A DNA stretch of 63,331 nt, filler included, from Guillardia theta CCMP2712 (Eukaryota > Protista > Cryptophyta), in assembly GCF_000315625.1 (NCBI RefSeq). It is 3 parts of 3 records of this genome, joined end to end, with 100 filler letters (N's around TTAATTAATTAA, not from the genome) between each part and the next. Parts side by side here need not be neighbours in the genome. Positions count along the whole stretch, not along the records: positions 26,928 to 38,796 come from NW_005434293.1; 2 more parts are not named here. The stretch is one strand, 5' to 3'. The translations under genes and the position numbers were made by a program. A model generated the notes under the pieces. The model worked only from the letters and a program-made list of their open reading frames with translations. It was not told the DNA's origin and ran no database searches. Shown here piece after piece: positions 1 through 63,331 of the stretch. How positions within the stretch are numbered: position 1 is the stretch's first letter; the number at the start of each line of letters is the position of its first letter.

Positions 1-489
1 CCTCCTCCTCATCCTCTGACCATCCCCTTCCTCCTCCTCTGTCCTCCCCCTTCCTCATCCTCTTACCATCCCCTTCCTCCTCCTCTGTCCTCCCTCCCAC
101 CTCCTCCTCATCCTCTGACCATCCCCTTCCTCCTCCTCTGTCCTCCCTCCCACCCCCCTCCTCATCCTCTGACCGCCCCTTGCTTCCCCTCCCTTTCCTC
201 ATCCTCTGTTCGTTAACTTCACCTGCCCTCGTCCTTTTTCAATCCACTTTCCCTTTTCTCTCTCTTTCATTGATCAACTGGTTTCATTGCTCCTCTTCGC
301 CCGATACGCTCCTCCTTTCTTCTCATTCCCCTTCCCACCCTTTCCTCCTCCTCCTCCTTTCCTTGTGCCTCCTCCATCTCCTCGCTTCTACTCTCCTCGA
401 TCCTCCCCAGCCCTCTTCCTCCTTCCTATCCTCCCCCTCTACCTCCCTCCGCTTCCTCCTCCCTCTCCCTCTCCTCCCTCTCCTCCTAC

Positions 490-3400
490 TCATGCATGTC
501 TGACCGAGAGCAGGGGAGCACCTGGGGAGTGCTGCTGCTCGACACGCTGCTGGACGGCAGGGCCCTCAGGGTAAGACGTAGTGGGGCATGCGACTTGTTC
601 TGACTTGAGTCGATCAGGACGAGGACGTGGAGAAAGTTGCTCAGATAGCGAAGCTGTCGGACAGCGTCCGATCAAGACTTGCGGCACATGCGGGAGATTG
701 AGGGGAGAGGGGAGGAGGAGCGAGCACGGGGAAGGGAGGATGGTGGAAAGGGAAGAGGAGGAGGAGTGTAAGGGAGGAGGGGAGGATGTGAGATAGAGAG
801 GTTGGGGAGAGGAGGAGAGGGTAAAGAGGGAAGGAGGAGGAGGTGGAGGAGATAATGAGAGAAAGACGATGGTAGTCGATTTGGAAAGAGAAGTTACGAG
901 CATATGAACAATCTGATCTTGTCGTTTTTCACAACATGTCAATCTGCAACAACATGTCACTCGAAGACTGTGAGCAGGTCTCCCTTCCTGGCTCCATCGG
1001 GCGGATCCTAGCCACCTCTTCCAGGAAGATGTCGAACTTATCCTCAATCTCCTTCCTGAGCTGCGACTTCAGCCTGGTTCCAGCACAAGAGGACGACAAG
1101 GAGGGAGGCGGAAAGAGGCAGGTGAAGCGGGAGGGAGAAGAGTGCAGAAAATCGATGCGAGCATGTGCTGCTGCTGCACCTGCTGCTAGGGAGGAGCACG
1201 AGGCACGAGGCAGGATAGAGGATAGAGGATAGAAGAGATGAAGTGATTGGGTTGCGGAGAACAGAGACAGAGTAACGAAGACAAGAGCAGGAGAAGAACG
1301 CAAAACAGGTGGAGGAAGGGAGAGGGGTGGTTGCCAGGGCAGGAGGAGGGGTCTCACTGCATATCGGCTATCCCTTGCATGTCTTGTCTCAGCATCCTGG
1401 TCAGCTACATCCTCCGTCATGCACCCAGCAGCAAGCAGGGCAACCACATACCGCAGCCTCCTCCTCCTCCTCCTCCTCCTCCTCCTCCTCCTTCCGCTCC
1501 TCTACCCATCCTGTCGCCTCCCGTCATGCAGATCGGGAGCAGGAGAAGGATCACCGTGGTACTTGTCTACCAGCGCCTCCATCCACAAGGCAGTCACGTC
1601 CCTGCTCCTCAGAGCCGCCATGATCTCAGCGAAGGAGAAAACGTCCCTCTCCTTCTCTCCCTTCACGAGGTCGAGCAGGAGAAAAATCTGAGCAAGGAGG
1701 GTGAGGGGAGATGGGAAGAGCGTGATGATAGAGGAGGATGAGAACCAGGACGAGGACGAGGACGAGATGAACAAGGGGGAGGAGGAGGAGAAGAAGAAGG
1801 AAAAGGAGGAGGAGGAGGTCGTGGTGGTGAGTCCGAGTCCGAGTCCGAGGACGAGGACGAGGACGAGATGAACAAGGTGGAAGAAGGTGAGGGAAGAGGG
1901 GCAAGAAGAGGGGAAGGAGGTCAGGGAGGAAGAGAACGAAGAGGAGGAGGGAGGGACCTGGTCAAGATCGCTCAGATCATATCTCGTTAATCTTCGTGCT
2001 TCTTCGTCATCCGAGAACATTCTGCCCCTGCTTTCTCCATGAGTTCCTCCTCCTCCCTTCCCCTTCATCTCACAGAGCCAGTTGTCTGTTCCTCCTCCTC
2101 ATCCTCCTCATCGTCCTGATGTAGACAGCTTCTGCTCCTCTCTTCGCCTGCAGCCCCTGGTTACCTTCTCCCTCCCTCCCTTCCCTCTCCTTGCTCTCCT
2201 CCCTCCCTCCCTTCCCTCTCCTTGCTCTCCTCCCTCCACCTGACTAGAGAGCGGGAGGTTCGCAAATTCCGCCAAGTCGGAGAGCTGCATTTCGTGACGA
2301 GATTTGTTGACTTGCTCGAGGCTCTTGAGGAGAAGCCAGACGATGATGTTGAACGACATGTAGAACATGATGATGAGGAAGGGAAGACACAGCACAAGAG
2401 CTGAGTATGGGTTGACGCCCATCAGTTCGAAGATACTCCACCCGCTCCTGATCATCTCGAACATGTTCACGAAGGATGCTGCACATGCTCTCATCAGGGA
2501 GGGAGTTAGAAGAAGATTGAGCACCTCCGAATGTTGAGAACTGTTGGAGCGAGGTTCCGAAGAGGATCATGCTCATTTCAGCGAACCCGATGACGAGGAA
2601 AAGCATGAGGACGATGTACTGTCATCAAGATCATCGTCATCGTCATCGTCATCGTCATCTCCATCAGCAGCATGATCATCAGCAGCAGCAAGGGCAACAC
2701 CTGGGCAAGAGTTCCCATGGACTGCAGCATGACGTCAAAGAGGACGGAGGTACTGAGGTTGATCCGAGAGAAGGAGAGGAGCTTGAGGCTTGCGGAGAGG
2801 AAGTGAAGGCCGCTGAAGATGTTGTACGCCCGGTACATCTCATGGACGTCTGCGGTGCTAGTGAGTAGAGGAGGGGAGGAGACTGAAGGTACGATCGAAG
2901 TCAATCAGCTGCCCGTTGCTGAGGGTGATGGAGGTTGAAGAGAAGACCAAGTTGTTCCTGCAAGACATGAAAGGGTTCACAAGATCAGGTTGACAAGGTG
3001 AGATTGACTATCGGACCTGACCCCGTCTGATATGATTGCGATCCAGAGAAAGACGGAAACGAGGAGGAAGAGGAGTTGGGTTAACGAAAGAAGCATGCCC
3101 GTGCTTTGCAGCGGCTGCAGGAAATTCCTGTGCTCCTTTGCCAGGGACAGGTAGTACCTGGGTCCCTGCAGTATCAACATGTAGGCTTGCAGGTGATATT
3201 TGTCTACCAGCCGCGATCCAGGAGGTAGAGGAAGGCAACGACGAGGAAAGCCAACTCTGCTCCCATCCTCGCTTGCCCTCTGCTGCCATTATAGACCTTC
3301 GCAGGAAGAGTGTAGGAGTCGTAGGAGGGGATGAAAAGCCCTGTGAATGGAGATCATAGGGGAACTATATCACATCGGACAGCAACTAAACCACAACATG

Positions 3401-3915
3401 CAGCAGTATTCTGAAGAGTATCTGACACAAGATCGCCAGAGCAACCTGTGTTGTCGAAGATAATCTTCATGTTTATCTTGCAGTAGAGGGCAACGTTGGG
3501 GTTGTACACCACGAAGTCAAGTCTGTACCACGAAGTTCCCTGATTGATCCACCTGCCAACCCCTCACCCTCTCTCTCATTCATGCTCATCTCACCTCTCC
3601 TGCTTCAGCAACTTCAGCTGCGACTCCGATGCCTGCATGTCCAGCCCGAACATCTGGAAGTATCCGACCTCCTTCGATCCTAGGGTATCAATGCTCTGCA
3701 ACTCGGGTCAAGACCCATCACTACTCCTCTCTCTGTGCACCTGATACACAAACTCCGTCTTGTTCGCTGCTCCCAGGAAAGGAGACTCGTCCACCGACCC
3801 CGCAAGACCCTCCGAGTATGTCCTGCCCGCGCAGCTCGGAGCGAATATGAGGTACTTCTTATCGGCAAACGGACACTGAAACAAGCTCTCAGTGACATCC
3901 GTCCAAGATACAGCT

Positions 3916-3969
<54 letters not shown>

Positions 3970-4947
3970 CACCGTCTCAAGTTTTGCTCTCCTCTGCGTC
4001 ATTCGGAACCCTGACGTGAGTTTGTTGTGCTGCAGGAAACATTCAGTGGAGCCTCTTGACCTGCTCGGCTACCTGGAGGATCATGTTCCTTCTGGGGCTT
4101 GCTCTCGGCATGCCGTTCTCGTAGTTCTGCAGCAGTAGCGCGTCAGAGCAGAAGAGGGAGAGAGGGAGGGGAGGGGAGGGAGGGAGGGGAGGGGAGGGAG
4201 GGAGGGAGGGAGGGGAGGGAGGGAGGGAGAGATTCACCTCAACGTAGATGAGACTCTTGATGAAGAACTCGTGCCAGGACCAGAACATGTCCTCAGTTCG
4301 AATCTCAAGGAAGTTGTAGGAGTTGAGTGAGGTCGGGTCACGAAACCTGGAGGCAGATCAGCAGGGGAGAGTGGGAGGGGGGAGGGGGCAGGAAGGAGGA
4401 TACGAAGAAGGAAGGGTAGGAGAGGAGCAAACCTGGAGAGGAAGTGTTTGCGCAGGGAGGCTTGCAGGCTTTGGTTGTCGATGGCGTTCTTCTGCAGGAT
4501 GATGACGGCAGTGTACCTTTATCGTGTGAGGAGAGCAAGACAAGTCGAGGAGGCTACAGAATGATGTAGAGGAGGAAGAAGAAAAGCTCCCATGAAGTTC
4601 TTGAAACATCGCGTTTGTACCGCACAATCCTCAAGATCTGCCAGCAAGTCAACATTGCGTTTCACCTCTGCCTTCTCTTCTTTCCCTCCTCTCCTCCTCC
4701 TCCTCCACCTCCTCCTCACCTTCCCAACATCAACGAGTCTCGACTTGACATCCCTGTTCGATCCCTCAGCTGTTTGTTCAGACCAGCAACAACGCAAACC
4801 GTTGTGCTTCCTCACTCTCCTGCATCTCACGCTTTTTTCCGAGCCACTTCACATGACCACCTGTTGAAGCTGATCAGACCCCGCAATGTTGTCGCGTCAG
4901 GACAGCAAAGCAAGCAGTCCTCGGAAACCTCATCCTGCGCGCTCATG
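490..4947 (-). CDS. Polycystin-2 (PKD2/TRPP)-like cation channel, multi-exon
   Basis: Spliced exons give MFWSWHEFFIKSLIY..NYENGMPRASPRRNMILQ, LKLLKQERWINQGTSWYRLDFVVYNPNVALYCKINMKIIFDNTG (polycystin WIDxxT...FxxYNxN motif), S4-S5 LKLLSFSRINLSTSVLFDVM, FLVIGFAEMSMILFGTSLQQFSTFG, and pore/S6 FVNMFEMIRSG...PFLIIMFYMSFNIIVWLLL. Both ends are approximate. Confidence 0.82.
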
Positions 4948-5054
4948 ATTACTATCCTCCTCCAGCACCATCTCTTCCTCCTCTCCTCCTCTTCTCTTTT
5001 TCCCCTTTCCTCTGCTACAGTTCCTTTCCTTCTCCTCTACTCCTCGTCCTGTAT

Positions 5055-5098
<44 letters not shown>

Positions 5099-5584
5099 TA
5101 CTCCTCCCTGCCGCTTCGAAACTTGTGTCGGAGGGAGAAAGGTGAAGATCAAAAAATGGTGGAAAGGGGTAGAAAAATGCCTAAAGATAGGGGTAGGGGT
5201 GGTGGGGGACGACAATGTTACTAGCGGTCACTAGTAGTATGCCGGGGAGGAGGGGAGAAGAAGATGAGGAGAGAAGGAAGAGAAGAAGAGAAGAAGAGAA
5301 GAAGAGAACAAGAGAAGAAGAGAGTGAGGAGTCCAAGAGAAACATAACAAGAGAAGAAGAGAGGAGATGTGCAAGTGAGAAAGAGAAGAGGACGGGAGAG
5401 GAGGAGAGGAATAGAGCAGCGTAAAGAGAGGACGAGAAGTCAGCAGTATCTACATGAAGCATAGGGAGTGGGAGAACGCGCTAGTGCCGTAGGGAAGCAT
5501 GTAGTGCAAGAGTTTGCTCTCCAAGTGTTAATCTGTCATTTATGACGATGATAAAGTGCCCAGACAAGCTCTTGTCACATTCTA

Positions 5585-7860
5585 CTATATCGCTATACTA
5601 GTGTACAAATGAAACCTTCTTTCCCCTTGCACCCTCCCACCTTGCTTCACCTCTCGAGCAACAACCAGCGAAGCGCGAGTCAGTCGATGTACTTCCCATC
5701 CAGCGCACGCAAGCTTGTTCGTTCTCGCTCTCCTCCTTGACGTCGCTCTCTGATCAACCAGTAAGACAAACTTAGTCCTCACTGTCTCTCCCCACCTGTC
5801 GTCGACGAGGCTCTCGCCATCCGACCCGCTGTCGCAGCGTGAGCCCCAGCGAGCTTCCAGTTCTGCTGGAGTTGGCTGTAACAACAACATCAGTACAAGG
5901 CAATCGCAGCCGTCGGCTTTCACCGGAGGAGGAGAAGGAAGACGCATCCTCGGCCTGCCCCGCCCTGAGAGATCGCCCGGCGGACTCGGCGGAGCCCTGA
6001 GGAAGGGATCAGCGAGGCTGCGAGGGCACAGACGCCGGTGCTGCCGTACCGCAAGGGCGGGCTCTTGTTTCCAAGACGCTTGCTCTCCTTCGACAGGTCG
6101 GTCTCGTCTGTAACTGAAGCAGAGCAGTGAGCAGCAGGATAACAAGCTCCTCCTGCATCACCTGAAACCCCTGTGCTCGCATCTGTACTCTCCCCGGCCT
6201 CGGAAGCAGCCTCGGAAGCCGCTTCGGAAGCAGCCTGTGCGCACCAGAGGTCACGTCCAACGCCCCAGGCTGCACGTTCAACCTCTGATGCAGCCTCCGA
6301 AGCAGCCTCTTCAGTGTACACACTACTCTCCTCGGACTCGGAGAGCCAACCGCCCTCTCCAGAAGGAGGCGTCGCGCTGCATGGGGAGAGTGATTCAAGC
6401 GCTAAAAAGCAGGAGAGCAAACCTTTCACTCGTCTTATCGAGAGGTTCAGGTATTGTGATGCTCTGATACAGCGGCAAGCCCTGCAGATCGTCGTCTCAG
6501 TCTCACCCTGCAGAAGCGAAGGCCAGTCACACACCTGATAGTCCGCCGTTATTGAAACGTCGCCTGCGTTCGGATGTGGGGACCCTCCTTCACGATCTGC
6601 AGGCGACAAGGATGCCTCGCGATAAGAGGCTAAACTAGCAAGTCGAGATGATCTGGCTGCTGCATGGCGGGCTGAAAATAACGAATGCATACTACGTCTG
6701 GAGACAAAAGGCAGTGAGGAGGTTAGAGTTACGTCATCATCAGTCACCTTGCAACATCCGCATTCGAGCCACTTCCTGAGCTCGATCCACCAGTTCTTCT
6801 TCTGTACCTGAGCAGAAGCCTCAGTGATTCAACCAAACAAACCCTCGATTGTCTACCTTTCTCTCCAGTTGCCAGTCAACTGAGTTACATCTCTGGAGCA
6901 CAAATAATTTACACAAGCCCGAGAATGGAGTTATTTCCACCTGTCACGTAGTCGCTGGATGATAGTTGCTGGCTGTACAATATGCTCATAACGAGGAGCA
7001 TAATCACTCTAGAGCAGATGTCATAAACAAACTGAGATGAGAACTTCTGCGACAGTCACCTCGCTCAGTGGCGGGATTTCAGTTACATCATCATTCCAAG
7101 AAACTCTGTGGCATGCCATAAGAGGATGGAACGAAAATAAACTTGTGCAATGCATCAGATAAGTGAATGTTGCCGACAATACCGTTTCCTTTTCTTTGAA
7201 CGAGGTTCAAGGGGAAATGGCCCACACCGTCTAATACCGGACTGGGAAACCAGAGAATCAGCAAAATTCAACGAAGCCCAGATAACATGTACATCGTTGC
7301 TCTGTGAGGCATCGCGTGACGTGGACGGAACTTCAAGATCCGCAAGGGAGCTACAGCTCACCTTCCATGCAAGTTAATTTCCAAGGCAGCGAGCACGCAT
7401 CAGTTACCACACTAGAAGCATCCATGTCAATACTGCCTGTTGACTGAAAGCAGTTTGAGCGACACATAAATTAAGGAGGCATGGAAACCTGGAGGTCATC
7501 CAGGTCCACGCTGCCAGTCGACTGGACGTCGTCTAGAGTAACATTGCTCGCCTGCACTGGAGTCACAAAACGAGGGTGTTCGCCATCTGAAACGCACAGT
7601 TTCTGCTGTTGTGCCATCATCGCTCAAATGATCCATGCTGGAACCAAGCGCAAGCCTACCAAGACTTCAATGAGCTCAGTTTCAAAACAAAGGACTCCTG
7701 TCTGGATCAAGAAGAACTGATTTAGGTTTTTGACCTGTTTGCAGTCGTCGGGCTGCAAATTGGAGATCCTGCAACAGCGTCGCTGGAGCCATGGACTGAT
7801 CCCAATCGATCCAGCAGAGGGGCTTTCAGAGCCGTAGACAGACTCTTTGGTGCCGCGGTG
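5585..7860 (-). CDS. Probable downstream exons of the FHA gene, or a separate hypothetical gene (Ser/Ala/Glu-rich, EAASEAASE repeats)
   Basis: Long minus-strand ORFs (5920-6747, 7624-7962) with splice-like borders. No recognisable domain. Confidence 0.35.
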
Positions 7861-8578
7861 ACCTCCGAAGGTAAGCAGTGAAGGACATACACCCTGAACG
7901 GACAACTTCAGCTTCACATAAATGCTTTTCGAGAGAATCCTCCAACCTGCTCGAGCCTCCAAACGTCAAGCTATCAGAATAACCAGTCCCATCACTGATT
8001 CGGACAGGAACCTGTGGCCCATGCTCAACCAACTGTGAAATATCTTCCAACTATCTACCTTGGGTTGAATTCTTTTACCACCAAGGAACGTCCCATGCGC
8101 GCTCCCACAATCAATTACAAAATACGAATGCAATCGCTGTAGCTGTGGGTCAAAATTGAAGAGTGATGCAAGGACAGACTGACTGGATGATGTACGATCA
8201 GTGCATGCAGACGGCTGGCAAACAGTTCAGCGAATGAATCTTCACGCACTTCACAATCCAACCTAATAGAAGGATGTTCTAAGCAGTACGTCACTCTTTC
8301 AGCAGATCTTCCAAGTGAAATGAATGATCTCGTCTACAAAAGAGAAAAGAAAAGAAAAGAAAGAATATTAACATACAGATAAGAACAGATTAGAAAAACA
8401 ACCGAGTCAAAGGCGAACGAATTTAAGATTCTTCCAGCCTTGCTTACTTGTAATCGTGCAACTGTTGTTCCTGCAGCGGATTCAAAATCCTTCACTTGAC
8501 TCTGAGTGTCTTACCAGGACCAGCCCAAAGAGGTAAATAGCCACGTACGTACTCAATTTCAGTTGCTGTCTCGACCAT
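7860..8578 (-). CDS. FHA-domain protein resembling the NIPP1/PPP1R8 N-terminus; the gene probably continues towards ~5600
   Basis: Spliced: MVETATEIEYVRGYLPLWAGPGTTVARLQVSKAGRILNSFAFDS|TRSFISLGRSAERVTYCLEHPSIS|RLHALIVHHP|RLHSYFVIDCGSAHGTFLGGKRIQPK|VPVRISDG..LTFGGSS|RVYVL. The FHA GR, SRxH and S.HGT motifs are present. Confidence 0.8.
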
Positions 8579-10271
8579 CGGGACGGAACAACAAGTAGTT
8601 AGACAAGCTTTTACACTCTCTAGTTCTCCAGTCAAAAGTTGGCAAGTCGATCAAAATTCAGACAAATCTGAATATTTTTGCAAGTTCTGCTTGAGTCAAG
8701 ATGCTGTAACAAGAATGATTGAAATCAGATTCACTTTTGAACTTTCATATTTCTTTCGCCGTTTTTTGGCCTCAAGTACCCATGTCCTTCATGAATTTGT
8801 TTACAACCGAAAAATTCAGCCTGAAGGATGCCAAGAAAAAACAACCGCGGCCTTCGGCGTTTGTCTCTTTGAAGCTAGGTGAGTGTTTTTTTCAACAAAT
8901 GATTCGGAGAATCGCTCAGTCGATTGCATGAAAAATTCAATTCCTAAACACAGGTAGATCAGAAACGAAGGCACAACAGTGCTGCTACATTGGTGAACGT
9001 ATTAAGCACGTATCAGAGAGGCATTTGTGTGTAGCAGCACATCACTCGTTCTAGGTCATTGAAGCTATGCACTGAGAACGCTCTTCTTGGCAAGGCTCTT
9101 CAGGGACATGGAGTTTGTCAAACAGAATACAGTGACAACCCAGCATGATTCGACAAATACATTTGTCATGGCAAGATGACATCAAGCTACAACGCAAAAA
9201 CTACCAAATAATGATCAAATGTATAGCAACAAACAGAAGGTATGATTTCATGAATTTTGAGTCGTGCATGTGTCAAATGACGTTTCTCACACAAATCAAA
9301 ATCTATACATAGTGCAAAAGGAGGGAACAAATGAAAACTTTGAAAATCTGAATCTCGGTAATTCAATAGTAAATGAAGTGCGAGAAAAAGAGGTCAGCTT
9401 CCACAGCTTAGCCCAAGTTCTTATTGGGACTCTCGAAAGCCTGAAAGTCGCTAATGCCCTTGTCATAATCGAAGTAAGAAACTGAAAATTGCTGGGACTG
9501 ATGAAACCCGCCAAGGCGTCATCTAAACGCATTCTAGTCTCGAACTTCCTAGATAATTACATATTCCATCATCAGTCATGGAATTTTAGTGAGGTGCGCT
9601 ACAAAGCCTACCTTCGCCTTCCAACCACACAACAGGCCTGCACTAGACTGTACTCCCTCCAAGCTATCAAATTCTTTCTTCCACGGTACATCAAGATGCG
9701 TGATCTGACTCTTTGTCCTTTCTCCCTTCCCTCATTTTTCGCCTTGTCTCATGTTTCCTCTCGCCTCCTGCGCATCCTCTTCCTCCCCTCTCCTTCTCAC
9801 ATTTTGTCTCTCCTGCCGCAATGCAGCTCCCGAACCTGGGGAAGCTGACCACCCCCACCCTACCTTGCGACCCCCCCTTCTCAGCCCTTGTGCCTCGACC
9901 ACCCTTCTAAACCCCCACCCTACCCCTTTCTTTCCATCCCGTGGCTAATATTTGTTGTTGTTCTTGCCTAGGTAGACAACCCCACACCCCCTCTTTTACC
10001 CAAGAACCACCCATGCAATTGTACTGAAACCCAACACTCTCTTGACACGAATAACCTAATCCCTACCACCCCCTACCCTTGTCCATGTTAACCCACCCCT
10101 TCTTCATGTAGGACACCTACCACCCCCTGGGTCTCCCCACCCATGCCTCGTCCAACAAGAGGTGGGAGACCCCTTCGCAGGGGAAACCCCTGCTAACAAT
10201 AAAGTCCTTCACTTCGAATACCACCCACCCCTTTCCTCACACCCCACCCTGATTTTCTAATCATATTGTTA

Positions 10272-10573
10272 GGGGAGACTAACGCAGGGCCAAATTCAAT
10301 TTCGCAAATCTTGAAATAATTCGTTACGTGAAACGGTTTGAAACATAAATATTTGTATTTTGTCAGTAAATTTTAACATCAAATATCCAATTTTACCCTC
10401 ATTTTCTCCCATGACTAGGAGGGGGGATGAAATTCGGAAATTCGAACGCATCGATTGAAATTGAAATACAATTATCTTTTAGTTGGATTTCAATTTTCTT
10501 TTTCGACCTCGAGCGCATTTAACTTAAAATTAGTACCAGAATGAAATTGAATTTGGTCTGCGTTAGTCTCCCC
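10272..10573. mobile_element. MITE, PIF/Harbinger (Tourist-like)
   Basis: About 31-bp terminal inverted repeats (GGGGAGACTAACGCAG(G)CCAAATTCAATTTC at the left end, GAAATTGAATTTGGTCTGCGTTAGTCTCCCC at the right end). TTA flanks both sides (10269-10271, 10574-10576). The interior is AT-rich and non-coding. Confidence 0.85.
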
Positions 10574-11396
10574 TTACCCTCTTGAACTCCATGGACCCTA
10601 CCCACAGCTCATCTTTACCCTACCCCCTGGAGCCGGGACTGCCTCCCCNNNNNNNNNNNNNNNNNNNNNNNNNNNNNNNNNNNNNNNNNNNNNNNNNNNN
10701 NNNNNNNNNNNNNNNNNNNNNNNNNNNNNNNNNNNNNNNNNNNNNNNNATGGTACCGGTACAGGACATCGACCCTTCACTGACCCCCCTCCCCGATCCCC
10801 CTCAAGGTGACCCCACCCACATCCACCCAAAATGAGACATTATTACTATTGGATTCTCCAGGCCCCACCTCCTACACCCCTACCATAGTTGGAGGGGTGG
10901 TATGTTTCAAGAATATTGAGAGTTTGATCAGAATCCCAAAGTTTTATCCTACCCTACCCTAACATTTTCCTACAAAATATTACTTGTCGTGGGGGTGATA
11001 AAGTTTAAAGGTTACTCGCACAAGTGGAAGTTGCACAAGTGGAAGTTTCATTAGGGGTGGGTATCCGGGGTTCGAAAACAAAGTTTTAAATGACGGTACT
11101 GATCAAATGAATAAGAATGAGGTATCAGTACCGAGCATGAACATTCTATTTGTACCGAATACTCTATATCCTGGCATATTGGCCTCTCATTGACATTTAT
11201 AAATGTATATAATCAGTAAATATGTATATTGCAACCGGAAATGTGTACCAACTCTGTAGATATCACTACAAATATAAAACCCTCGCTAAAAACCATAGGT
11301 TGCTGACCCTAGCGGCCGCCTGGTACAATCTCGGCTCTGATGAGATAAACCCCGAGATAGTGACCTGAGATCGAAAAGACTCCATTTCACCTCCCA

Positions 11397-12540
11397 CTAC
11401 TTTTTGGGCAGTCCGCCCGACAGCTTGGAGTTGGTAAAGCCATGGCTGCTGAACAGACCGCAAGTCAGTGACGTCGACCAAGGACCAGTCATCAGCAGAG
11501 ATCACATGAGGAAATCGATCGTCGTTGAGCTGTGCTCTCCTTGCAGCTCGATGCACTTTTCCTCCTGCAGGACAACGCCAGTAGCCGGCAAACAATCAAT
11601 CGCCCATTACCCCATCCCTTCTCCCTCCCTCGCCATCTTGCCCACACCCCATCCCACCCAACCGCACTTTCCCCCGTTCTAATCCCCCTTACTGTCGTTC
11701 CCATCTCCCCCGCCTTTCCATCTCCACCCGCCGCCCCTCTCCCAACTAGCAGCAGCAGCAGCAGCAGCAGCAGCTACACAACAGCACGCATTGCTTGCGT
11801 CCTCACCGTCACTTTGCCTCCGGAACCAACTTTGACCTTGAGATCCTTCAGCATGGCCTGTCCCAAATGACTCGAGCTAGCATGGCAGAGCATTCGCAGC
11901 ACCTTTAGGTCGTCCATAGGGATCCCTTCAAACCCTTTCGCTACAGTGACTGTTTTCCCTCCCTTCCTGCAGGCAACTAGTCATCTTCGCATCATCCCCT
12001 CACTCCATGTTCTCTGCTCGCCTCTTCTCTCTCTTCTTCTACACCCTGACCCAAAACTCGCTTCCTCCCTCAGCCTCTGCGTCTCATGACGTTCTTACCC
12101 TGCTCTTGTTACTTCCACGCGGATCTTCAGCTGTGACTTGTCCGCCGGCTTCGCTGCAAGCGCGCTCTCCTTCGACGGCCTTGCTGTGGCTTTCTGTACG
12201 GTCACTTTGCCCTTCCCCTTCTTAGCAGGCAGAGATTCCTCCTCGAACGAGCTCCAACTCGTCATCCCCTTCTTCAGCTTCTCCGCAAGCGCCTGAAGGC
12301 GTCAGCAGCAGAAGTAAGGAGGAGGCACAGTCGACGGGAGTTGTCACCTGAAGATCTTCGTTGCTCGAGCCTGGGAAGATGCAAGAGAAACTCAGCTCAT
12401 CGTCATAGGGGATGGTTGACTCCTTCACCTCCTTGCGACGCTCTCAGGGCAAGACTTTGTTGCCCTACGTTGGGTGACAGCAGGAATGCGGTGCAAAGTG
12501 ACAAGAGTTGCAAGAAAAGGAGGAGTCTGAAGGGTAACAT
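11397..12540 (-). CDS. Plastid-targeted SUI1/YciH (bacterial-type eIF1) translation factor
   Basis: Spliced: MLPFRLLLFLQLLSLCTA-FLLSPNVGQQSLALRASQG..KIRVEVTRAG|KGGKTVTVAKGFEGIPMDDLK|AMLKDLKVKVGSGGK|EEKCIELQGEHSSTTIDFL|ISHGFTNSKLSGGLPKK*. Contains the SUI1 motifs GKTVT, GSGG and IELQG, and a signal peptide followed by Phe. Confidence 0.88.
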
Positions 12541-13647
12541 TGTAAATACGATGGCCTCGGGTGGTTTTTGCTCCCCTCAGTACATTCCCTCCTCGACCGT
12601 GATACCAGTTAACTGAAGAACAAGTTGTCAGGCTGAAGGAACAGGCCTTGCACTCTTTCATTGATGCAAATTATGGATAGAAGGAGAGCTTCCATGGAAG
12701 TCGAGAGAAGCCAGACTGTGATGAGCACGGTTGCTACAAGGACGAGAGCAGAACATGAGGAGGAATAAACGTGTAGAAGTAATCTTGATTTCTATTGCTA
12801 GTGTATCTCTGACCTTTACTTTACCGCAATGATCTGTTCCTCACCTTTCCTTTTCTTCACCTTTCCCTGTCTCCCAATGTCTCCTCTTCTCTCCTTTCCC
12901 CCTTCCCTCTCCCTTCCCTCCCCGCCCCCCGCCCCAAATCCGTTTATCACCTATCGCCCGCGCTTTCCCTCCTCATTTGCCTTCTTTGTTCTTCATCGTC
13001 CTTCTCTCCTCCTCTCCTTCTTCCTCCTCTCTCCCTCCTGCTCCTCTCCCCACTGCATCGCACGCGCAGCATTTCTTTTATAACCAGACCTACCCTATGA
13101 GGCGAAGGTACGGTACTGCATTGGGCACGTGAAGTTCAGGTCTGCCAGCTTCACTGGTGCTGAATGCAGTGCAGAATGCAGTGCCCAATGCAGCAGCCAA
13201 TGCAGGCAGAATGCAGAACACAATGCGGAACCGTCATGCTAGGAAGCAGCCAGGGAGCCGGGAACCATGGAGACAAGGAGATGGAAGATGGAGGAGAGGG
13301 AGAGGGAAGGGAGAAGAGATCAAGAAGAAGTGAGGAGGGAGCGGGGGGGAGGCGGAGGGGGGGGGGTGGGGGGGGGAGGGGAAGGAGTCGAGGAAGGTAG
13401 GNNNNNNNNNNNNNNNNNNNNNNNNNNNNNNNNNNNNNNNNNNNNNNNNNNNNNNNNNNNNNNNNNNNNNNNNNNNNNNNNNNNNNNNNNNNNNNNNNNN
13501 NGGGGTGGGAGGAAGATCAGAAGTAGAGACAAAGTGGACGTGAGAGCAAATTAGGTCAAAAGAAGATGGAGAGAGAGGAAAGACGTGATGTTGGCTGTAT
13601 CCTCCCTCCTCTTCTCCCCTCTTTCTGTTGACATATTCCTCGACAGG

Positions 13648-14371
13648 ATGGACATGAAGATGAAGACGGGAGGCAAGCATCCCAAGGGCTACAACGGACT
13701 GAAATTCCTTGATAGAGGGACGTCCAAGTGAGTTCTCGAGACTAGCAAAAGCTGCTCCTCTTGCTCCTCTTGCTCCTCTTGCTCCTCTTGCTCCTCCTGG
13801 TCCTCCTGCTCCTTCTCCCCCATCTCCCTCTCTCCCTGCCTGCCTGCCTGCCTGCCTGCCTGTCTCCTCGCGTCGCAAGGCTCTCCCGTCTGACGGCTGC
13901 ATCCAGGTTCAAGTCGCAGAAGAAGCTCCTGCAGAAGAAGAAGGAGACGGAGATCGAGAAGAAAAAGAGAGCCCTCAAGAAAATGCTCGAGCAAGTCCCG
14001 GAGCCCCTTGGTGGGGAACTTGTAGAGAAAGACTGCTCCAACCTGTCCTCCTCCTCCTCCTCCTACCTCCTACCTCTACCTCTACCTCTACCTCTACCTC
14101 TTCCTCTTCCTCTACACCTCTACACCTCTACACCTCTACACCTCTGCTCCTTTATGCATTTATTGTAGAATGAGACAGTGCTTTGTCAGACACTGATTGC
14201 TGTGCCAGTGAATGTCGAAGACGCTGAAAAGGAGCAAAACAAACTTGAAATGGATCGGGACGATTCAGATGAGATGTCAGACGAAGAGGTTGATTCCGGT
14301 GAGCCGATAAGTGTGCATGTCTAGTTGAACCCTTCTTGTACTTGGTTATGGAACGAGGATGAGCAGTAGTA

Positions 14372-14422
<51 letters not shown>

Positions 14423-15417
14423 GAGGGAGGAGCAGGAGGAGGAGGAGAATGATGGTTTGTTGTACAGGGGCTATCATGTTTCGTGACCCGGTTAGAAGAT
14501 TCATGAATAATTCTCACCAATTGCCGTTCCCCCTCTCCCTTTCTCCTTCACCCTCCTCCTCCCCTCTCCTCCTCCCTCGTCCTCGTCCTCCCCACTCGCC
14601 CTTCCCCCTTCCTCCTCCTCCTTGCTCTTCCTCCTCCCTCTCCTGCATTCTCCTCTCTCTCCCTTCCTGCTAGCAATTTTCCCATCCTGCATGCCTCTGA
14701 CCCCAATGCAGGCGGTGCAAAGAGAGTGGAGCCCCAGTGGCCAGGCGGCAACAGGCAAGGAGGAGGGAGAGGGGGATGGGAGGACGGGCAGGAGGACGAG
14801 GAGGAGGAGGAGGAGAGTTTGACACGTCACAGGTGGGGAGGACGGGGGGAAGCAGAAGAAACCGAAGGGAAAAGAGTTCCAGATCGGAAAGATGGAAGTC
14901 CCAGACTGGGACGAGGAGGAGGAGGAGGAGGAGGAGGAGGAGGAGGAGGAGGAGGAGGAGGAGAGTGAAGAGGAGGAGAAGAAAACAAAGCCAGTAAAAT
15001 CCAAGAAGGGTAAGGAAGGGAATCAGCAGGGGAAGCAAGCGGGACAGGAGCACAAGGGCGGGGCGAGTAAGGGAGCGCTGGAAGTTATCGCGTCAAAGGC
15101 CGCAGCACAGAAGGAGAAGGAGAGGAAGGTAATGTGGAGGAAGACGAGGACGGGGACAAGGACGGGGAAAGCGAGGAGGGAGAAGAAGGGAGAAAGAGGA
15201 GGGGGAGGGAAGGAGGAAGCAGGAGGGAGGAGGAGAAGGGGGGGGAGAAGAGGCAGTGGACATCTGAAAGGTGTGACGAGCAGGAGAGGGAAGAAGAGAA
15301 GAAGAAGAGGGAAGAAGCCATTCAGGCCCGCAACAACTACTTCAAGAAGAGGTTCTATCCTCCCCCTGCTCCTGCTCCGTCTCCTCCTCCTGCTCCTCCT
15401 GCTCCTGCTCTTGCTCT

Positions 15418-15448
<31 letters not shown>

Positions 15449-15897
15449 CCTTTTTCCCATCCTCGTCTCTCCTTCCTCGAGCCAAGTGTCATGATCTCTA
15501 CAGGAAGCAAGACAAGAAGGAACACATGAAGAAGACGGCACGAGGACAGCCTGTGCTGAAAACCATGATCAACGGTGCCTCTTCCCTCCCCCCCTCGCTG
15601 CTCGCCTGCCACACCCTCCCCTCCTCTTCCCTTCCCTTCTCCCTTCCTTTCCCCTCTACCCCACCCCCCCCCCCCAACTCTTGCCCCTCCCTCCCCTCGA
15701 GCAACCAACCACCTCCTCCTCCTCCCCCCCCCCTTTTTCCACCTCCTCCCTTCTCTCCTTTGTTATCTCCGTCCCACCCTTCCCACCGTCCCCTTCGTTC
15801 GTACTCCCTTCCTCTCCCCTTCCTCTTCCCTTATCTTTCCTCTTTCTCCTCCCTCATGGTCTTTGCAGGAATCCTCGGCAAGCTACAGAAAGAATAG
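13648..15897 (+). CDS. rRNA-processing Fyv7/TAP26 (CCDC59)-like protein, multi-exon
   Basis: Lys/Glu-rich exons. The C-terminus EREEEKKKREEAIQARNNYFKK..MKKTARGQPVLKTMINGILGKLQKE* matches the family KTxxGQPxMxxxxxxLLxKI motif. The 5' exons (13648-14040) are only tentatively assigned to this gene. Confidence 0.65.
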
Positions 15898-16014
15898 TCG
15901 ACAAGTCAACGAAAGGGGCAAGCAGTAAATTCAACATCCTTTACTCTACATGCGTGATGCACCTTGAATTTTTCCTCCCAGCTCCCAGCTCCCAGCTCCC
16001 TGCTCCCGTTTTCT

Positions 16015-18263
16015 TCATCCTCTCCTGTCACATCCGAGGGTTCCGGGGGGACACCCACTCCTGACAAGAGGGAAGTTATTAGTCCACGTCTCCTCCTCCC
16101 CCTGCCCGACAACCCGATAGCTCCTTGGGGCTCCTCGCGACCTTCCCGCCGCTGGCCCTGCGTCAAGAGCATGAGGAGGCAGAGCAACACGACAAGAGGC
16201 GAGTGAGCAGGTCAGACCGGGGAAGCGACTCCCGTCCTCCATCCTCTGGAGCTCATCGTCAGTCGCGCCGCGCACAGGGTGACAACCCTCACCTCCTCCG
16301 CAGCTCCTTCATACGGGCGGTACGGGTAGGGGCGCATCGGCGGGCCGGCATCCTGCCATGCTGTCCCGCCACATGTCAGTGGCTCCTCCACTTCCTCGTT
16401 CCTCCTCCTCCCCATCCTCTTCCTCCTCCTCCTTCCTGTTCCTGTTCCTGTTCCTGTTCCTGTTCCTGTTCCTGTTCCTGTTCCTCCGCCTCCCTCTCAC
16501 CCTCCTCCTGCACCTTGCTTCTGCTCCTTCCTCACCCCCCCCCCCTACTCCCCTCCTCCCTCTTTCCCCCTCTGCCCCCCATGCCGTCCCCTGCTGCCCC
16601 TCCCCCTCCCTCCATTAACACACCGGGAGCGTCGAAATTTGAGGAACGTCCGTATCGAGACGGCTCTGGCCACCTTTCCCTGCAAACGAGTCAGGGGAAG
16701 CGAGAAAGTAGAACAGTAACACATGTAGAGGAAAGTCAGAAGGAGGAGGTCGGGAGGAGGAGAGGAGGGTGGGTGAGAGAGGACAAGGGGAAGGGAAAGG
16801 GAGGGAGTCAACAGAAAAGAAGGATGAACAGGAGGGAAGAGGAGGGAAGGAAAGAGTCGTCGACGAAGGAAAGAGGAGGGAAGGAGGAGGGAAGGAGGAG
16901 GGAGGAGGAAGCAAATCACCATCGCTGCTCTCTCGGCCCGTCATACTGGAAACCTCTCTGCCTGTGCGAGTGGTAGGGAGGATAAGGTCGGGGCTCCTTC
17001 CGGATCGCCGGGTGCGGCCCGTTGGCGTACGGGGGGGGAGGCTCTTGGGGGGCATACATAGACCTCGGCCTTCCGTTCCAGTGTCCTTCTGTACCCCGAC
17101 GAGCAAATCTCTCCGCCCTCCTCACCTTCATCACCAGACAGTCAGCTCGGGAGGAGGTGGGAGAGAGCAGGGAAGACCTCCCGATTCCGCATCATTCGCA
17201 TCAGGTACGCCGAGGGATTGCCTCGCACCTGTAGCCGAAGTGTCAGCAGCGCCGCGGAACATGGAGCGATTGAATATGGAGGTTGACAGCACTGCTGGGA
17301 AGATGCAGCAAACGAGCATGTGGAATGTGATGCTCCCCACTGCCGAACGAGCAAGGATGAATCTAGAGCACTGCATCTAGAGCGCTGACTGAAGGACCAT
17401 TGATTCCTGCGCTTCGATGGTTGCATGTAATCGTGAAATGTGTAGGATGTAGGCATGGGAAGTAGAGGGTGAAAGCTTGCAACGGTGAAGAAACAAGTCG
17501 CATACTTGTTCAGGCGCAATCCGCAGGAATTTCTCAATCACTCCGACGACAGTGTAGGGGTTTCCTTCTTTCAGTCGGCACAAGCACTCGTCATCAATGT
17601 CGCCCTGGCAGCATTCACTGTCCGTGAACCTTGACAGTCAGAACAATGGAGTGCTCACCTCTTTGAAGAGTCCGCAAGACAACAATTCTTCATGCATCGT
17701 TTCAGCAAACACCACAACACAACCATCAACACAAGGTCACCGGAGATCGCTCTTTCCCGCCTAGGATAAATCTGCATGCGCGAGCTTCGCACCCCCCCAG
17801 CAGGAGGAGGCAGGTTTCTGTCTTCGCCCTGGTACGCTGGTGCCTCGACCCTAGTGTTCAAGTTGATGTCTTTGTTCTGCATGGTAACGTCGCGGTCCAG
17901 GTAGTCTGGTTCTTCTCCCGGCGCCTCCGCCTGACCTCGTGGAGGAGGGTACCTCTCCGGTGCTTGAGGTATCTCATCAGGGAGACCCTGTGAGCCTCCT
18001 CGAAGGAACAGTCGCCCGTTCCATCCTCCACCTCCGAGGCCCAACAAAGGTTTACCGAGGGCTGGAGCTCGCCCAGCGGGCCCGGACCTTGATGCCGCTG
18101 ATCTTGCCAGGGTAGACGAGGCTGCAGGCAGCAGCTTAGCGTCTGAGTGCCATGGCTGCGACAGAGATGAGACAGCTCGAGCCGTCGACGGGAGATTGGT
18201 TATCAGAGCACAGCACAGTACAAGCTGCAGTTGTACTATCCTTCTCATGCTCTCGTTCATCAT
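16015..18263 (-). CDS. Signal-peptide protein with an LRGG motif, an hnRNP-Q/R acidic domain and a Pro/Arg/Tyr-rich tail
   Basis: Spliced: RAISELLSCGLFKE|GDIDDECLCRLKEGNPYTVVGVIEKFLRIAPEQ|VRGNPSAYLMRMMR, which resembles the hnRNP_Q_AcD fold (DLDERAIEALKE...QFK...NKSAFLCGVMK). N-terminus MRRIVQLQLVLCCALITNL...RLFLRGG. The 3' end is approximate. Confidence 0.65.
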
Positions 18264-18959
18264 CGTGAATCGGTTCTTCTCTCGTGCCGGCCCTCGTTCC
18301 TTCCTCGCCGGCGATCTAATTGACTGTTCTGCTGCTATGTATCCGGACCAATCTCCCCGATCTACCTCCACATGGAATCTTCAGCTGCGGAGATACTCAA
18401 CCTCAGTCAAACAGCCTGCAGTATCCCCGATGCCCCATGTTGAGTTTCCGATTGTCCATAACAGACTCACGTCTTCCCCTTCGGATGCTCTCGTGCCCTC
18501 GTCTCTCGATCCGTGTCCTCCAACGCAAGATGCTCCCTCGCTCTACAAGGAACACCTGTACCTCCACCTGAGATGACGAGTTACGCTGAGCTCCACGAGC
18601 CTCTCACCAACGACAGAGGGATTTCACATGCAACTATCAAGTACAGTAAACGAGCAACAAGGAAAATGGATGCCATACTGAAAAGCAATCCTTGCCTCGA
18701 ACCCCTATATTGCTACTCATCGATCGCCCTGCCTGACAGCCTTCCAAATTCTCTTTCAATTGCTCTGTGCATTCCTTTGGATGTCCCATTCCTCCCCACA
18801 CACCACCTCCAACACCTCGTGTAAGTAACTATCCTCTGTCCCCCTTCAGTGGATCACTACCAACATCTAAACCCCTTTCTCTTCCCTGTCCACCTTCGCA
18901 CTCTACTTGCCCTCTTCCTCGTTCCACTCTCCCCATTAACCCCGTTGCTGGAAATGATG

Positions 18960-18998
18960 CTGCTTCTCCTGCCCCTGCTCCTCATGTTCCAACTCCTG

Positions 18999-19035
<37 letters not shown>

Positions 19036-19063
19036 CCCTCTTCCTCCGGCTCCAGCTCCGGCT

Positions 19064-19159
<96 letters not shown>

Positions 19160-19480
19160 CCTGGTCCTGGTCCTGGTCCTGGTCCTGGTCCTACTCCTAC
19201 TCCTGATCGTGCTCCTCCTGCTCCTGATCCTACTCCTCCTGATCGTGCTCCTCCTGCTCCTCGTGCTCGTGATCCTGATCCCGCTCCTGATCCTCCTGCT
19301 CCTGCTCCCGCTCCCGCTCCTGCTCCTCCTGATCGTGCTCCTCCTGCTACCCCTCCTGCTCATCCTGATCCTACTGCTACTCCTGATCGTGCTCCTCCCG
19401 CTCCCGCTCCTGCTCGTGCTCCTGCTCCTGCTCGTGCTCCTGCTCCTGCTCGTGCTCCTGATCCTCCTGCTCCTGATCAT
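18960..19480. repeat. Degenerate (CCTGCT)n hexamer microsatellite
   Basis: Direct reading. It accounts for the spurious PAPAPA, poly-Leu and RSRS ORFs. Confidence 0.9.
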
Positions 19481-21091
19481 GCTCTTCCCTCCCCCCCCCC
19501 CATCTTCCCCTCGCCATCTTCCATCCTGCTCTCATTTCCACAGCCTCTTCCTCTTCCTCTCAAATGCATCCCGTCGATCCCTCATACCTCCCGCACTTGT
19601 TTTCCACCCACCCCTGGTCATAGGTACCCACCCCTGGTCAATATCAGAAAGTTCAAATTGGAGTACCCCTCCCAGTCGACTTCATGCCCTGAAAGGGACA
19701 CCCTACCTACTCAAAGAGACTATCTGTTAACTCATATTGACCCGTACTTGAGAAGGGAATTTCGTGACCTGACTACCCCTACCCTGTATCAAAAATGTCC
19801 CACCCTTGGAATTCAGCAAAACACCCTCAGCTTTGGGGTTCAAATTTTGGCTTCATGACTTGGGGTACTTGGCTGGATTAATTTCAAGTATTTGTTTATA
19901 AAATTGTTAAATTTACAAAATTTCGGTGAAATATTCAAACATTTTCATAGAATAGTTGTTTGGGAATAACCCCTCTCAAAATTTCTAATGAAGAGGTGGA
20001 CCACCTCCCATCCTCATCAGGGAAATTTCCATGGGTGGGTACTCAATATGGTAGGTAGGGTAATTAAAGTACCCTACATTACAAGGCAAATATGCAGATA
20101 ATATCAGGGGTATATTTGAGGAACCCTACAGGAGATTTACAAAGTCAGAGGGTGGGTGTAAACTTTTGAGGGTGGTGAACAGGGGGTGGTTTACGAGAAG
20201 AAATGCTGGCCGCAGTGGAAGTCGGAAGGATAGCGAGGGCTGGGGAGAGCGACAGCGAGGAATGCAGAAGGCGGGACCATGAAGTGAACGCGAGAAGACG
20301 AGGGAGGGAGTGGAGGGAGGGAGTGGAGCTCAAGGCGGAAGGGATCAAGGGAAGGGGGGATGCATGGAACGCCGTGCAGTCAGTCGATAGGGACAGTGGG
20401 GATTAGCGAGGAGAGGAGGGAGGGACAGAGAGGAGGGGAGGGAGATGAGCGTCGGAATCAGTATCTGTAGAGTTCGGTGCTGGTCGGTAGCAGGGAATCG
20501 TGATCCTCGTCCTCAGGCGAGTTGAAGGATAGGCAGAAACGAGTCGAACATGATTCGTGTGCTGTGAGTATTGAGGACTTGAGAAAGATTTATTCTGTCA
20601 GCATACAACATCACGAGTTAAAACAGTTCAACTTCGTTGTAATTGAGATGATACCAAAGTATGTGTCGGCATTCATGTAGACATGTAGCCCCAGATTTGA
20701 GATGACAAGGACGAGAGCTTGATTTGAGAAAGTCCTGCGAATCGTCTTCGAGGCAAGTCACTAACGATCATGATGCAGGAGCAGGAGCAGGTGGAGGAAA
20801 AGAGCACATCAAGTCAGGGGGTCCTGATCTTTGTGAGTTGTCTTGGTCCTTGTTGGCTGTGCTGATAGAATGATCAGGTGCGAGGTGGATGAATATGAAG
20901 AATTCCTCCTAGGGTCTGCGAAAGGATCAGGGCCTTTGATGCAATGTATGACTGCCGAACCACCGCAATCTCGTCTGCTGACCGTTGAAGCAGCTCTTTC
21001 TGGTTGGGCACGCAGTTAGCTTTGATATCAACCTCTCTGCGCTACAGAGTTGTGGGAATCGAATACACTCAGCTCGGATTTGATTTGAAAC

Positions 21092-23336
21092 ATGGCGTCT
21101 GCCGCCATCGCCGCGGCTGCTAAGAAGAGGGCGGAAAAGCTCGGGATCAGAAACGAGGAGGTGGATGAGACTAATGTTGGGAAAGGCCCGGTAGGACTCG
21201 ACGATCGCCTCTTGCTGCCTTGCTCCCCGCTTCCTCCTGCTGACCTCCTCCTGCTGTCCTGTTCCTCTCCTCTTGCTGTCCTCACACTGTCCTGCTCCCT
21301 CGCTCCCTCCTCTCTCATGTTGGTCCGCTCGCAGGAGACTGAGCTAGCGCATCCCTTCTTCTCCAAGCTGAAGGAGACGCCCGGCAAGGGGGCACAGCTT
21401 TCGCCAAGGTCTAGGAGATTGGCGGAGCTGCAGGCCAAAGAACAGAAGGAAAACTCCCCTCCTCCCGAACAGAACAAAGCGGCTCCAGCTCCTCCTCCAG
21501 CTCCAGCTCCTCCTCCAGCTCCCGCAGCAGTTCCTCCACCACCACCACCCGCAGCAGCAGCTCCACCTGCTGCTAAGAGTGTAAGTCACCGAAAGCCTGG
21601 ACCCTTCAAGCTGTGATTTACATCTCCAGGTGGATCTGACGGCTGCTTACTCGGATGCAGCGGTAGAGACACTGTATGACGTGGCGGCGAATGGTTCCCA
21701 GCAACAGCAGAACGTGAGGCAAACTTATCGCTGGAGCTGTTTCTCAATCTATGGCACAGGACGCGCTCGCAGTCATCAAGCGATGGACCAACAACCCTGA
21801 CACTCGGTTCGAGATGGCCGGGAATCCTACGATTTTTTCATTGTTGGCGGATATTGCTGTGGGCCCGCATCAGAAGGTACTGCAAGTAACCTCTATTCTT
21901 CTGCCTGCCTTGATGGATCAATCTACAGGAAAGAGAGGCGGCTGTTTCTCAGGTCACGCTCCCGGCTGTGCTGCTGCCAGGCCCATGACATGTATGGCAG
22001 CTGCAAAGCATCTGCGAAGACGATTCGGTCCACAAACACCTCCTCTCTACTGGTGCCGCCTTTGGGCCACTGCAGGTCAGTGAAAACCTTGATTGAAGAG
22101 CCGTGATTGGTCAATCTAATTTCATCGTCTTTCCAGGCGATGATGTCATCTGACGATGTTTCTGCGCAAATCGCCGGATCTGCCCTGTTTGCGAGCATAT
22201 GCGAGCGAGGTGCTTGTTGAACGTGTGCGTGACGTGCACTGATGGAGACTCGATGAGCAGATATGCCAGGTGAAGACTCGGTGAATTCAGAAAACCTACA
22301 TCAAGTGTATTCCAGCATCCTGTCTGTGACTTCCACGCTCTGAGCTTGTCTCACTGTGGTGTTGCCCAGCACTCCTTCGTCAACCTCTGCCGCCCACCTG
22401 GACCCCAGCTTGGCCATCGAGGTAGACGTGACAACTGCACTTGAATCCCAACGCCCAACCTGCTGCAGGATCCTGCCGAGGTCATGGCGAAGGTGATAGC
22501 GGCCCAAGAGAATGCGGTGAGACATTCATGGCGAGAGGCTGGGAGACGGTCCGGCGGATGCTGACGTCATCCTTGAAGGATCCGAATGTTTCTGCCAACG
22601 TCGATCCAAGTCAAGTCAAGATGGACATTGACATGGAGGACGAGGTAGCCGGGAGAGCACGGGGACGGGGTCGCTGAGGGATGTCTTGCTCAGGCTCCTG
22701 CTAGTGGTCCCGCCATGCTTAACGGGATGAAAGCTTCCATGGGGAACGAGGAACGAGCTGGTGAGCTTCCATGTCCTCCTGCCCCGCCTGCTGCTGAGTT
22801 GGTCAACACAGCTCCCGCTCCTCCTCCTCCCGCTCCACCCGCTCCTCCCCCTGCTCCTGTCCTCCCACCCGCTCCTGCACCCCCGAAGCCGCCTGCAGCT
22901 CCTTCACCTCCTCCTGCCTCGTCTCCTACGGTTCCTCCCGCTGTACCGTCGCCTGCTGGCCCATCAGGAACGCCAGCGCCGCCTGCATGGGATCGACCGA
23001 CGAAGTCAGACGGGGCTGAGAACAGGTCCCCCAACGTGGCGCGGGATCAATCAAGATACTCGTCGCCAAGTAGCACGAGCAAGGGACCAGCGGCGTCAAG
23101 GTAAGGGCGATGAGATCGGGGGGAAGAGGAGGAGATGTCGGTCACGAGTGCCGGCAGAGCGATTCTATGAGAGAGCAGGGAGGGAGGGATGGCAAGGGAT
23201 GAGGAAACGAGGGGAAAGTGGTTGGTGGAGGAGCAGGAGGGGGATGGGACCTAGAATACTCCCTGACGGATTCGGCAGTCAAACTGCGCCGCCCAAACAA
23301 GAATCGAATGCCTGCTGCTCCTGCCTGGTCATGTAA
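21092..23336 (+). CDS. Hypothetical multi-exon protein with two proline-rich blocks flanking a helical (ARM-like) region
   Basis: Exons MASAAIAAAAKKRAEKLG.., DALAVIKRWTNNPDTRFEMAGNPTIFSLLADIA, AMMSSDDVSAQIAGSALFASIC and poly-Pro segments, with canonical short introns. Confidence 0.6.
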
Positions 23337-24390
23337 GTCTAGACACGTTAATCGGCGATTAGAACTCCCCCGAACCAACTGCGCCTGCCCCCCGGCATGC
23401 AGGCAACACTGCGCGGCGCTCCCAGCATGAGCGCGGCGACTCGTTACGCACTCTCTTTCAAACTAATGAACCATGACTCAACTGGTCTGAAACGCTATTA
23501 CACACGGGCAGGGGTGCGGGGCCCGGCAGAAATCATTTACTTAGTAATTCAATAGCATCGAATCATGCGGGGTTGCGGGCCAGGGGGCTCAGGGCCCCGG
23601 CGCCGGGTGTGTTCACCGGTTTGCGCTCTGCGGGAGAGCTGAACTCAACCTCACTGGCAGCTGAGCCTCCACGCCGACGGTCGACCTAGACTTGTAGCCG
23701 TGGCTCCGACAGTGGATCGCCCCCCGCCCGGCACAGTAAAGGCTGACCAACTTTCATCGCTACTGGCCCTAGACGGTTCTGTCCGCTGAATCACTTTGTC
23801 GGAGGCTACACAGCCTCGGACTCTTTAAGCCTGGCCCAGTGGCGCTTCCGACTCGGACTCTGAGTCACGGTCGGGGTTTAGTATTCAGAGCATCCAAGTC
23901 ACGGTGCCACCGCCCCGGCCCTAGTTGCTAGCTCACTGCCGCGCCCCACTGAGACAGACGATGGGGCGCGGGCCGGCGGGCCGGGCGGCCGGGCCGCGCT
24001 GCCGCTGTGCACTGCGGCAGGCTGCCGTCCGGGCCCGGCGGCCGCGGCGCCCGGCCGGGATAGTCACTGAAGAAAAATAACTTTAGAGTCGTCGGAGAAC
24101 AAAGGCGGGTCGAGCTGGACGATGGAGATGATAGAGGAGGGAGGAGGGAGGAGGGAGGAGGGAGGAGGGAGGAGGGAGGAGGGGCACAGAAGCATGATGA
24201 GGAGAGGAGGATGAGGATGAGGATGAGGATGAGGGCGAAGGTCAGATTGAGGGAGGAGGAAGCGGACGTGGATCGGAGGTCGTCGTGTTTGAAGTTAGCC
24301 CTCCCTCCCAACGTTTCACCATGACGAGCATGGTGAGCATACTTCCTTCACAAGTCTTCTGAGATCCTTGGTGCTCCATCACCAGCCTTC

Positions 24391-26237
24391 ATGGCGCAAA
24401 TGATACGCTTCCCTCTCTTCCTTCTCGTCCTCCTCCGTGACATTTCTGCAACCCCCCAGCAAGAGCATGTCTGGGAAATCCAACCCGATGCCTGGTATGA
24501 GAGGATGATGGTTCCTGTGGATGAGAGGGCAGAAGCGATTCAGCTCGCCATGCTGTCGGGCTCGTGCTCCCATCCCCCTGCGCCTGTAGACATCGATGTT
24601 CCCGTGCTCGTCCTCAACCTGAGGGAGCGGAAGGATCGTAGGCTACACACTCGCTGCCTTCTGCGATCCCTGGGGTTCTCGAACATCCGATTCCTCGATG
24701 CCATGGCTGCCGACGACGTCGAGCGGGAGAGGCCGGAGGAGGTGCGCCATTTCTTCGATAGCGACGGCAAGGTCGGGCACGTTAGAGGATGCGGCAAGTT
24801 TTCGCGCGGGTGCCTGGCATGCATCGTGAGCCACAGGAGGGCGTTGAGCATCGGCATGGCGAGCGGCTGGGAGAGGTTCCTGGTGGTGGAGGACGACCTG
24901 ATGATCGGAATGTCGTTGACAAGAGCCAGGAAGTCAGTCCAAGACGCGATCAGAGACCTCCCTTCCTCTGCCGACCTTCTCTACCTGGAAGCTTGCTTCG
25001 AGAACTGCCGGAACCTGCTGTACAGCAACCTGAGCAGCATCGCAAGGGCACACCAGCCCCTCTGCACCGGAGCCATCCTGTACAGCAGGGCGGGAGCAGA
25101 CAAGGTGCTGCGAGACAGCAACAGTGCGTTCGCTTCTATGGATACCATGCTGAAGCAGCTCATAGACGAGGAAGGGACCCTGGAGGGCTACATCGCGACT
25201 CCTCCTGTCCTCTACCAAGACTTCTACTTCGGCTCCGACCTCGGCTCCAACTACCAACGCGTCTTCAACCGCGCAATTGTCAACACCACCCACCGGCCAG
25301 ACGCTGCCGTCTGCTCCGACCTCTTCGGGTACACTGAGATGTCGGTGGTTCAATGGCACCCCAGCAGTGAAGCCCTGGATGGCCTGTTGCTGAGGAGGAG
25401 CCTGTCCATGGAGGATCAAGCTTGTTCTTCAACCCTCAGTCCCTCCTCTCCTCCTCCTCCTCCTCCTCCTTCACGTACCTGATCCTCTCGGACCCGCTGG
25501 TCCCCACTACCAGCAGGCTCGGGCCCTGCCGCAGGCTCATGTACTACACGCAGCAGCGAGGGGTGGAGGAGAAGGACTACAGCAAGCTCGTGGGCGTCTG
25601 GCCGTCTGGCCTGCTCGGGCATCACGCTGTGCTGCTGGTGCTCGATGGGGAGGGAGCTTGCAGTGACCTCAGCAGCACTCACTTCTGCAGCCTCCAAGTT
25701 GAGCTGTACGACGACAAGGAGGAGATCGTCGAAGTCCACCATGTCGACGTGCTGCCCACCATGTTTGCTCCCGCCACTCGCCGCCATGGCTCCTGCTTCC
25801 TCCTCCTCAGCAGGGAGCCTCTTGACATCTCCTTCCTCGCGCGAGCGGATCGGCCGCTAGCTGCCGTCCAGCTCACGACCCACCAGCGGTCGGAGGACCC
25901 CAACGTGCTGTTCCTGCCCGGGAGGACGAGGAGGCAGTGCTGGGCTGAGCTGGTGGAGAAGATGGTTCAAACCTTCATACTCCCCCTCGTTACTTTCTCC
26001 TACCTCGTCTTTGTCGACCTGGGCTCGGTACAGGACGAGCTGCCCCGAGAGCTGCTGGAGTGGTACGAGAAAGTTCTTGTCCATGACCTCCCCGACCTCC
26101 CCGACCTTGTCCTTGCATCCTCTGCGCCTGCTGGCACCATCGGCAAGTCCTTCACTTCGACCTCCGGCCTCGTCGCTGTCAGTGAGCGATTCATGGCGTT
26201 GCTGCTGGACACTTTTGAGAATCCATCATGTAACTGA
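24391..26237 (+). CDS. Glycosyltransferase family 25 with a signal peptide and a C-terminal extension
   Basis: GT25 motifs VLVLNLRERKDRR, RFLDAM, GCLACIVSHRRAL and FLVVEDD. A short intron at ~25368-25414 (GTGAAG...GGAG) joins ORF 24391-25482 in frame with ORF 25422-26237. Confidence 0.8.
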
Positions 26238-26929
26238 CTCCTTCTCATCCTACTCCTCCTCTTCTCCTCCTCTCCTTTCTACTCTTCTTCTCCTTTCCTC
26301 TCCTTTCCTCTCCTTTCCTCTCCTTTCCTCCTCTTTCTACTCCTCCTCTTCTCCTCTCACTTCACTTCTACTTGTCCTCTTCTCCTACCTCCTCCTTGGT
26401 TTTCTCATGCCTCTCTCCTGCTCCTCCTGCTTCTCTGTCTTCCACCTCTTCCCCCTTCTTCACATGTCCTCCTGCATCCTGCTCTTGCTCCTACTCCTGC
26501 TCCTACTCCTGCTCCTGCTCCTGCTCCTCCTGCTCCTGCTTCACCACCACCACCTCCTCCTCCTTCACCTCCTGCTCCTGCTCCTCCTGCTCCTGTTCCT
26601 GCTCCTGCTCCTACTACTACTACTGCTTCCCCCCGGTCAGCTTTTCCTCCCACTAGCTCTCTCTCTCTCTCTTTCTCTCTCTCTTCCCCTCCTGCTCTTC
26701 TTGTGATCTTCACCTTTCCAGCGTCTCCATGGGGCATTCAGATCGCCGTCGACGTCGCCCAATGTACGCCCCCTTCCTCTCTTATCCTAGTATCTGACTA
26801 GAAACATTCCGTCCCCCCCCCCTCCCTNNNNNNNNNNNNNNNNNNNNNNNNNNNNNNNNNNNNNNNNNNNNTTAATTAATTAANNNNNNNNNNNNNNNNN
26901 NNNNNNNNNNNNNNNNNNNNNNNNNNNCA

Positions 26930-28749
26930 TTCTTGCACTTTTCCCTTGGATCTCACCTGAATGGGGGCTCGTACTCGTTGCCGTAGCATGCGGCATAGAG
27001 CATGTTGCTGTAAGTGATCTTGTCCGGCTGCATCCGAAAAGGCGAAGGGGAGGAGAAAGTTAGAACAAGATGAGAGAAGAGAGAGAAAGTGGAGACAGAT
27101 GAAGGGCATAGAAGAGGAGAGAGGAAGAGGAGAGAAATGGAAGAGGAGAAGAGAGGAAAGAAACGAGGAGGAGAGGAGAGAAAGGAGGAAAGGAGGAAAT
27201 GGGAGAGAAAAGAGGAGGAGAGGATAAGGGAAGGAGAGGAGAGCAAAGAAGAGAGGGAAGAGAATAGAAGAGGAGAGGAGAGCATAGTACAGGGCAAGAG
27301 GGAGCAGGACACAACAGAGCAGGACAACGGACAACATCGAGAGGTTCTTACTTTCAACCCATCAGCCTTCAAGACATCGATGATACACATCGCTTGCTCC
27401 AACTTCCCTGCTCGAGATTATCAGCAAGCAAGCGAGAAATCATACTAACATCTCATTTGATTTGATCTGTGAACACAACAACAGCTGGTAGTGCATCAGA
27501 GCCTCACAAACACATCACGTCACGTCACGTCACGTCACGTCACGTCACGTCACGTCACGTCACGTCACGTCACGTCACACCACACCACATCACATCACAT
27601 CACATCACATCACATCACATCACATCACATCACATCACATCACATCACATCACATCACATCAAAAGAGAGCCATCTTTGTTGCAAACATTCTCTATCGTT
27701 GTCTTCACCTGCTTTCATCAAGATATGGATCATCTGATTATATGGGGCTGGGCTGCTCATCTTCTGACCAGAATGCCTCATAGTCTGCCACCAAACATGA
27801 TGAGAGTTCAAAATCATGTCTCCTCTTCCACTTTCCTCGTCGATGATAACAACAACATCATCATCATCACCACCGCCACCACCACCACCATCACCACCGT
27901 CCCCACCACCATCGCCATCATGATCATCCTCCTCCTCCTCATCATCATCACCATCACCATCACCATCACCATCACCATCACCACCATAATTGTCGCGTTC
28001 ACCTTGCCCTCACGATCTTCACTCACCTCAAATATTTCCATCGCCTTGTCGAGCAAACCGAGCCCTTTGCACGCATACAACACAGTTGTGTAACTGTGCT
28101 GATCTCTCTCCAAACCCTGCTCCCCCATCTTCTCAAACACACTAACAGTCGTCTTGAAGTCCTTCCTTCGATTCAGCGCAATCATCAGGTCGTTTACTCC
28201 TCGCATCGAGACCTTTCTCTTCTGAAAGAATGTCGTCCAGTCCAACTTGGGCCCACTAGAAATTTTCTCCATCCTCTCCTTCAGATGCTTCGGCCGTTTC
28301 TCATCCCTTGTTTTCCACTCCTGCTGCAGCAGCTGCTCCTTGGTAAAGACCCACGGGGGTACGTTTTCAAACCCTCTTATCCCTGCGCTCCTAAGCTTCT
28401 TCATCTCATCCAGTGTTACCTTCACCTCCTCCACCGCTCCTCCCTTCTTCTTCCTCATCGGCTTTTCTTGCGTCGACCCTCCAACCTCCTTCGCGAACTT
28501 CTGCATATCGCGCTCTGCTTCGCTGTTGTCCGCTAGACTGTTGACTGCAGGGTTGTTGTCTGCCATCCCCCGGGCAGGAGGCGACCAACCCTTCCGTGCC
28601 GTGGATGGGTGAGAGGCCAGAGGAGGAAGAACGAGCGTCCCCCTCCATGAGACTGAGAAGAAGCGAAGGGCGGAAGGCAGGCAGCACGTCCGAAACCTCT
28701 GCAAGGAGCTGCTGGCCGAGTACATCCCCACCCTCGTTGCCGCCTTCAT
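26930..28749 (-). CDS. Pentatricopeptide repeat (PPR) protein, probably organellar; 3' part runs into a gap
   Basis: PPR motifs: VNDLMIALNRRKDFKTTVSVFEKMGEQGLERDQHSYTTVLYACKGLGLLDKAMEIFE and LEQAMCIIDVLKADGLK|PDKITYSNML. The basic Ser/Arg-rich N-terminus resembles a mitochondrial presequence. Confidence 0.85.
27516..27661. repeat. Compound pentamer microsatellite (CACGT)n(CACAT)n, intronic
   Basis: Direct reading. Confidence 0.9.
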
Positions 28750-29019
28750 CTAGCGGCGAGCAGCAAGTCAGATATCCTGGTGAGCATATTTCTCAGTCCT
28801 CTCCATACTCCTTGACCTGCTCTAGCCATGGACCCACTGGACATTTTTAGCTCATCTGAGCCTCAAGCTCTGAAACCCCTCTACCCTATCATCCAGTCTC
28901 GACCCGTCAAATTCCTATTCCTCCCCTCCTTTTTCAATTGCCCCTGACCTCTCTGTTCTTCCTCCTGTTCTCCCTCTGCCTTCTCCCTCCACTGTCTCCT
29001 TTACCTCATCGCCTCTTTC

Positions 29020-29232
29020 TGCCCTGCCCTGCCCTGCCCTGCCCTGCTCTGCCCTGCCCTGCCCTGCCCTGCCCTGCCCTGCCCTGCCCTGCCCTGCCCT
29101 GCCCTGCCCTGCCCTGCCCTGCCCTGCCCTGCCCTGCCCTGCCCTGCCCTGCCCTGCCCTGCCCTGCCCTGCCCTGCCCTGCCCTGCCCTGCTCTTCTAT
29201 ACTCTGCTCTGCTCTTCTCTGCCCTGCCCTGC
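29020..29232. repeat. (GCCCT)n microsatellite
   Basis: Direct reading. Confidence 0.9.
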
Positions 29233-29824
29233 CGTCACTCCCTTGCTGGATCTGGACCAGTCGCAGGCGCACATGCAAGTACCACCCCTGTATAAAACTA
29301 CCCCTCAATACTGGGAAAAATCAGGGTTCTTCACTGTCGCCTGATAAAAGCAAATCCATTTACTTGGAAATATTGAAATATTAGAGTAGAGCTTGAAATA
29401 TTTTCGAAACTTATAACAATTTATTTTGATTCCGTTTCATTCAGTGACTGAACGTTTCAACGGTTTCAGGCCGCGGCTGCTCAGTGTCATGGAGGCCCGG
29501 CCCTAGCTAGTGGACCGGGCCCGGGCGTTGTTTGCCAACCTTGCTATCGACAGTCACGCGGCCAAAGAACAGCAGCAGAGCAGAATTTCCGACAGCCACA
29601 GAGCTGCCGCTTTCCGGAGTCCGGTGGCATCGCCGGGGGCCCGTGCCCGGCCGGGCCCGGGTATACTTGTAAGTAAAGTCTTGCCAGGCTCCGAGGCTCA
29701 CTCAGTGACATGTTGAGTAAGTTGAGAGAGTTGCTATGAATTGCTCAGCTCAAACGATTGCCTACAAATTCCCAGAGCGATTTTATACTGTTGATGCCTT
29801 TGAGTGACGCTTTAATTTTAACAC

Positions 29825-32800
29825 TCAATGACTGACAAACGTTCTTGAGAGAGAATCGCCGCCGGTCGCGACCATGAGCTCAGCTGGGACCCAGATAGAG
29901 AGCAGCTGGACCTGAAGGCCAGCAGGAAGTCACTGGGAGCCTTTGACGGTACTCTCCTGCGTTCCCAAGTAGCTCACTCGGAGCCTACGAGCCTAGTCGT
30001 GCCCCAGCACTTCTCCTGTCCTGTCCTGTCCTGTCCTGTCCTGTCCTGTCCTGTCCTTTTCTCATCTATTCTCAGCACTGAACTGAAGGCGTGAGTCCAT
30101 GCTTATCGCACTTTGGGGTGAAATTCGCTTTCCTCATCCCCTTCTTCCTTTTGTCCTATACTCTCAGCCCTGGCATTCTCCTCCTCCACCTCCTCCTCCT
30201 CCTCCTCCTCCTCTCTTGTACTCCTCCTCCCTTGTACTCCTCCCTTGTACTCCTCCCTTGTACTCCTCCCTTGTACTCCTCCCTTGTACTCCTAACTTCG
30301 CCCTGCTCCTCTCCTCCTCCCTCCTCCTGACCTGCTTCTCATCTCGCATCCTCCTGAATCTCACAGCCTCCTCATCCAGCAACGCATTTCCCTTGCAGCC
30401 TCTGTGGCATCGTGAGGAAGAGAACATCACTTGTAGCACCTGCCGATCAATCGCATCGAGCGATGGCTGGCTGTCTGACAAATGAAGGATAAGTTTGGAC
30501 TTGAGCTGCAGAAAAGGAGTGAAAAATACGTATCATGGTAAATGAAAAGAGAAGAGGAGAGGAGAGGAAGGAGAAGAAGAGATGGAGATAGGAAGCAGAT
30601 TCCCAAGAGGAGACAACGGGAGCAAAGAAAGCAGGAGCATGGAAACATAAGGGAGAGGAGGAGGAGGAGGAGGAGGAGGAGGAGGAGGAGGAGGAGGAGG
30701 AGGAGGAGGAGGAGGAGGAGGAGGAGGAGGAGGNNNNNNNNNNNNNNNNNNNNNNNNNNNNNNNNNNNNNNNNNNNNNNNNNNNNNNNNNNNNNNNNNNN
30801 NNNNNNNNNNNNNNNNNNNNNNNNNNNNNNNNNTCTCCTCGATGTATGCGCGACAAGAAGACACATTGAAAATGAAGTTGACGGAGGTGGGACTCATAGT
30901 AGATTCATTTGATAGAGATGACAAGTCCATGATGTGGCAAGCACCATACAGACCTGAGATAGCATGTGCAGTGACATCTCAGTCACCATCTCCTTCTTCT
31001 TGATTGTAGCAGCCATCGCTCTCTGGCAAGGTAGCTTTGAGTCTAGTATGGTTGGTGGAGTTTTGAGAGCAACTGAAGTCGGCATTGCACTGGTCCGATA
31101 GTTCAAGGTCCGATCCAAGCGAGGACTTTGGGAGAAGGGAGGGAGCCTCGTCGACCGATCGCAGCTCCTAGCTAAGCAAGGAATTCCAAAATTACTGATG
31201 CAACCTCGGGCCCCCCCCCTGGTCTACCCTTCAACCCCCCCATGTCTTCTCATTCTTCGCCTTAGTGCATATGGCATTCCATCTTGCCCGGACGAGCGGT
31301 CACACGGCTCCCCGGCCCACCCCTCCCCCCCCCACCCCACGAAGATCATAGCACCGGAATTATTAGACGTGGAGGAGGAGAAGGAGGAGGAAAAGGTAGA
31401 GTTTTTGGTGGTGGTGGAGCAGCAGCAGAAGCAGGTGGTGCAGGTGTAGATGTACGATGAGCAGGAGAATGTGCGGACAGAACCTGCTGCTCAAAACAGG
31501 AGAGGCAGTGATTGACCGCCTGTTACTGAGTCAGATGTTGGTGAGCCTGACATCGCCATTCGTCACCATCAACTCCCTTGTAGCCTGATCCACTTGCTCC
31601 CCTCGCTTTCTTCCCCCCCGCTCCTGCTCCTGCTCCTCCTCTTCGAACCTGCTCCAAGTTGGTCAAGATTGCTCTACCAGCAGCATCGACGTACCTGCCC
31701 CATGCTCTCCGTACCAAGACTCTCTTCTTGCCGCCATCCTCCCTGCTGTGTACACCTGCCCCGCTCCCTCCTTCCTCCTCCTCCTCTGCCTCGGCTGTGG
31801 ATCCTTCGGAAATGAGCAGCCCCCCCCACCCAAGAGGAGACGCGTCTGTGATGAGTATAGCTTCGATTTCAACCTCCTCATCCTGTTGGAGGAGGAGCTG
31901 GAGATTCGTCCATCCCATCCTCCATGCTCGTTGACAGCTAGAAAACTCCCTCCTGTCCTCTGGCGACTCCTTCCCCTGGCTTCCCTCCACCTCCACCTTT
32001 TGCCTGCACCTGATGGTGAAGGAAAATTCAGTCGCTCCTCTACCTCTCCTCGATCTCTGCTCTCTTTCTTTCTCCCCCCCTTCTCTTCCAACCTCCCTCC
32101 TTCTCGCTCTCTCCCCCTTTCTTGAACTTCTCCTTCCCTGCCTGCCTTGACCCCTCCCTCGTTCCTACCCTCCCTCTTTTCTCCATCTTTCTCAGTCTCT
32201 GTTTCTAACGTCTCCCTCCTTCTATCCTCTTTGTTGTTCTCTTCCTCCGCTTCTGCTCTCCTGCCGCTCTTCCCCCCTCCCACCCTTTGCGCACAGTCAC
32301 AACCGGCACACAGCAAGTCGCCACCTGGCAAGAAACTCGCGCACTTGCTGATCTCCCGCATTTGCAGAGCTGGCAAGTAGGCAGCAGAGTACGACGAAGG
32401 TCTGAACAACATTGCTCCACTCAAACACAACAAGATCGTCACACGAGAGCTGATGTTGAGATGTTCGCGAGTTGATGATTTTGTTGCTGCATCGACGTAC
32501 TCAAAGGAGTCCAAGTTAGCAAACAGGAGAGATCTCTTACATTATGGCAAGCGAGCTTGACAGCGGTGAAGTGTCCTTGTATGTGATGATACAAACTTCT
32601 TCCTCACAACGTGTATCAGGCGGATTATGAGACATCTCGGCAACAAGTAGCAGGAAAGCATGTCGGATGAGATTCAGAATGTTCAACAGACGATCTCTGT
32701 CTGTCATCCTCACCAGCTGCTTCTCATACTCTCTAATCACTGAGGCAAACCTCTCACCAACGTCCCTGCTTTGAGATTGCAGTATGCCAGCTCCCTTCTC

Positions 32801-33649
32801 CAAGACGCTCAGGGCCTTGAGAAAGGAAGAGCTTTCATCATGGCGGAGAAGCAAGCACAGCTGCAGAAGTTGCAATGAATGAGAAATGTGCTGCTATGAA
32901 GCAAAGAAACTGCACAGACCTTGACAAACGATGAAACCTTCAACTTCAGCTGGTCGTTCTCCTCTGCCATCTCCTCCAACTCTCTCCATCCCATCACTCC
33001 TTTCTTGACGCACAACCCGCATATCTCCATGACAAGAATCAACAACGTGCAAAGACAAGAGCACACAATCAGTTCAAAGTGTCTCGTCAACAACTTCCAT
33101 CTCAGTTTTCTTTACCTGTGTGAAAATGTACTTGGTCGCTTCATCTACCGTCTCTTCTCCATTCATCAATGATTTTGCTTCCTGGTACATGCCCAATCCT
33201 GAGTTTCTTCGCCTTTACATTTCAGTTTTCAACAGAAGCAAACTAGCACCATGCTGCTTGTTGTCAAGCAGCTTCTTCAACTTCCTGTGTTGGTGTCACC
33301 TCATCAAAAAATCTCTATCCCAAGGACCTCCGAAGTTGATGAGAATGTGCAAGACATACAACGATGCTGGCTTGCCTCTTGTCTTGTCTCCACGTACTCG
33401 ACGACTTCTTCGATCCAACACAAGGCGCTCCATGGCTGCTACCCACAACATTCACAACACATGGTCACATGATCGGTGGCAGTCGGACACAATCATTCAC
33501 ATTCTCCATGTCAAACATACACCATCGACGCATTCTCTGTCTCAAACAAACAAGTCTCACCGCGGAAGGAACGCACTGTCCACTGATGAGAACGGGGTCA
33601 CTCCTTGCACAAGGACGAAGAGAATCAGCAGTTTGAACACGTGCGCCAT
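29825..33649 (-). CDS. Intron-rich gene ending in a DIRS1-type RNase H domain, with a putative bipartite plastid presequence
   Basis: Spliced C-terminus: ILITDASPLGWGGLL...RAWGRYVDAAGRAILTNLEQ|ATRELM|AVNHCLSCFEQQ|LKSKLILHLSDSQPSLDAIDR|GCKGNALLDEEAVRFRRMRDEKQ|VQLLSIWVPAELMVATGGDSLSRTFVSH*. N-terminus MAHVFKLLILFVLVQGVTP-F. The RNase H call is firm; linking the 5' exons to it is inferred. Confidence 0.7.
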
Positions 33650-33914
33650 GGCGCTGATATCATCAGGGCACAAGGCAGAACGAAGGAGAAGGCAGCTGTG
33701 GGAAAATATATCAGTGCGTGCAGCATAAGACTAAAAGGGTAAAGACAGCTCTCTTTGAAGAGGTACATAAAGCAAAGGATTGCTTCTGACAGGATCAAAC
33801 ACAAGTTGACGAATAATACAAGAGGTATGAAAGGCACGCAAATCAAAGCCAAACAAAAGATGAAAGCAAGAGCAAGAAATTCTTCACAGAAGCAGGAACA
33901 GGAGAAGGAGCAGG

Positions 33915-34025
33915 GCCAGGACCAGGAACCAGGACCAGGACCAGGACCAGGACCAGGACCAGGACCAGGACCAGGACCAGGACCAGGACCAGGACCAGGA
34001 CCAGTACCAGGACCAGGACCAGGAG
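33915..34025. repeat. (CCAGGA)n microsatellite
   Basis: Direct reading. Confidence 0.9.
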
Positions 34026-35510
34026 CGGGTCAAGAGGACCAGAAGGATCAGGGCATTGAGCTGAGCGAAGGGACTCAACTCACGTTCACTTTCACTCAAT
34101 CTTCAGTTCACACCGTGATTCACTAGTACGGTACTGAGTCAGTCAGGCTCGCCGGGACTCCGACGGCGGAGGCCCGGCCCCCGGGCCCCGCCGGGATCAT
34201 CGCCGGGGCCCAATGATTCTGGCACTGTGACCAGCCCGGCGGTATGGAGTGAAATGATCCAAGTTTTCTCTTCTCCGGCCGTTTGGCATGTGCGACAGCT
34301 GGCTGTCCGACCGTCGCACAGCCAGCTGTCGAAACTCGACAGCCAGCTGTCGAAACTCAGCAAGCTGAGCCGTCGCCGACTCGCCCGGCGGGCCGCGCGA
34401 AGTTTTGGCTGTCTCGTTCTCGTGTTCGAAACTGCCTTCTCTGCCCCTAGTGCTTGTCTCAGCGGCGGCCTATATGAGGATCGGCCTTTTCAGTTAAGAG
34501 GGTCTGTTCTCCTCATGTTGTAGCTAGTAAACTCGTAGTCTCAACTACGTTGATCAGCCAGTTGAGCCAGTCAAAGTTTGACGTACTACCTGATGGCATT
34601 CCAGTCGCGTCAAAAGTTACACCTCTGTCTCTGTAATATGCTTTCAAGGCATTCTTGTACGACTGCAGTGCTCCTAACCACAGCGTTCGTTTGCTCGCCT
34701 GGTATCCTCAAATGCCATGGTTCTCAGGCTCATGTAGATTGCCCTTATGCGGATCATCTTCCTGCTCTTCCTGCTCTCCCTGCTCTTCCTGCTGACTTTC
34801 TTGACTTTCATGATCTTCTTTCACACCCTGAAGCTTTACGTCCCGACATAAGGACGTGGAGAGAGGTAGATATCGCCTACAGATCCTTTTGAGCAGCCAC
34901 TCCAGCAAACTCAACTGAGAGACTGGACCCCATTCCTCTAACCATCCGTGACCGTCAGTGGAGCTCCTTGAGGCAACTGCTGAGCGCTGAGCTTGGGGTT
35001 GCCGTGGCAGATGAAGCGATCTCTGTGCGTGACAAGATCCTGGATCAGAGCGAGGTAGGGAAACTCCTACGACGAGCCACTGCCTCCTCGGCCCCTGGTC
35101 AGTTTGGTTGGCAACATTTCAAGCACAAGGGACGTTTTCGAAGATTGGATGATGATCACAAGAAGAGACGCGTTGTCCTATCTTGAAGCCGATCGCGCTG
35201 GCCCTCATGCCTTCGGGAAGTTCTGGAGGAAGTTGCCCGGCCGCTGCCGGTTGCCGGAATGATGTGCCAGCATGCATCGCTGACGCTCGAAATCGCTGGC
35301 TCGAATGCTGCGGAGCGACTCCAGGAGACTCCAAGAGGCATGCAGCCGAGAGCACGCGGTGATCTAGGACGAACAGCACACTTCCAGGCGTCTAGATTAG
35401 GTTGGGCGAGGGGATTCAATTTCAATCAAGATGGGGACAGGTCTGAAAACAAACTTATGTTTATACACTCAGGTAGGAAACTAGAACACGGGAAAGGGTG
35501 GGCGATCAGT

Positions 35511-36431
35511 CTACATGTACTCCTTCACGGTAGGAGAACGGGCTCGAGGGCCGTCTTGGGTCTTCCCTAGATCCTTCTTCACTGGCACGGGGCCAGAGGG
35601 GGGTGCAGCAGGAGGAACTTCCTTCTTGACCCTGAACGAACCGCCTCGCATTCTTGCCCCAGCATCGTTGAGCGCTGCCACCCAGTTGTCTCTCCTGCTC
35701 TCACTCTTGCAGAAGAAGTGGATACTCGAGTCGCAAGAATCCCTCGACGTGCCCTCCTCAGTGCTGAGGATGAACATTGTCGCGTGCTTCTCACTTGTCT
35801 TGATAACTGTGTCCCTCAATCTGAACATGCCAATTTCCCGCGTGAAGTCGTTCCCAGCAAAGATAGACATGATGCCCTTCTCGTTCACAACGCACAGGAC
35901 CTGCATACCCGACGTCGAGCTGGGACTCTCCCGGAGCTCTAGATGCCCTCGGATCTCATGCTGCCTAGTAGCGTCATGGTCTGCGGTGTGGAGGTTGGGA
36001 AGTGATCTAAAGGGTGCGCTGTCCTGTGCCCGAAGTGCCGCCTTTCGCTCCTGTATCTTCATGTCGACATTATTCCTTGGCGAAGTAGCAGGGGATAGTT
36101 TCGAGCTTCCAATCTCAGCTATTCTCTTGCTGTTACTCGGGTACGCAGCCTGGTGGCTTTCACCTCCTGCGATTTCAGGAAGGCACGAACGTTCGTCCTC
36201 AATAGCAAGCCTTGAGGGCCTGTCCGGGACAGCCTTCAGGAAAGGACGGTACCTCCGAGGAGAGGTATTGGGGGACTTGTATCCAAGGAACGTGTTTGAA
36301 TCATAATCCTCATGTCCATGAGGGCAGGGTCTTCGTTCGAGGTAGACATTTGGCCTAGTTTGGTCTGTGGCATGAAGCAGATGCCGAGAGAACAATGCTG
36401 GAGCAATACGCAGGAGGGAAAAGAGTATCAC
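35511..36431 (-). CDS. PH-domain protein
   Basis: IRGHLELRE...VLCVVNEKGIMSIF...EIGMFRLRDTVIK...FILST...IHFFCKSESRRDNWVAAL: PH beta-sandwich plus the C-terminal helix with the conserved Trp. The true start is uncertain. Confidence 0.7.
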   Translation of the reverse strand: MILFSLLRIAPALFSRHLLHATDQTRPNVYLERRPCPHGHEDYDSNTFLGYKSPNTSPRRYRPFLKAVPDRPSRLAIEDERSCLPEIAGGESHQAAYPSNSKRIAEIGSSKLSPATSPRNNVDMKIQERKAALRAQDSAPFRSLPNLHTADHDATRQHEIRGHLELRESPSSTSGMQVLCVVNEKGIMSIFAGNDFTREIGMFRLRDTVIKTSEKHATMFILSTEEGTSRDSCDSSIHFFCKSESRRDNWVAALNDAGARMRGGSFRVKKEVPPAAPPSGPVPVKKDLGKTQDGPRARSPTVKEYM

Positions 36432-39267
36432 AAAGAACTGAGAGCTTGAAGATACGAGGAATAGACAACCAGTGAAGGGGGGGAGAAGATAAAGGAAGGG
36501 GAGGGGTAAGGGAGGGGGTGGGGACTGAAACGCCGAAGGCTTTTCGAGATTCAGTCACGTGATGGAGAAAGATGGAGAATCGAGCAACAAGCAAGAGAAG
36601 GAGGAGGGGTAAGAAGGACGAGATATAAGGAAGATGGAGGTAGGAGCGGAAGGGAGGAGGAAGCGAGAGGAGGAGGAGGAGGAGGAGAGGAATGCGCTAC
36701 TGCGTTGGAGGACGAGGAGTGTGCGAGGGAATTCAGGATCGGGTCTTGCGTAAAGACCTACGTAATACCTTAGTAGGTGGGGTGGTGAAAAGATGGGGGT
36801 AGGGGTGAATCGGAGTTCACAGAATTTGGGACATGGGTAGGGTAGTTGGAAATATTCTGAGGGTGGGTCCACGGACCCTACCGGTAGAGATACTATTAAG
36901 GGATGACCATGGAGCTTGCCTTCACTGTTAGGATGGGTGGGTGGTACCTTTTTGGAAAGAGGAGAATACCATATATACTGCCCTTGGCCAAATTCATTAC
37001 ATCTTCACTTATAGAATTTTCACCCTTTGTGTATATGGGAGCACATAGTCTCATCAAGGGCTGATGAAGTACGAGGGTACAAGGGGTAGGGTTATGATAC
37101 CTCCAATGTGCGGTTGGGCACCCCCTCTGTGACGGAACGGGGGTGGGGTGAGGGTCATCACCATACTTATGACTGGAACTGAGGGGGTAGGGATCACTGG
37201 AGGAGTGGGGTGGTGATGGAATATGGGCTAGAGGTTGGTAGGTTTTGAGGGGGTAGGGGTATTTCAAATGTCTCACGAGGTGGGGTAGGGGTGGGTATCG
37301 TGATAATGTTTACCTGGGGAGAGGGTCAAGAGGCTACAAGGGACAGTCGCTTCCTTTGAGGGGGTACCAAATGAAAGGTATGAAGATTAGTGGGTAGGGG
37401 TTACCGTTATCACCCTAGAGATTCTCTTGAACTTTCTTTAAAAGTACCGGGTCATTTTAAACTATGAGGGGTACTTGATACCTTCATGTTTACAACGGGG
37501 GTAGGGGAGGTCCTTTCGGGCTCATCACTTGGTTTTACGATACGATAACTGAGGGAGTAAAAATCCGTTTTTGACTGGGTTGGGGTAGTAAACTACCCAC
37601 TGTTTGACTCAATATATGACTGCTTAGTACGGGTACTGGATATCATTGGCTGGGGTCCTCGCGGTGGGTCACGGAGCACTTGGTTTCAATTAGGTCCGTG
37701 ACTTTCAGTACTAGGCCAACCCGCCTCATGATTCTGGTCTCGGCTACCACCCCACCCCTCTTTTTCCCATAAAATATACCCCATAGATAGACTTTCTCGA
37801 GATATTCGAGGATTTCCAGTCAAACTCCCCGATGTTCCCCCAACCGGCGCGATAGTACTTCTGAATGTATGGGGGTGGTTTAGCTTAGAGTACCATGGGT
37901 AGGGTGGGTTACACTTTGACCTCCATCATACATGTCCAACTAGAACAACTTACAAGCAATCTAATGATTAATTTTGCAGTAGGTATCTACTGTACCCTCG
38001 TGCAAACATGATCAAACCATGATGAGGGGTACTTTTGACCTGGTCTTCAGGACAGGGGGGTGGAATGAATGGGAGGGTGGTGCGATGCTGCTGACTCGGA
38101 GAAGGAGAGCGGCCATGGTCATCAATTAATAAAATACTTTTATAAGCTAAAAGGGTTATTGAGGGCAGAGGAGTTAAGTGAGGTCAAGAGGTTAGGACCA
38201 AACCTGCAGACTCAAGTTCTGAAAAGTGCATTCATAATTTGAAATATACGAAAGATTATTTCAATTGATTTCAACGTGGTAAAGGAGTCGTTGGAAGCAC
38301 ATGATCACGAAAGATACCGGCAGAGGCAGGAACCATTTATGAAATAGAGTCTTTTCGAGTTTTACAACATTCCCCTGTGACTTCTTCATGGCCATGAGAT
38401 CGAAGCAAGGCTCAACTCCTCAACTCCGGCCCGGTAATGGTGAATGAATGGCTCGTACCGATCTTTTTAACTTAACTTTGACTAAAGATTTGTTTGCGTT
38501 TACTCAAAGTTAAGTTAAAAAATGACAGTCACTGCCTTCCAGGTCGTACTGATTTTTAACTTAACTTTGAGTAAATGCCAGGCTGATTGAGTAGAAGCCA
38601 CTGAACTTCCGCAGACGGTTTGAGTCACTGAGAAGCCTACCGGGCCTGAGTGGCTACTAGCCGCCATCATGAGAGTACGACCGGAGGCCGCCCGGCCCGG
38701 GCGCGGCCGGCCGTCTCCGGCCCGGGGCGACTCCCGAGTCCGGCCGCGGGGAAGCCTACGTAGTCTCGGCCCCTGATCCGATCGATTGTCCGATAGNNNN
38801 NNNNNNNNNNNNNNNNNNNNNNNNNNNNNNNNNNNNNNNNTTAATTAATTAANNNNNNNNNNNNNNNNNNNNNNNNNNNNNNNNNNNNNNNNNNNNCTGT
38901 TACTTGGTGTCTATTAAAACATACACAACGTCAGCGTCCCCGTCATAGTCATCACCATGAATCATCCTCCTCATCTTGCATCCGTAGAACATCCTTGGTC
39001 TCTCTTTCCTGACACTTCTCTCTCCTTGTTCTTCTTCAACATAAGTCTCTTCATTTCGTTCCCCCCCTCGCCCCCTCCCCCCCCCCCCCTGTCTTCATTC
39101 TTTCATACCACCGCCCCCACTCCCCCGAGCCTGCCTGGTTTTCCCTTTTCCCCGTACAAATAATCCCGCCCTCCCTTCCCGCTCCCCTGCCTCTCGCCGC
39201 GCGCCGTCAGCGAAGGAGGAGATGAAGTGAGCGAGGCAGCCGCTGCTGTCATCCCGACCAGTCGAGC

Positions 39268-42200
39268 ATGGCAGACCCCTGGGAGACCAGCGCGACTTCC
39301 CGCGCGTCGTCCAGCCAGCACGAGGGAGGCGGGAAGAAGAAGCACAAGAGATTCAAAACCAAGTTCTCTCACAGCAAAGCCAAGAAGCGCGTGGGAAAGC
39401 ACAAGCCTCCTCCACTACCTTCCCCGTCCCATGACGCCATGCAGGGTGAGGAGGAGGGCCCTCGGGCAGGGAGCTGCTCGGCAGACGCTCATGGCGGTAG
39501 AGGCTCGCTCGTGGATCGCAAGTGCTGGTGCACCTGCAGCAAGGACGGAAAGGTTTACACAGCAAGAATCCTACAGCAAGAGGGAGATCGGCTCAAAGTG
39601 CACTACATAGGATGGAACGACAAGTACGATGAGTGGGTCAAAATCAAGCGCGTGGTCCGCTTCTTGGACAAGAACGAGCATGCGGAAGGAGATAGAGGCG
39701 CTAAGAACAAGGTGGGAGGGCCCATGCGGTTCTCCGACCCTCTGCTCTTCTTCTGCTACGAGTGCTATGAGGGTGGAAAGCTGCTGAGCTGCGACTGCTG
39801 CCCGCGACGGTACCATCGTGAGTGTGTGGGGCAGGCGCTAGAGGCGGAAGAGGTCAAGGTCTCGAGGGATCAGGGTTGGGTCTGCCAGCTCTGCTCTGCC
39901 TCGAAGGGACGCCTCTGCTTCCCCGACCGCGTTAACAGGCTGCAACAAGCCTGCGACAAGTTCCACATGAAGCACGCGGTAGCCACCTTCGGCAGGCAGA
40001 CCGTGCGAGTCAGCGAGGTGAGCCAGGAGGGAAGCGATGAGGTGGAGGGGTCGAAGAGAGGTGTGGAGGGAGGATGAGATGATAGGCAGGAGGAGGGAGG
40101 AGGCAGGTCGCTGACTGCTTGCAACAGCTGTACTCTCAGTGCGTGAAGAGCGGATTGACGGGCAGCCAACTCGTTCAGTTTTCAAGCGCGCAGGAGGCGA
40201 TCGATTATCTGACCAAGATGGTAGATCAAGAATCAGCGCGTGGAGACTCTCCGACCAAACAGGCAGACATGCTCGTCTACGGGGCCTCGGCACTGAGTCA
40301 GCCGGGAGGAAGCGACCTCCTGCACTGCGACGTGTGCGGGTACAGCCGAGTGGAGGTAGGATGCAGTACCTGCCCAGCTGCCTTCCACCTGCGCTGCCTT
40401 AACTTGGAGCAGCACATGAACGGTGATGTGCCAGCTGACTGGCGCTGCCGCATCTGCCTGCATGAGGCGAGCTTGACTTCGGAAGCGATGCAGTCGTTCG
40501 AGGCCGTCCTCACCGCCGACGACCCTCTGCTTGTTCCCTCCATCGCCTCCTGCGACAGACCCGCCGTCGAGGCCGACGCTTCTCCCACACGTGCAGCCAA
40601 GAAAGCTCGCCGGGGGGTTGCAGAAGTCGTGCAGGTGGGGGAGGAGCTCAAGGATCAAGACCAGGAACCAGCACAAGTACTGGAGCGAGATCAGGAGGCG
40701 GAGGAGGAGCTGCCGAAGCATCAGCAGCTACCAGTACAACAGCAACAACAGGAGGAAGAGGGAGTGGAGGACGAGATTCAGCAGCTGGCAAAGCATCAGC
40801 GACAGGAGGAAGCTCAGCTTGAACACGTGCAAGAGCAGCAGGACGACGAACAGAATATGCGTGTGAAGCAACAGGATGAGCACGATAAAATTCAGGAGCA
40901 GCAGGGGCAACAGAAACGTCTGGAGGACTCAGTGGGGCCGGAGCAGAGGATGGAGGAAGGGACGGCGGAGCAGGGGATAGAGATGGAGGAAAACGAAATA
41001 TGTGGTTTGGGTGTTTCTCGAGCGAACATGCCTGAGGAGCCTGTTCTATGCTGCTCGTGTGGCTTCTTCGAGCAAGAGAGCGTCCGCTGCGACGTCTGCT
41101 TCCGGTGGTTCTGCTTCGGCTGCACCTGCCTCTCGCTCCAGACACTCCCCGCAGGCTCTTTCACCTGCCCCGAGTGCTTGGGCATCGACCAATATGACGC
41201 GCAGCTCGCAGTGAGCATGGAGGTAGTGCGGAATCGCATACAGGGAGGGAAGGTATGCCTGCAGGAGGTGGACATGTTCGCACAGACAGTCTACGACCTG
41301 CTGGCGACGTGCGCGTGGAAGGAGTTCACGATCAACCTCATGGTTCTGATGCAGCTGGTGGAGATGCAGATCAAGCACAATCACCTGCCGACGGTCCTGC
41401 CCTTTCACTCGGTGCACTATCCTCTGCCAAAGGAAATCGTGCGAGACATCGCCAGGTCTCACAGCAACCAGAAGCTGCAGGACGTGATGCGAGCAGAGAA
41501 GGTGAAAGAGGTCGAGCTCAAGCTGTTCAAGGTCAAGGAGGCTCCTTCGTCTCCTCAGTCTCCGCCTCCTAAGCTCAGGATCGGCTACGTTAGTGCTGAT
41601 TTTGTCAACCACCCAACCGCCGACCTCATGCAGAGCGCACTGCTGCTACACGACACAAGCAAGTTTGAGATCTTCCTCTATTCCATCACAAGGAACGACT
41701 CGTCCATGTACCGGCAGGTCCTGCAGCGCGAAATCCCAAACTTTCGCCTCCTCCCCAACGCCAAGAACGACAAGGCGTGCGCGCAGATGATTGCGGACGA
41801 CGAGATCGACATCCTCGTCAACCTCAACAGTCACACTGCCGGTGAGAGAAATGGCATCTTTGCCTTCCGCCCTGCGCCCCTCCAGGTGGTCTACCTCGCC
41901 TACCCGGGCACGCATGGTGCCTCCTACCTGGACTACAACGTGGTGGACATGGTTGTCAGCCCCAAGGAGCATCGTGAGATGTACACGGAGTCACTGATCT
42001 ACATGCCCCACTGCTACCAGACCAACTCTTTCCAAGACCTCTACCCTGAGATCCTCTCCTCCTCCTGCCTCCCTTCCCGCAAGGACCACGGCCTTCCCGA
42101 GCACGCGCTTGTCTTCTGTACTTTCAACCGCCTGGGGAGAATCACGGAGCATATCTTCCACGCCTGGATCAGAATCCTCAAGCGCGTGCCCAACAGCGTC

Positions 42201-42945
42201 CTCTGGCTCTACAAACACCCGACCATGGCCGTCCTCCGTCTCCTTCGCGCAGCTCGCGAGCAAGGCATCGACGCGACGCGCTTCGTGTTCGCAGGCCCGA
42301 TGATGCCCAAGATCGAGCACCTGAAGCGACTGACTCTCGCCGACGTCTATCTCGACACACACATCTACAACGGCCACACCACAGGAAGCGACTTCCTCTG
42401 GGCCGGCGTACCCATGGTCACGTTACAGGGCGACACCTTTCCTTCCCGCGTCGGCGCCTCCCTCGCTCGCGCCGTTGGCATGCAGGAGATGATCGCGACG
42501 GATCTGGCGGGGTGAGGATGGGAGGTCGCGAGATGCGCCAGCTGACGCTATGGCAGGTACGAGGAGAAGGCGGTGGAGCTAGGCAACAACAAGGAGGCGC
42601 TGGAGGAGATGAAGGCGAAGCTCAAGGCGGCTCGGCTGACTGCTCCTCTCTTCGACACGGCCCGATGGGTTGGAGGCGCTTCAAACGAGGCGCAGCGAGT
42701 GACGAGGATGCAGGTTGGAAGCTTCGAGGACGCACTGACGAGGATGTGGGAGAGACACGCGAGGGGTCTCGAGCCTGAGGACATCTTCCCCATCGACCCC
42801 GGAGCTAAGCACAGGGTGAGCTCCCTGCCAGTTGCGGGGGTCTGAGACTGACGTGAAGAAGGTCCTGAGCGACTCAGACTCGAGCAAGAAGTGGAAGGAG
42901 GAGAAAGGTGACGCGTTCCGACCCGACGCCTCCGCAAGTCGATGA
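39268..42945 (+). CDS. Chromo-barrel/Tudor-knot + 3 PHD fingers fused to a GT41 O-GlcNAc transferase (OGT/SEC-type) catalytic domain, without a TPR array
   Basis: Reader domains: VYTARILQQEGDRLKVHYIGWNDKYDEWV and PHD fingers at ~39751, ~40325 and ~41049. GT41 motifs: VLPFHSVHYPL, KLRIGYVSADFVNHPTADLMQS, FAFRPAPLQVVYLAYPGT, ILKRVPNSVLWL, ADVYLDTHIYNGHTTGSDFLWAGVPMVT and PLFDTARW. An intron at ~40003-40127 joins the two ORFs in frame; short 3' introns follow. Confidence 0.9.
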
Positions 42946-42991
42946 AACTCTCCCCTCCCTCCTCCTCACTTGGAATGCTAAGCGCTTCTTT

Positions 42992-44164
42992 TCACATTTC
43001 AAGGGAGTCGGCAACGCACTTGGAGACATGTTGCTTGTAGAGATTGAAGTTGTTGCGCAGCTCAACCTGGTTGGAACTTGAGAGGAGAGGAGGGGAGAAA
43101 GAGGACGAGGAAAGAGGAGGACGAGGAGGAGGAAAGAGGAAAAGGAGGAGGAAGAGTGAGAGGCTTCGTCAAGGTCAGACCGCAGCTTCTACGTTGGCAG
43201 GAGAGTCGTCGGTTGGGTCCGAGAGCATGGAGATGACACTTAGCACGATTGTCTCCACCTGCTCGCCAGCTCACGCCAGGTGTCAACCAGTCGCGCTCAC
43301 CGTGTGGACGGGGTTCCACCTCATGCTCGCGAGCTCCTGCGGGTTGGTCGCGTCTTCACCGGGGGCATGGAGGATGGAGATGCAGACATCTCCGTTGCTG
43401 TAAACTGAAGCCAGCGAGGTCATGCGTGCCGCAACATAGTCGCACACCGTTGGGATGCCAGATGGGAGTGAGAAACTTCATGCTGGGAGGCTTGTCGGGA
43501 TAACTTGAGACGAGAAAGAAAGTGAGAAACACAAAGATACATCCCTCATACCCATATACATCCCTCATACCCATATACATCCCTCATACACATATACATC
43601 CCTCATACACATATACATCCCTCATACACATATACATCCCTCATGCGCATATACACCACTCACTTCTCTGGAAACGACAACCTCGCACTGAATATTCCTC
43701 CTTCACTGCTGCAACGTCACCCCCGAGCGAGGAGCCGGTTATCTTACTAGAGGGAGTCCGGCGGCCCACTGATGCAGATGTTCCACTCTAACATGTTGGA
43801 GTCGTCGACGAGACCTGCTAGAGTCAGCACAAGAGGAGCGAGAGGCAGGATGAGGAGGGGAGAGGAGGGGGAGGAGAACAAGGAGTTGATGAACGTCAGT
43901 GAAGACGAGGACGAGGAGGGTCAGGAGGGTCATGCCTGCCGAGAAAAGCTCTGACGGGTTTTCCTGCAACTCTAGAGCAGCAGACTGAGTAGAGCTCTCC
44001 CTCCCTCTTCCCTCACCTCTCAACTGCATCCTCAAGATCTGCGAGCTTCTCAACCTCGTAGGAGAGTTTGCTGCTGGCGCCATGGCAAGCAAACCAGGTA
44101 GAAGAGCCAAGGAAAGGAAGCAGGCGAGCAAGAGCTGACAATGATCGACTGACCATAATGACAT
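42992..44164 (-). CDS. Ubiquitin-conjugating enzyme E2, Ubc7/UBE2G class (acidic loop), with a possible N-terminal signal peptide
   Basis: Spliced: ILRMQLR|[12 protein letters not shown]|[22 protein letters not shown]|..|[18 protein letters not shown]|[35 protein letters not shown]|[26 protein letters not shown]|[24 protein letters not shown]. Confidence 0.9.
43539..43657. repeat. ~19-bp tandem repeat (CATCCCTCATAC(A/C)CATATA), about 5-6 copies, inside an E2 intron
   Basis: Direct reading. Confidence 0.8.
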
Positions 44165-44495
44165 GACTGTACCCTCCTCTCCTCTCCTCTCCTCTCCTCT
44201 CCCTCCTCGTCTCGCTTCGCTTCTCCCGCCTTCGGAGGTTCTTTTGAGGGTCCAATAAATAAAACCCAGATTTTCTGTTCACGGACCTCAAGACTCCCTC
44301 CCCTCCCTCCCCCCCCTCCCCGCCTCCCCTTCCCTCCCTCCCCTCCCCTCTCTTCCCCCCTCCCCTCCCCTCCCCCCCTCCCTCCCTTCCTTCCCTCCCC
44401 TCCACTCACTCACTAGCTCACTCACTCACTCACTCACTCCCCCCCCCCCCCCCGACCCTCCCTCCCTGACCCTCCATCTCTTCCCCACCTATCTC

Positions 44496-46052
44496 ATGCG
44501 ACCAGCATGTCGCATGTTTCTCGTGCTGGCTTTCAGGCTTGCTGTGCTACTGGAGGGCGCAGGTCAGGCAGCAGCGCTGAGGGAGGGAGGGAGGAGCATC
44601 GGGCTGTTGGGCCGACACACCTTCAACGAGCTGCAGGGAGCAGGAGCGAAATGGCGGCAGAGCGCAAGAGGAGGAGAGGGGAGACTAGCGATACGAGGAG
44701 GAGAGGGGATGAGCTTCCTCCAAGCCATGGAAGAGACGATGCTTGACACGTGATGGCCTGCTGGTCCCCTTGGCTCCTGCTGAGCTACTGCTGCGCAGAT
44801 CCTTGTGGATGTGTCTTATGCTCGCCTCCCTCGTTCCCTTCGTCCAGAAGCTGCTGCTGCTCGAACTTAACCTCACCCCGGTAGCCCCTGTTACTCTCCT
44901 GCTATCTCAGATGCTCCCTAAACTTCTTCCCCGTTGCTGCCTCTCCCCAATTCTCCCCCACTTGCCACCTCCTTTTCCCCCTCTCCCTTCCCCCTCTCAC
45001 TCTCTCTCTCCCTCTCTCTGCATCTCCTTGACTCGCGTCAGATGTTCCTCGGCTTTGCCGAGGCTCTCGCCGTCTACTCGATTGATCGATACCGCGACAA
45101 CTTGCAATGCAAGGACTTGCGAGCCCAGCAGGCAACCTGTGATGGGAGTGAGCGAGTGGGGAGGGTGAATGGTTGCAGCAGCTGGTTGAGCGAAGCAAGA
45201 GACTGTTTGTAGTTGGATCCTGCTGCTTCACCCTCCTCTTCTTGACCGCTCCTCTGGGAACGAAGGTCTCAACCTCTTGCCGTCTTGCTCATGCTGACCC
45301 TCATCAGCTCGTCTTCTTGGTGCACCTCTCGTTGGGCTTGCTCTACGCCATGCGGTTGCCGGTGCTGATCTCGAGCAGGAGCGAGGTGAGATCGTGCTGT
45401 CGTTGAGGGATGCTAACGCTAGAGGAGAGAACAACTTGGAGGATCAAGGAGCTTCCGTGCTCAAAAGCTTTCTTCGTCGCCTTCAGCACCAGCTTCATGG
45501 CCCTCTTCGCGCCTCTGGCTTATGCTAACTCTCGTCGTTTGCCGGCTGGCCCCGCATGGAGGGAGTCAGCGCAGGCCTTGACCTTGGTCTTCTTGATCTC
45601 CTTCTCCGTTGAGAACTTGCAGGACGTCAGGGACTTGGACTCTGACAGGTGAGGCTGCGCGCTTGTGCTCCCTCATGGACCTCCAAGTTGACACCAACGC
45701 CTCTACCTCCTCACCTCTTGCCGTCAGAGCCGCGGGAACTGTGACCCTCGCCCTCAAGTTGGGGGTGCGGAGAACCAAGTGCTTGCTGACGTCACTGTGG
45801 TTCTTGTTTGCTGCCATGCAGGTGACGATTGCGGTCATGTTGTTCCTGCTCATAGTGCAGCAGGTCCGCGCCAATGGAGCGAAGAGCTCGACAGTTCAGC
45901 TCCTGGTCGCCTTGACCGTCGTCTCCCTGACTTGGTCGCCAGTGATCATCTCGAGCAAGTTCTTCTACTCGCTGCTGCTTGAGAGCGTCTTCGCTTCTCC
46001 TCTGCTCTTCTCTCTTCTCCTCGACCTGCTCTCTTCTCCCAGTTACAAGTGA
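44496..46052 (+). CDS. UbiA-family prenyltransferase, polytopic membrane protein with a signal peptide
   Basis: Exons carry AVYSIDRYRD, LGLLYA, RIKELPCSKAFFVAF and ENLQDVRDLDSDR|AAGTVTLALKLGVRRT (Asp-rich DxxDxxxD..G..T motif). N-terminus MFLVLAFRLAVLL...RLAIRGG. Confidence 0.82.
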
Positions 46053-47613
46053 TCCGCTCGGCCTGTGCCGAGTTCTACAGGCTGTTGTCCGGGAAAAGTT
46101 AATATATCTGGCCAGCCTGGAGACTACCCACCACCCCCTCCATTCACCTTTGACAGCGACTAGGGTGGTGCATCAGCTGTACCACCCCCTATAATTCCCA
46201 CATATCCTGAGATATTTATTGGGTGGGGGTGGTGACGGAGCCGAAGAAGTCTGGTTGTCACGTCCCGGTAAGGTCTCGTGACTTCCTAATTGAGTTTTAT
46301 AGTTTTTGTTGGAAATGGGGGGTAGGGGTAATCAGAGTACCTCATTTTGATCCATATTCAAGAGGCGTATTGGTGGTAGGGTACAGATAATGTGAGGGTG
46401 GTCTTGTGGCATCATGGAGGATTATCTGAAGATTGCAACTTTACATGGTTTGATTGGTTCAAACTAACCACCCCTACCACCAATATCCCAGTCATTACTA
46501 CCCCTGATAATCTAGAATAAACCTAAAACATTGGTTTTCAATGTAGATTCGAACCCACCCCTGATCATGTCCTACCACCCGTACCTACTGGAAAACGCTT
46601 GGAACTACCCCCTATCATCCTACGTACACCACCCGTACCATGGTACTACCCCCTCCGTGGTTCATTGCTCAAGCTGATTTGTGAGCCCGCCTCACTCTCC
46701 TTGGTACCTGCGCTCACCGCGCCATGCTCTCGTGCTAGGGCTGCGCATGAAACCTTTCTGCGTGTTTTGTATGTTTGCCTCCTGCTTGCCTTGTTCTGAC
46801 CTCCTCCTTCCTCTCTACCTGCTTGTTGTTGTCCCTCCTCCATGTCGTTCCTTCCTCACCTTCTCCTCAATCCTCATTTCCCCTCTCTCACCTCTTTCCA
46901 TGCCTCTCCCCTCCTCCTGATCTTTCCACTGGATTACAAACCTTATCTGCATTCTTTAGCTTTTGGTTCCTCATTTTCTTCCGAAGATGCTTTACTTTGA
47001 TGCTTTCTTGTATCACCCAAGGCATTATCGTTGTCTCGTCTGGGTCCACTTTACCCACTTCCTCTCATATTTCCCCAACAGCCCAATCGTTTCTCCACTG
47101 GTCTACCCTCTCCTCCCTCATTTCTTCCTTTCCGTCTCCTTCTAGTCCTTTTTTTTTTCGCGTGCCTTACCTTCCCCTGCCTCCCACCAATCCACCTCGT
47201 CAATATAACTAATTTTCGACATTTTTCTCACTATCTCTCAACCCCTGCCTCTCCCCAATGAGTCTTTCTCCGTTACCCCACGACTAGCCTATTTCATCCA
47301 GCTATCCCTTGCTCATGTATCCATTGCGATTGTTCCTCCATCTTGATTGTTGATACTGAGCTGGTATGTGTTCCCCCGTCGCTTCTTTACCTTCCAAGAT
47401 GTGCATCTGCCCTCCACGTTCTCGTCTGCTGATATCGAAATCAATGCCCCTATCGCCTCTGTGTTGTTCGTTTCCTTGCCAATCTGTTCGTGTTACTCAA
47501 CACAAGGATATGCAAGAATTGAACGATTGAGCAGAAGACATGCATCATCTTCACTCTTCTTACTGTGACGTTGCTTGTGAAAATTTGTGCGTAGGGCATA
47601 TTCTGGCAGGCGC

Positions 47614-48986
47614 ATGACGACGCTGAGGCACGTGAAGCCTCGAACGGGGTTGGACGAGGTGGTTGGAGGAGCTTTCAAGCGCAGAGTCTCTAGTTGGAAG
47701 AATCAGATTAAGGTCAACTGATGCCGTTCTACATCCTGAGGTGAAAGTTCGTGTTTCAGCCGGGCGACCCCAAGTATCCTCCAGAGAGAGATCGATACCA
47801 TCTCTACATCTCATACGCATGTCCCTGGGCGCAAAGGTGAGATAAACGGGGGAAGAGATCGAGTCTGACATGGTGAAGGTGCTATGCCACCATCCTCTTC
47901 AAAGGCCTCGAAGATGTAATCAGCATCTCCATTGTTCATCCAACTTGGCAGTATACTCGCCCGGGACAGGTTAGACCGCAGGCGCACGGCGTGACTGACT
48001 TGATTGTGACAGGATGAGCATATTGGGTGGGTCTTCGGCGACCCGTCAGATCCTCCACTCACGAACCTCAACGGCTATGGCTCTTACTCTGCCGAGTTTT
48101 CGATTCCTGACTTCGTGAATGGAGCAAAATGTGTAAGAGACTTGTACGAGCTAGCAGGGGATACAGATGGGAAGTACAGCGTGCCGATTTTGTGGGACAA
48201 GAAGAATAGAACGATAGTGAACAACGAGTCAGCTGACATCGTTCAGTTCTTCAACAGCGCTTTCGACGAGTTTGCCAAGTATCCGGATGTTGACCTGTAC
48301 CCTGAGGAGCTACGGGCTCAGATAGAAGAGCTCAACTCTTGGATCTACCCGTGCATCAACGATGGGGTTTATCGCTGCGGATTCTCTCAGACACAGGATG
48401 CATACGAGAAGGCTTTCGATGAGTTGTTCAACGCATTGGATAGGTCAGCCTCATGCTCCGGTCCACCCAAGACACTGAGTCTTGTCTTTACGCTTAGGGC
48501 GGAGGAACTGCTGAGCAAACAGAGGTTTTTGACAGGACCAAGGTTCACCATGGCGGATCTTCGCCTGTTCATGACATTAATTCGCTTCGATCCTGTAAGT
48601 GTTGTCCCACGTGATTGGGCCGAGAATCTGAGCTCTATCTAGGTGTATGTAGTGTATTTCAAGACGAACAAACAGCGGATCGACGAGTATCCGAACCTCT
48701 TCAACTACATGAAGGAGATCTACCAGGTGATCTGATCATTTGCCGCCACTGCCCGACATGCTGAGCCCGAGCAGATGCCTGCGGTCAAACCAACTGTAAA
48801 TTTGCAGCACATAAAGGTAAGGTTGTCTCCATGGCCCTTACCATGACGAGGATGCAGATTCACTACCTGAGCTCGCACCCCAAGCTGAATTATTATGGGA
48901 TCATCCCCAAAGGTAGAGATGTAGATCTGGATGCCCCCCACGATCGGCATCGCTTTCCGTACGAAGATTACAAGAAGAAGAGGTGA
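47614..48986 (+). CDS. Glutathionyl-hydroquinone reductase (GST Xi/omega-like, YqjG/ECM4 family)
   Basis: RYHLYISYACPWAQR (catalytic CPWA), KYSVPILWDKKNRTIVNNESADI, INDGVYRCGF, ADLRLFMTLIRFDP and HIKIHYLSSHPKLNYYGIIP. An N-terminal extension upstream of 47614 is possible. Confidence 0.92.
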
Positions 48987-49081
48987 AAGAGGGGAGCTTA
49001 TTATTGTTTCATTAAGGCTGTAAAGGGTTTGTTCAACAACCACCATGAATTCCACGCATTTTCGCCAATCTAAAGCGTTAC

Positions 49082-49760
49082 CTAAAGAGCCTTGCTTTCA
49101 AACTCTCCAATGGAAGATAAGCTTTGACGCACAAGCTCTACCCTCCTCTCCTTCTCTCCTTCTCTTCCCAAATGTAAACTACACCTGCAAGGTTCTCAAT
49201 CACAACTGTGTTTGGCTATCGCATCATAGAGCCTCACTTCGACCCACGGTTGCCTGACAGCAGCAGCACGGCTTGACGAATATCTTTTCCTGGGCTGGGA
49301 TCAACGAGCAATCGGCTCAGAGTTCATGTACCGGCAAGCTCTACATCATCGATTCTCTTGATCACCTGCAGCAACTTTCACTTCACCACAAGCAACCATT
49401 TCGCTGCCTCACATCCCCCACGTATATAGCTCCGCTGAGGTGAGCCGGACCTCCTTGCACGAGAGCGACCACCTGCACCGCCACGTCAAGGCCATGGCTT
49501 GATACCAGAGCAGACCCACAGCGATGCCTTCCGCACACTCTCGAAACTGAAGCCCGACCCCTGCCTCTCCTTGCCCATCCACCGGCCTGCAGGCAGTGTC
49601 AACGTCCTCGATGGGCAGAGAAGCATAACCTGGTCGTAATCGATCCCTCGTCCGAGCTTATGCTCCTGCTACTTGACACGGTTTCAGACGTCTGCACGAA
49701 GTGGAGGTAGGGGTTCGAGTCAATGCTGCTTGACAGTACGAGATCCGCGTTCACAATCAT
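49082..49760 (-). CDS. Small PDZ-domain protein (absent from the ORF track because it is split by short introns)
   Basis: Spliced: MIVNADLVLSS...GEAGVGLQFRECAEGIA|VVALVQGGPAHLSGAIYVGD|VIKRIDDVELA|GKDIRQAVLLLSGNRGSK|CSLHLGR...*. Confidence 0.82.
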
Positions 49761-51238
49761 GACTGAGAGCAAATTGCGACAAGATGTCAGTGCCTTGCTA
49801 ACAGCAACCGCCTGTCATAATGATACAACTCAATGCCATGCATCATAGAGCAAAGTTTCAACAACAAAGAAGATTCTAGGGTAGTGAAAATAGAGATGTC
49901 GAAATTGAGACATCAGAGCAAAACCACAAAGATGAGACCAAACAAACAAGTTCAAGCTATTTGGTGACGAACAGAGGCAGCAGGGAGGAAAACTAGGCAA
50001 TACAAACAAAACCGTTGCTGACGAAAGACCTTACAGCAAAGGAAGGAAAAAACTTGTCTGTGTTAGAAATTCACAGATAGCATAACATTCTTGCAACCAA
50101 GGAGAACAAACGAAAGCTGGTAAATTTTTCCAAATCGGTAGCGTTTGACTGAGAACAGAGCAGTCGGGGAGAGAAGGGTCAATCAAGCGAGGAGGGGGAG
50201 CAGGAGGAGCAGGAGAGAAGAGGGAGGAGGGAGGAGGGAGGAGGGAGGAGGGAGGAGGTGAGCAGGAGGGGGGGAGGGAAGGAGATGCAGGGGAACAGCA
50301 TTGTCGTCGGGGGAAGCAGAATAATAATACAGGGGTAGGGTAGAAATCACAAGGCAATCTTTGAGGGGTAGGGTAGAGGGTATGGATTCGGAGGACAGTA
50401 CGGGTACATGGGGGTACTTTCAACAACTCTTGAAGGGTGGTGGTGGTCTGTTTCTAGGGCAAATGGCTATAGGGGAAGGGGGGTAGTGAAGAGGAGTGTA
50501 AAATTTAATAGGTGATGGGGGTGGTGCAGGTTACTTGACGAGGTATGCCTATCAAGCTTCAACTTTTTCTAAGTCTCTCTCTAGGTAAAACCTTTATGTC
50601 GCCCTGTTTGTACCACCCCCCTGCTTTAGCACCCCCATTGAACCCTCTGTAAGCCAGTGGGGGTGGGGGCACTACTCTCGTTGTTTTTTTTGGTGAAAGT
50701 TTCCATACGGCAACTTTATTACTGGCTAACTTTACTCAAAGTTAAGTGAAATTGTTACCAGGAATGACTCACTCCGAAACAGTCGGAGAGCGCCGAGATC
50801 CGAGTGATTCTTGATCGGAATCTCAGTGATCGGGCCGCCGTGCCTCAGGCCCGGATTGTCCATTCAACACGGCCCGGCCCGGTTGCGGCAGTGCCCGCCG
50901 TCCGGGACGTGACGGTACGGTACCCAGTGGGGTTGGCCCGTGCGGGGCCGGCGGTACCGGCGGCCCCTTCAACCGTGACGTGATACCGATCATGACGTGA
51001 ACACCCCGGCTCATACACGATAACCGGAGGCAGCCGACTGACCGCTGTCAGTCGCCGGAAGCGTCCGCCGCCGTAGGCGCCGGGCCGCAGCCTCGGACGG
51101 ACGGGCCGCGGCCCGCCGGGCCTGAAAGGGCCCGGCCCGGCCGGCGGCCCGGGGGCCGGGCAGCACTGATTTGTTACGGTCGGCTGACGCTCAGAGCCTC
51201 GGAGGCGCTCCTGTCTGGTGCGAGGCGCATGACTCCCT

Positions 51239-51850
51239 GACGGAGCACAAGTTTGTTAGACTTGTACTATGCCAAAGTCACACACGGATGATATCACACG
51301 GCGACCTTGGTTGTAACAACGTGACAGACCGGCGGTTTCAAGTTGCTCAAGTGACCAAGTTTAATGCACACGACTGTATGCCGCGAGTAGTAGGATGTGA
51401 AACCCGGTTGAAGCATCCAGACATGGGAGGACCTTAGCAAGACGGCTAGGAAGGCTGACGGAATACAAGTTTGTTAGACTTGTACTAGTCCAAAGTCACG
51501 CAGCCGGCGGCGCAACCCGCCGGGCCCGGGAGTGATGGAGTCGTATGCCCGGCCAGCCGTGCCGCCGGGCCGGCTGAGTCCGAGCAGTTTCACCGGGCGG
51601 CAATGTAGTGCAGAGACGAAGCAGGGGGCCTTCCTAGCCGTCTTGCTAAGGTCCTCTCATGTCTGGATGCTTGGGGTTTCACATCCTAGCATACAGTCTA
51701 TCTCTCATGTGCTCCTCAATTCTGGTTTCGTGTGCATTGTTTTTAAATTAAACTCAGTCTTGAGCAAAAACTGTCTTGTTACAACTAAGGTCGATGTGAT
51801 ATCTGCGTGACTTTGGCATAGTACAAGTCTAACAAACTTGTGCTCCGTCG
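51239..51850. repeat. Pair of ~215-bp inverted repeats (51239-51455 and 51627-51850) plus a partial third copy (51457-51503)
   Basis: GACGGAGCACAAGTTTGTTAGACTTGTACTATGCCAAAGTCAC...GGACCTTAGCAAGACGGCTAGGAAGGC is present on both strands. Confidence 0.85.
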
Positions 51851-51989
51851 ATGAATCATGGGCGAGCCGTATGCCAGCCGTGCCACGGTGCGGCCAGTAC
51901 GGTGCCTGATGACGCAGGACGCCCCCCGGCATCTGTGGTACACATCCCTGGCCCGGTTTGCGCGCTCTCAGCGTCGACTCGAGTCTCAT

Positions 51990-53425
51990 CAGCACTTCAT
52001 TCCTCCCCCTGCGCAGCGAAATGTGACCCCTCTTGTCAGATCAGCAGCGTGATATCCTCACCTTGCACAGCCGCAGGACACACTCGCTCAAGTCGCAGGC
52101 CCCATGATAGGGTCTTGCAGTCTACCATCTTCGCTCATTTTCCTGAGCGTGACCTGAGCCACTCTCCGATGCGCCGGTCTCGAGCTACTACCCCCTCAAG
52201 GCCTTCCCGCACCGCTATGCTCAGATGCTCGACTGCTATCTCCATGGCATGCCGATCTGCCAGTGTCCGACGGAATGTGATGGATGTCAGCGCGAGCTCG
52301 ATCCCTCCGTTGCTGCCGCGTGACATCATCTCCAGACCTGCAAACGCCGATCCTCCAAGCTTCCCACGGCGCATGACAACCTTACTCGTACGATTCGGTC
52401 GATGCTGAACGAAGCTGGTCTTCAGAGCGTCATCGATACAGTGGGGGATCCTCGTTCTCGACGGCAGGTACCCTCCCATCCTCATGGCCGCATGCCGTGC
52501 AAGATGAAGGGCGATATCCACATCCCTGGAATCCGCGATCGAAAGTCTGAGCAGTACGAGGGCTTGATGGCGGACGTGACGTTGGTCCACCCTTACATTG
52601 GCAGCTCTGCCGACCTGACCAAGTGGGGGGAGGTCAACCTCGACGCCCTCCATGTTGCAGCGTCTGAGAAGATTCGCAAACATCGCGCTGCATATGCCAT
52701 GACTACTCCTACTCGAGCGTTCATCCCTCTTGCCATCTCGACGGACGGTACCCTGCATCCTGACACCCTCCGCTTCATCTGGTATCTGGCGGACATCATT
52801 GCTCAGCGCTCGATGCCTCTTGAGGATGCGGCGTTTGGTCGGCACTTCGTGCCTGATGACGGACCTGCTGCTGAGGTCTTGACTGACAGTGGTCAGTCGG
52901 CTGCCTCCGGGTATCGCGTCTAAGGAATTTTATTCCTCCTGCATGCTCCTGCTGCTTGTTGCTTGATTGCCTGACCCTTAGGCTGCTTGTCTGCGGCTTC
53001 GCGCTTGGGCTGGCGATGCCGCGTCTGGGTGCCAGCAGTGCTGGTTCTTTTCGGGCTTGTGTTTTGTGTGTGATTGTGCAGCTTCTCGCTGTGCGCTGTG
53101 TGCCAGGAGGATTAGCTTGTTCCTGCTTTGTTTTGCTTGAGGCACTTTTTCCCTTCTGCCAGTAAATCCAGGGATTTTATTCCTCCTGCATGCTCCTGCT
53201 GCTTGTTGCTTGATTGCTTGACCCTTAGGCTGCTTGTCTGCGCGGCTGAGTCGCGCTTGGGCTGGCGCTGCCGCGTCTGGGTGCCAGCAGTGCTGGTTCT
53301 TTTCGGGCTTGTGTTTTGTGTGTGTTTGTGCAGCTTCTCGCTGTGGACTGTGTGCCTGGAGGTTTAGCTTGTTCCTGCTTTGTTTTGCTTGAGGCACTTT
53401 TTACCTTCTGCCAGTAAATCCTATG
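51990..53425 (+). mobile_element. 5'-truncated, degenerate CRE/SLACS-type non-LTR retrotransposon (zinc knuckle + restriction-like endonuclease + duplicated 3' UTR)
   Basis: QCPTECDGCQRELDP..*HHLQTC..AHDNLTRTIRSMLNEAGL..KGDIHIPG..MADVTLVHP..EKIRKH..FIPLAISTDGTL (CCHC, RHD-like and PD-(D/E)xK motifs), with an in-frame stop. A ~250-bp T-rich unit ending CCAGTAAATCC occurs in tandem at 52925-53170 and 53172-53420. Confidence 0.8.
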
Positions 53426-53444
53426 TCTCCTCTTAATCCACTGC

Positions 53445-55380
53445 TCACCTCGATGGCGGCGACGCCGCAGCAATGCCCAAGGACCGGCGTGACCCGACCG
53501 ATACTCGGATGGGGGAAACATCCAGAGTGGAGCCGACGCGCCCACCGTGACGTCGGATGCCTTTGGAGAGCTCGACACCACTAAGGTGCCTGCTGCTGGT
53601 CCGAGCTCGCCTGCCCGGCTCCGATGCCGCACAGCCCCGGTCCCTGGGCATGGATGCGGCGTCGCCGGCGTCACGGGCGGTGTTGGTCTCGGCTACCGCT
53701 GACTCGGTGAGGACTTGATGCGTCACCTCGAGCGGTACCGTGCTCCTGTGCCCAGCCTCCCTCTGTCCGCTGCCCCCGGCGGACCCCCGGGCTTTGCGGC
53801 GGCGGCGGGGGCGGACGGCTCGACTGACAGCGGTCTAAGGGAGTTTCATCTCGGACGTCCCCATTCGCGCTTGGGCTGGCGGTGCCGGGTCTGCTGACGG
53901 ACGCCAGCAGTGCTGGTTCTTTTCGGGCTCAGTTGTGTTTTGTGTGCTTCTCGCTGTGCGCTGTGTGCCAGGAGGAAGTTTAGCTTGGACCCGGGCCTTC
54001 TGCCAGTAAATCCGTATTACCTCTGTTCCTGCTTTGTTTAGCTTGAGGCAGTTTTTACCTTCTGCCAGATGATCCGCTCGTCTCCGACTCCGATGGAAGA
54101 ACAACTTCGAGTGACGTTGGAGTCCACCCTTACATTGGCAGCTCTGCCGACCTGACCAAGTGGGGGGAGGTCAACCTCGACGCCCTCCATGTTGCAGCGT
54201 CTGAGGAGATTCGCAAACATCGCGCTGCATATGCCATGACTACTCCTACTCGAGCGTTCATCCCTCTTGCCATCTCGACGGACGGTACCCTGCATCCTGA
54301 CACCCTCCGCTTCATCTGGTATCTGGCGGACATCATTGCTCAGCGCTCGATGCCTCTTGAGGATGCGGCGTTTGGTCGGCACTTCGTGCCTGATGACGGA
54401 CCTGCTGCTGAGGTCTTGGCTCGCAAACGCGCCGCCACCTATCAGTCAGCGCCTCACTATGCAGCTGACGCTGGAGGCGCTCTTGTCTGGTGCGAGGCGC
54501 ATGACGCCCTTGCGGGCGCAAGCACATCTCGCGAGAGCCAGAGGCCCGGACAGCTCCTCCTCGGACTCTTCGCCGGAGGTCTCCGACTCCGATGGGGGAA
54601 ACACGTCGAGTGGCGCCGACGACCGGCGCGGAGCTGGCGAAGCGTCTCCGTCCCTCACTGTGACGTCGGGTGCCTCCGGAGAGCTCGACACCACTGGGGT
54701 GCTTGCTGCTGGTCCGAGCTCGCCTGCTTCCTCCCCGGCATCGGTCGGGTCACGCCGGTCCTTGGGCATTGCCGCGGCGTCGCCGCCGTCCGGTGACGGG
54801 CGGCTACCGCTGACTCGGCTACCGCTGACTCGGAGGCTAGCGAGGAGGACTACCTCGAGCGGTACCGTGTTCCTGTGTCCAGCCTCCCTCCGTCCGCTGC
54901 CCCAGGCGCCGGACCCCCGGGCAACGCCGGCTCCTTGTCGGCGGCTGCCCTTTCTCCGTCCGCGNNNNNNNNNNNNNNNNNNNNNNNNNNNNNNNNNNNN
55001 NNNNNNNNNNNNNNNNNNNNNNNNNNNNNNNNNNNNNNNNNNNNNNNNNNNNNNNNNNNNNNNNCCAGTAAATCCTATACCTGCAGCGGACGTCTCGACT
55101 GACAGTCGATATAGGATTTACTGGCAGAAGGTAAAAGTGCCTCAAGCAAAACAAAGCAGGAACAAGCTAATCCTCCTGGCACACAGTCCACAGCGAGAAG
55201 CTGCACAAACACACACAAAACACAAGCCCGAAAAGAACCAGCACTGCTGGCACCCAGACTCTCGCTGTGCGCTGTGTGCCAGGAGGTTTAGCTTGTTCCT
55301 GCTTTGTTTTGCTTGAGGCACTTTTTACCTTCTGCCAGTAAATCCATCTCCGTTTTCTTTGAGGCACTTTTTACCTTATG
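53445..55380. mobile_element. Mosaic of further fragments of the same retroelement, in both orientations
   Basis: 54110-54420 duplicates 52575-52880. 53445-53500 is an inverted copy of 54740-54790, and 53505-53615 a direct copy of 54588-54727. The 3'-end motif recurs at ~54000, ~54060, ~55070, ~55113-55258 (inverted), ~55335 and ~55370. Confidence 0.8.
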
Positions 55381-55577
55381 CGAGTGAAATTCTGCACTGC
55401 CGCCAGCCCACGCGCGAAGCCGCGCTCGCAGAAGGGCCGTAACTGAAAGTAGGCATGGTGCGACTCAACTCGGCGAGGCGGATGATTCCCTAAGATCGCC
55501 AGACTCAGGATGCTTCTGGGCACGGAGATTACGGAGAGACCTCGAGCACAACGTCCAGGCCGCCCGGCTATGAGGAG

Positions 55578-55636
55578 ACAAGATCAAGATCAAGATCAAG
55601 ATCAAGATCAAGATCAAGATCAAGATCAAGATCAAG
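55578..55636. repeat. (GATCAA)n microsatellite
   Basis: Direct reading. Confidence 0.9.
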
Positions 55637-56517
55637 ACTTACCGATGAGTGATATGAAGAGCCTGCCTCGCTATTTTATTGTATTGACTGTCAATAAACG
55701 TACAAATTGAAACAAGAGTTTTAAAATCTAGAATACTCAGCTTTACAACACAATTCTGACTGTCAGCAACAAAGTTATAAATACTTTTTATCTATATTGC
55801 TTATAAATATAATAAATGTTTTATTCGTGCAATGTTTCGGTACTTACCGATTAATGCTGACGGTACTTTATTAGATCAACGGCTACGAGATCACGGTGCC
55901 GTAAAGCGATAGATAGAGTAGAGACGAGGAGGCGAAGGGTGTGGAGGCAGGGGCAGTCGAAGACGAGGACATGGAAAGAAGAGAAGAGCGAGAAAGCTTT
56001 CGATGATCATGATGAGCGCTGAGGGATTTACTTTGCAAAGCTGAAGAGCATGGTTGAGATGGAATTTCAAAGTATATGGGGAGTCGCAGGATATCTTATG
56101 ATCACCATGAAGACACCTTGATTGCTTTTCTACAGGAGGGTAGAGAGAAGACTGGAGATGGACAAGTCGATCCAAGCCCTTTCATACGATCACTGCTCCC
56201 TCATCCATGGTGATGGATCTTTTCGATAAAACTGCCTGATTGTTGCTGGTGATCTTCAGGTGCAGACATTCCCTGCTTTAAGTTGATTGGAAAAATCTCG
56301 TGAGCTCTATCTTCGCATTTCCTTGCATCTGAAATCCTCGCAGTGAATGCCAATCTTTATTTTTCAAGTCCGATGAGGTTTGTGTTCGGGCTGCTTGAGG
56401 TTGCTTGTTCGTTTGTTTTAAGCGGGTTGACAGGTCGAGGTCGCTGCCTCTCCTCACGAAGCTGCTCTGGTCTACGTGTCTACTCCGAGCCTTCAACTTC
56501 ACAATCCTCACTCAGAG

Positions 56518-57916
56518 ATGGGTGAGCCACCTGCTTCGAAATTCATTCATGCGGTTAACTTCCCTCACAGACCGCAAGGTCGTATCTCTTTCCCGACTCA
56601 ACAAGGCCTGTGATCGTTGCAGAAAGTCCAAACTCAAGTGTGACTGGAACAAACCTTGCTCGCGTTGCGTGCAAGATCGAGTTCCCAACTCTTGCAAGTC
56701 TTCCGCGCGCAAGAGCAGAAGCTTGTCCGACGGAGTCTGTGCCAGCATCGCGTGTGAGCCCTGTAGATCTGCAAAAGTTCGATGCGATGCCACTCGACCC
56801 TGCATGCGATGCTGCAGGCTGGGGAGACAAGCAGAGTGTGTGGATCATCTCAAGGCAGTGACTGAGAGACCGCTCCCCTTCCTGCATGGCAAACTGATCT
56901 TCCAGGATGAGATGGAGGAATTGTTTCAGGTTGACTTCGGGCGGTTGGGTTGGGCATATGGTCCCATCAGACGCTGCTGGGAGTGGGGGCACGACCCTGT
57001 TGCGATGTTGAAGATTTTCCAAGATCTTCCCCCCTACTTCCAGAACATCCTTAGGGTAGGCATGACTGCGATAGGGATCCTTGACAGCCACAAGCGAAGC
57101 AAGTCGAACAGTCAAGCTGACGGTCTGCTCCTTGGCAAGCACAACATACAAGACGATGTTGCCGACTCCATCCCAGATTGCCAAGATCAACTTTGGGAGC
57201 TCAATCATGAGGTGTCCTTCATGAAGCTCAGATGGCGCAACAAGCAGAAGGAGAGGGCGAGCGTTCAGATCAACAACTCCGTTTGCCGTGTGTTCGGCAT
57301 CCATAAGGAAGAACTGATTGCTCGTCTCGCTCGACATGAAGTTCCGCTCTTGACCAGCGAGTTTGAGTGGCTGTGTCGAATCCTGGACCTCATGTTCTTT
57401 TCCAACTCCTCGCACGCCGGAAAGCCCATGATCCGATACGAACGCTTCCTCTTGAAGTTTGGCAAGGAAGTCAAGGGAGCCCTTGGCTGTATCACCAATA
57501 CTTGGGAACACGACTGGACGGGAGCGGTGGAGGCAGCGTGCTTCTATGTGCGACCGGTGAGTCTTGTTGCTCTTGACCGGAGGCTGTTGCTCATGCTCGC
57601 ACAGATTTCTGTCGAGGAGTTCGACTCTCATCGATGCAATAGTTCACTCTCGCGGCCAGTGACAGGCTTCTGTCGAGGAGACCTCTCGGGGCGAGAGCTG
57701 CTTGAAACTGCTTGCGATGATGTGGAGGTGAGGATTAGGGGGGAGGAGGCAGAGACTAACGCGGCTCAGAGGTACAAGATCTCCGCTATGAAACTCACGC
57801 TCGAGGGAAGGGAGGCTCTGTGGCGCCTCGCAGACCTGACGCAGAAGAAGCTAGCTCCCATTGTAAGTCAGGCTGAGCAACTCAAGCGATTGTCCGGCTC
57901 GCATGACCTCCTGTAA
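56518..57916 (+). CDS. Transcription factor with two Zn(II)2Cys6 binuclear clusters
   Basis: ACDRCRKSKLKCDWNKPCSRCVQDRVPNSC and ACEPCRSAKVRCDATRPCMRCCRLGRQAEC. The likely start is ATG G|GTGAG at 56518. Two in-frame intron-like segments lie near 57557 and 57728. Confidence 0.9.
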
Positions 57917-58204
57917 GCTCACCGATTTGCTCTACTTGTGCTCTTGATTGTATTCTATTCAAACATCTTGACCTCTATGAACATCTTTGGCTTCATTTCA
58001 ACCCATACAACCAGCTCAGTGTTATCTCCTGCACTTTCCCTAACATCACCATTATTCGAGTTAAGAGGAGCATAGCAGCACCCTCTGCCATCAACGAAAG
58101 AATTCGACCCGAGCATCAAGTTTAGAGTTGAACAGCTCAGCTTACAAGAAGCCACATGGCGGATATTGCACTGCTGATATAGAGAAGGAGGCATGGAGAA
58201 CGGA

Positions 58205-59280
58205 GGGGAGGGGTGATAGTGTGCGCTATCGTTGCGGCATGAAGGAGGGAGGGGAGGGGTGATAGTGTGCGCTATCGTTGCGGCATGAAGGAGGAAGGGG
58301 AGGGGTGATAGTGTGCGCTATCGTTGCGGCATGAAGGAGGAAGGGGAGGGGTGATAGTGTGCGCTATCGTTGCGGCATGAAGGAGGGAGGGAGGGGTGAT
58401 AGTGTGCGCTATCGTTGCGGCATGAAGGAGGAAGGGGAGGGGTGATAGTGTGCGCTATCGTTGCGGCATGAAGGAGGAAGGGGAGAGGTGATAGTGTGCG
58501 CTATCGTTTTGCGGCCATGAAGGAGGGAAGGGGAGGGGTGATAGTGTGCGCTATCGTTGCGGCATGAAGGAGGGAGGGAGGGGTGATAGTGTGCGCTATC
58601 GTTGCGGCATTGAAGGAGGGAGGGGAGGGGTGATAGTGTTGCGCTATCGTAGCGGCATTGAAGGAGGAAGGGGAGGGGTGATAGTGTGCGATATCGTTGC
58701 GGCATGAAGGAGGGAGGGGAGGGGTGATAGTGTGCGCTATCGTTGCGGCATGAAGGAGGGAGGGGGGAGGGAGGGGTGATAGTGTGCGCTATCGTTGCGG
58801 CATTGAAGGAGGAAGGGGAGGGGTGATAGTGTTGCGCTATCGTTGCGGCATTGAAGGAGGGAAGGGGAGTGGTGATAGTGTGCGCTATCGTTGCGGCATG
58901 AAGGAGGGAGGGGAGTGGTGATAGTGTGCGCTATCGTTGCGGCATGAAGGAGGAAGGGGAGGGGTGATAGTGTGCGCTATCGTTGCGGCATGAAGGAGGA
59001 AGGGGAGGGGTGATAGTGTGCGCTATCGTTGCGGCATGAAGGAGGAAGGGGAGGGGTGATAGTGTGCGCTATCGTTGCGGCATGAAGGAAGAAGGGGAGG
59101 GGTGATAGTTTGCGCTATCGTTGCGGCATGAACGAGGAAGGGGAGGGGTGATAGTGTGCGCTATCGTTTCGGCATGAAGGAGGAAGGGGAGGGGTGATAG
59201 TGTGCGCTATCGTAGCGGCATGAAGGAGGAAGGGGAGGGGTGATAGTGTGCGCTATCGTAGCGGCATGAAGGAGGAAGGG
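58205..59280. repeat. ~46-bp minisatellite, about 23 copies
   Basis: Unit GGGGAGGGGTGATAGTGTGCGCTATCGTTGCGGCATGAAGGAGGAA. Variation is mostly confined to the purine tract. Confidence 0.95.
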
Positions 59281-59603
59281 AGGGTTGAGGTGCTTTGACC
59301 ATGTATTTGGCGGAACTGTTTCAGTGAGTTCTCAATCATTGCTTTGAAATTAGATCAGACCTTTTTATCTCTGTGGTGGCAAATTTCTCACTAAGATTTC
59401 GAATTACAAGACAATTGCTTGCTTCGATTCCAGAACGTTGTGGATATAAAAGATATGCCGTGACTACCCCTGCCTTGTACTCTTTTTTACTACTATTCTA
59501 CCACACCCCTACATGGGGTAGGTACCCTACCGTCCCGGTCACATATCAATGACTATCTGTGGCAGCGGCGAATGCATGCAACTAGTGCTGCTGCGATAGA
59601 ACA

Positions 59604-59716
59604 GATATACTTGCTTCACTCCCATACTGATTGATATACTTGCTTCACTCTCATACTGATTGATATACTTGCTTCACTCTCATACTGATTGACATACTTG
59701 CTTCACTCTCATACTC
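59604..59716. repeat. 29-bp tandem repeat, about 4 copies
   Basis: GATATACTTGCTTCACTCTCATACTGATT repeated. Confidence 0.9.
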
Positions 59717-60356
59717 CTTCTCCTCCACTGGCACCATCCCCAGAAATCGTTTTCATCATCTCTCCTCCCCTTCCCCTGTTCCACAAGATCGCTAGTACCT
59801 CAACGCCTTGATCTCCATACCCTCCGGCGCTCCTCCATCAATCTGATTGCCAAGTTGACCTCCTTCTTTTCTACCTCGCTGTCACAACACCTTCTTCTAA
59901 TGTTGTTCATGTTTGCTCTATCCTTAACTCTCATCTTATCCCTGTCATCCACCTCCCTCTTGACCTTTTCAATATTCTTACACTGATCTTAGCACCCAAG
60001 CTCCATCATTCGCTCCCACATGTCTATCATCCCATGGTTCACATAATTGATACCATACGTATGTGTGCCAATCATCTCCTCTTTCAATTATTACTGTTTC
60101 TCCTTCTTGTGTTGGCTCTCTAACTCTCTTCATTGCTTGCACTCTCGTTAGACACGAGAAGGATCTTGTTGTCACGCATGCATCACGTTTGAGGGTCGAC
60201 AGTGAGATAGCTTTGTCCGTGAACCATCATCTACCGCTATCCTTGACTTGTCATAGCAGAAACAAGCCGAGGGTTCTCTAAGGCTCCTACATACCAGTCC
60301 TTGTTGCTCGTGCTGCGCTCGCTCGCGCGTCTGACGGGACAAGCGAACGCATCGTG

Positions 60357-62917
60357 ATGAAGAGTCTTTCATCATTGTTTCAATCCAAGAAGGACAAGAA
60401 TGACTCGTCTAATCCTCAGGTACCATAAGGTAGACCCTCCCTCAGCTCTCTCTCACAACCTATTTTTTCAGATCTCAGTGAAAGAGTCAAACGCCAGCAC
60501 CAGCTCCTCCGATCCCTCCTTGTCCTCCCTCCATCCCTCCCTCCCTCCCTCCCTTTCTTCGCCGATCCCATCCGTCAAGCAAGAGCCTCAGGTCTGAAGT
60601 AGGTTTGAGCGCTTTAGGCTAACAGCAAGTAGAAATGGATCGTGGGAAAGCAGTATCCTGTGATCCCAGGAGAGCTCTTCTTCATGTCAATTCGCGATCA
60701 AGAAAAACTCTTGGAATTGCAGGAATGGCAGGTGGGGCTTTGAAATCTCCTCCCCTCCACTTCCTCGCTCCCCTCGCTATCCTCTCCTCTCCTCGCCTCG
60801 CCTCGCCTCGCCTCGCCTCGTCTCTCCACTCCTCTCCTTCCCCTACCTACCTACCTGCCTTCTTCGTTCCTTACGTTTGATCTGCAGAGAGCCAATGGGG
60901 TGAATGTGGATAGAGTCTTCTTCTCCACGGAGGGAGAGCTTCAGTACGTTGATACTCAACTCTTTCCCGCTCATCTCTTCCCTCCTCTCAATGAAGCCCC
61001 TCCTGCTCATGCATCTGCGCGTTCTTTTCTTGTGCTCTTAGCGGTGAGAGGAGGGTGACGGACGTTTAGATACTTCCCCTTCTGTGCTGACTTTGGGCCG
61101 ATGAATCTGGGTATGACGTACAGGTCAGTGGGGTATGAGGGGGACAAGGGGCTGATGCAGCTCAGGTTCATCCTCTTGTTGGAGCAGAAGCTGCAGCAGT
61201 GCAAGAAGATGGTGAGAAGGGGGGACGGGGATGAGGGGGCATAGTGACCCTGCTGGTAGCGAGAGAGGAGGATGAAACTGATGCCTGACATGGCAGGGCA
61301 AGAAAGTGGTTTATTACACCTCAGCAGACCCCGCCGAGAGGACAAACGCGGTATGAGGAGGGAGGAGGCAGTGGCGATGGAGCCTGTTGATCCTCGGACA
61401 GGCCACTCTGATCCTCGCCTACCTGGTCATGAAGAGGTTTTGCCTTCCTGCTCTCCCTCTCACCTCACCGTTGCCTCCACCAGAGACTGGTCGCCGGAAG
61501 ACGCCATGGCATCCCTTACCTTCACTGGCCGGCAGCCGTTTCTGGTGAGCTTGGAAGAGAAAGAGAGGAGGAAGGAGGTGTGAGAGGGAGAGCAGGGTTT
61601 CAGAGACGCTTCTTTCCAACAGCCTACATTTGAACTTTCAATCCTACACGTACTCAAGGGCCTGAGAAAAGCCAAGCTGTGCGGGCTCATCAACTTTGAC
61701 ACCTTTGATCTTGACTTCTACGAATACTGCGATCATCCTTCAATGGTCTCACCCTCTCTTGTTGCGCTCCTCAAGCTTGTCTCAGCTGAATCATGGCAGG
61801 CGGACCTGCATTCCATTGTTCCCAACAAGTTTGTTGCGATGAAAGGGCCGCACGAGAGAAGTTACATGAAGGACGGAGTTCAATTCCTCGCTCCCAGGTT
61901 CTTGACAAGCTCTCACACCACTCTTTCTCCTTGATCTTACCAAATCATCTTCATCGGCATCCTCAAAAACTATATATCCTCTTCCTCCTCCTCCTCATCA
62001 TCATCGTCCTCGTCCTCGTCCTCGTCATCGTCCTCGTCATCGTCATCGTCGTTCTCACACAGTGCTCAGTCACTACTTTGACATCTTCAAACGACTTGGA
62101 GTCTCGGCGGTTATTCGACTCAACGACGAACAGTAATTCATCAATACCTCCCCTCCTCTCCCTCTTCTTCTCTTCTGATCCCTTCAAAGGTATCCGGCAA
62201 GCGCTTTCACCGACATGGGCATCAACCACTACGACCTCTACTTCGACGACTGCACTGTCCCGCCTCGAGAGGTTCTTGCATGCCTCATCTCCCCCTCCCT
62301 TCCTTCCCGCATCGCTCTCAAGCTCGTCCGCTCGTGACCACCCGCAGATCGTCGATCGTTTCTTCGAGGTCTGTCGCAAGGAGAAAGGAGCCATCGCCAT
62401 CCACTGCAAGGCTGGCCTCGGAAGAACGGGGACGGTGAGGGAGACGAGGGAGGAGGAAGAGCGTCTGAGACAAGCAGCAGCTAATTTGTCTGTGGATCAT
62501 GAGGAAGTGGAAATTTACTGGAAGAGAAGCCATTGGTTTCTTTCCTTCCCCTCCTCCTCTAGCTCTGATCCTTGCCTCACTTGCTTTTCCTGCCTCCCGC
62601 TCTCACTCCTCCACCCCGCTCTCGTCCCTCCCTTCCCATCCTCACATCATCCCTCCCCTCCACTTTCTCTCCTCTCCTCTTCTCACTCTCAGCAGGCTAT
62701 ATTCGTGTTGTTCGTCCTGGTTCCATCCTCGGGCCCCAGCAGGAGTTCCTCGTGGTCGCTTTGCTTGTGTTGCTCCTCCCCACCTGAACCCCAGCAGGAG
62801 ATGGAGAACGAGATGTGGCAGCTTGGGGACCCGGACGTCGCTACTCTTCCAGCAAGACCCCAGCAGAGACAAAAACCCACGGCAAGCACAGCAGAGGTGA
62901 GAAGAAGAAACAAAGAG

Positions 62918-62961
<44 letters not shown>

Positions 62962-63105
62962 AGGAGGGAGGGAGAGAGGGAGGGAGAGAGGAGCTGACGG
63001 GGAGAGCAGGAGGAGAAGGAGCGAGAGGCAGCAAGAGCACGGGCCAAGGAGAACACTGAAGCCATGAACCGAAGAGCCGCTCAGATGGCTGCTCGCCTGA
63101 GATGA
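60357..63105 (+). CDS. CDC14: Cdc14 dual-specificity protein phosphatase, multi-exon
   Basis: YFPFCADFGPMNLG, GFRDAS, FDLDFYEY, DLHSIVPNKFVAMKGP, VIRLN, HYDLYFDDCTVPP, AIAIHCKAGLGRTGT and IRVVRPGSILGPQQ. Confidence 0.92.
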
Positions 63106-63331
63106 AGGAAACATGACCCTTTCTTACGCTCCGTCTTCTCCTGTCCTCCTTCTCCTGTCCTCTTTCTCCTGTCTTCCTCCTCCTCTCCTCCTCCTCCTCT
63201 CCTTCACTTTATCGTCTCCGTCTCTCCCTCTTTATAAGGCTTGCCTATTCTTTTTGTCTTTTATGACCAAGCGAACCTTACGCACCTCTCGCATCATGTC
63301 TTTTGTTAGTCCTCCTCCTCCTCCTCCTCCT

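What the first reader, a model, noticed from the sequence alone, without database searches (positions are those of the whole stretch)
29825..31940. Domesticated DIRS-type retrotransposon RNase H split by spliceosomal introns, with catalytic DEDD intact
Seen: joining six minus-strand exons gives TDASPLGWGG...AWGRY...TRELMAVNHCLSCF...LKSKLILHLSDSQPSLDAIDRG...QLLSIWVPAELMVATGGDSLSR*. This follows the order and spacing of the DIRS1/Ngaro RNase HI consensus (TDASxxGWG, ELxAV, SDN, WxP..N..ADxLSR). All four acidic residues are present (~31845, ~31574, ~30474, ~29856). I found no YxDD RT motif, tyrosine recombinase or terminal repeats nearby. Inference: a mobile retroelement would tend to lose introns, so this is an old host-domesticated nuclease. 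The ORF track shows only fragments of it.
Basis: partly seen in the sequence, partly recalled or inferred. Interest (0 to 1): 0.8.

Follow-up and report, generated by a model that had tools for sequence, protein, structure and literature searches.

The report
Retroelement-derived RNase H gene in Guillardia
An expressed 13-exon nuclear gene of the cryptophyte alga Guillardia theta ends in an RNase H domain that came from a DIRS-like retrotransposon and keeps all four catalytic residues. It is a plausible but unproven case of a mobile-element enzyme taken over by its host.

Summary
The piece is the whole 11,869-nt scaffold JH993345.1 of Guillardia theta CCMP2712.

- **Splicing.** Eleven are GT-AG and one is GC-AG.
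- **Product.** The spliced mRNA has one 517-codon ORF (ATG 33649, stop 29827-29825). The assembly gap lies inside intron 10, and the transcripts join its flanking exons in frame.
- **Annotation.** The public model GUITHDRAFT_149474 misses a 47-nt intron and stops early, so most of the domain is unannotated.
- **Homology.** A profile built here from 65 natural DIRS-like pol genes (RT-RNase H-methyltransferase, with a recombinase in one ORF scanned) matches residues 350-513 at 34.7 bits (E about 1e-12). Unspliced pieces and shuffles score 7.1 bits or less.
- **Active site.** D356, E431, D456 and D508 sit on the conserved catalytic columns.
- **Origin.** The domain fits DIRS-like profiles better than Ty3/caulimovirus-type ones.
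- **Context.** The scaffold holds no RT, methyltransferase, recombinase or terminal repeats.

Not shown: age, purifying selection or enzymatic activity. No orthologue or paralogue was found. The domain itself has diverged strongly.

The parts
29800..33700 (-). Transcription unit as covered by transcript contigs: 13 exons and 12 introns. The public model GUITHDRAFT_149474 covers only 31531-33649.
33561..33700 (-). Exon 1. 5' UTR, then ATG at 33649-33647. Residues 1-20 are hydrophobic and look like a signal peptide.
33328..33435 (-). Exon 2
33250..33284 (-). Exon 3 (absent from the public model)
33116..33198 (-). Exon 4
32920..33024 (-). Exon 5
32541..32860 (-). Exon 6 (106 codons, no recognisable family)
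32325..32486 (-). Exon 7. Holds a second hydrophobic stretch, residues about 271-290 (32357-32416).
31695..32009 (-). Exon 8. The RNase H homology starts here (about residue 334/350). Holds TDASPLGWGG with catalytic D356 (31846-31844), an acidic low-complexity insert and AWGR. The join to exon 7 is supported by run X1 only.
31567..31648 (-). Exon 9. Acidic insert and TRELM, with catalytic E431 (31575-31573).
31520..31566 (-). Intron 9 (47 nt, GT-AG). The public model reads through it and stops early.
31484..31519 (-). Exon 10 (AVNHCLSCFEQQ, rest of helix A)
30506..31483 (-). Intron 10 (GT-AG, phase 0). Contains the assembly gap 30734-30833 and a (GAG)n run, so its true length is unknown.
30444..30505 (-). 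Exon 11 (LKSKLILHLSDSQPSLDAIDR), with catalytic D456 (30475-30473)
30402..30443 (-). Intron 11, 42 nt, GC-AG. It is in frame and free of stops if retained.
30332..30401 (-). Exon 12 (GCKGNALLDEEAVRFRRMRDEKQ)
29800..29911 (-). Exon 13 (VQLLSIWVPAELMVATGGDSLSRTFVSH). Catalytic D508 (29857-29855), Met502 in place of the conserved Asn (29875-29873), stop TGA at 29827-29825, and 3' UTR to at least 29800.
29840..31864 (-). Genomic span of the RNase H domain (residues 350-513), spread over exons 8-13

Best explanation
This is a real, expressed, intron-rich nuclear gene of Guillardia theta, and the public annotation truncates it. Its 517-residue product has four parts: a hydrophobic, signal-like N-terminus; a Ser/Thr/Lys/Arg-rich stretch; about 300 residues with no recognisable relatives; and a C-terminal RNase H domain (residues 350-513). 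That domain descends from the pol gene of a DIRS-like tyrosine-recombinase retrotransposon. The RT, methyltransferase and recombinase modules and the terminal repeats are gone, so it cannot be mobile. Shown here: transcription, removal of 12 introns, one long ORF, profile-level homology, and retention of the four metal-binding carboxylates. Inferred: the domain still folds as RNase H. Its two acidic inserts fall in the beta2-beta3 turn and the beta3-helix A loop. It is also inferred to bind two divalent metals through D356/E431/D456/D508 and to cut, or at least bind, the RNA strand of RNA:DNA hybrids for the host. I put an exapted domain with some selected function at about 0.6. I put true catalytic activity at only about 0.35-0.4.
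For: Organism and scaffold. Splicing: 12 joints with GT-AG or GC-AG ends in transcript contigs from two studies, while a DNA-like contig of X9 is colinear with the genome. Coding: frame 0 of the spliced mRNA has only the terminal stop in 1605 nt, against 18 and 22 stops in the other frames. Homology: an HMM of 65-69 natural pol RNase H segments scores 34.1-34.7 bits, E about 1e-12, over residues 350-513. With the ascertained motif removed it scores 22.8-23.1 bits, E 3e-9. Controls score far lower: 2000 shuffles reach 7.1 bits at most, unspliced six-frame pieces 2.1 at most, and chance pattern matches are below 0. hhalign gives 95.3% probability, E 2e-8. The reference ORFs are RVT_1 + RT_RNaseH + Dam-like methyltransferase (+ Phage_integrase). 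Their profile hits solved Ty3, caulimovirus and cellular RNase H. A model of the closest reference (pLDDT 89) has the RNase H fold. Catalytic columns conserved in at least 90% of references align with D356, E431, D456 and D508. DIRS-like versus LTR-type: 17.5-43.3 bits against 12.1 bits with equal-sized profiles, and the domain falls inside the DIRS-like clade in a FastTree tree. No RT, MT, YR or long repeats are on the scaffold. Both annotated neighbours look like host genes: a PPR protein and a PH-like protein.
Against: No orthologue or paralogue was found, so selection cannot be measured and great age is not supported. The score of about 34 bits is far below that of real pol members (86 bits or more, median 167). 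The terminal branch is about four times the median, which fits relaxed constraint as well as a new function. The highly conserved Asn before the last Asp is Met, and the conserved Gly of the G-x-W strand aligns uncertainly. Expression in the one raw-read RNA run was very low: 5 reads in 6% of the run. The spliced peptide could not be given to Pfam or the structure tools, so its own fold is unverified. The reference set was ascertained by one motif and comes from unidentified metagenomic organisms.
Confidence: 0.6

Rival explanations
1. Neutral relic. A fragment of a DIRS-like pol landed in or next to a lineage-specific, fast-evolving gene and became exonised. It is transcribed and spliced, but the RNase H part has no selected function and is drifting.
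For: No relatives in 1.84 billion representative proteins. Very long branch and low profile score. Low-complexity acidic inserts in two loops, and an Asn-to-Met change. Low read depth in the raw RNA run.
Against: The 517-codon ORF is intact across 13 exons. All four catalytic residues, and 6 of the 8 other columns conserved in at least 85% of references, are kept although overall identity is about 24%. Five precisely spliced introns inside the domain all preserve the frame.
Confidence: 0.3
2. Part of an unusual, still mobile, intron-bearing DIRS-like element whose other modules lie off this short scaffold.
For: The scaffold is only 11.9 kb, rich in microsatellites and unplaced, as repeat-rich sequence often is.
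Against: A pol RT should lie directly upstream in the same reading direction. Instead, transcripts continue into 345 residues with no RT similarity (hhalign probability 1%). No MT or YR lies downstream before the PPR gene. There are no terminal repeats. DNA-like contig depth over the domain (2.6-4.7) is not above the flanks (6.4). No paralogous proteins were found.
Confidence: 0.04
3. The domain derives from a Ty3/gypsy-type or caulimovirus-type element, not a DIRS-like one. These also carry TDAS...ADxLSR, and some caulimovirus-like sequences have GWGA or YWGG.
For: The DIRS-like profile scores solved Ty3 and caulimovirus RNase H at 49-57 bits, higher than the G. theta domain. The caulimovirus-like contig L128 has TDASEEGWGAVL. 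Tree supports around the G. theta leaf are weak and the branch is long.
Against: An LTR-type profile (7 sequences) gives only 12.1 bits, almost all from the motif. Twelve DIRS-like profiles of 7 sequences give 17.5-43.3 bits. The best pairwise hits are DIRS-like ORFs L108 and L099 (E 2e-7 and 5e-7). No integrase is nearby.
Confidence: 0.1
4. Chance resemblance or assembly artefact: the motifs are coincidental, or they are joined across a mis-assembled gap.
For: Single exons give nothing in Pfam. Except for the motif exon, they also give nothing against the profile.
Against: The junctions were fixed by RNA, not chosen to fit. With them the motif-free part scores 23 bits, against 7.1 at most for 2000 shuffles. 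Transcripts from two studies span the gap in frame.
Confidence: 0.02

Closest known systems
RNase H domain of DIRS-like (tyrosine-recombinase) retrotransposon pol proteins. CDD calls it RNase_HI_RT_DIRS1, which PMC4495291 cites as characteristic of DIRS1-like elements.
   Same: Same order and spacing of TDASxxGWG, ELxAV, the (T/S)D strand and D-x-LSR, with the DEDD tetrad aligned. It fits DIRS-like profiles best, and its nearest single sequences are DIRS-like ORFs.
   Different: It stands alone, without RT, methyltransferase, recombinase or inverted repeats. It is interrupted by five spliceosomal introns. It carries two acidic loop inserts and has Met for the conserved Asn. It is far more divergent than any sampled pol member.
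LAP2alpha domain of mammalian TMPO and ZNF451, derived from the first ORF (GAG) of a DIRS1-like element (PMC4495291)
   Same: A piece of a DIRS-like element incorporated into a host protein, giving a chimeric product.
   Different: There the source is GAG, the domain is one large intronless exon, and it is conserved across mammals with dN/dS of 0.16-0.38. Here the source is RNase H, the domain is split over six exons, and no orthologues are known.
Ty3 and caulimovirus RT-associated RNase H (PDB 4ol8, 7q5b, 8r0s)
   Same: Same fold family and the same C-terminal N..AD.LSR signature. These are the closest solved relatives of the reference profile.
   Different: An LTR-type profile recognises only the first motif of the G. 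theta domain (12.1 bits).
Cellular type 1 RNase H (E. coli RNase HI, archaeal RNase HI, Mtb Rv2228c N-domain)
   Same: The model of the closest reference superposes on these with Foldseek probability 1.0 and TM 0.64-0.70. They share the same DEDD chemistry.
   Different: Sequence similarity is only marginal (E 1e-6 to 0.03 for the profile). The G. theta domain clearly belongs to the retroelement branch.

Membership tests
RNase H (type 1) fold superfamily | Significant profile homology to RNase H domains | tested here: met
   34.7 bits, E about 1e-12. 23.1 bits without the ascertained motif. hhalign 95.3%. The reference profile itself hits solved RNase H structures.
RNase H (type 1) fold superfamily | Four metal-binding carboxylates (D, E, D, D) in the conserved positions | tested here: met
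   D356, E431, D456 and D508 align with columns conserved in 90-100% of references.
RNase H (type 1) fold superfamily | Five-stranded mixed sheet with flanking helices in this protein itself | not testable with these tools
Only the closest reference (L108) was modelled (pLDDT 89.4) and matched RNase H structures. The inserts map to loops.
RNase H (type 1) fold superfamily | Cleavage of RNA in RNA:DNA hybrids | not testable with these tools
   Needs a biochemical assay.
DIRS-like pol RNase H subfamily | Closer to DIRS-like than to LTR- or caulimovirus-type RNase H | tested here: met
   17.5-43.3 bits against 12.1 bits with equal-sized profiles. Inside the DIRS-like clade, sister to L108, but with weak supports and a long branch.
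DIRS-like pol RNase H subfamily | Hit to CDD RNase_HI_RT_DIRS1 (cd09275) | not tested
   CDD is not among the libraries. Pfam has no DIRS-specific model, and the single exons hit nothing.
DIRS1-like retrotransposon (mobile element), as defined in PMC3266345: GAG, YR, pol = RT-RH-MT, ITRs and ICR | Reverse transcriptase directly upstream of the RNase H | tested here: not met
   The pol HMM and hhalign find no RT in residues 1-345 or in any frame of the scaffold.
DIRS1-like retrotransposon (mobile element), as defined in PMC3266345: GAG, YR, pol = RT-RH-MT, ITRs and ICR | Methyltransferase and tyrosine recombinase | tested here: not met
   The HMM of the post-RNase H region and the L034 recombinase give no hit better than E 0.06 and E 0.55.
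DIRS1-like retrotransposon (mobile element), as defined in PMC3266345: GAG, YR, pol = RT-RH-MT, ITRs and ICR | Inverted terminal repeats and internal complementary region | tested here: not met
   Only microsatellite-type repeats were found.
Domesticated (exapted) transposable-element gene | Immobile, with host-type exon-intron structure, and expressed | tested here: met
   12 spliced introns, transcripts in two studies, and no mobility modules.
Domesticated (exapted) transposable-element gene | Single or low copy | tested here: inconclusive
   No paralogous proteins, and no excess depth in DNA-like contigs. The genome itself could not be searched.
Domesticated (exapted) transposable-element gene | Orthologues in related species under purifying selection | tested here: inconclusive
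   The 323-aa model found no relatives in the protein libraries. The last 84 residues (434-517) could not be searched, and sampling of close relatives is unknown.

The most novel reading that the evidence does not exclude
The N-terminus looks like a cryptophyte bipartite targeting signal. It has a hydrophobic signal peptide, a Phe close to the likely cleavage site, and then a 55-residue stretch with 10 Ser/Thr, 12 Lys/Arg and only 3 acidic residues. If this is real, the alga has recruited a retrotransposon RNase H for its complex plastid or periplastidial compartment, for example to remove R-loops or primers there. That would be a mobile-element enzyme re-used for organelle genome maintenance.
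Probability: 0.1. Interest if true: 0.75.

Novelty: new member of a known kind. Interest (0 to 1): 0.5.

Why it matters
Host genes built from retroelement parts are well documented for gag, protease, integrase and envelope. For DIRS-like elements, the two full-text searches made here turned up only the mammalian GAG-derived LAP2alpha domain (PMC4495291). A DIRS-like RNase H that has acquired five introns, kept its active site and become the C-terminus of an expressed protein in a cryptophyte would extend this in two ways: to the nuclease module, and to a little-studied algal lineage. It also corrects a public gene model, since GUITHDRAFT_149474 is truncated and mis-spliced. Finally, it shows that such domains are invisible to ORF- or exon-wise searches and appear only after RNA-guided splicing. 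Without orthologues or an assay, its importance stays moderate.

Tried and rejected
- **Pfam on single exons or ORF pieces:** no RNase H hit.
- **ESM Atlas feature search of the motif-bearing piece:** only weak retroelement leads, score 0.90 or lower. The same search on the large N-terminal exon gave an inconsistent set of helical-repeat families with low recognition, so I did not use it.
- **Word-indexed searches with the 191-aa piece and with the 323-aa model:** only the model itself.
- **Exhaustive phmmer with the model:** itself plus one low-complexity hit.
- **Word-indexed search with the closest reference ORF (L108):** two unnamed metagenomic proteins and no Guillardia protein. This says nothing about whether G. 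theta carries DIRS elements.
- **An RT remnant around LSCDDLVVF (residues 260-268):** rejected; hhalign probability 1%, and the spacing to TDAS is wrong (about 95 residues against about 165).
- **An alternative unspliced reading (AILTNLEQ as the catalytic Glu motif):** rejected, because RNA removes that stretch as intron 8.
- **Spliced peptide in Pfam, PDB, Atlas and structure tools:** it has no contiguous reference, and I did not type it in. All tests on it were therefore done with local profiles.
- **Read laying row 5c (30325 to 31621) and the depth spikes at 30285-30421 and 31518-31654:** these are cross-matches of GAG-rich low complexity and were ignored.
Full report
**Where the piece comes from.** A word-indexed protein search with the motif-bearing ORF returned one protein at 99% identity. 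It is GUITHDRAFT_149474 of Guillardia theta CCMP2712, on a contig of 11,869 nt, which is exactly the length of the piece. The contig is JH993345.1 of GCA_000315625.1 and carries three gene models. They are a 265-aa ORF with a weak PH-domain hit, GUITHDRAFT_149474 (323 aa, window 33649 to 31531), and a PPR protein. All lie on the window's minus strand. The stretch from 31530 down to the PPR gene, which holds most of the proposed RNase H, is unannotated.

**Checking the observation.** Scanned one at a time, none of the pieces hits any Pfam family.

I laid public runs on 29600-33700. Contigs of two runs from different studies (X1 from 2014, X2 from 2019) skip twelve segments. After allowing for the reported cut offsets, all twelve begin GT (one GC) and end AG on the minus strand. 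The run kinds are only guessed as RNA. But contigs that precisely lack twelve introns must come from spliced RNA, whereas a 1.7-kb contig of run X9 is colinear with the genome.

Seven more lie upstream. The join of exon 7 to exon 8 was seen in X1 only.

**The assembly gap.** The N run 30734-30833 lies inside intron 10 (30506-31483). Both runs join 31484 to 30505, with GT..AG ends and phase 0. The coding sequence is therefore continuous and in frame across the gap. Only the intron's length is unknown. No DNA-like contig bridged it.

**The gene.** Concatenating the thirteen exons gives an mRNA of about 1.65 kb. Frame 0 is open from the 5' end to a TGA at 29827-29825. The first ATG is at 33649, which gives 517 residues. 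The other two frames carry 18 and 22 stops.

The public model differs in several places:
- it lacks exon 3;
- it lacks parts of exons 2, 6 and 7;
- it reads through the 47-nt intron 9, which ends it at ...TRELMVTNGDVRLTNI.

Nine introns are 42-125 nt long. The three long ones (315, 420 and about 978 nt) are full of microsatellites.

**Is the C-terminus an RNase H?** The spliced peptide cannot be referenced, and I did not type it in, so I built the test locally.

A degenerate DNA pattern for TDASxxGWGA was scanned over metagenome contigs and gave 120 loci. In most of them the motif sits in a long ORF, with YxDD about 165 residues upstream. In 36 of them [AG]DxLSR lies about 108 residues downstream. 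Six long ORFs scanned in Pfam carry RVT_1. Four of them also hit RT_RNaseH, two hit a Dam-like methyltransferase, and one hits Phage_integrase. This is the RT-RH-MT plus tyrosine recombinase make-up that defines DIRS1-like elements (PMC3266345).

Results against the spliced G. theta protein:

| Test | Result |
|---|---|
| HMM of 69 RNase H segments (65 after removing four chance pattern matches) | 34.1-34.7 bits, E about 1e-12, residues 350-513 |
| Same HMM with the TDASxxGWGA motif cut out, against the sequence after the motif | 22.8-23.1 bits, E 3e-9 |
| 2000 shuffles | 7.1 bits at most |
| Four chance pattern matches | -1.7 to -3.1 bits |
| Unspliced six-frame pieces of the scaffold | 2.1 bits at most |
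| hhalign | 95.3% probability, E 2e-8 |

The junctions came from RNA, not from fitting. The rise from nothing to 23 bits on splicing is therefore independent support for both the junctions and the homology.

**The active site.** Outside the ascertained motif, eight columns are conserved in at least 85% of references. The G. theta protein matches six of them: E431, A434, D456, D508, S511 and R512. Together with D356 this completes the D-E-D-D tetrad. The conserved Asn is Met502, and the Gly of the G-x-W strand aligns ambiguously.

Two acidic low-complexity inserts (residues about 367-394 and 406-428) fall in the beta2-beta3 turn and the beta3-helix A loop of the modelled closest reference.

A profile of 20 of these reference segments (alignment A1) is bona fide RNase H:
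- it hits the solved caulimovirus and Ty3 RT-RNase H at E 2e-14 to 6e-12, and cellular RNase HI more weakly;
- an AlphaFold model of reference L108 (pLDDT 89.4) matches archaeal, mycobacterial, retroviral and Ty3 RNase H structures with Foldseek probability 1.0.

**DIRS-like or LTR-type?** The TDAS...ADxLSR signature is shared with Ty3/gypsy and caulimoviruses, so I tested this separately. A scan of viral contigs for TDASxxGxGAVL gave seven usable LTR- or caulimovirus-like RNase H segments.

- Their HMM gives the G. theta protein 12.1 bits, nearly all from the first motif.
- Twelve DIRS-like HMMs built from seven random references give 17.5-43.3 bits.
- In a FastTree tree the domain falls inside the DIRS-like clade, next to L108 (support 0.69). 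Its terminal branch is 2.35 against a median of 0.58.
- The best pairwise hits are L108 and L099 (E 2e-7 and 5e-7).

This favours a DIRS-like source. The LTR-type sample is small and the long branch calls for caution, so I leave about 0.1 for an LTR- or caulimovirus-type origin.

**What is not there.** The pol HMM and hhalign find no reverse transcriptase in residues 1-345 or in any frame of the scaffold. The CDD in LSCDDLVVF is not an RT remnant. An HMM of the region that follows RNase H in the references (methyltransferase) and the recombinase of L034 also find nothing. Repeats are microsatellites only. Depth of DNA-like contigs over the domain is not above the flanks.

**Relatives.** phmmer of the 323-aa model against 1.84 billion representative proteins found only itself and a low-complexity hit. 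Two word-indexed searches found only itself. So there are no detectable paralogues or orthologues, with two caveats. The last 84 residues (434-517) could not be searched, and the genome itself is not searchable here. A search with the closest reference ORF found no Guillardia protein.

**Interpretation.** A retroelement RNase H, most likely DIRS-like, is split by genuine spliceosomal introns, has an intact DEDD tetrad, and sits in an expressed host-type gene without any mobility module.

The words 'old' and 'domesticated nuclease' go beyond the evidence. There is no orthologue, no selection estimate and no assay. The domain is much more divergent than any sampled pol member (34 bits against 86 or more). 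That fits either a new constraint or drift.

Against pure drift stand two facts: the intact 517-codon ORF across 13 exons, and retention concentrated on catalytic and core positions at about 24% overall identity. Part of that divergence may, however, predate the capture.

My estimates are:
- about 0.6 for an exapted domain with some selected role (catalysis about 0.35-0.4);
- about 0.3 for a neutral relic;
- a few per cent for a mobile element or for chance.

**Other features.** The N-terminus is hydrophobic (residues 1-20). It is followed by a hydroxylated, basic stretch poor in acidic residues, with Phe at positions 20 and 27. By my own knowledge of cryptophyte targeting signals, not tested here, this resembles a bipartite plastid or periplastid signal. 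A second hydrophobic stretch lies at about residues 271-290.

**Comparison with the known.** The closest documented DIRS domestication that two full-text searches turned up is the LAP2alpha domain of mammalian TMPO and ZNF451. It comes from the DIRS1-like GAG ORF, is encoded by one intronless exon, and is under purifying selection (PMC4495291). Neither search turned up a report of a DIRS RNase H recruited by a host, or of DIRS elements in Guillardia. Absence from that library is not proof. I therefore class this as a new member of a known kind (a host gene derived from a transposable-element domain), of moderate interest.

Noticed in passing
window 31531-33649 (-): The public model GUITHDRAFT_149474 (323 aa) disagrees with the transcripts in several places. 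It lacks exon 3 and parts of exons 2, 6 and 7. It also reads through intron 9, so it ends 84 residues short of the RNA-supported 517-aa product.
   Followed up: yes
window 33590-33649 and 33250-33589 (-): Residues 1-20 are strongly hydrophobic. Residues 21-75 have 10 Ser/Thr, 12 Lys/Arg and 3 Asp/Glu, with Phe at positions 20 and 27. This looks like a bipartite targeting signal, but no predictor was available.
   Followed up: partly
window 32357-32416 (-): A second hydrophobic stretch (about residues 271-290, NVVQTFVVLCCLLASSA) could be a membrane span between the unknown N-terminal part and the RNase H domain.
   Followed up: no
window 30402-30443 (-): Intron 11 is a 42-nt GC-AG intron. It is in frame and has no stop, so retaining it would add 14 residues inside the RNase H domain rather than truncate it.
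   Followed up: partly
window 27814-28749 (-): The PPR-repeat gene (annotated, 247-aa model) has an ORF that runs into a His/Met/Val-rich tail encoded by (CAT)n/(CATCAC)n microsatellites at 27856-27983.
   Followed up: no
window 35511-36431 (-): A 306-aa ORF (annotated as a 265-aa model) has a weak PH-domain hit, E 5e-4, below the Pfam cut-off.
   Followed up: no
window 27511-27662, 29019-29233, 30014-30057, 30224-30293, 30655-30733, 33893-34024: Microsatellites are unusually dense: (CACGT/CACAT)n, (CTGCC)43, (TCCTG)9, a 13-mer repeated 5.4 times, (GAG)26 abutting the assembly gap, and (CAGGAC)22. Several lie inside the long introns of the gene and probably explain the gap and the short scaffold.
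   Followed up: partly
L108:182-2167 (+), metagenome contig MDTA01118547.1: This is the closest natural relative of the G. theta domain. It is a 662-aa pol ORF that shares TDASPWGWGA, a D-S instead of D-N at the third catalytic strand, and IWIPSEL...DRLSR. Only one other protein (28% identity) resembles it in the word-indexed library, so this DIRS-like lineage is poorly sampled.
   Followed up: partly
L128 (IMGVR_UViG_638276714_000001, 8002 nt): A caulimovirus-sized viral contig whose pol has TDASEEGWGAVL. The GWG signature is therefore not exclusive to DIRS-like elements.
   Followed up: partly
L034:1062-4292 (-), marine metagenome contig: A single 1077-aa ORF combines RT, RNase H, a Dam-like methyltransferase and a tyrosine recombinase. 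All DIRS enzymatic modules are fused in one frame.
   Followed up: no

Follow-up and report, generated by a model that had tools for sequence, protein, structure and literature searches.

The gene GUITHDRAFT_149474 of Guillardia theta CCMP2712 (scaffold JH993345.1) is annotated as encoding a hypothetical protein, and a literature search found no mention of its locus tag. It is a single, genuine nuclear gene that is expressed and split by introns into at least 11 exons, with a product of approximately 503-558 residues. Our preferred explanation, to which we give about an even chance, is that this single gene joins a plastid-type presequence to an eroded, lineage-specific remnant of a retroelement pol gene and that its product would be a precursor bound for the plastid stroma. 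Positions below are those of the window, by which we mean the whole 63,331-nucleotide stretch of DNA that was analysed.

The exon-intron structure comes from spliced RNA contigs of two runs, X1 and X2, belonging to two studies. Mapped to positions 30900-34900, these contigs give nine joints, all CT..AC as read on the plus strand and hence GT..AG in the minus-strand sense of the gene. The tenth intron is given by the loose contig ends beyond 31484, which in both runs map to 30476-30505. Ten GT..AG introns thus link the exon encoding MAHVFKLL to that encoding TDAS..GWGG. The chain was pieced together from overlapping contigs that each cover part of the exons, its 3' end lies beyond their reach, and the joint between exons 7 and 8 is carried by one contig of one run (X1), the X2 contig instead extending 16 nt into intron 7. 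In the DNA-like run X9, positions 32273-33884 are present unspliced. Expression is apparently low (8 reads in 6% of the raw RNA run X13). Exons 2 and 3 are missing from the JGI model. Searches for tRNA genes and Rfam families in the piece examined gave no result.

Table 1. Features of GUITHDRAFT_149474 and its predicted product (positions in the window; a slash within a peptide marks a candidate cleavage point)
Feature	Position	Strand	Remarks
5' UTR	33650-33697	-	At least 48 nt in RNA contigs; X2 record reaches 33697
uORF, 12 codons, out of frame	ATG 33663-33661, stop 33627-33625	-	Overlaps main start
Exon 1	33561-33697	-	Joint 33435/33561, GT..AG, X1 and X2
Signal-peptide-like segment, codons 1-26	33572-33649	-	n-region MAHVFK, h-region LLILFVLV, c-region ending SVDSA
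Second candidate Phe20, register QGVTP/FSS	33592-33590	-	Weaker ASAFind score
ASAFAP-like motif SVDSA/FLP	33563-33586	-	Phe27 (33571-33569) at +1; ASAFind matrix
Transit-peptide-like stretch, codons 27-78	33197-33571	-	End of exon 1, exons 2-3, first codon of exon 4; introns 1-3 interspersed
Exon 2	33328-33435	-	RNA contigs; absent from JGI model
Exon 3, 35 nt	33250-33284	-	RNA contigs; absent from JGI model
Exon 4	33116-33198	-	RNA contigs
Exon 5	32920-33024	-	RNA contigs
Exon 6, mostly helical	32541-32860	-	RNA contigs; modest AF2 model
Exon 7	32325-32486	-	RNA contigs; carries IINKII (over exon 6/7 joint), SCDDLVVF, REFLAR
SCDDLVVF, RT motif C-like	32423-32443	-	Exon 7; motif pattern only
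Exon 8	31695-32009	-	X1 joint to exon 7; carries CQRAW, LITDASPLGWGG, acidic insert
CQRAW	31922-31936	-	Exon 8; motif pattern only
LITDASPLGWGG, candidate RNase H first-Asp motif	31820-31855	-	Exon 8; motif pattern only
Acidic low-complexity insert, 28 residues	31724-31807	-	Exon 8
Exon 9	31567-31648	-	RNA contigs; genomic frame differs from exons 8 and 10
ELMAVNHCLSCF, resembling helix A of RNase H, with Glu	31493-31575	-	Formed only by exon 9/10 joint
Exon 10	31484-31519	-	RNA contigs
Intron 10, 978 nt as assembled	30506-31483	-	Includes (CCT)n run and 100-N assembly gap 30734-30833
Exon 11	30332 (or lower)-30505	-	Loose ends of X1 and X2 map at 30476-30505
LILHLSDS	30470-30493	-	Exon 11; motif pattern only
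KGNALLD	30374-30394	-	Exon 11; motif pattern only

The reading frame agrees with this structure. The minus-strand ATG at 33649-33647 opens MAHVFKLLILFVLVQGVTPFSSVDSAFLPR, after which a GT donor closes the exon; upstream of this ATG an in-frame stop lies 27 codons away, with no in-frame ATG between. From the ATG the frame runs for at least 503 codons over all ten junctions without a stop, the other two frames containing 19 stops each and the unspliced frames 25-38, and a stop-free frame was seen in none of 20,000 shuffles. Intron 8 has 46 nt and intron 9 has 47 nt (93 nt in sum), and the latter excises a TAA that would be in frame with exons 8 and 10 in the unspliced sequence; without splicing at 30331, the frame of exon 11 reaches a stop at 30164-30166. 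A first-pass annotation had described collinear upstream exons that pass through a Ser/Lys/Arg-rich stretch and helical exons into the RNase H, with the reservation that their continuity in one transcript was unproven. The RNA joints and the frame, which reads exon 8 as ITDASPLGWGG, agree with the order that it described and place the TDAS exon and those upstream of it in a single spliced transcription unit with a single open frame. The Ser/Lys/Arg-rich stretch corresponds to exons 2-3, and exon 6 is modelled by AF2 as three long helices and a hairpin at modest confidence (pLDDT 62), for which Foldseek against the PDB returned generic helical bundles only (E > 0.9).

The N terminus has an n-, h- and c-region layout like that of a signal peptide, with a Kyte-Doolittle 9-mer maximum of 3.04 at residues 7-15, in the h-region. 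In the published ASAFind matrix the best register is SVDSA/FLPRHG, which puts F27 at +1 and fits ASAFAP at four of six positions. The cleavage and transit scores of this register are 7.69 and 4.96, compared with 4.91 and 4.44 for F20 and 2.97 and 2.18 for V17; on the same matrix, localised diatom plastid proteins score approximately 8-9.2 and 4.8-5.8, and non-plastid signal-peptide proteins approximately 3-4 and 1.2-2.4. The 20-residue transit score of F27 exceeds the ASAFind cut-off of 2 and, by a rough hand estimate, about 1 in 1000 signal-peptide N termini would be expected to reach a cleavage score of 7.69 by chance. Transit peptides of red complex plastids are net positive, nearly acid-free over their first 15-20 positions, and uncharged from +1 to +3. 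This charge pattern is found here both in residues 27-46, which contain no Asp or Glu, carry a net charge of +4 and begin with the uncharged FLP, and in residues 27-78, which are Ser-rich and basic, contain two Asp and no Glu, and carry a net charge of +10 against -15 for the remainder of the protein. Phe at +1 of the transit peptide has a role in plastid import in cryptophytes and diatoms, and F27 supplies the F, W, Y or L expected at this position of the ASAFAP motif, provided that SignalP places its site no more than two positions from residue 27. In running from a hydrophobic core through an ASAFAP-like motif into a basic, Ser-rich, acid-free stretch, the N terminus resembles a bipartite presequence and is, by sequence criteria, of the plastid type known from red complex plastids.

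The first-pass annotation had already proposed such a presequence, with cleavage at P19/F20. The features of a bipartite signal are present as it described, but the register is corrected to A26/F27, since P19/F20 would place Pro at -1 and has the lower cleavage score (4.91 versus 7.69). ASAFind, which it had named as a check, gives F27 a matrix score in the plastid range, subject to two qualifications. The Asp at -3 is atypical, having a zero count among the proteins from which the matrix was built (Table S2). ASAFind also inspects only the two positions on either side of the SignalP site, so that a plastid call for F27 presupposes a site within two of residue 27, and a site at G16/V17 would turn the answer into "not plastid." The matrix was trained on diatoms; for G. 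theta a sensitivity of 0.70-0.85 is given, and the specificity of the low-confidence class is only 0.82-0.88 (ASAFind, PMC4329603, PMC12136025).

That specificity is one of the points in favor of the best surviving alternative, which we nevertheless consider unlikely. It holds that the protein has an ordinary ER signal peptide or anchor, in which the Phe is incidental, and is an ER or secretory protein, or else that a non-aromatic residue occupies +1 (G16/V17 or S25/A26) and directs it to the periplastidial compartment (PPC), the compartment of the nucleomorph, which presequence proteins lacking an aromatic +1 residue are known to reach. The best von Heijne (-3,-1) sites are indeed VQG/V and VDS/A, and both F20, with Pro at -1, and F27, with Asp at -3, violate the rule. 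However, DSA/FLP at 7.69 far exceeds the range of 3-4 in which the ER and PPC reference proteins score, and the 20 residues following F27, acid-free and with a net charge of +4, have the pattern of plastid proteins and not that of PPC proteins.

The C-terminal half is probably an eroded remnant of a retroelement pol gene. Six of seven RT/RNase H motifs are collinear in the spliced protein, the seventh being unmatched, and more than three turned up in not one of 200,000 shuffles that kept the composition, although the consensus patterns were chosen post hoc, with the sequence already known. From the same consensus, and as leads only, we take SCDDLVVF to be RT motif C, TDAS to contain the first Asp of RNase H and RELMAV to belong to its helix A. 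Candidates for the catalytic D-E-D-D would then follow in order in TDAS, RELMAV, LSDS and NALLD, with the spacing of LSDS off the (likewise post hoc) pattern. Because the retro-like part begins upstream of the RNase H motifs, at RT motif C, it is better described as an eroded RT-RNase H remnant than as a clean RNase H gene. The Atlas model of the annotated protein (P0001; pLDDT 0.39) has RT_RNaseH and RVT_1 clusters among its nearest neighbours by both structure and features, at TM values of 0.2-0.35 and scores of <0.9, which fall short of the levels from which the tool itself rates a match as trustworthy. An AF2 model of residues 196-312 of P0001, the RNase H-like part, was unusable (pLDDT 49).

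Similarity searches returned little. Pfam gave nothing for exons 6, 7, 8 and 11 (E ≤ 10), the unspliced ORF (E ≤ 1) or P0001 (E ≤ 10), save for DUF2064 at E = 0.16. The retroelement profiles RT_RNaseH (PF17917) and RT_RNaseH_2 (PF17919) had no significant match in the single exons, the ORF or P0001, and the cellular type 1 RNase_H profile, with or without a hybrid-binding domain, had none in P0001 or any exon searched, nor did the PDB offer such a match. This Pfam negative is a weak one, because an RNase H-like domain would here be spread over four exons, the pieces of which were searched singly. In the PDB, phmmer (E ≤ 10) found nothing for exons 8 and 11; a match of residues 8-41 of P0001 to the kinase TSSK6 (E of ~1) is at chance level and was set aside. 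A word search returned P0001 itself only, and a metagenome locus scan found no relative. A phmmer search of 1.84 billion protein representatives likewise found none, returning P0001 and P0002, a protein of 1689 residues that was rejected because its 46-residue repeats inflate the score, each repeat contributing only ~28 bits. No orthologue was found in 5.8 billion clusters, the 1.84 billion representatives or the metagenomes, libraries whose coverage of cryptophytes may be incomplete. The first-pass annotation spoke of an RNase H; with no profile or sequence match to call upon, only the collinear motifs and the weak Atlas neighbours suggest that identity.

The same silence of Pfam, the PDB, the phmmer and word searches, and the metagenome scan would be expected if the likeness to RT/RNase H were coincidental and the protein an orphan of this lineage, unrelated in origin to retroelements and containing acidic low-complexity stretches. 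The unmatched seventh motif also points this way, as does the helix-A motif, which arises only when splicing joins two genomic frames. We regard this explanation as unlikely, and as somewhat less probable than the ER or PPC alternative above, given that LITDASPLGWGG alone did not occur in 200,000 shuffles, that the six motifs are in canonical order and at roughly canonical spacing, and that, by structure and by features alike, RT/RNase H families of retroelements come up repeatedly among the closest Atlas neighbours.

Under the preferred reading, of a plastid-type presequence joined to a pol remnant, the precursor would enter the ER that surrounds the complex plastid, and cleavage near residue 26 would leave Phe at the new N terminus and allow passage onward toward the stroma. 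Residues ~246-490 would represent the pol remnant of an LTR- or DIRS-type retrotransposon, comprising RT palm motif C, the connection and RNase H, now interrupted by introns and by microsatellite-like acidic inserts. Splicing would discard the frame-breaking stretches, such as intron 9 with its in-frame TAA. The gene would be lineage-specific, a decayed retroelement insertion having probably been exonised behind presequence-coding exons. The locus is not an intact element, since no LTRs or other retroelement parts were found near the gene in the piece examined, where the repeat search saw microsatellites only; its unspliced frames contain stops and it has ten introns. Orthologues under purifying selection, by which an exapted retroelement is recognised, were not found in the databases searched, which leaves domestication without its usual support and the open frame as the one sign of purifying selection. 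The RNase H-like part is, in our view, more likely to be inactive or re-purposed.

The proposal of the first-pass annotation that a host transposon nuclease was recruited for removal of primers or R-loops is speculation, and such a domesticated, catalytically active plastid RNase H is improbable: the candidate catalytic residues (the D of TDAS, E of RELMAV, D of LSDS and D of NALLD) are in order, the presequence is of plastid type, and the gene is expressed with its open frame retained, but a housekeeping organelle enzyme would be expected to be conserved at least within the cryptophytes and no orthologue was found, the putative fold is interrupted by long acidic inserts, the domain goes unrecognised by every profile searched, and expression is apparently low. 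Domestication as a plastid RNase H is unsupported, and we rate a shade lower still the specific case of a retrotransposon RNase H with an intact D-E-D-D and a bipartite presequence that would act on RNA:DNA hybrids in the stroma or, if cleavage left a non-aromatic N terminus, in the PPC on the nucleomorph genome.

At present the product ranks as a hypothetical protein, its targeting signal being good in silico, and is one among many Guillardia orphans of this sort. If the presequence works, it would provide a clean natural example of a new protein gaining entry to a four-membrane plastid, in which exons for the presequence precede unrelated coding sequence, here probably of retroelement origin, and the debris that breaks the frame is removed with the introns. 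This bears on how organelle proteomes acquire lineage-specific members and on how decayed mobile elements turn into genes. Activity of the RNase H part as well would make this a case, without known precedent, of a retroelement enzyme taken into the DNA metabolism of an organelle, and the first such enzyme known to have been recruited to an endosymbiotic organelle.

Among known systems, Arabidopsis has a chloroplast RNase H1, AtRNH1C, which belongs to the canonical cellular enzymes of type 1; it is conserved and biochemically tested, and its loss affects chloroplast development and genome integrity (PMC12652420). The Guillardia gene resembles it in being nucleus-encoded, in having an organelle presequence and a putative RNase H-superfamily part, and in the role first proposed for it, but it has no Pfam likeness to cellular RNase H and would be of the retroelement type.

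With the pol genes of Ty3/gypsy and DIRS elements (RVT_1, RT_RNaseH_2, RT_RNaseH) it shares the collinear series xCDDLVVF, FLA, CQRAW, ITDASPLGWGG, ELMAVxxCLxxF, LSDS and KGNALLD, together with the sub-threshold RT/RNase H clusters among its Atlas neighbours. It differs from them in having no profile match, in its ten spliceosomal introns and large low-complexity inserts, and in a contiguous genomic frame that is broken by stops; the upstream RT motifs, gag, protease, integrase and LTRs are absent. The domesticated retroelement genes of animals, which derive from gag or protease (for example, the PEG10, RTL1 and Arc families), are conserved, evolve under purifying selection and are mostly intron-poor. 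The Guillardia gene is like these families in that retroelement coding sequence is retained as a host open reading frame, but no orthologue was found for it, and the part retained would be RT-RNase H, located behind an organelle presequence.

A further comparison is with the ASAFAP-type presequences of diatoms and cryptophytes (Kilian & Kroth 2005; Gould et al. 2006). Here, too, there are differences: the Asp at -3 is absent from the ASAFind training set, a second Phe lies 7 residues upstream, the c-region is long (12 residues) and the cargo is an orphan protein. The likenesses comprise a hydrophobic, signal-peptide-like segment that leads into Ser-Ala (-2/-1), Phe (+1) and Pro (+3), a transit part that is Ser-rich, net positive, acid-free for 20 residues and uncharged from +1 to +3, an intron directly after the motif, and scores that fall within the range of localised plastid proteins.

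The locus holds up as a single minus-strand gene, and its source could be established from protein databases. A word search with the ORF carrying the TDAS motif led to one protein at 99% identity, the hypothetical protein GUITHDRAFT_149474 of Guillardia theta CCMP2712 (hereafter P0001), which an exact-sequence look-up placed on scaffold JH993345.1 of GCA_000315625.1 together with two further called genes, encoding a PPR protein and a 265-residue product. This makes the host a cryptophyte, whose plastid has four membranes and a red-algal origin and which retains a nucleomorph, and bears out the setting assumed by the first-pass annotation when it proposed a plastid-targeted, retro-derived RNase H.

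Contigs of four sequencing runs were compared over 30900-34900. Those of X1 and X2, RNA-like runs from two studies, contain nine joints, each CT..AC on the plus strand and thus GT..AG for a minus-strand gene. The clean excision of these nine canonical introns shows that X1 and X2 are RNA, a type that could otherwise only be guessed; the DNA-like run X9 gives an unspliced contig spanning 32273-33884. Both X1 and X2 carry 208-244 extra letters past 31484, the first 30 of which map uniquely to 30476-30505, right after an AG, implying a tenth intron of 978 nt that encloses the assembly gap; all ten introns are GT..AG once the joints are given the shifts proposed with the alignment. Exon linkage is provided by two contigs that share 117 nt of exon 7, X2 record 5 (exons 1-7) and X1 record 1 (exons 7-10 and into exon 11), neither covering all exons, and the joint of exons 7 and 8 is supported by one X1 contig. 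An X2 contig over exon 8 extends 16 nt into intron 7 (32010-32025) without a join to exon 7, and a 101-nt X1 contig retains intron 6 (32457-32557); these contigs may reflect retained-intron isoforms or an internal start.

From the ATG at 33649-33647, which opens MAHVFKLLILFVLVQGVTPFSSVDSAFLPR with a GT donor next, the frame runs over ten junctions and 503 codons with no stop, as against 19 stops in each other spliced frame and 25-38 per frame in unspliced DNA, and shuffling the coding sequence 20,000 times never gave a frame free of stops. Upstream, the nearest in-frame stop lies at 27 codons with no in-frame ATG between; downstream, the frame ends at 30164 if 30331 is not a donor, the 3' end lying outside the compared stretch. 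That the frame has stayed open speaks for a protein that is produced and has some importance. The spliced contigs and the open frame also place in one transcription unit the collinear exons proposed from the DNA, with exons 2-3 supplying the stretch rich in Ser, Lys and Arg, and exon 6, modelled by AF2 as three helices (pLDDT 62), supplying the helical part. The JGI model P0001 (31531-33649, minus strand) has the same starting Met and includes the TDAS exon. Unlike the RNA contigs, however, it skips exons 2 and 3, and with them most of the transit-peptide-like part, omits 37 residues from exon 6 and another 38 from exon 7, and ends by read-through inside intron 9, giving 323 residues compared with at least 503 in the RNA-supported protein.

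Long microsatellites flank and break up the genes of this scaffold, and the PPR and PH-like neighbours lie on the same strand as GUITHDRAFT_149474. Depth over the CT-rich stretch is very high in all runs compared with ~6 nearby, X9 contigs wrongly join it to 31640, and a C>T at 34778 is fixed; it is probably a dispersed short repeat, outside the gene's own features.

Features at and around the gene, with positions along the whole stretch
Feature	Position	Strand	Remark
(CACGT/CACAT)n microsatellite	27491-27680		
PPR-repeat neighbour gene	27814-28749	-	Pfam; long ORF continues into His/Met/Val-coding microsatellite
10-nt-period array	28959-29273		
(AGG)n run	30647-30733		borders 100-N assembly gap in intron 10
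Upstream ORF, MISAPWRTCSNC	33625-33663	-	12 codons; begins 14 nt before main ATG, out of frame, overlapping it
(CAGGAC)n microsatellite	33916-34040		~220 nt upstream of transcript 5' end
CT-rich microsatellite-like stretch (CTGCTCTTCC...)	34652-34900, peak 34757-34790		word depth 5410 X1, 185 X2, 88 X9
Neighbour ORF, weak PH domain	35511-36431	-	Pfam E 5e-4, below Pfam's cut-off

In diatoms and cryptophytes, plastid proteins carry a signal peptide followed by a transit peptide with Phe (or Trp, Tyr or Leu) as its first residue, and proteins without that aromatic residue or Leu remain in the periplastidial compartment (PPC), which houses the nucleomorph. The transit peptides must be net positive, nearly lack acidic residues over their first 15 positions, and carry no charge at +1 to +3. 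The literature thus confirms the targeting rule invoked at first, Phe at +1 after a signal peptide. Using the ASAFind matrix and script published as a supplement to PMC4329603, we scored three registers by hand and rechecked the sums. The register originally favoured, QGVTP/FSS with F20 at +1, has Pro at -1 and gives a 25-residue cleavage score of 4.91 and a 20-residue transit score of 4.44, whereas SVDSA/FLPRHG, with F27 at +1, reaches 7.69 and 4.96 and agrees with the ASAFAP motif at -2, -1, +1 and +3, although its Asp at -3, a weak point, has a zero entry in the matrix. Experimentally localised plastid proteins score ~8-9.2 and 4.8-5.8, and ER or PPC signal-peptide proteins ~3-4 and 1.2-2.4 (reference table of PMC4329603); the high-confidence cut-off is a transit score of 2. 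By rough estimate, ~1/1000 random signal-peptide N-termini would score 7.69, a value that takes Ala at -1 together with Phe at +1 and better-than-average residues in the rest of the window. The hydrophobic core has a Kyte-Doolittle peak of 3.04, residues 27-46 contain neither Asp nor Glu, and net charge is +10 in residues 27-78 versus -15 in the other 425. A plastid-type signal holds up by sequence, its best-scoring register moved from F20 to F27.

Two rival destinations have to be weighed. The N-terminus may instead serve as a signal for the ER or secretory path: the best register by the -3/-1 rule, VQG/VTP with V17 at +1, scores 2.97 for cleavage and 2.18 for transit, and ASAFind slides at most two positions from the SignalP site, so that a site at 17 would mean 'not plastid' and a plastid call at F27 is conditional on a site near it. 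The matrix is also diatom-trained, with a sensitivity of 0.70-0.85 in G. theta, and the overlapping upstream ORF is a weak point for the presequence reading; around the main ATG, positions -3 and +4 are both G. Sorting to the PPC, and hence the nucleomorph, is the second rival, which a non-aromatic residue at +1, such as V17, would suit. Judged by its N-terminal sequence, the product would be slightly more likely than not to enter the complex plastid; that it reaches the stroma is somewhat less likely than not.

A retroelement origin of the C-terminal half is favoured, as a lead only, by a series of short motifs typical of pol proteins of the Ty3/gypsy and DIRS types. From N- to C-terminus these are IINKII then SCDDLVVF (presumably RT motif C), REFLAR, CQRAW, ...AILITDASPLGWGG... 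as the open frame translates exon 8 (presumed first catalytic Asp), RELMAVNHCLSCF (presumed Glu of helix A), LILHLSDS (presumed second Asp) and KGNALLDE (presumed last Asp). Six of the seven patterns are present in order, the patterns being post hoc and the p-value not literal; among 200,000 shuffles that preserved the composition of residues 79-503, at most three appeared in any one and the TDAS..GWG pattern never. Exons 8 and 10 share one genomic frame and exon 9 lies in another, so that the Glu motif is present only in the spliced message. Introns 8 and 9 (46 and 47 nt) jointly restore the frame and intron 9 takes out a TAA in that of exons 8 and 10, which looks like splicing around debris. 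In the Protein Atlas, RVT_1/RT_RNaseH_2/RT_RNaseH clusters are among the nearest structural neighbours of the low-confidence P0001 model, and the feature neighbours of residues 205-312 include Pao-retrotransposon as well as RT_RNaseH clusters, all of them below trust level; this evidence is independent of the motifs. Descent of residues 246-490 from a retroelement RT-RNase H is probable; continued RNase H activity is unlikely.

The RNase H assignment has no backing from any statistical method. Pfam gave no relevant family in exons 6, 7, 8 or 11 or P0001 (E<=10), or in the unspliced 191-residue ORF (E<=1), and phmmer with exon 8, exon 11 and P0001 no relevant PDB match. GUITHDRAFT_149474 was the sole match in word searches of 5.8 billion clusters, a metagenome scan returned no relative of it, and phmmer against 1.84 billion representatives found P0001 itself and one spurious repeat protein. 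The queries were single exons, the unspliced ORF and P0001, and these negatives are weakened by the spread of the putative domain over exons 8-11 in short pieces; confidence in the AF2 model of this part of P0001 is too low for use. Coincidental likeness, a third rival, would suit these empty searches and fits poorly with the ordered motifs. The repeat protein, P0002 (1689 aa), matched residues 172-212 of P0001 only through summed repeats and was rejected as a relative; a 46-residue repeat (...GDQKMKSSLSSY.QKSVLAKVEDGYGNLDPNVRNNFHDCQRGWGIG) recurs in it at least 16 times, and its Pfam matches (AF_0587-like pre-PUA, DUF2322) also look repeat-driven. The exon-1 peptide LILFVLVQGVTPFSSVDSAFLPR (33572-33628, minus strand; P0001 residues 8-41) is identical at 11 of 24 residues to the helix-F region of the kinase TSSK6, a likeness (E ~1 against the PDB) taken as chance.

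The most likely account is a lineage-specific nuclear gene, in which exons 1-3 would encode a plastid-type bipartite presequence and the last five exons would be a decayed piece of retroelement pol that has become exonised; the ~170 helical residues between these two parts are assigned to neither. One gene with a plastid-type signal is what remains of the original interpretation; a domesticated plastid RNase H that removes primers or R-loops is unlikely, since the searches above returned neither the orthologues nor the recognisable domain to be expected of such a housekeeping enzyme. What would set the gene apart is the pairing of a plastid presequence with an orphan derived from a retroelement. 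Among known systems, ASAFAP-class presequences are like the present N-terminus in both respects compared, cleavage motif and transit composition, and the C-terminal half resembles Pfam RT_RNaseH while falling short of its profile. The locus is not an intact retroelement: no LTRs were found in the scaffold part, ten introns interrupt the gene, and long acidic stretches of low complexity sit inside the putative fold. The chloroplast RNase H1 of Arabidopsis, AtRNH1C, is a canonical, conserved cellular enzyme, and the present protein is unlike it.

Follow-up and report, generated by a model that had tools for sequence, protein, structure and literature searches.

The gene described here occupies positions 39268-42945 of the window, the 63,331-nucleotide stretch of DNA that was analyzed, and all of its features lie on the forward (+) strand. 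The source is nuclear DNA of Guillardia theta; the match to GUITHDRAFT_68991, which lies on a scaffold of 824 kb, is 100% identical. Five exons, all joined by spliced transcript contigs from three studies and separated by introns of 110, 45, 45 and 46 nt, encode a predicted product of 1143 aa. From the N- to the C-terminus this protein contains a basic NLS-like patch, a chromo-barrel (Tudor-knot), a first PHD finger (PHD1), a conserved motif, a second PHD finger (PHD2), a Glu/Gln linker, a PHD-like all-Cys finger (PHD3) and a GT41 glycosyltransferase domain. Reader domains and GT41 are fused in one polypeptide encoded by an expressed nuclear gene. An earlier note on this DNA had listed these elements, and all are present where it placed them, with three corrections which concern intron 1, PHD3 and the completeness of GT41.

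Gene structure and transcripts

A single 3988-nt spliced contig covers 39184-43067, including every exon and the full coding sequence, and the start at 39268 and stop codon at 42943-42945 given in the earlier note are those of the transcript-supported coding sequence. The 5' ends of the transcript contigs are at 39184, 39203 and 39217. Within the 5' UTR (39184-39267) there is a two-codon uORF (ATG AAG TGA, 39219-39227). A stop codon at 39223 shares the frame of the main ATG; since this stop lies within the transcribed leader, the N-terminus of the protein is complete.

Exon 1 (39268-40017, aa 1-250) was defined by its open reading frame, Pfam matches and splice joint, and encodes the basic patch, the chromo-barrel and PHD1 as well as the first part of the conserved motif. 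The intron that follows had been placed at about 40003-40127. It exists and ends at 40127, but transcripts show that it begins at 40018, using GTGAGC at this position instead of a donor near 40003, which makes it a 110-nt phase 0 intron with GT..AG borders (GTGAGC..CAG). The exon 1/exon 2 joint recurs in runs of three studies (transcript assemblies X1, X2 and X4). Exon 2 (40128-42511, aa 251-1045; open reading frame, Pfam and transcripts) encodes PHD2, the linker, the PHD3-like finger and most of GT41. The remaining structure is taken from transcripts: intron 2 (42512-42556, 45 nt, GT..AG, phase 2), exon 3 (42557-42668, C-terminal helices of GT41, also matched by Pfam), intron 3 (42669-42713, 45 nt, GT..AG, in frame and retained in assembly X1), exon 4 (42714-42815, the end of GT41), intron 4 (42816-42861, 46 nt, GT..AG) and exon 5 (42862-42945), which adds a 27-aa tail and the TGA stop.

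The public model, GUITHDRAFT_68991 / XP_005835014.1, is a 493-aa protein that holds the GT41 part only and runs on through intron 4, whereas the transcripts splice this intron. Because the model is cut to this length, the fusion is invisible to domain-architecture databases. The public model could also be read as a sign that the reader exon is a separate upstream gene and that the GT41 protein starts internally. However, contigs spliced from exon 1 to exon 2 occur in three studies and one of them spans the whole coding sequence, the conserved motif crosses the splice junction, and relatives carry all of the domains in a single open reading frame. PHD2, PHD3 and GT41 furthermore lie within one uninterrupted frame of 798 aa (40119-42515), as the earlier note had stated in arguing that the fusion is not an artefact. 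We therefore consider a gene-model artefact very improbable.

Chromo-barrel, PHD-type fingers and conserved motif

The Lys/Arg-rich patch (39325-39405, aa 20-46 of the translation) has K24, K25, K27 and F33 invariant in an alignment of three orthologs, and no signal peptide-like hydrophobic N-terminus was seen in the 1143-aa protein. This patch is predicted to mediate nuclear import. The chromo-barrel (39517-39666, aa 84-133) was identified by a match to Pfam Tudor-knot family PF11717 in exon 1 (aa 84-129, 25.4 bits vs a gathering cut-off of 20.8). Its aromatic positions are Y97, Y113, W116, Y120 and W123, and the best single-domain PDB match, the ARID4A/RBBP1 chromo-barrel (E 1.4e-7), is aromatic at all five, in agreement with the earlier description of a chromo-barrel with aromatic-cage residues. 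EAF3, MRG2, MRG15, MOF and Esa1 follow ARID4A among the PDB matches. An AF2 model of exon 1 built from a 3-sequence alignment was poor (pLDDT 47), with the barrel core alone usable; in this low-confidence model a five-strand barrel was seen, and its structural matches were middling ones to generic Royal or SH3-like barrels, including the Royal-family barrels of PHF19, MTF2, RBBP1 and Esa1 at Z 6-7 (<= 7.1). The Y120 position is changed in both relatives in the three-ortholog alignment. These comparisons indicate an ARID4A/MRG15-like chromo-barrel whose aromatic cage is intact in G. theta and which is predicted to read methyl-lysine.

The earlier note had counted three PHD fingers; two of these are canonical, while the third is only PHD-like. 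PHD1 (39754-39894, aa 163-209) is a C4HC3 finger that scores 27.6 bits against PF00628 (cut-off 24), has all eight Zn ligands invariant in the orthologs, and has CHD4 PHD2, PHF12, ZMYND11, PHF21A and AIRE as its closest solved relatives. PHD2 (40326-40457, aa 317-360), also C4HC3, scores 24.7 bits in Pfam against the gathering cut-off of 24, with ligands conserved across the clade described below, and is closest to the PHD fingers of Rco1, AIRE and CHD4. Both fall in the CHD4/AIRE/Rco1/PHF12 sequence class and are without the Trp of H3K4me3 readers. The fingers of CHD4, AIRE and PHF21A read unmodified H3K4.

The PHD3-like zinc finger (41043-41177, aa 556-600) has eight conserved Cys in the pattern C-x2-C-x9-C-x2-C-x4-C-x2-C-x14-C-x2-C (C4-C-C3), with Cys where a PHD finger normally has His, and scores 13-22.7 bits in clade members, below the Pfam cut-off of 24. 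In sequence the ING1 PHD finger (E 3e-4) is the nearest of the solved structures; PHD3 carries the ING-type Trp (RWFC) and lacks the second aromatic of the ING cage, and may have a purely structural role. All eight Cys are kept clade-wide and the spacing to GT41 is fixed. In an AF2 model of PHD3 with GT41 the finger reaches a pLDDT of about 90, which indicates a rigid finger-enzyme unit.

Two further segments lie between these domains. A motif without family assignment (39937-40017, R.Q.CD.F.MKH..A.FGRQ.VR..E) continues over the splice junction into exon 2; it is unbroken in the relatives (VRVYEL...), and its columns are invariant in the ortholog alignment. The flexible, acidic Glu/Gln-rich low-complexity linker (40638-41012, aa 421-545) contains 29 E and 29 Q in 125 residues and is not alignable between relatives.

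A divergent GT41 domain and its relatives

The GT41 catalytic domain (41310-42511, continuing in exons 3-4) consists of N-cat and C-cat, joined by a short loop where the intervening domain would be, and matches Glyco_transf_41 in Pfam with 363 bits (cut-off 25). It is preceded by a helical connector (41178-41309; helices 62-81, 87-102 and 106-125 of the AF2 model) that ends in the last TPR-like helix, and the alignment with human OGT begins at this helix (DLLATCAWKEF vs NLAHCLQIVCDWTDY), which had been described as a last partial TPR helix. No TPR family was matched at E <= 0.1 in any exon using Pfam, so that the domain is TPR-less as proposed. The AF2 model of PHD3 with GT41 (pLDDT 85.7, pTM 0.84) has a GT-B two-lobe fold with GT41-specific N-cat helices and matches OGT in Foldseek with E 1e-33. 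The earlier claim of a complete GT41 holds for the GT-B fold as a whole, but not for two details: there is no metazoan intervening domain (38-41 residues vs 110-147 in animals), and RLGR replaces the canonical QLYK.

Sequence and structure both place this domain with OGT and SEC. VIA structural Z scores are 30-33 to OGT-type structures vs 27 to SPY, and E-values to PDB sequences are 8e-90 for OGT, 3.5e-52 for XcOGT and 5e-43 for SPY. The UDP-contacting positions equivalent to human D554, H558, T560, K898, H901, R904, H920, T921, T922 and D925 are conserved in G. theta and its clade. The human numbering of the C-cat nucleotide-contacting residues is our assumption, internally consistent with motif spacing, and K898, H901, R904, H920 and D925 are presumably uridine/ribose contacts in human OGT. 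We classify the catalytic domain as OGT/SEC-type, not SPY-type. In an ESM Atlas feature search the matches were generic bacterial GT41 clusters without exception, none of them reaching 0.9, and they told nothing specific about this clade.

Metazoan OGT (human OGT, Drosophila Sxc; PDB 3PE3, 5A01) and plant SEC share the GT-B domain and the last TPR-like helix before N-cat, with Z 30 and 35-37% identity over about 430 aligned residues to the human enzyme. They differ in having a TPR array and QLYK, and the animal enzymes an intervening domain, where the G. theta protein has a chromo-barrel and three PHD-type fingers. The best structural match is XcOGT from Xanthomonas campestris (PDB 2VSN, 2JLB; Z 33, rmsd 2.7 A over 418 residues), which likewise has no intervening domain, yet it is bacterial, has no reader domains and is less similar in sequence than metazoan OGT. 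In XcOGT, a short stretch of TPRs packs against the catalytic domain. SPY (PDB 7Y4I, 8DTF) shares the GT41 fold and the -IT following the Lys position but is more distant (23% identity); it retains this Lys (K665), contains 11 TPRs and takes GDP-fucose as its donor (PMC9715652).

The earlier note had proposed an architecture search and a GT41 phylogeny. The same design, barrel, PHD1, motif, PHD2, PHD3 and GT41, is present in Teleaulax amphioxeia, as a 1136-aa uninterrupted genomic open reading frame and a 1632-aa transcript protein, and in the environmental protein P0002, with 1360 aa in one open reading frame. The three orthologs are about 32% identical overall, and the invariance of all Zn ligands and most cage aromatics at this level of identity points to purifying selection on the readers. 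A search with the P0002 reader cassette (residues 400-745) matched only P0002 and the Teleaulax protein; within its length and word limits, no enzyme family other than GT41 was found with this cassette.

In a quick tree that included one bacterial outgroup and no SPY sequences, proteins with PHD2, PHD3 and GT41 form a monophyletic clade (SH-aLRT 100) on a stem of 1.92 substitutions per site. This clade is sister to canonical eukaryotic OGT/SEC (joint node SH-aLRT 90) and falls outside the animal/plant/oomycete OGT-SEC clade. Its named members are all cryptophytes, and barrel and PHD1 were seen in one subclade only (G. theta, P0002 and Teleaulax). No second Guillardia protein, such as a canonical TPR-OGT, was found among the best 120 matches. 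Other protist OGTs looked up were those of Diphylleia and Gefionella. The earlier suggestion that readers replaced the TPRs is correct with regard to position, since PHD3 and three helices stand where TPR 11-13.5 sit, whereas the tree indicates an old divergent paralog clade and not a recent swap within canonical OGT.

A feature beyond the earlier note is the clade-wide replacement of QLYK by RLGR (42129-42140, R918-L919-G920-R921), which aligns with human OGT Q839-L840-Y841-K842. The K842 position is Arg (R921) throughout the clade, within an invariant RLGR, and Q839 and Y841 are replaced clade-wide by Arg and Gly. Around the sugar-diphosphate site H562 is also changed to Asp, giving HPTAD instead of HPTSH. 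Of about 300 GT41 domains in the 146 best representatives, essentially all those outside the clade have Lys at the K842 position. This diphosphate-binding Lys (human K842, SPY K665) is essential and its mutants are inactive (PMC9715652, PMC2556091, PMC4703063). We found no K842R mutant of OGT in the literature, where loss of activity has been published for Met and Ala mutants. With the essential Lys changed to Arg in a remodeled motif, OGT-like activity and the donor cannot be assumed.

Possible roles at chromatin

The protein is probably a chromatin-tethered OGT/SEC-type glycosyltransferase, a reading in which localization, histone binding and specificity, activity, donor and substrates are all predicted from the domains. 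The basic patch would allow nuclear entry, and the barrel and PHD fingers would dock the protein on nucleosomes whose histone tails are in a given combination of states. The catalytic domain, tethered in this way, could then glycosylate Ser/Thr in reachable proteins, either histone tails or chromatin-bound factors. The TPR superhelix normally selects OGT substrates, and reader-type modules stand in its place; the ING-like PHD3 has a constant spacing to the N-terminal catalytic lobe and takes the position that TPR 11-13.5 occupy in human OGT.

Parts of this design are known from other systems. Rpd3S/SIN3B-type modules (Eaf3/MRG15 chromo-barrel, Rco1/PHF12 PHD) and ARID4A are the best or near-best solved relatives of the barrel and PHD1/PHD2, and the former likewise combine a barrel with PHD fingers without the H3K4me3-reader Trp, but these similarities are at the domain level only (E 1e-7 to 1e-3). 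The Rpd3S/SIN3B modules are on separate subunits and steer a deacetylase, whereas those of G. theta are in one chain with a glycosyltransferase. Animal OGT reaches chromatin via contacts of its TPRs with partners, in TET2/3, HCF-1, mSin3A, NSL and PcG contexts; the logical outcome would be the same, except that in G. theta the readers are covalently linked to the enzyme and no TPR array is left. One-chain reader-writers such as MOF and Esa1, which have a chromo-barrel of the same family, and PHD-SET methyltransferases follow the same design principle, yet the writer in G. theta is a glycosyltransferase. The earlier note knew of no characterized protein with this architecture, and likewise no description of a reader-domain/GT41 fusion was found in full-text literature (OGT/GT41 with PHD, Tudor, Guillardia or cryptophyte; for GT41/PF13844, titles and abstracts of the 25 papers listed out of 229).

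One alternative is that GT41 has lost transferase activity and that, as part of a chromatin reader, it senses nucleotide sugars or offers a platform for protein binding. Arg occupies the position whose mutation kills activity in human OGT, DmOGT and SPY and which is Lys nearly everywhere else in GT41; the very long clade stem would fit such a loss, as would non-catalytic roles of OGT, which have been reported (bioRxiv). However, the positive charge is kept in the change to Arg, in contrast to the dead Met and Ala mutants, and RLGR(I/V) together with the checked N-cat/C-cat nucleotide-contacting residues is conserved in clade members that share 44-70% identity overall, which argues for a constrained active site and not a decaying one. 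We regard a pseudo-enzyme as quite unlikely. The enzyme might instead be active with a donor other than UDP-GlcNAc, given a pocket with N/C-R-L-G-R and HPTAD, or its fingers might recruit non-histone partners, and it would then not be a histone-mark-directed O-GlcNAc writer. The use of GDP-fucose by SPY sets a precedent for a donor switch in GT41 (PMC9715652), and the changes of Y841, H562 and Q839 alter the sugar-diphosphate surroundings; the presumed uridine/ribose contacts are nevertheless conserved, and the domain is far closer to OGT than to SPY. The atypical, sub-threshold PHD3 would be compatible with non-histone partners, but the best matches of the barrel and of PHD1/2 are established histone readers. 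This second alternative also appears unlikely.

A chromatin-tethered glycosyltransferase could, in a more specific and rather doubtful form, be a self-contained, mark-directed histone glycosyltransferase. The barrel and PHD fingers would then read several tail states in combination, a histone tail would be threaded into the active site by the rigid PHD3-GT41 unit, and the remodeled RLGR pocket would use O-GlcNAc or another sugar. In animals, where OGT is recruited indirectly via TPRs and partners, there has been a long dispute on whether OGT-type enzymes act directly on chromatin and histones.

Selection has maintained the fusion of readers to an OGT catalytic domain without TPRs in several genera of cryptophytes and in paralogs, and the clade-wide change of Lys to Arg at the GT41 "catalytic-dead" mutation site represents a natural experiment on GT41 mechanism. 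With separable reader and writer parts in one polypeptide, the protein also offers a compact test system for the targets of a chromatin-tethered GT41. If it were indeed a mark-directed histone glycosyltransferase, cryptophytes would own a dedicated writer of a "histone sugar code", expanded into several paralogs.

Gene structure, transcripts and neighbouring ORFs

The locus is cryptophyte nuclear DNA, since GUITHDRAFT_68991 of G. theta CCMP2712 (EKX48034.1 / XP_005835014.1 / UniRef L1JIQ4), on an 824-kb scaffold, matches its 798-aa ORF (40119-42515) at 100% identity. This public model is a 493-aa "hypothetical protein" in which the GT41 part alone is kept. For transcript support, positions 39000-43100 were compared with contigs from three independent studies and with one raw RNA run; the contigs are spliced and thus derived from RNA. 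A 3988-nt contig of data set X2 aligns in blocks at 39184-40015, 40126-42510, 42556-42667, 42713-42814 and 42861-43067. Correcting these blocks by the cut offsets gives four GT..AG introns at 40018-40127 (110 nt; joint found in RNA data sets X1, X2 and X4), 42512-42556 (45 nt), 42669-42713 (45 nt) and 42816-42861 (46 nt). The resulting coding sequence at 39268-42945 (+) has 3432 nt and encodes 1143 aa. We take the ATG at 39268 as the start because an in-frame stop at 39223 sits within the transcribed leader. The last 8 residues of the public model differ from the transcript-based protein because intron 4 is read through there. The start, the stop and the single-gene fusion proposed in an earlier note agree with the spliced contigs, whereas the donor of intron 1, which it had put near 40003, is placed by transcripts at 40018. 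A gene-model artefact, with the reader exon belonging to a separate gene, is excluded by this evidence.

Several other features of the transcripts were observed. Intron 3 (42669-42713) is in frame, contains no stop and is kept in the X1 assembly, which would add 15 residues in the GT41 C-terminal helix region. The 5' leader contains a minimal uORF (ATG AAG TGA, 39219-39227) 41 nt before the main ATG. In the 3' UTR, contigs (X1, X2 and X4) and raw reads (8, of RNA run X20) go from 43067 to 43182, skipping a GA-rich stretch of 114 nt (43068-43181). This stretch ends in TG..CC, or in AC..AG if moved by a 3-nt ACC microhomology, and is not a canonical GT..AG intron; possible explanations of the jump are non-canonical splicing, an indel between strains and an artefact of template switching.

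Elsewhere in the window, a 503-aa ORF at 56405-57916 (+) encodes a Zn(2)-Cys(6) binuclear cluster domain of the fungal type (E 4e-12), which is unexpected for a cryptophyte because the family is generally considered fungal. The ORFs at 61793-63067 (+) and 48115-48642 (+) are probably exons of neighbouring genes; one of them shows a dual-specificity phosphatase signature that is weak and falls short of the Pfam cut-offs, and the other a GST C-terminal domain (E 6e-9).

Reader-type domains and their conservation

Three reader-type domains pass the Pfam cut-offs: a Tudor-knot at aa 84-129 (25.4 bits vs 20.8), PHD1 at aa 163-209 (27.6 bits vs 24) and PHD2 at aa 317-360 (24.7 bits vs 24). They are preceded by a Lys/Arg-rich basic patch at aa 20-46, which is partly invariant in orthologues, and followed by a Glu/Gln linker of 125 aa between PHD2 and a third finger, PHD3 (aa 556-600). 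No TPR family was found in the protein by Pfam search at E <= 0.1. The best single-domain PDB relative of the barrel is the ARID4A/RBBP1 chromo-barrel (E 1.4e-7), which is aromatic at all equivalents of Y97, Y113, W116, Y120 and W123. EAF3, MRG2, MRG15, MOF and Esa1 come next, and MBT repeats of L3MBTL3 reach a similar score across the core strand. Judged by its sequence class, the barrel would be expected to bind methyl-lysine.

The nearest solved relatives of PHD1 are CHD4 PHD2, PHF12, ZMYND11, PHF21A, TRIM66 and AIRE, and those of PHD2 are Rco1, AIRE and CHD4. H3K4me3 readers use a Trp before the Zn-binding His. This Trp is missing from both PHD1 and PHD2 on direct reading of the sequence and, from established knowledge of such fingers, we infer that PHD1 and PHD2 are of the type that reads unmodified H3K4. 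The third finger has eight Cys in PHD spacing, with Cys at the expected His position, keeps the ING-type Trp (RWFC vs EWFH) and matches the ING1 PHD (E 3e-4). On Pfam PHD it scores 13-22.7 bits in members of its clade, below the 24-bit cut-off, and by its sequence features we describe it as PHD-like. This pairing of an Eaf3/MRG15/ARID4A-like barrel with PHD fingers akin to those of Rco1, PHF12 and CHD4 is similar to the readers of deacetylase complexes of the Rpd3S/SIN3B type, a lead that might give a clue to the marks possibly read.

The environmental relative P0002 (1360 aa) is encoded in one ORF; its contig is 5.8 kb long, and identical copies lie on others of as much as 14 kb. The protein aligns with G. 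theta aa 97-371, covering the barrel, PHD1, a conserved motif and PHD2 (E 1e-47), and shares 68% identity over PHD3-GT41. A second environmental relative, P0010, is an unbroken 1136-aa ORF on genomic metagenome contigs and aligns in the same way (E 6e-42); its 90% cluster includes a transcript-derived Teleaulax amphioxeia protein of 1632 aa with an HA domain, PHD fingers and GT41. In a three-way alignment the Zn ligands and most cage aromatics are invariant, and the motif, which has no family assignment, crosses the G. theta exon 1/2 junction. The Teleaulax orthologue P0179 has an additional N-terminal helicase-associated HA domain (PF03457) at aa 49-107 (E 1.6e-13), which G. theta lacks. P0121 (NCBI MGB1598059.1), a 459-aa partial protein in the P0002 cluster of at least 90% identity, is labelled "MAG: Promethearchaeia archaeon" but most likely comes from a eukaryote, its contig having been wrongly assigned to an Asgard archaeal MAG.

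Across a wider clade, PHD2 and PHD3 are present and the distance between PHD3 and the catalytic domain is constant. The PHD3 module is part of only some six to eight representatives (50% identity) out of 1.8 billion. Two more subclades include transcript proteins of Geminigera cryophila, indicating several paralogues in cryptophytes. With the reader cassette alone as query, only P0002 and the Teleaulax protein were matched, so the barrel and PHD1 are known from a single subclade; other environmental gene calls may lack them through truncation at the N-terminus. A quick ML tree, built with a single bacterial outgroup and no SPY sequences, recovered the clade as monophyletic (SH-aLRT 100, stem 1.92) and as sister to animal, plant, oomycete and other protist OGT/SEC.

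Catalytic domain and the RLGR motif

Glyco_transf_41 scores 363 bits. Sequence searches of the PDB place the GT41 domain nearest to metazoan OGT (E about 1e-89 for 5A01 and 3PE3), with XcOGT (E 3.5e-52) and SPY (E 4.7e-43) following in that order. An AF2 model spanning PHD3 and the remainder of exon 2 (aa 542-1044), made with a 24-sequence alignment, has pLDDT 85.7 (about 90 in the finger itself) and pTM 0.84. OGT structures rank first in Foldseek (E 1e-33), and VIA-align Z values are 33 for XcOGT (rmsd 2.7 A over 418 residues), 30 for human OGT (about 2.6 A over 430 residues, 35-37% identity) and 27 for SPY. The OGT alignment starts at the last TPR-like helix and passes over the metazoan intervening domain; the gap between the YMPH and FN..R motifs is 38-41 residues here but 110-147 in animals. 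PHD3 and three helices hold the sequence position of TPR 11-13.5, and some VIA alignments reach the model start against human residues 385-430, a range defined by the first and last aligned residue only. Equivalents of D554, H558, T560, K898, H901, R904, H920, T921, T922 and D925 are conserved, in what we take to be human OGT numbering, which agrees with motif spacing.

The catalytic domain departs from canonical OGT/SEC at the motif F-N-Q-L-Y-K-(I/M)-D, which reads F-(N/C)-R-L-G-R-I-T in G. theta and every clade member. The Lys of the canonical motif, K842 in human OGT and K665 in SPY, forms H-bonds to the nucleotide phosphates and its mutation abolishes activity (PMC9715652); K842M and K872M are standard dead mutants (PMC2556091 and PMC4703063). 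No K842R mutant was found in the literature. This K-to-R change is the basis for a rival reading as a pseudo-enzyme or sugar-nucleotide sensor, which we consider quite unlikely. Lys is essentially universal in the roughly 300 GT41 domains of the 146 top-ranking library matches (out of 35,404), where RLGR is restricted to proteins that also bear the PHD3 module. The motif is invariant over clade sequences of only 44-70% identity, which argues for constraint rather than decay; activity and donor may still differ from those of OGT. A changed donor, or partners other than histones, is likewise rather unlikely in our estimate. The highest-scoring GT41 representatives (library proteins P0187-P0209 and others) are giants of 2000-3800 aa with 3-6 tandem catalytic domains, all with the canonical Lys.

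A probable chromatin-directed glycosyltransferase

The gene is expressed and encodes a single chain in which reader-type domains (Royal-family and PHD) are fused to a GT41 domain of the OGT type without TPRs, a design kept under selection in cryptophytes. The fusion is invisible in architecture databases because the public model is truncated, and full-text searches, whose coverage excludes most subscription journals, found no description of the architecture and none linked to the organism. Its value hinges on biochemical confirmation. In the proposed mechanism, the basic patch would direct nuclear import, the barrel and PHD fingers would dock on nucleosomes, and the tethered catalytic unit may glycosylate Ser/Thr of histone tails or of neighbouring chromatin proteins.
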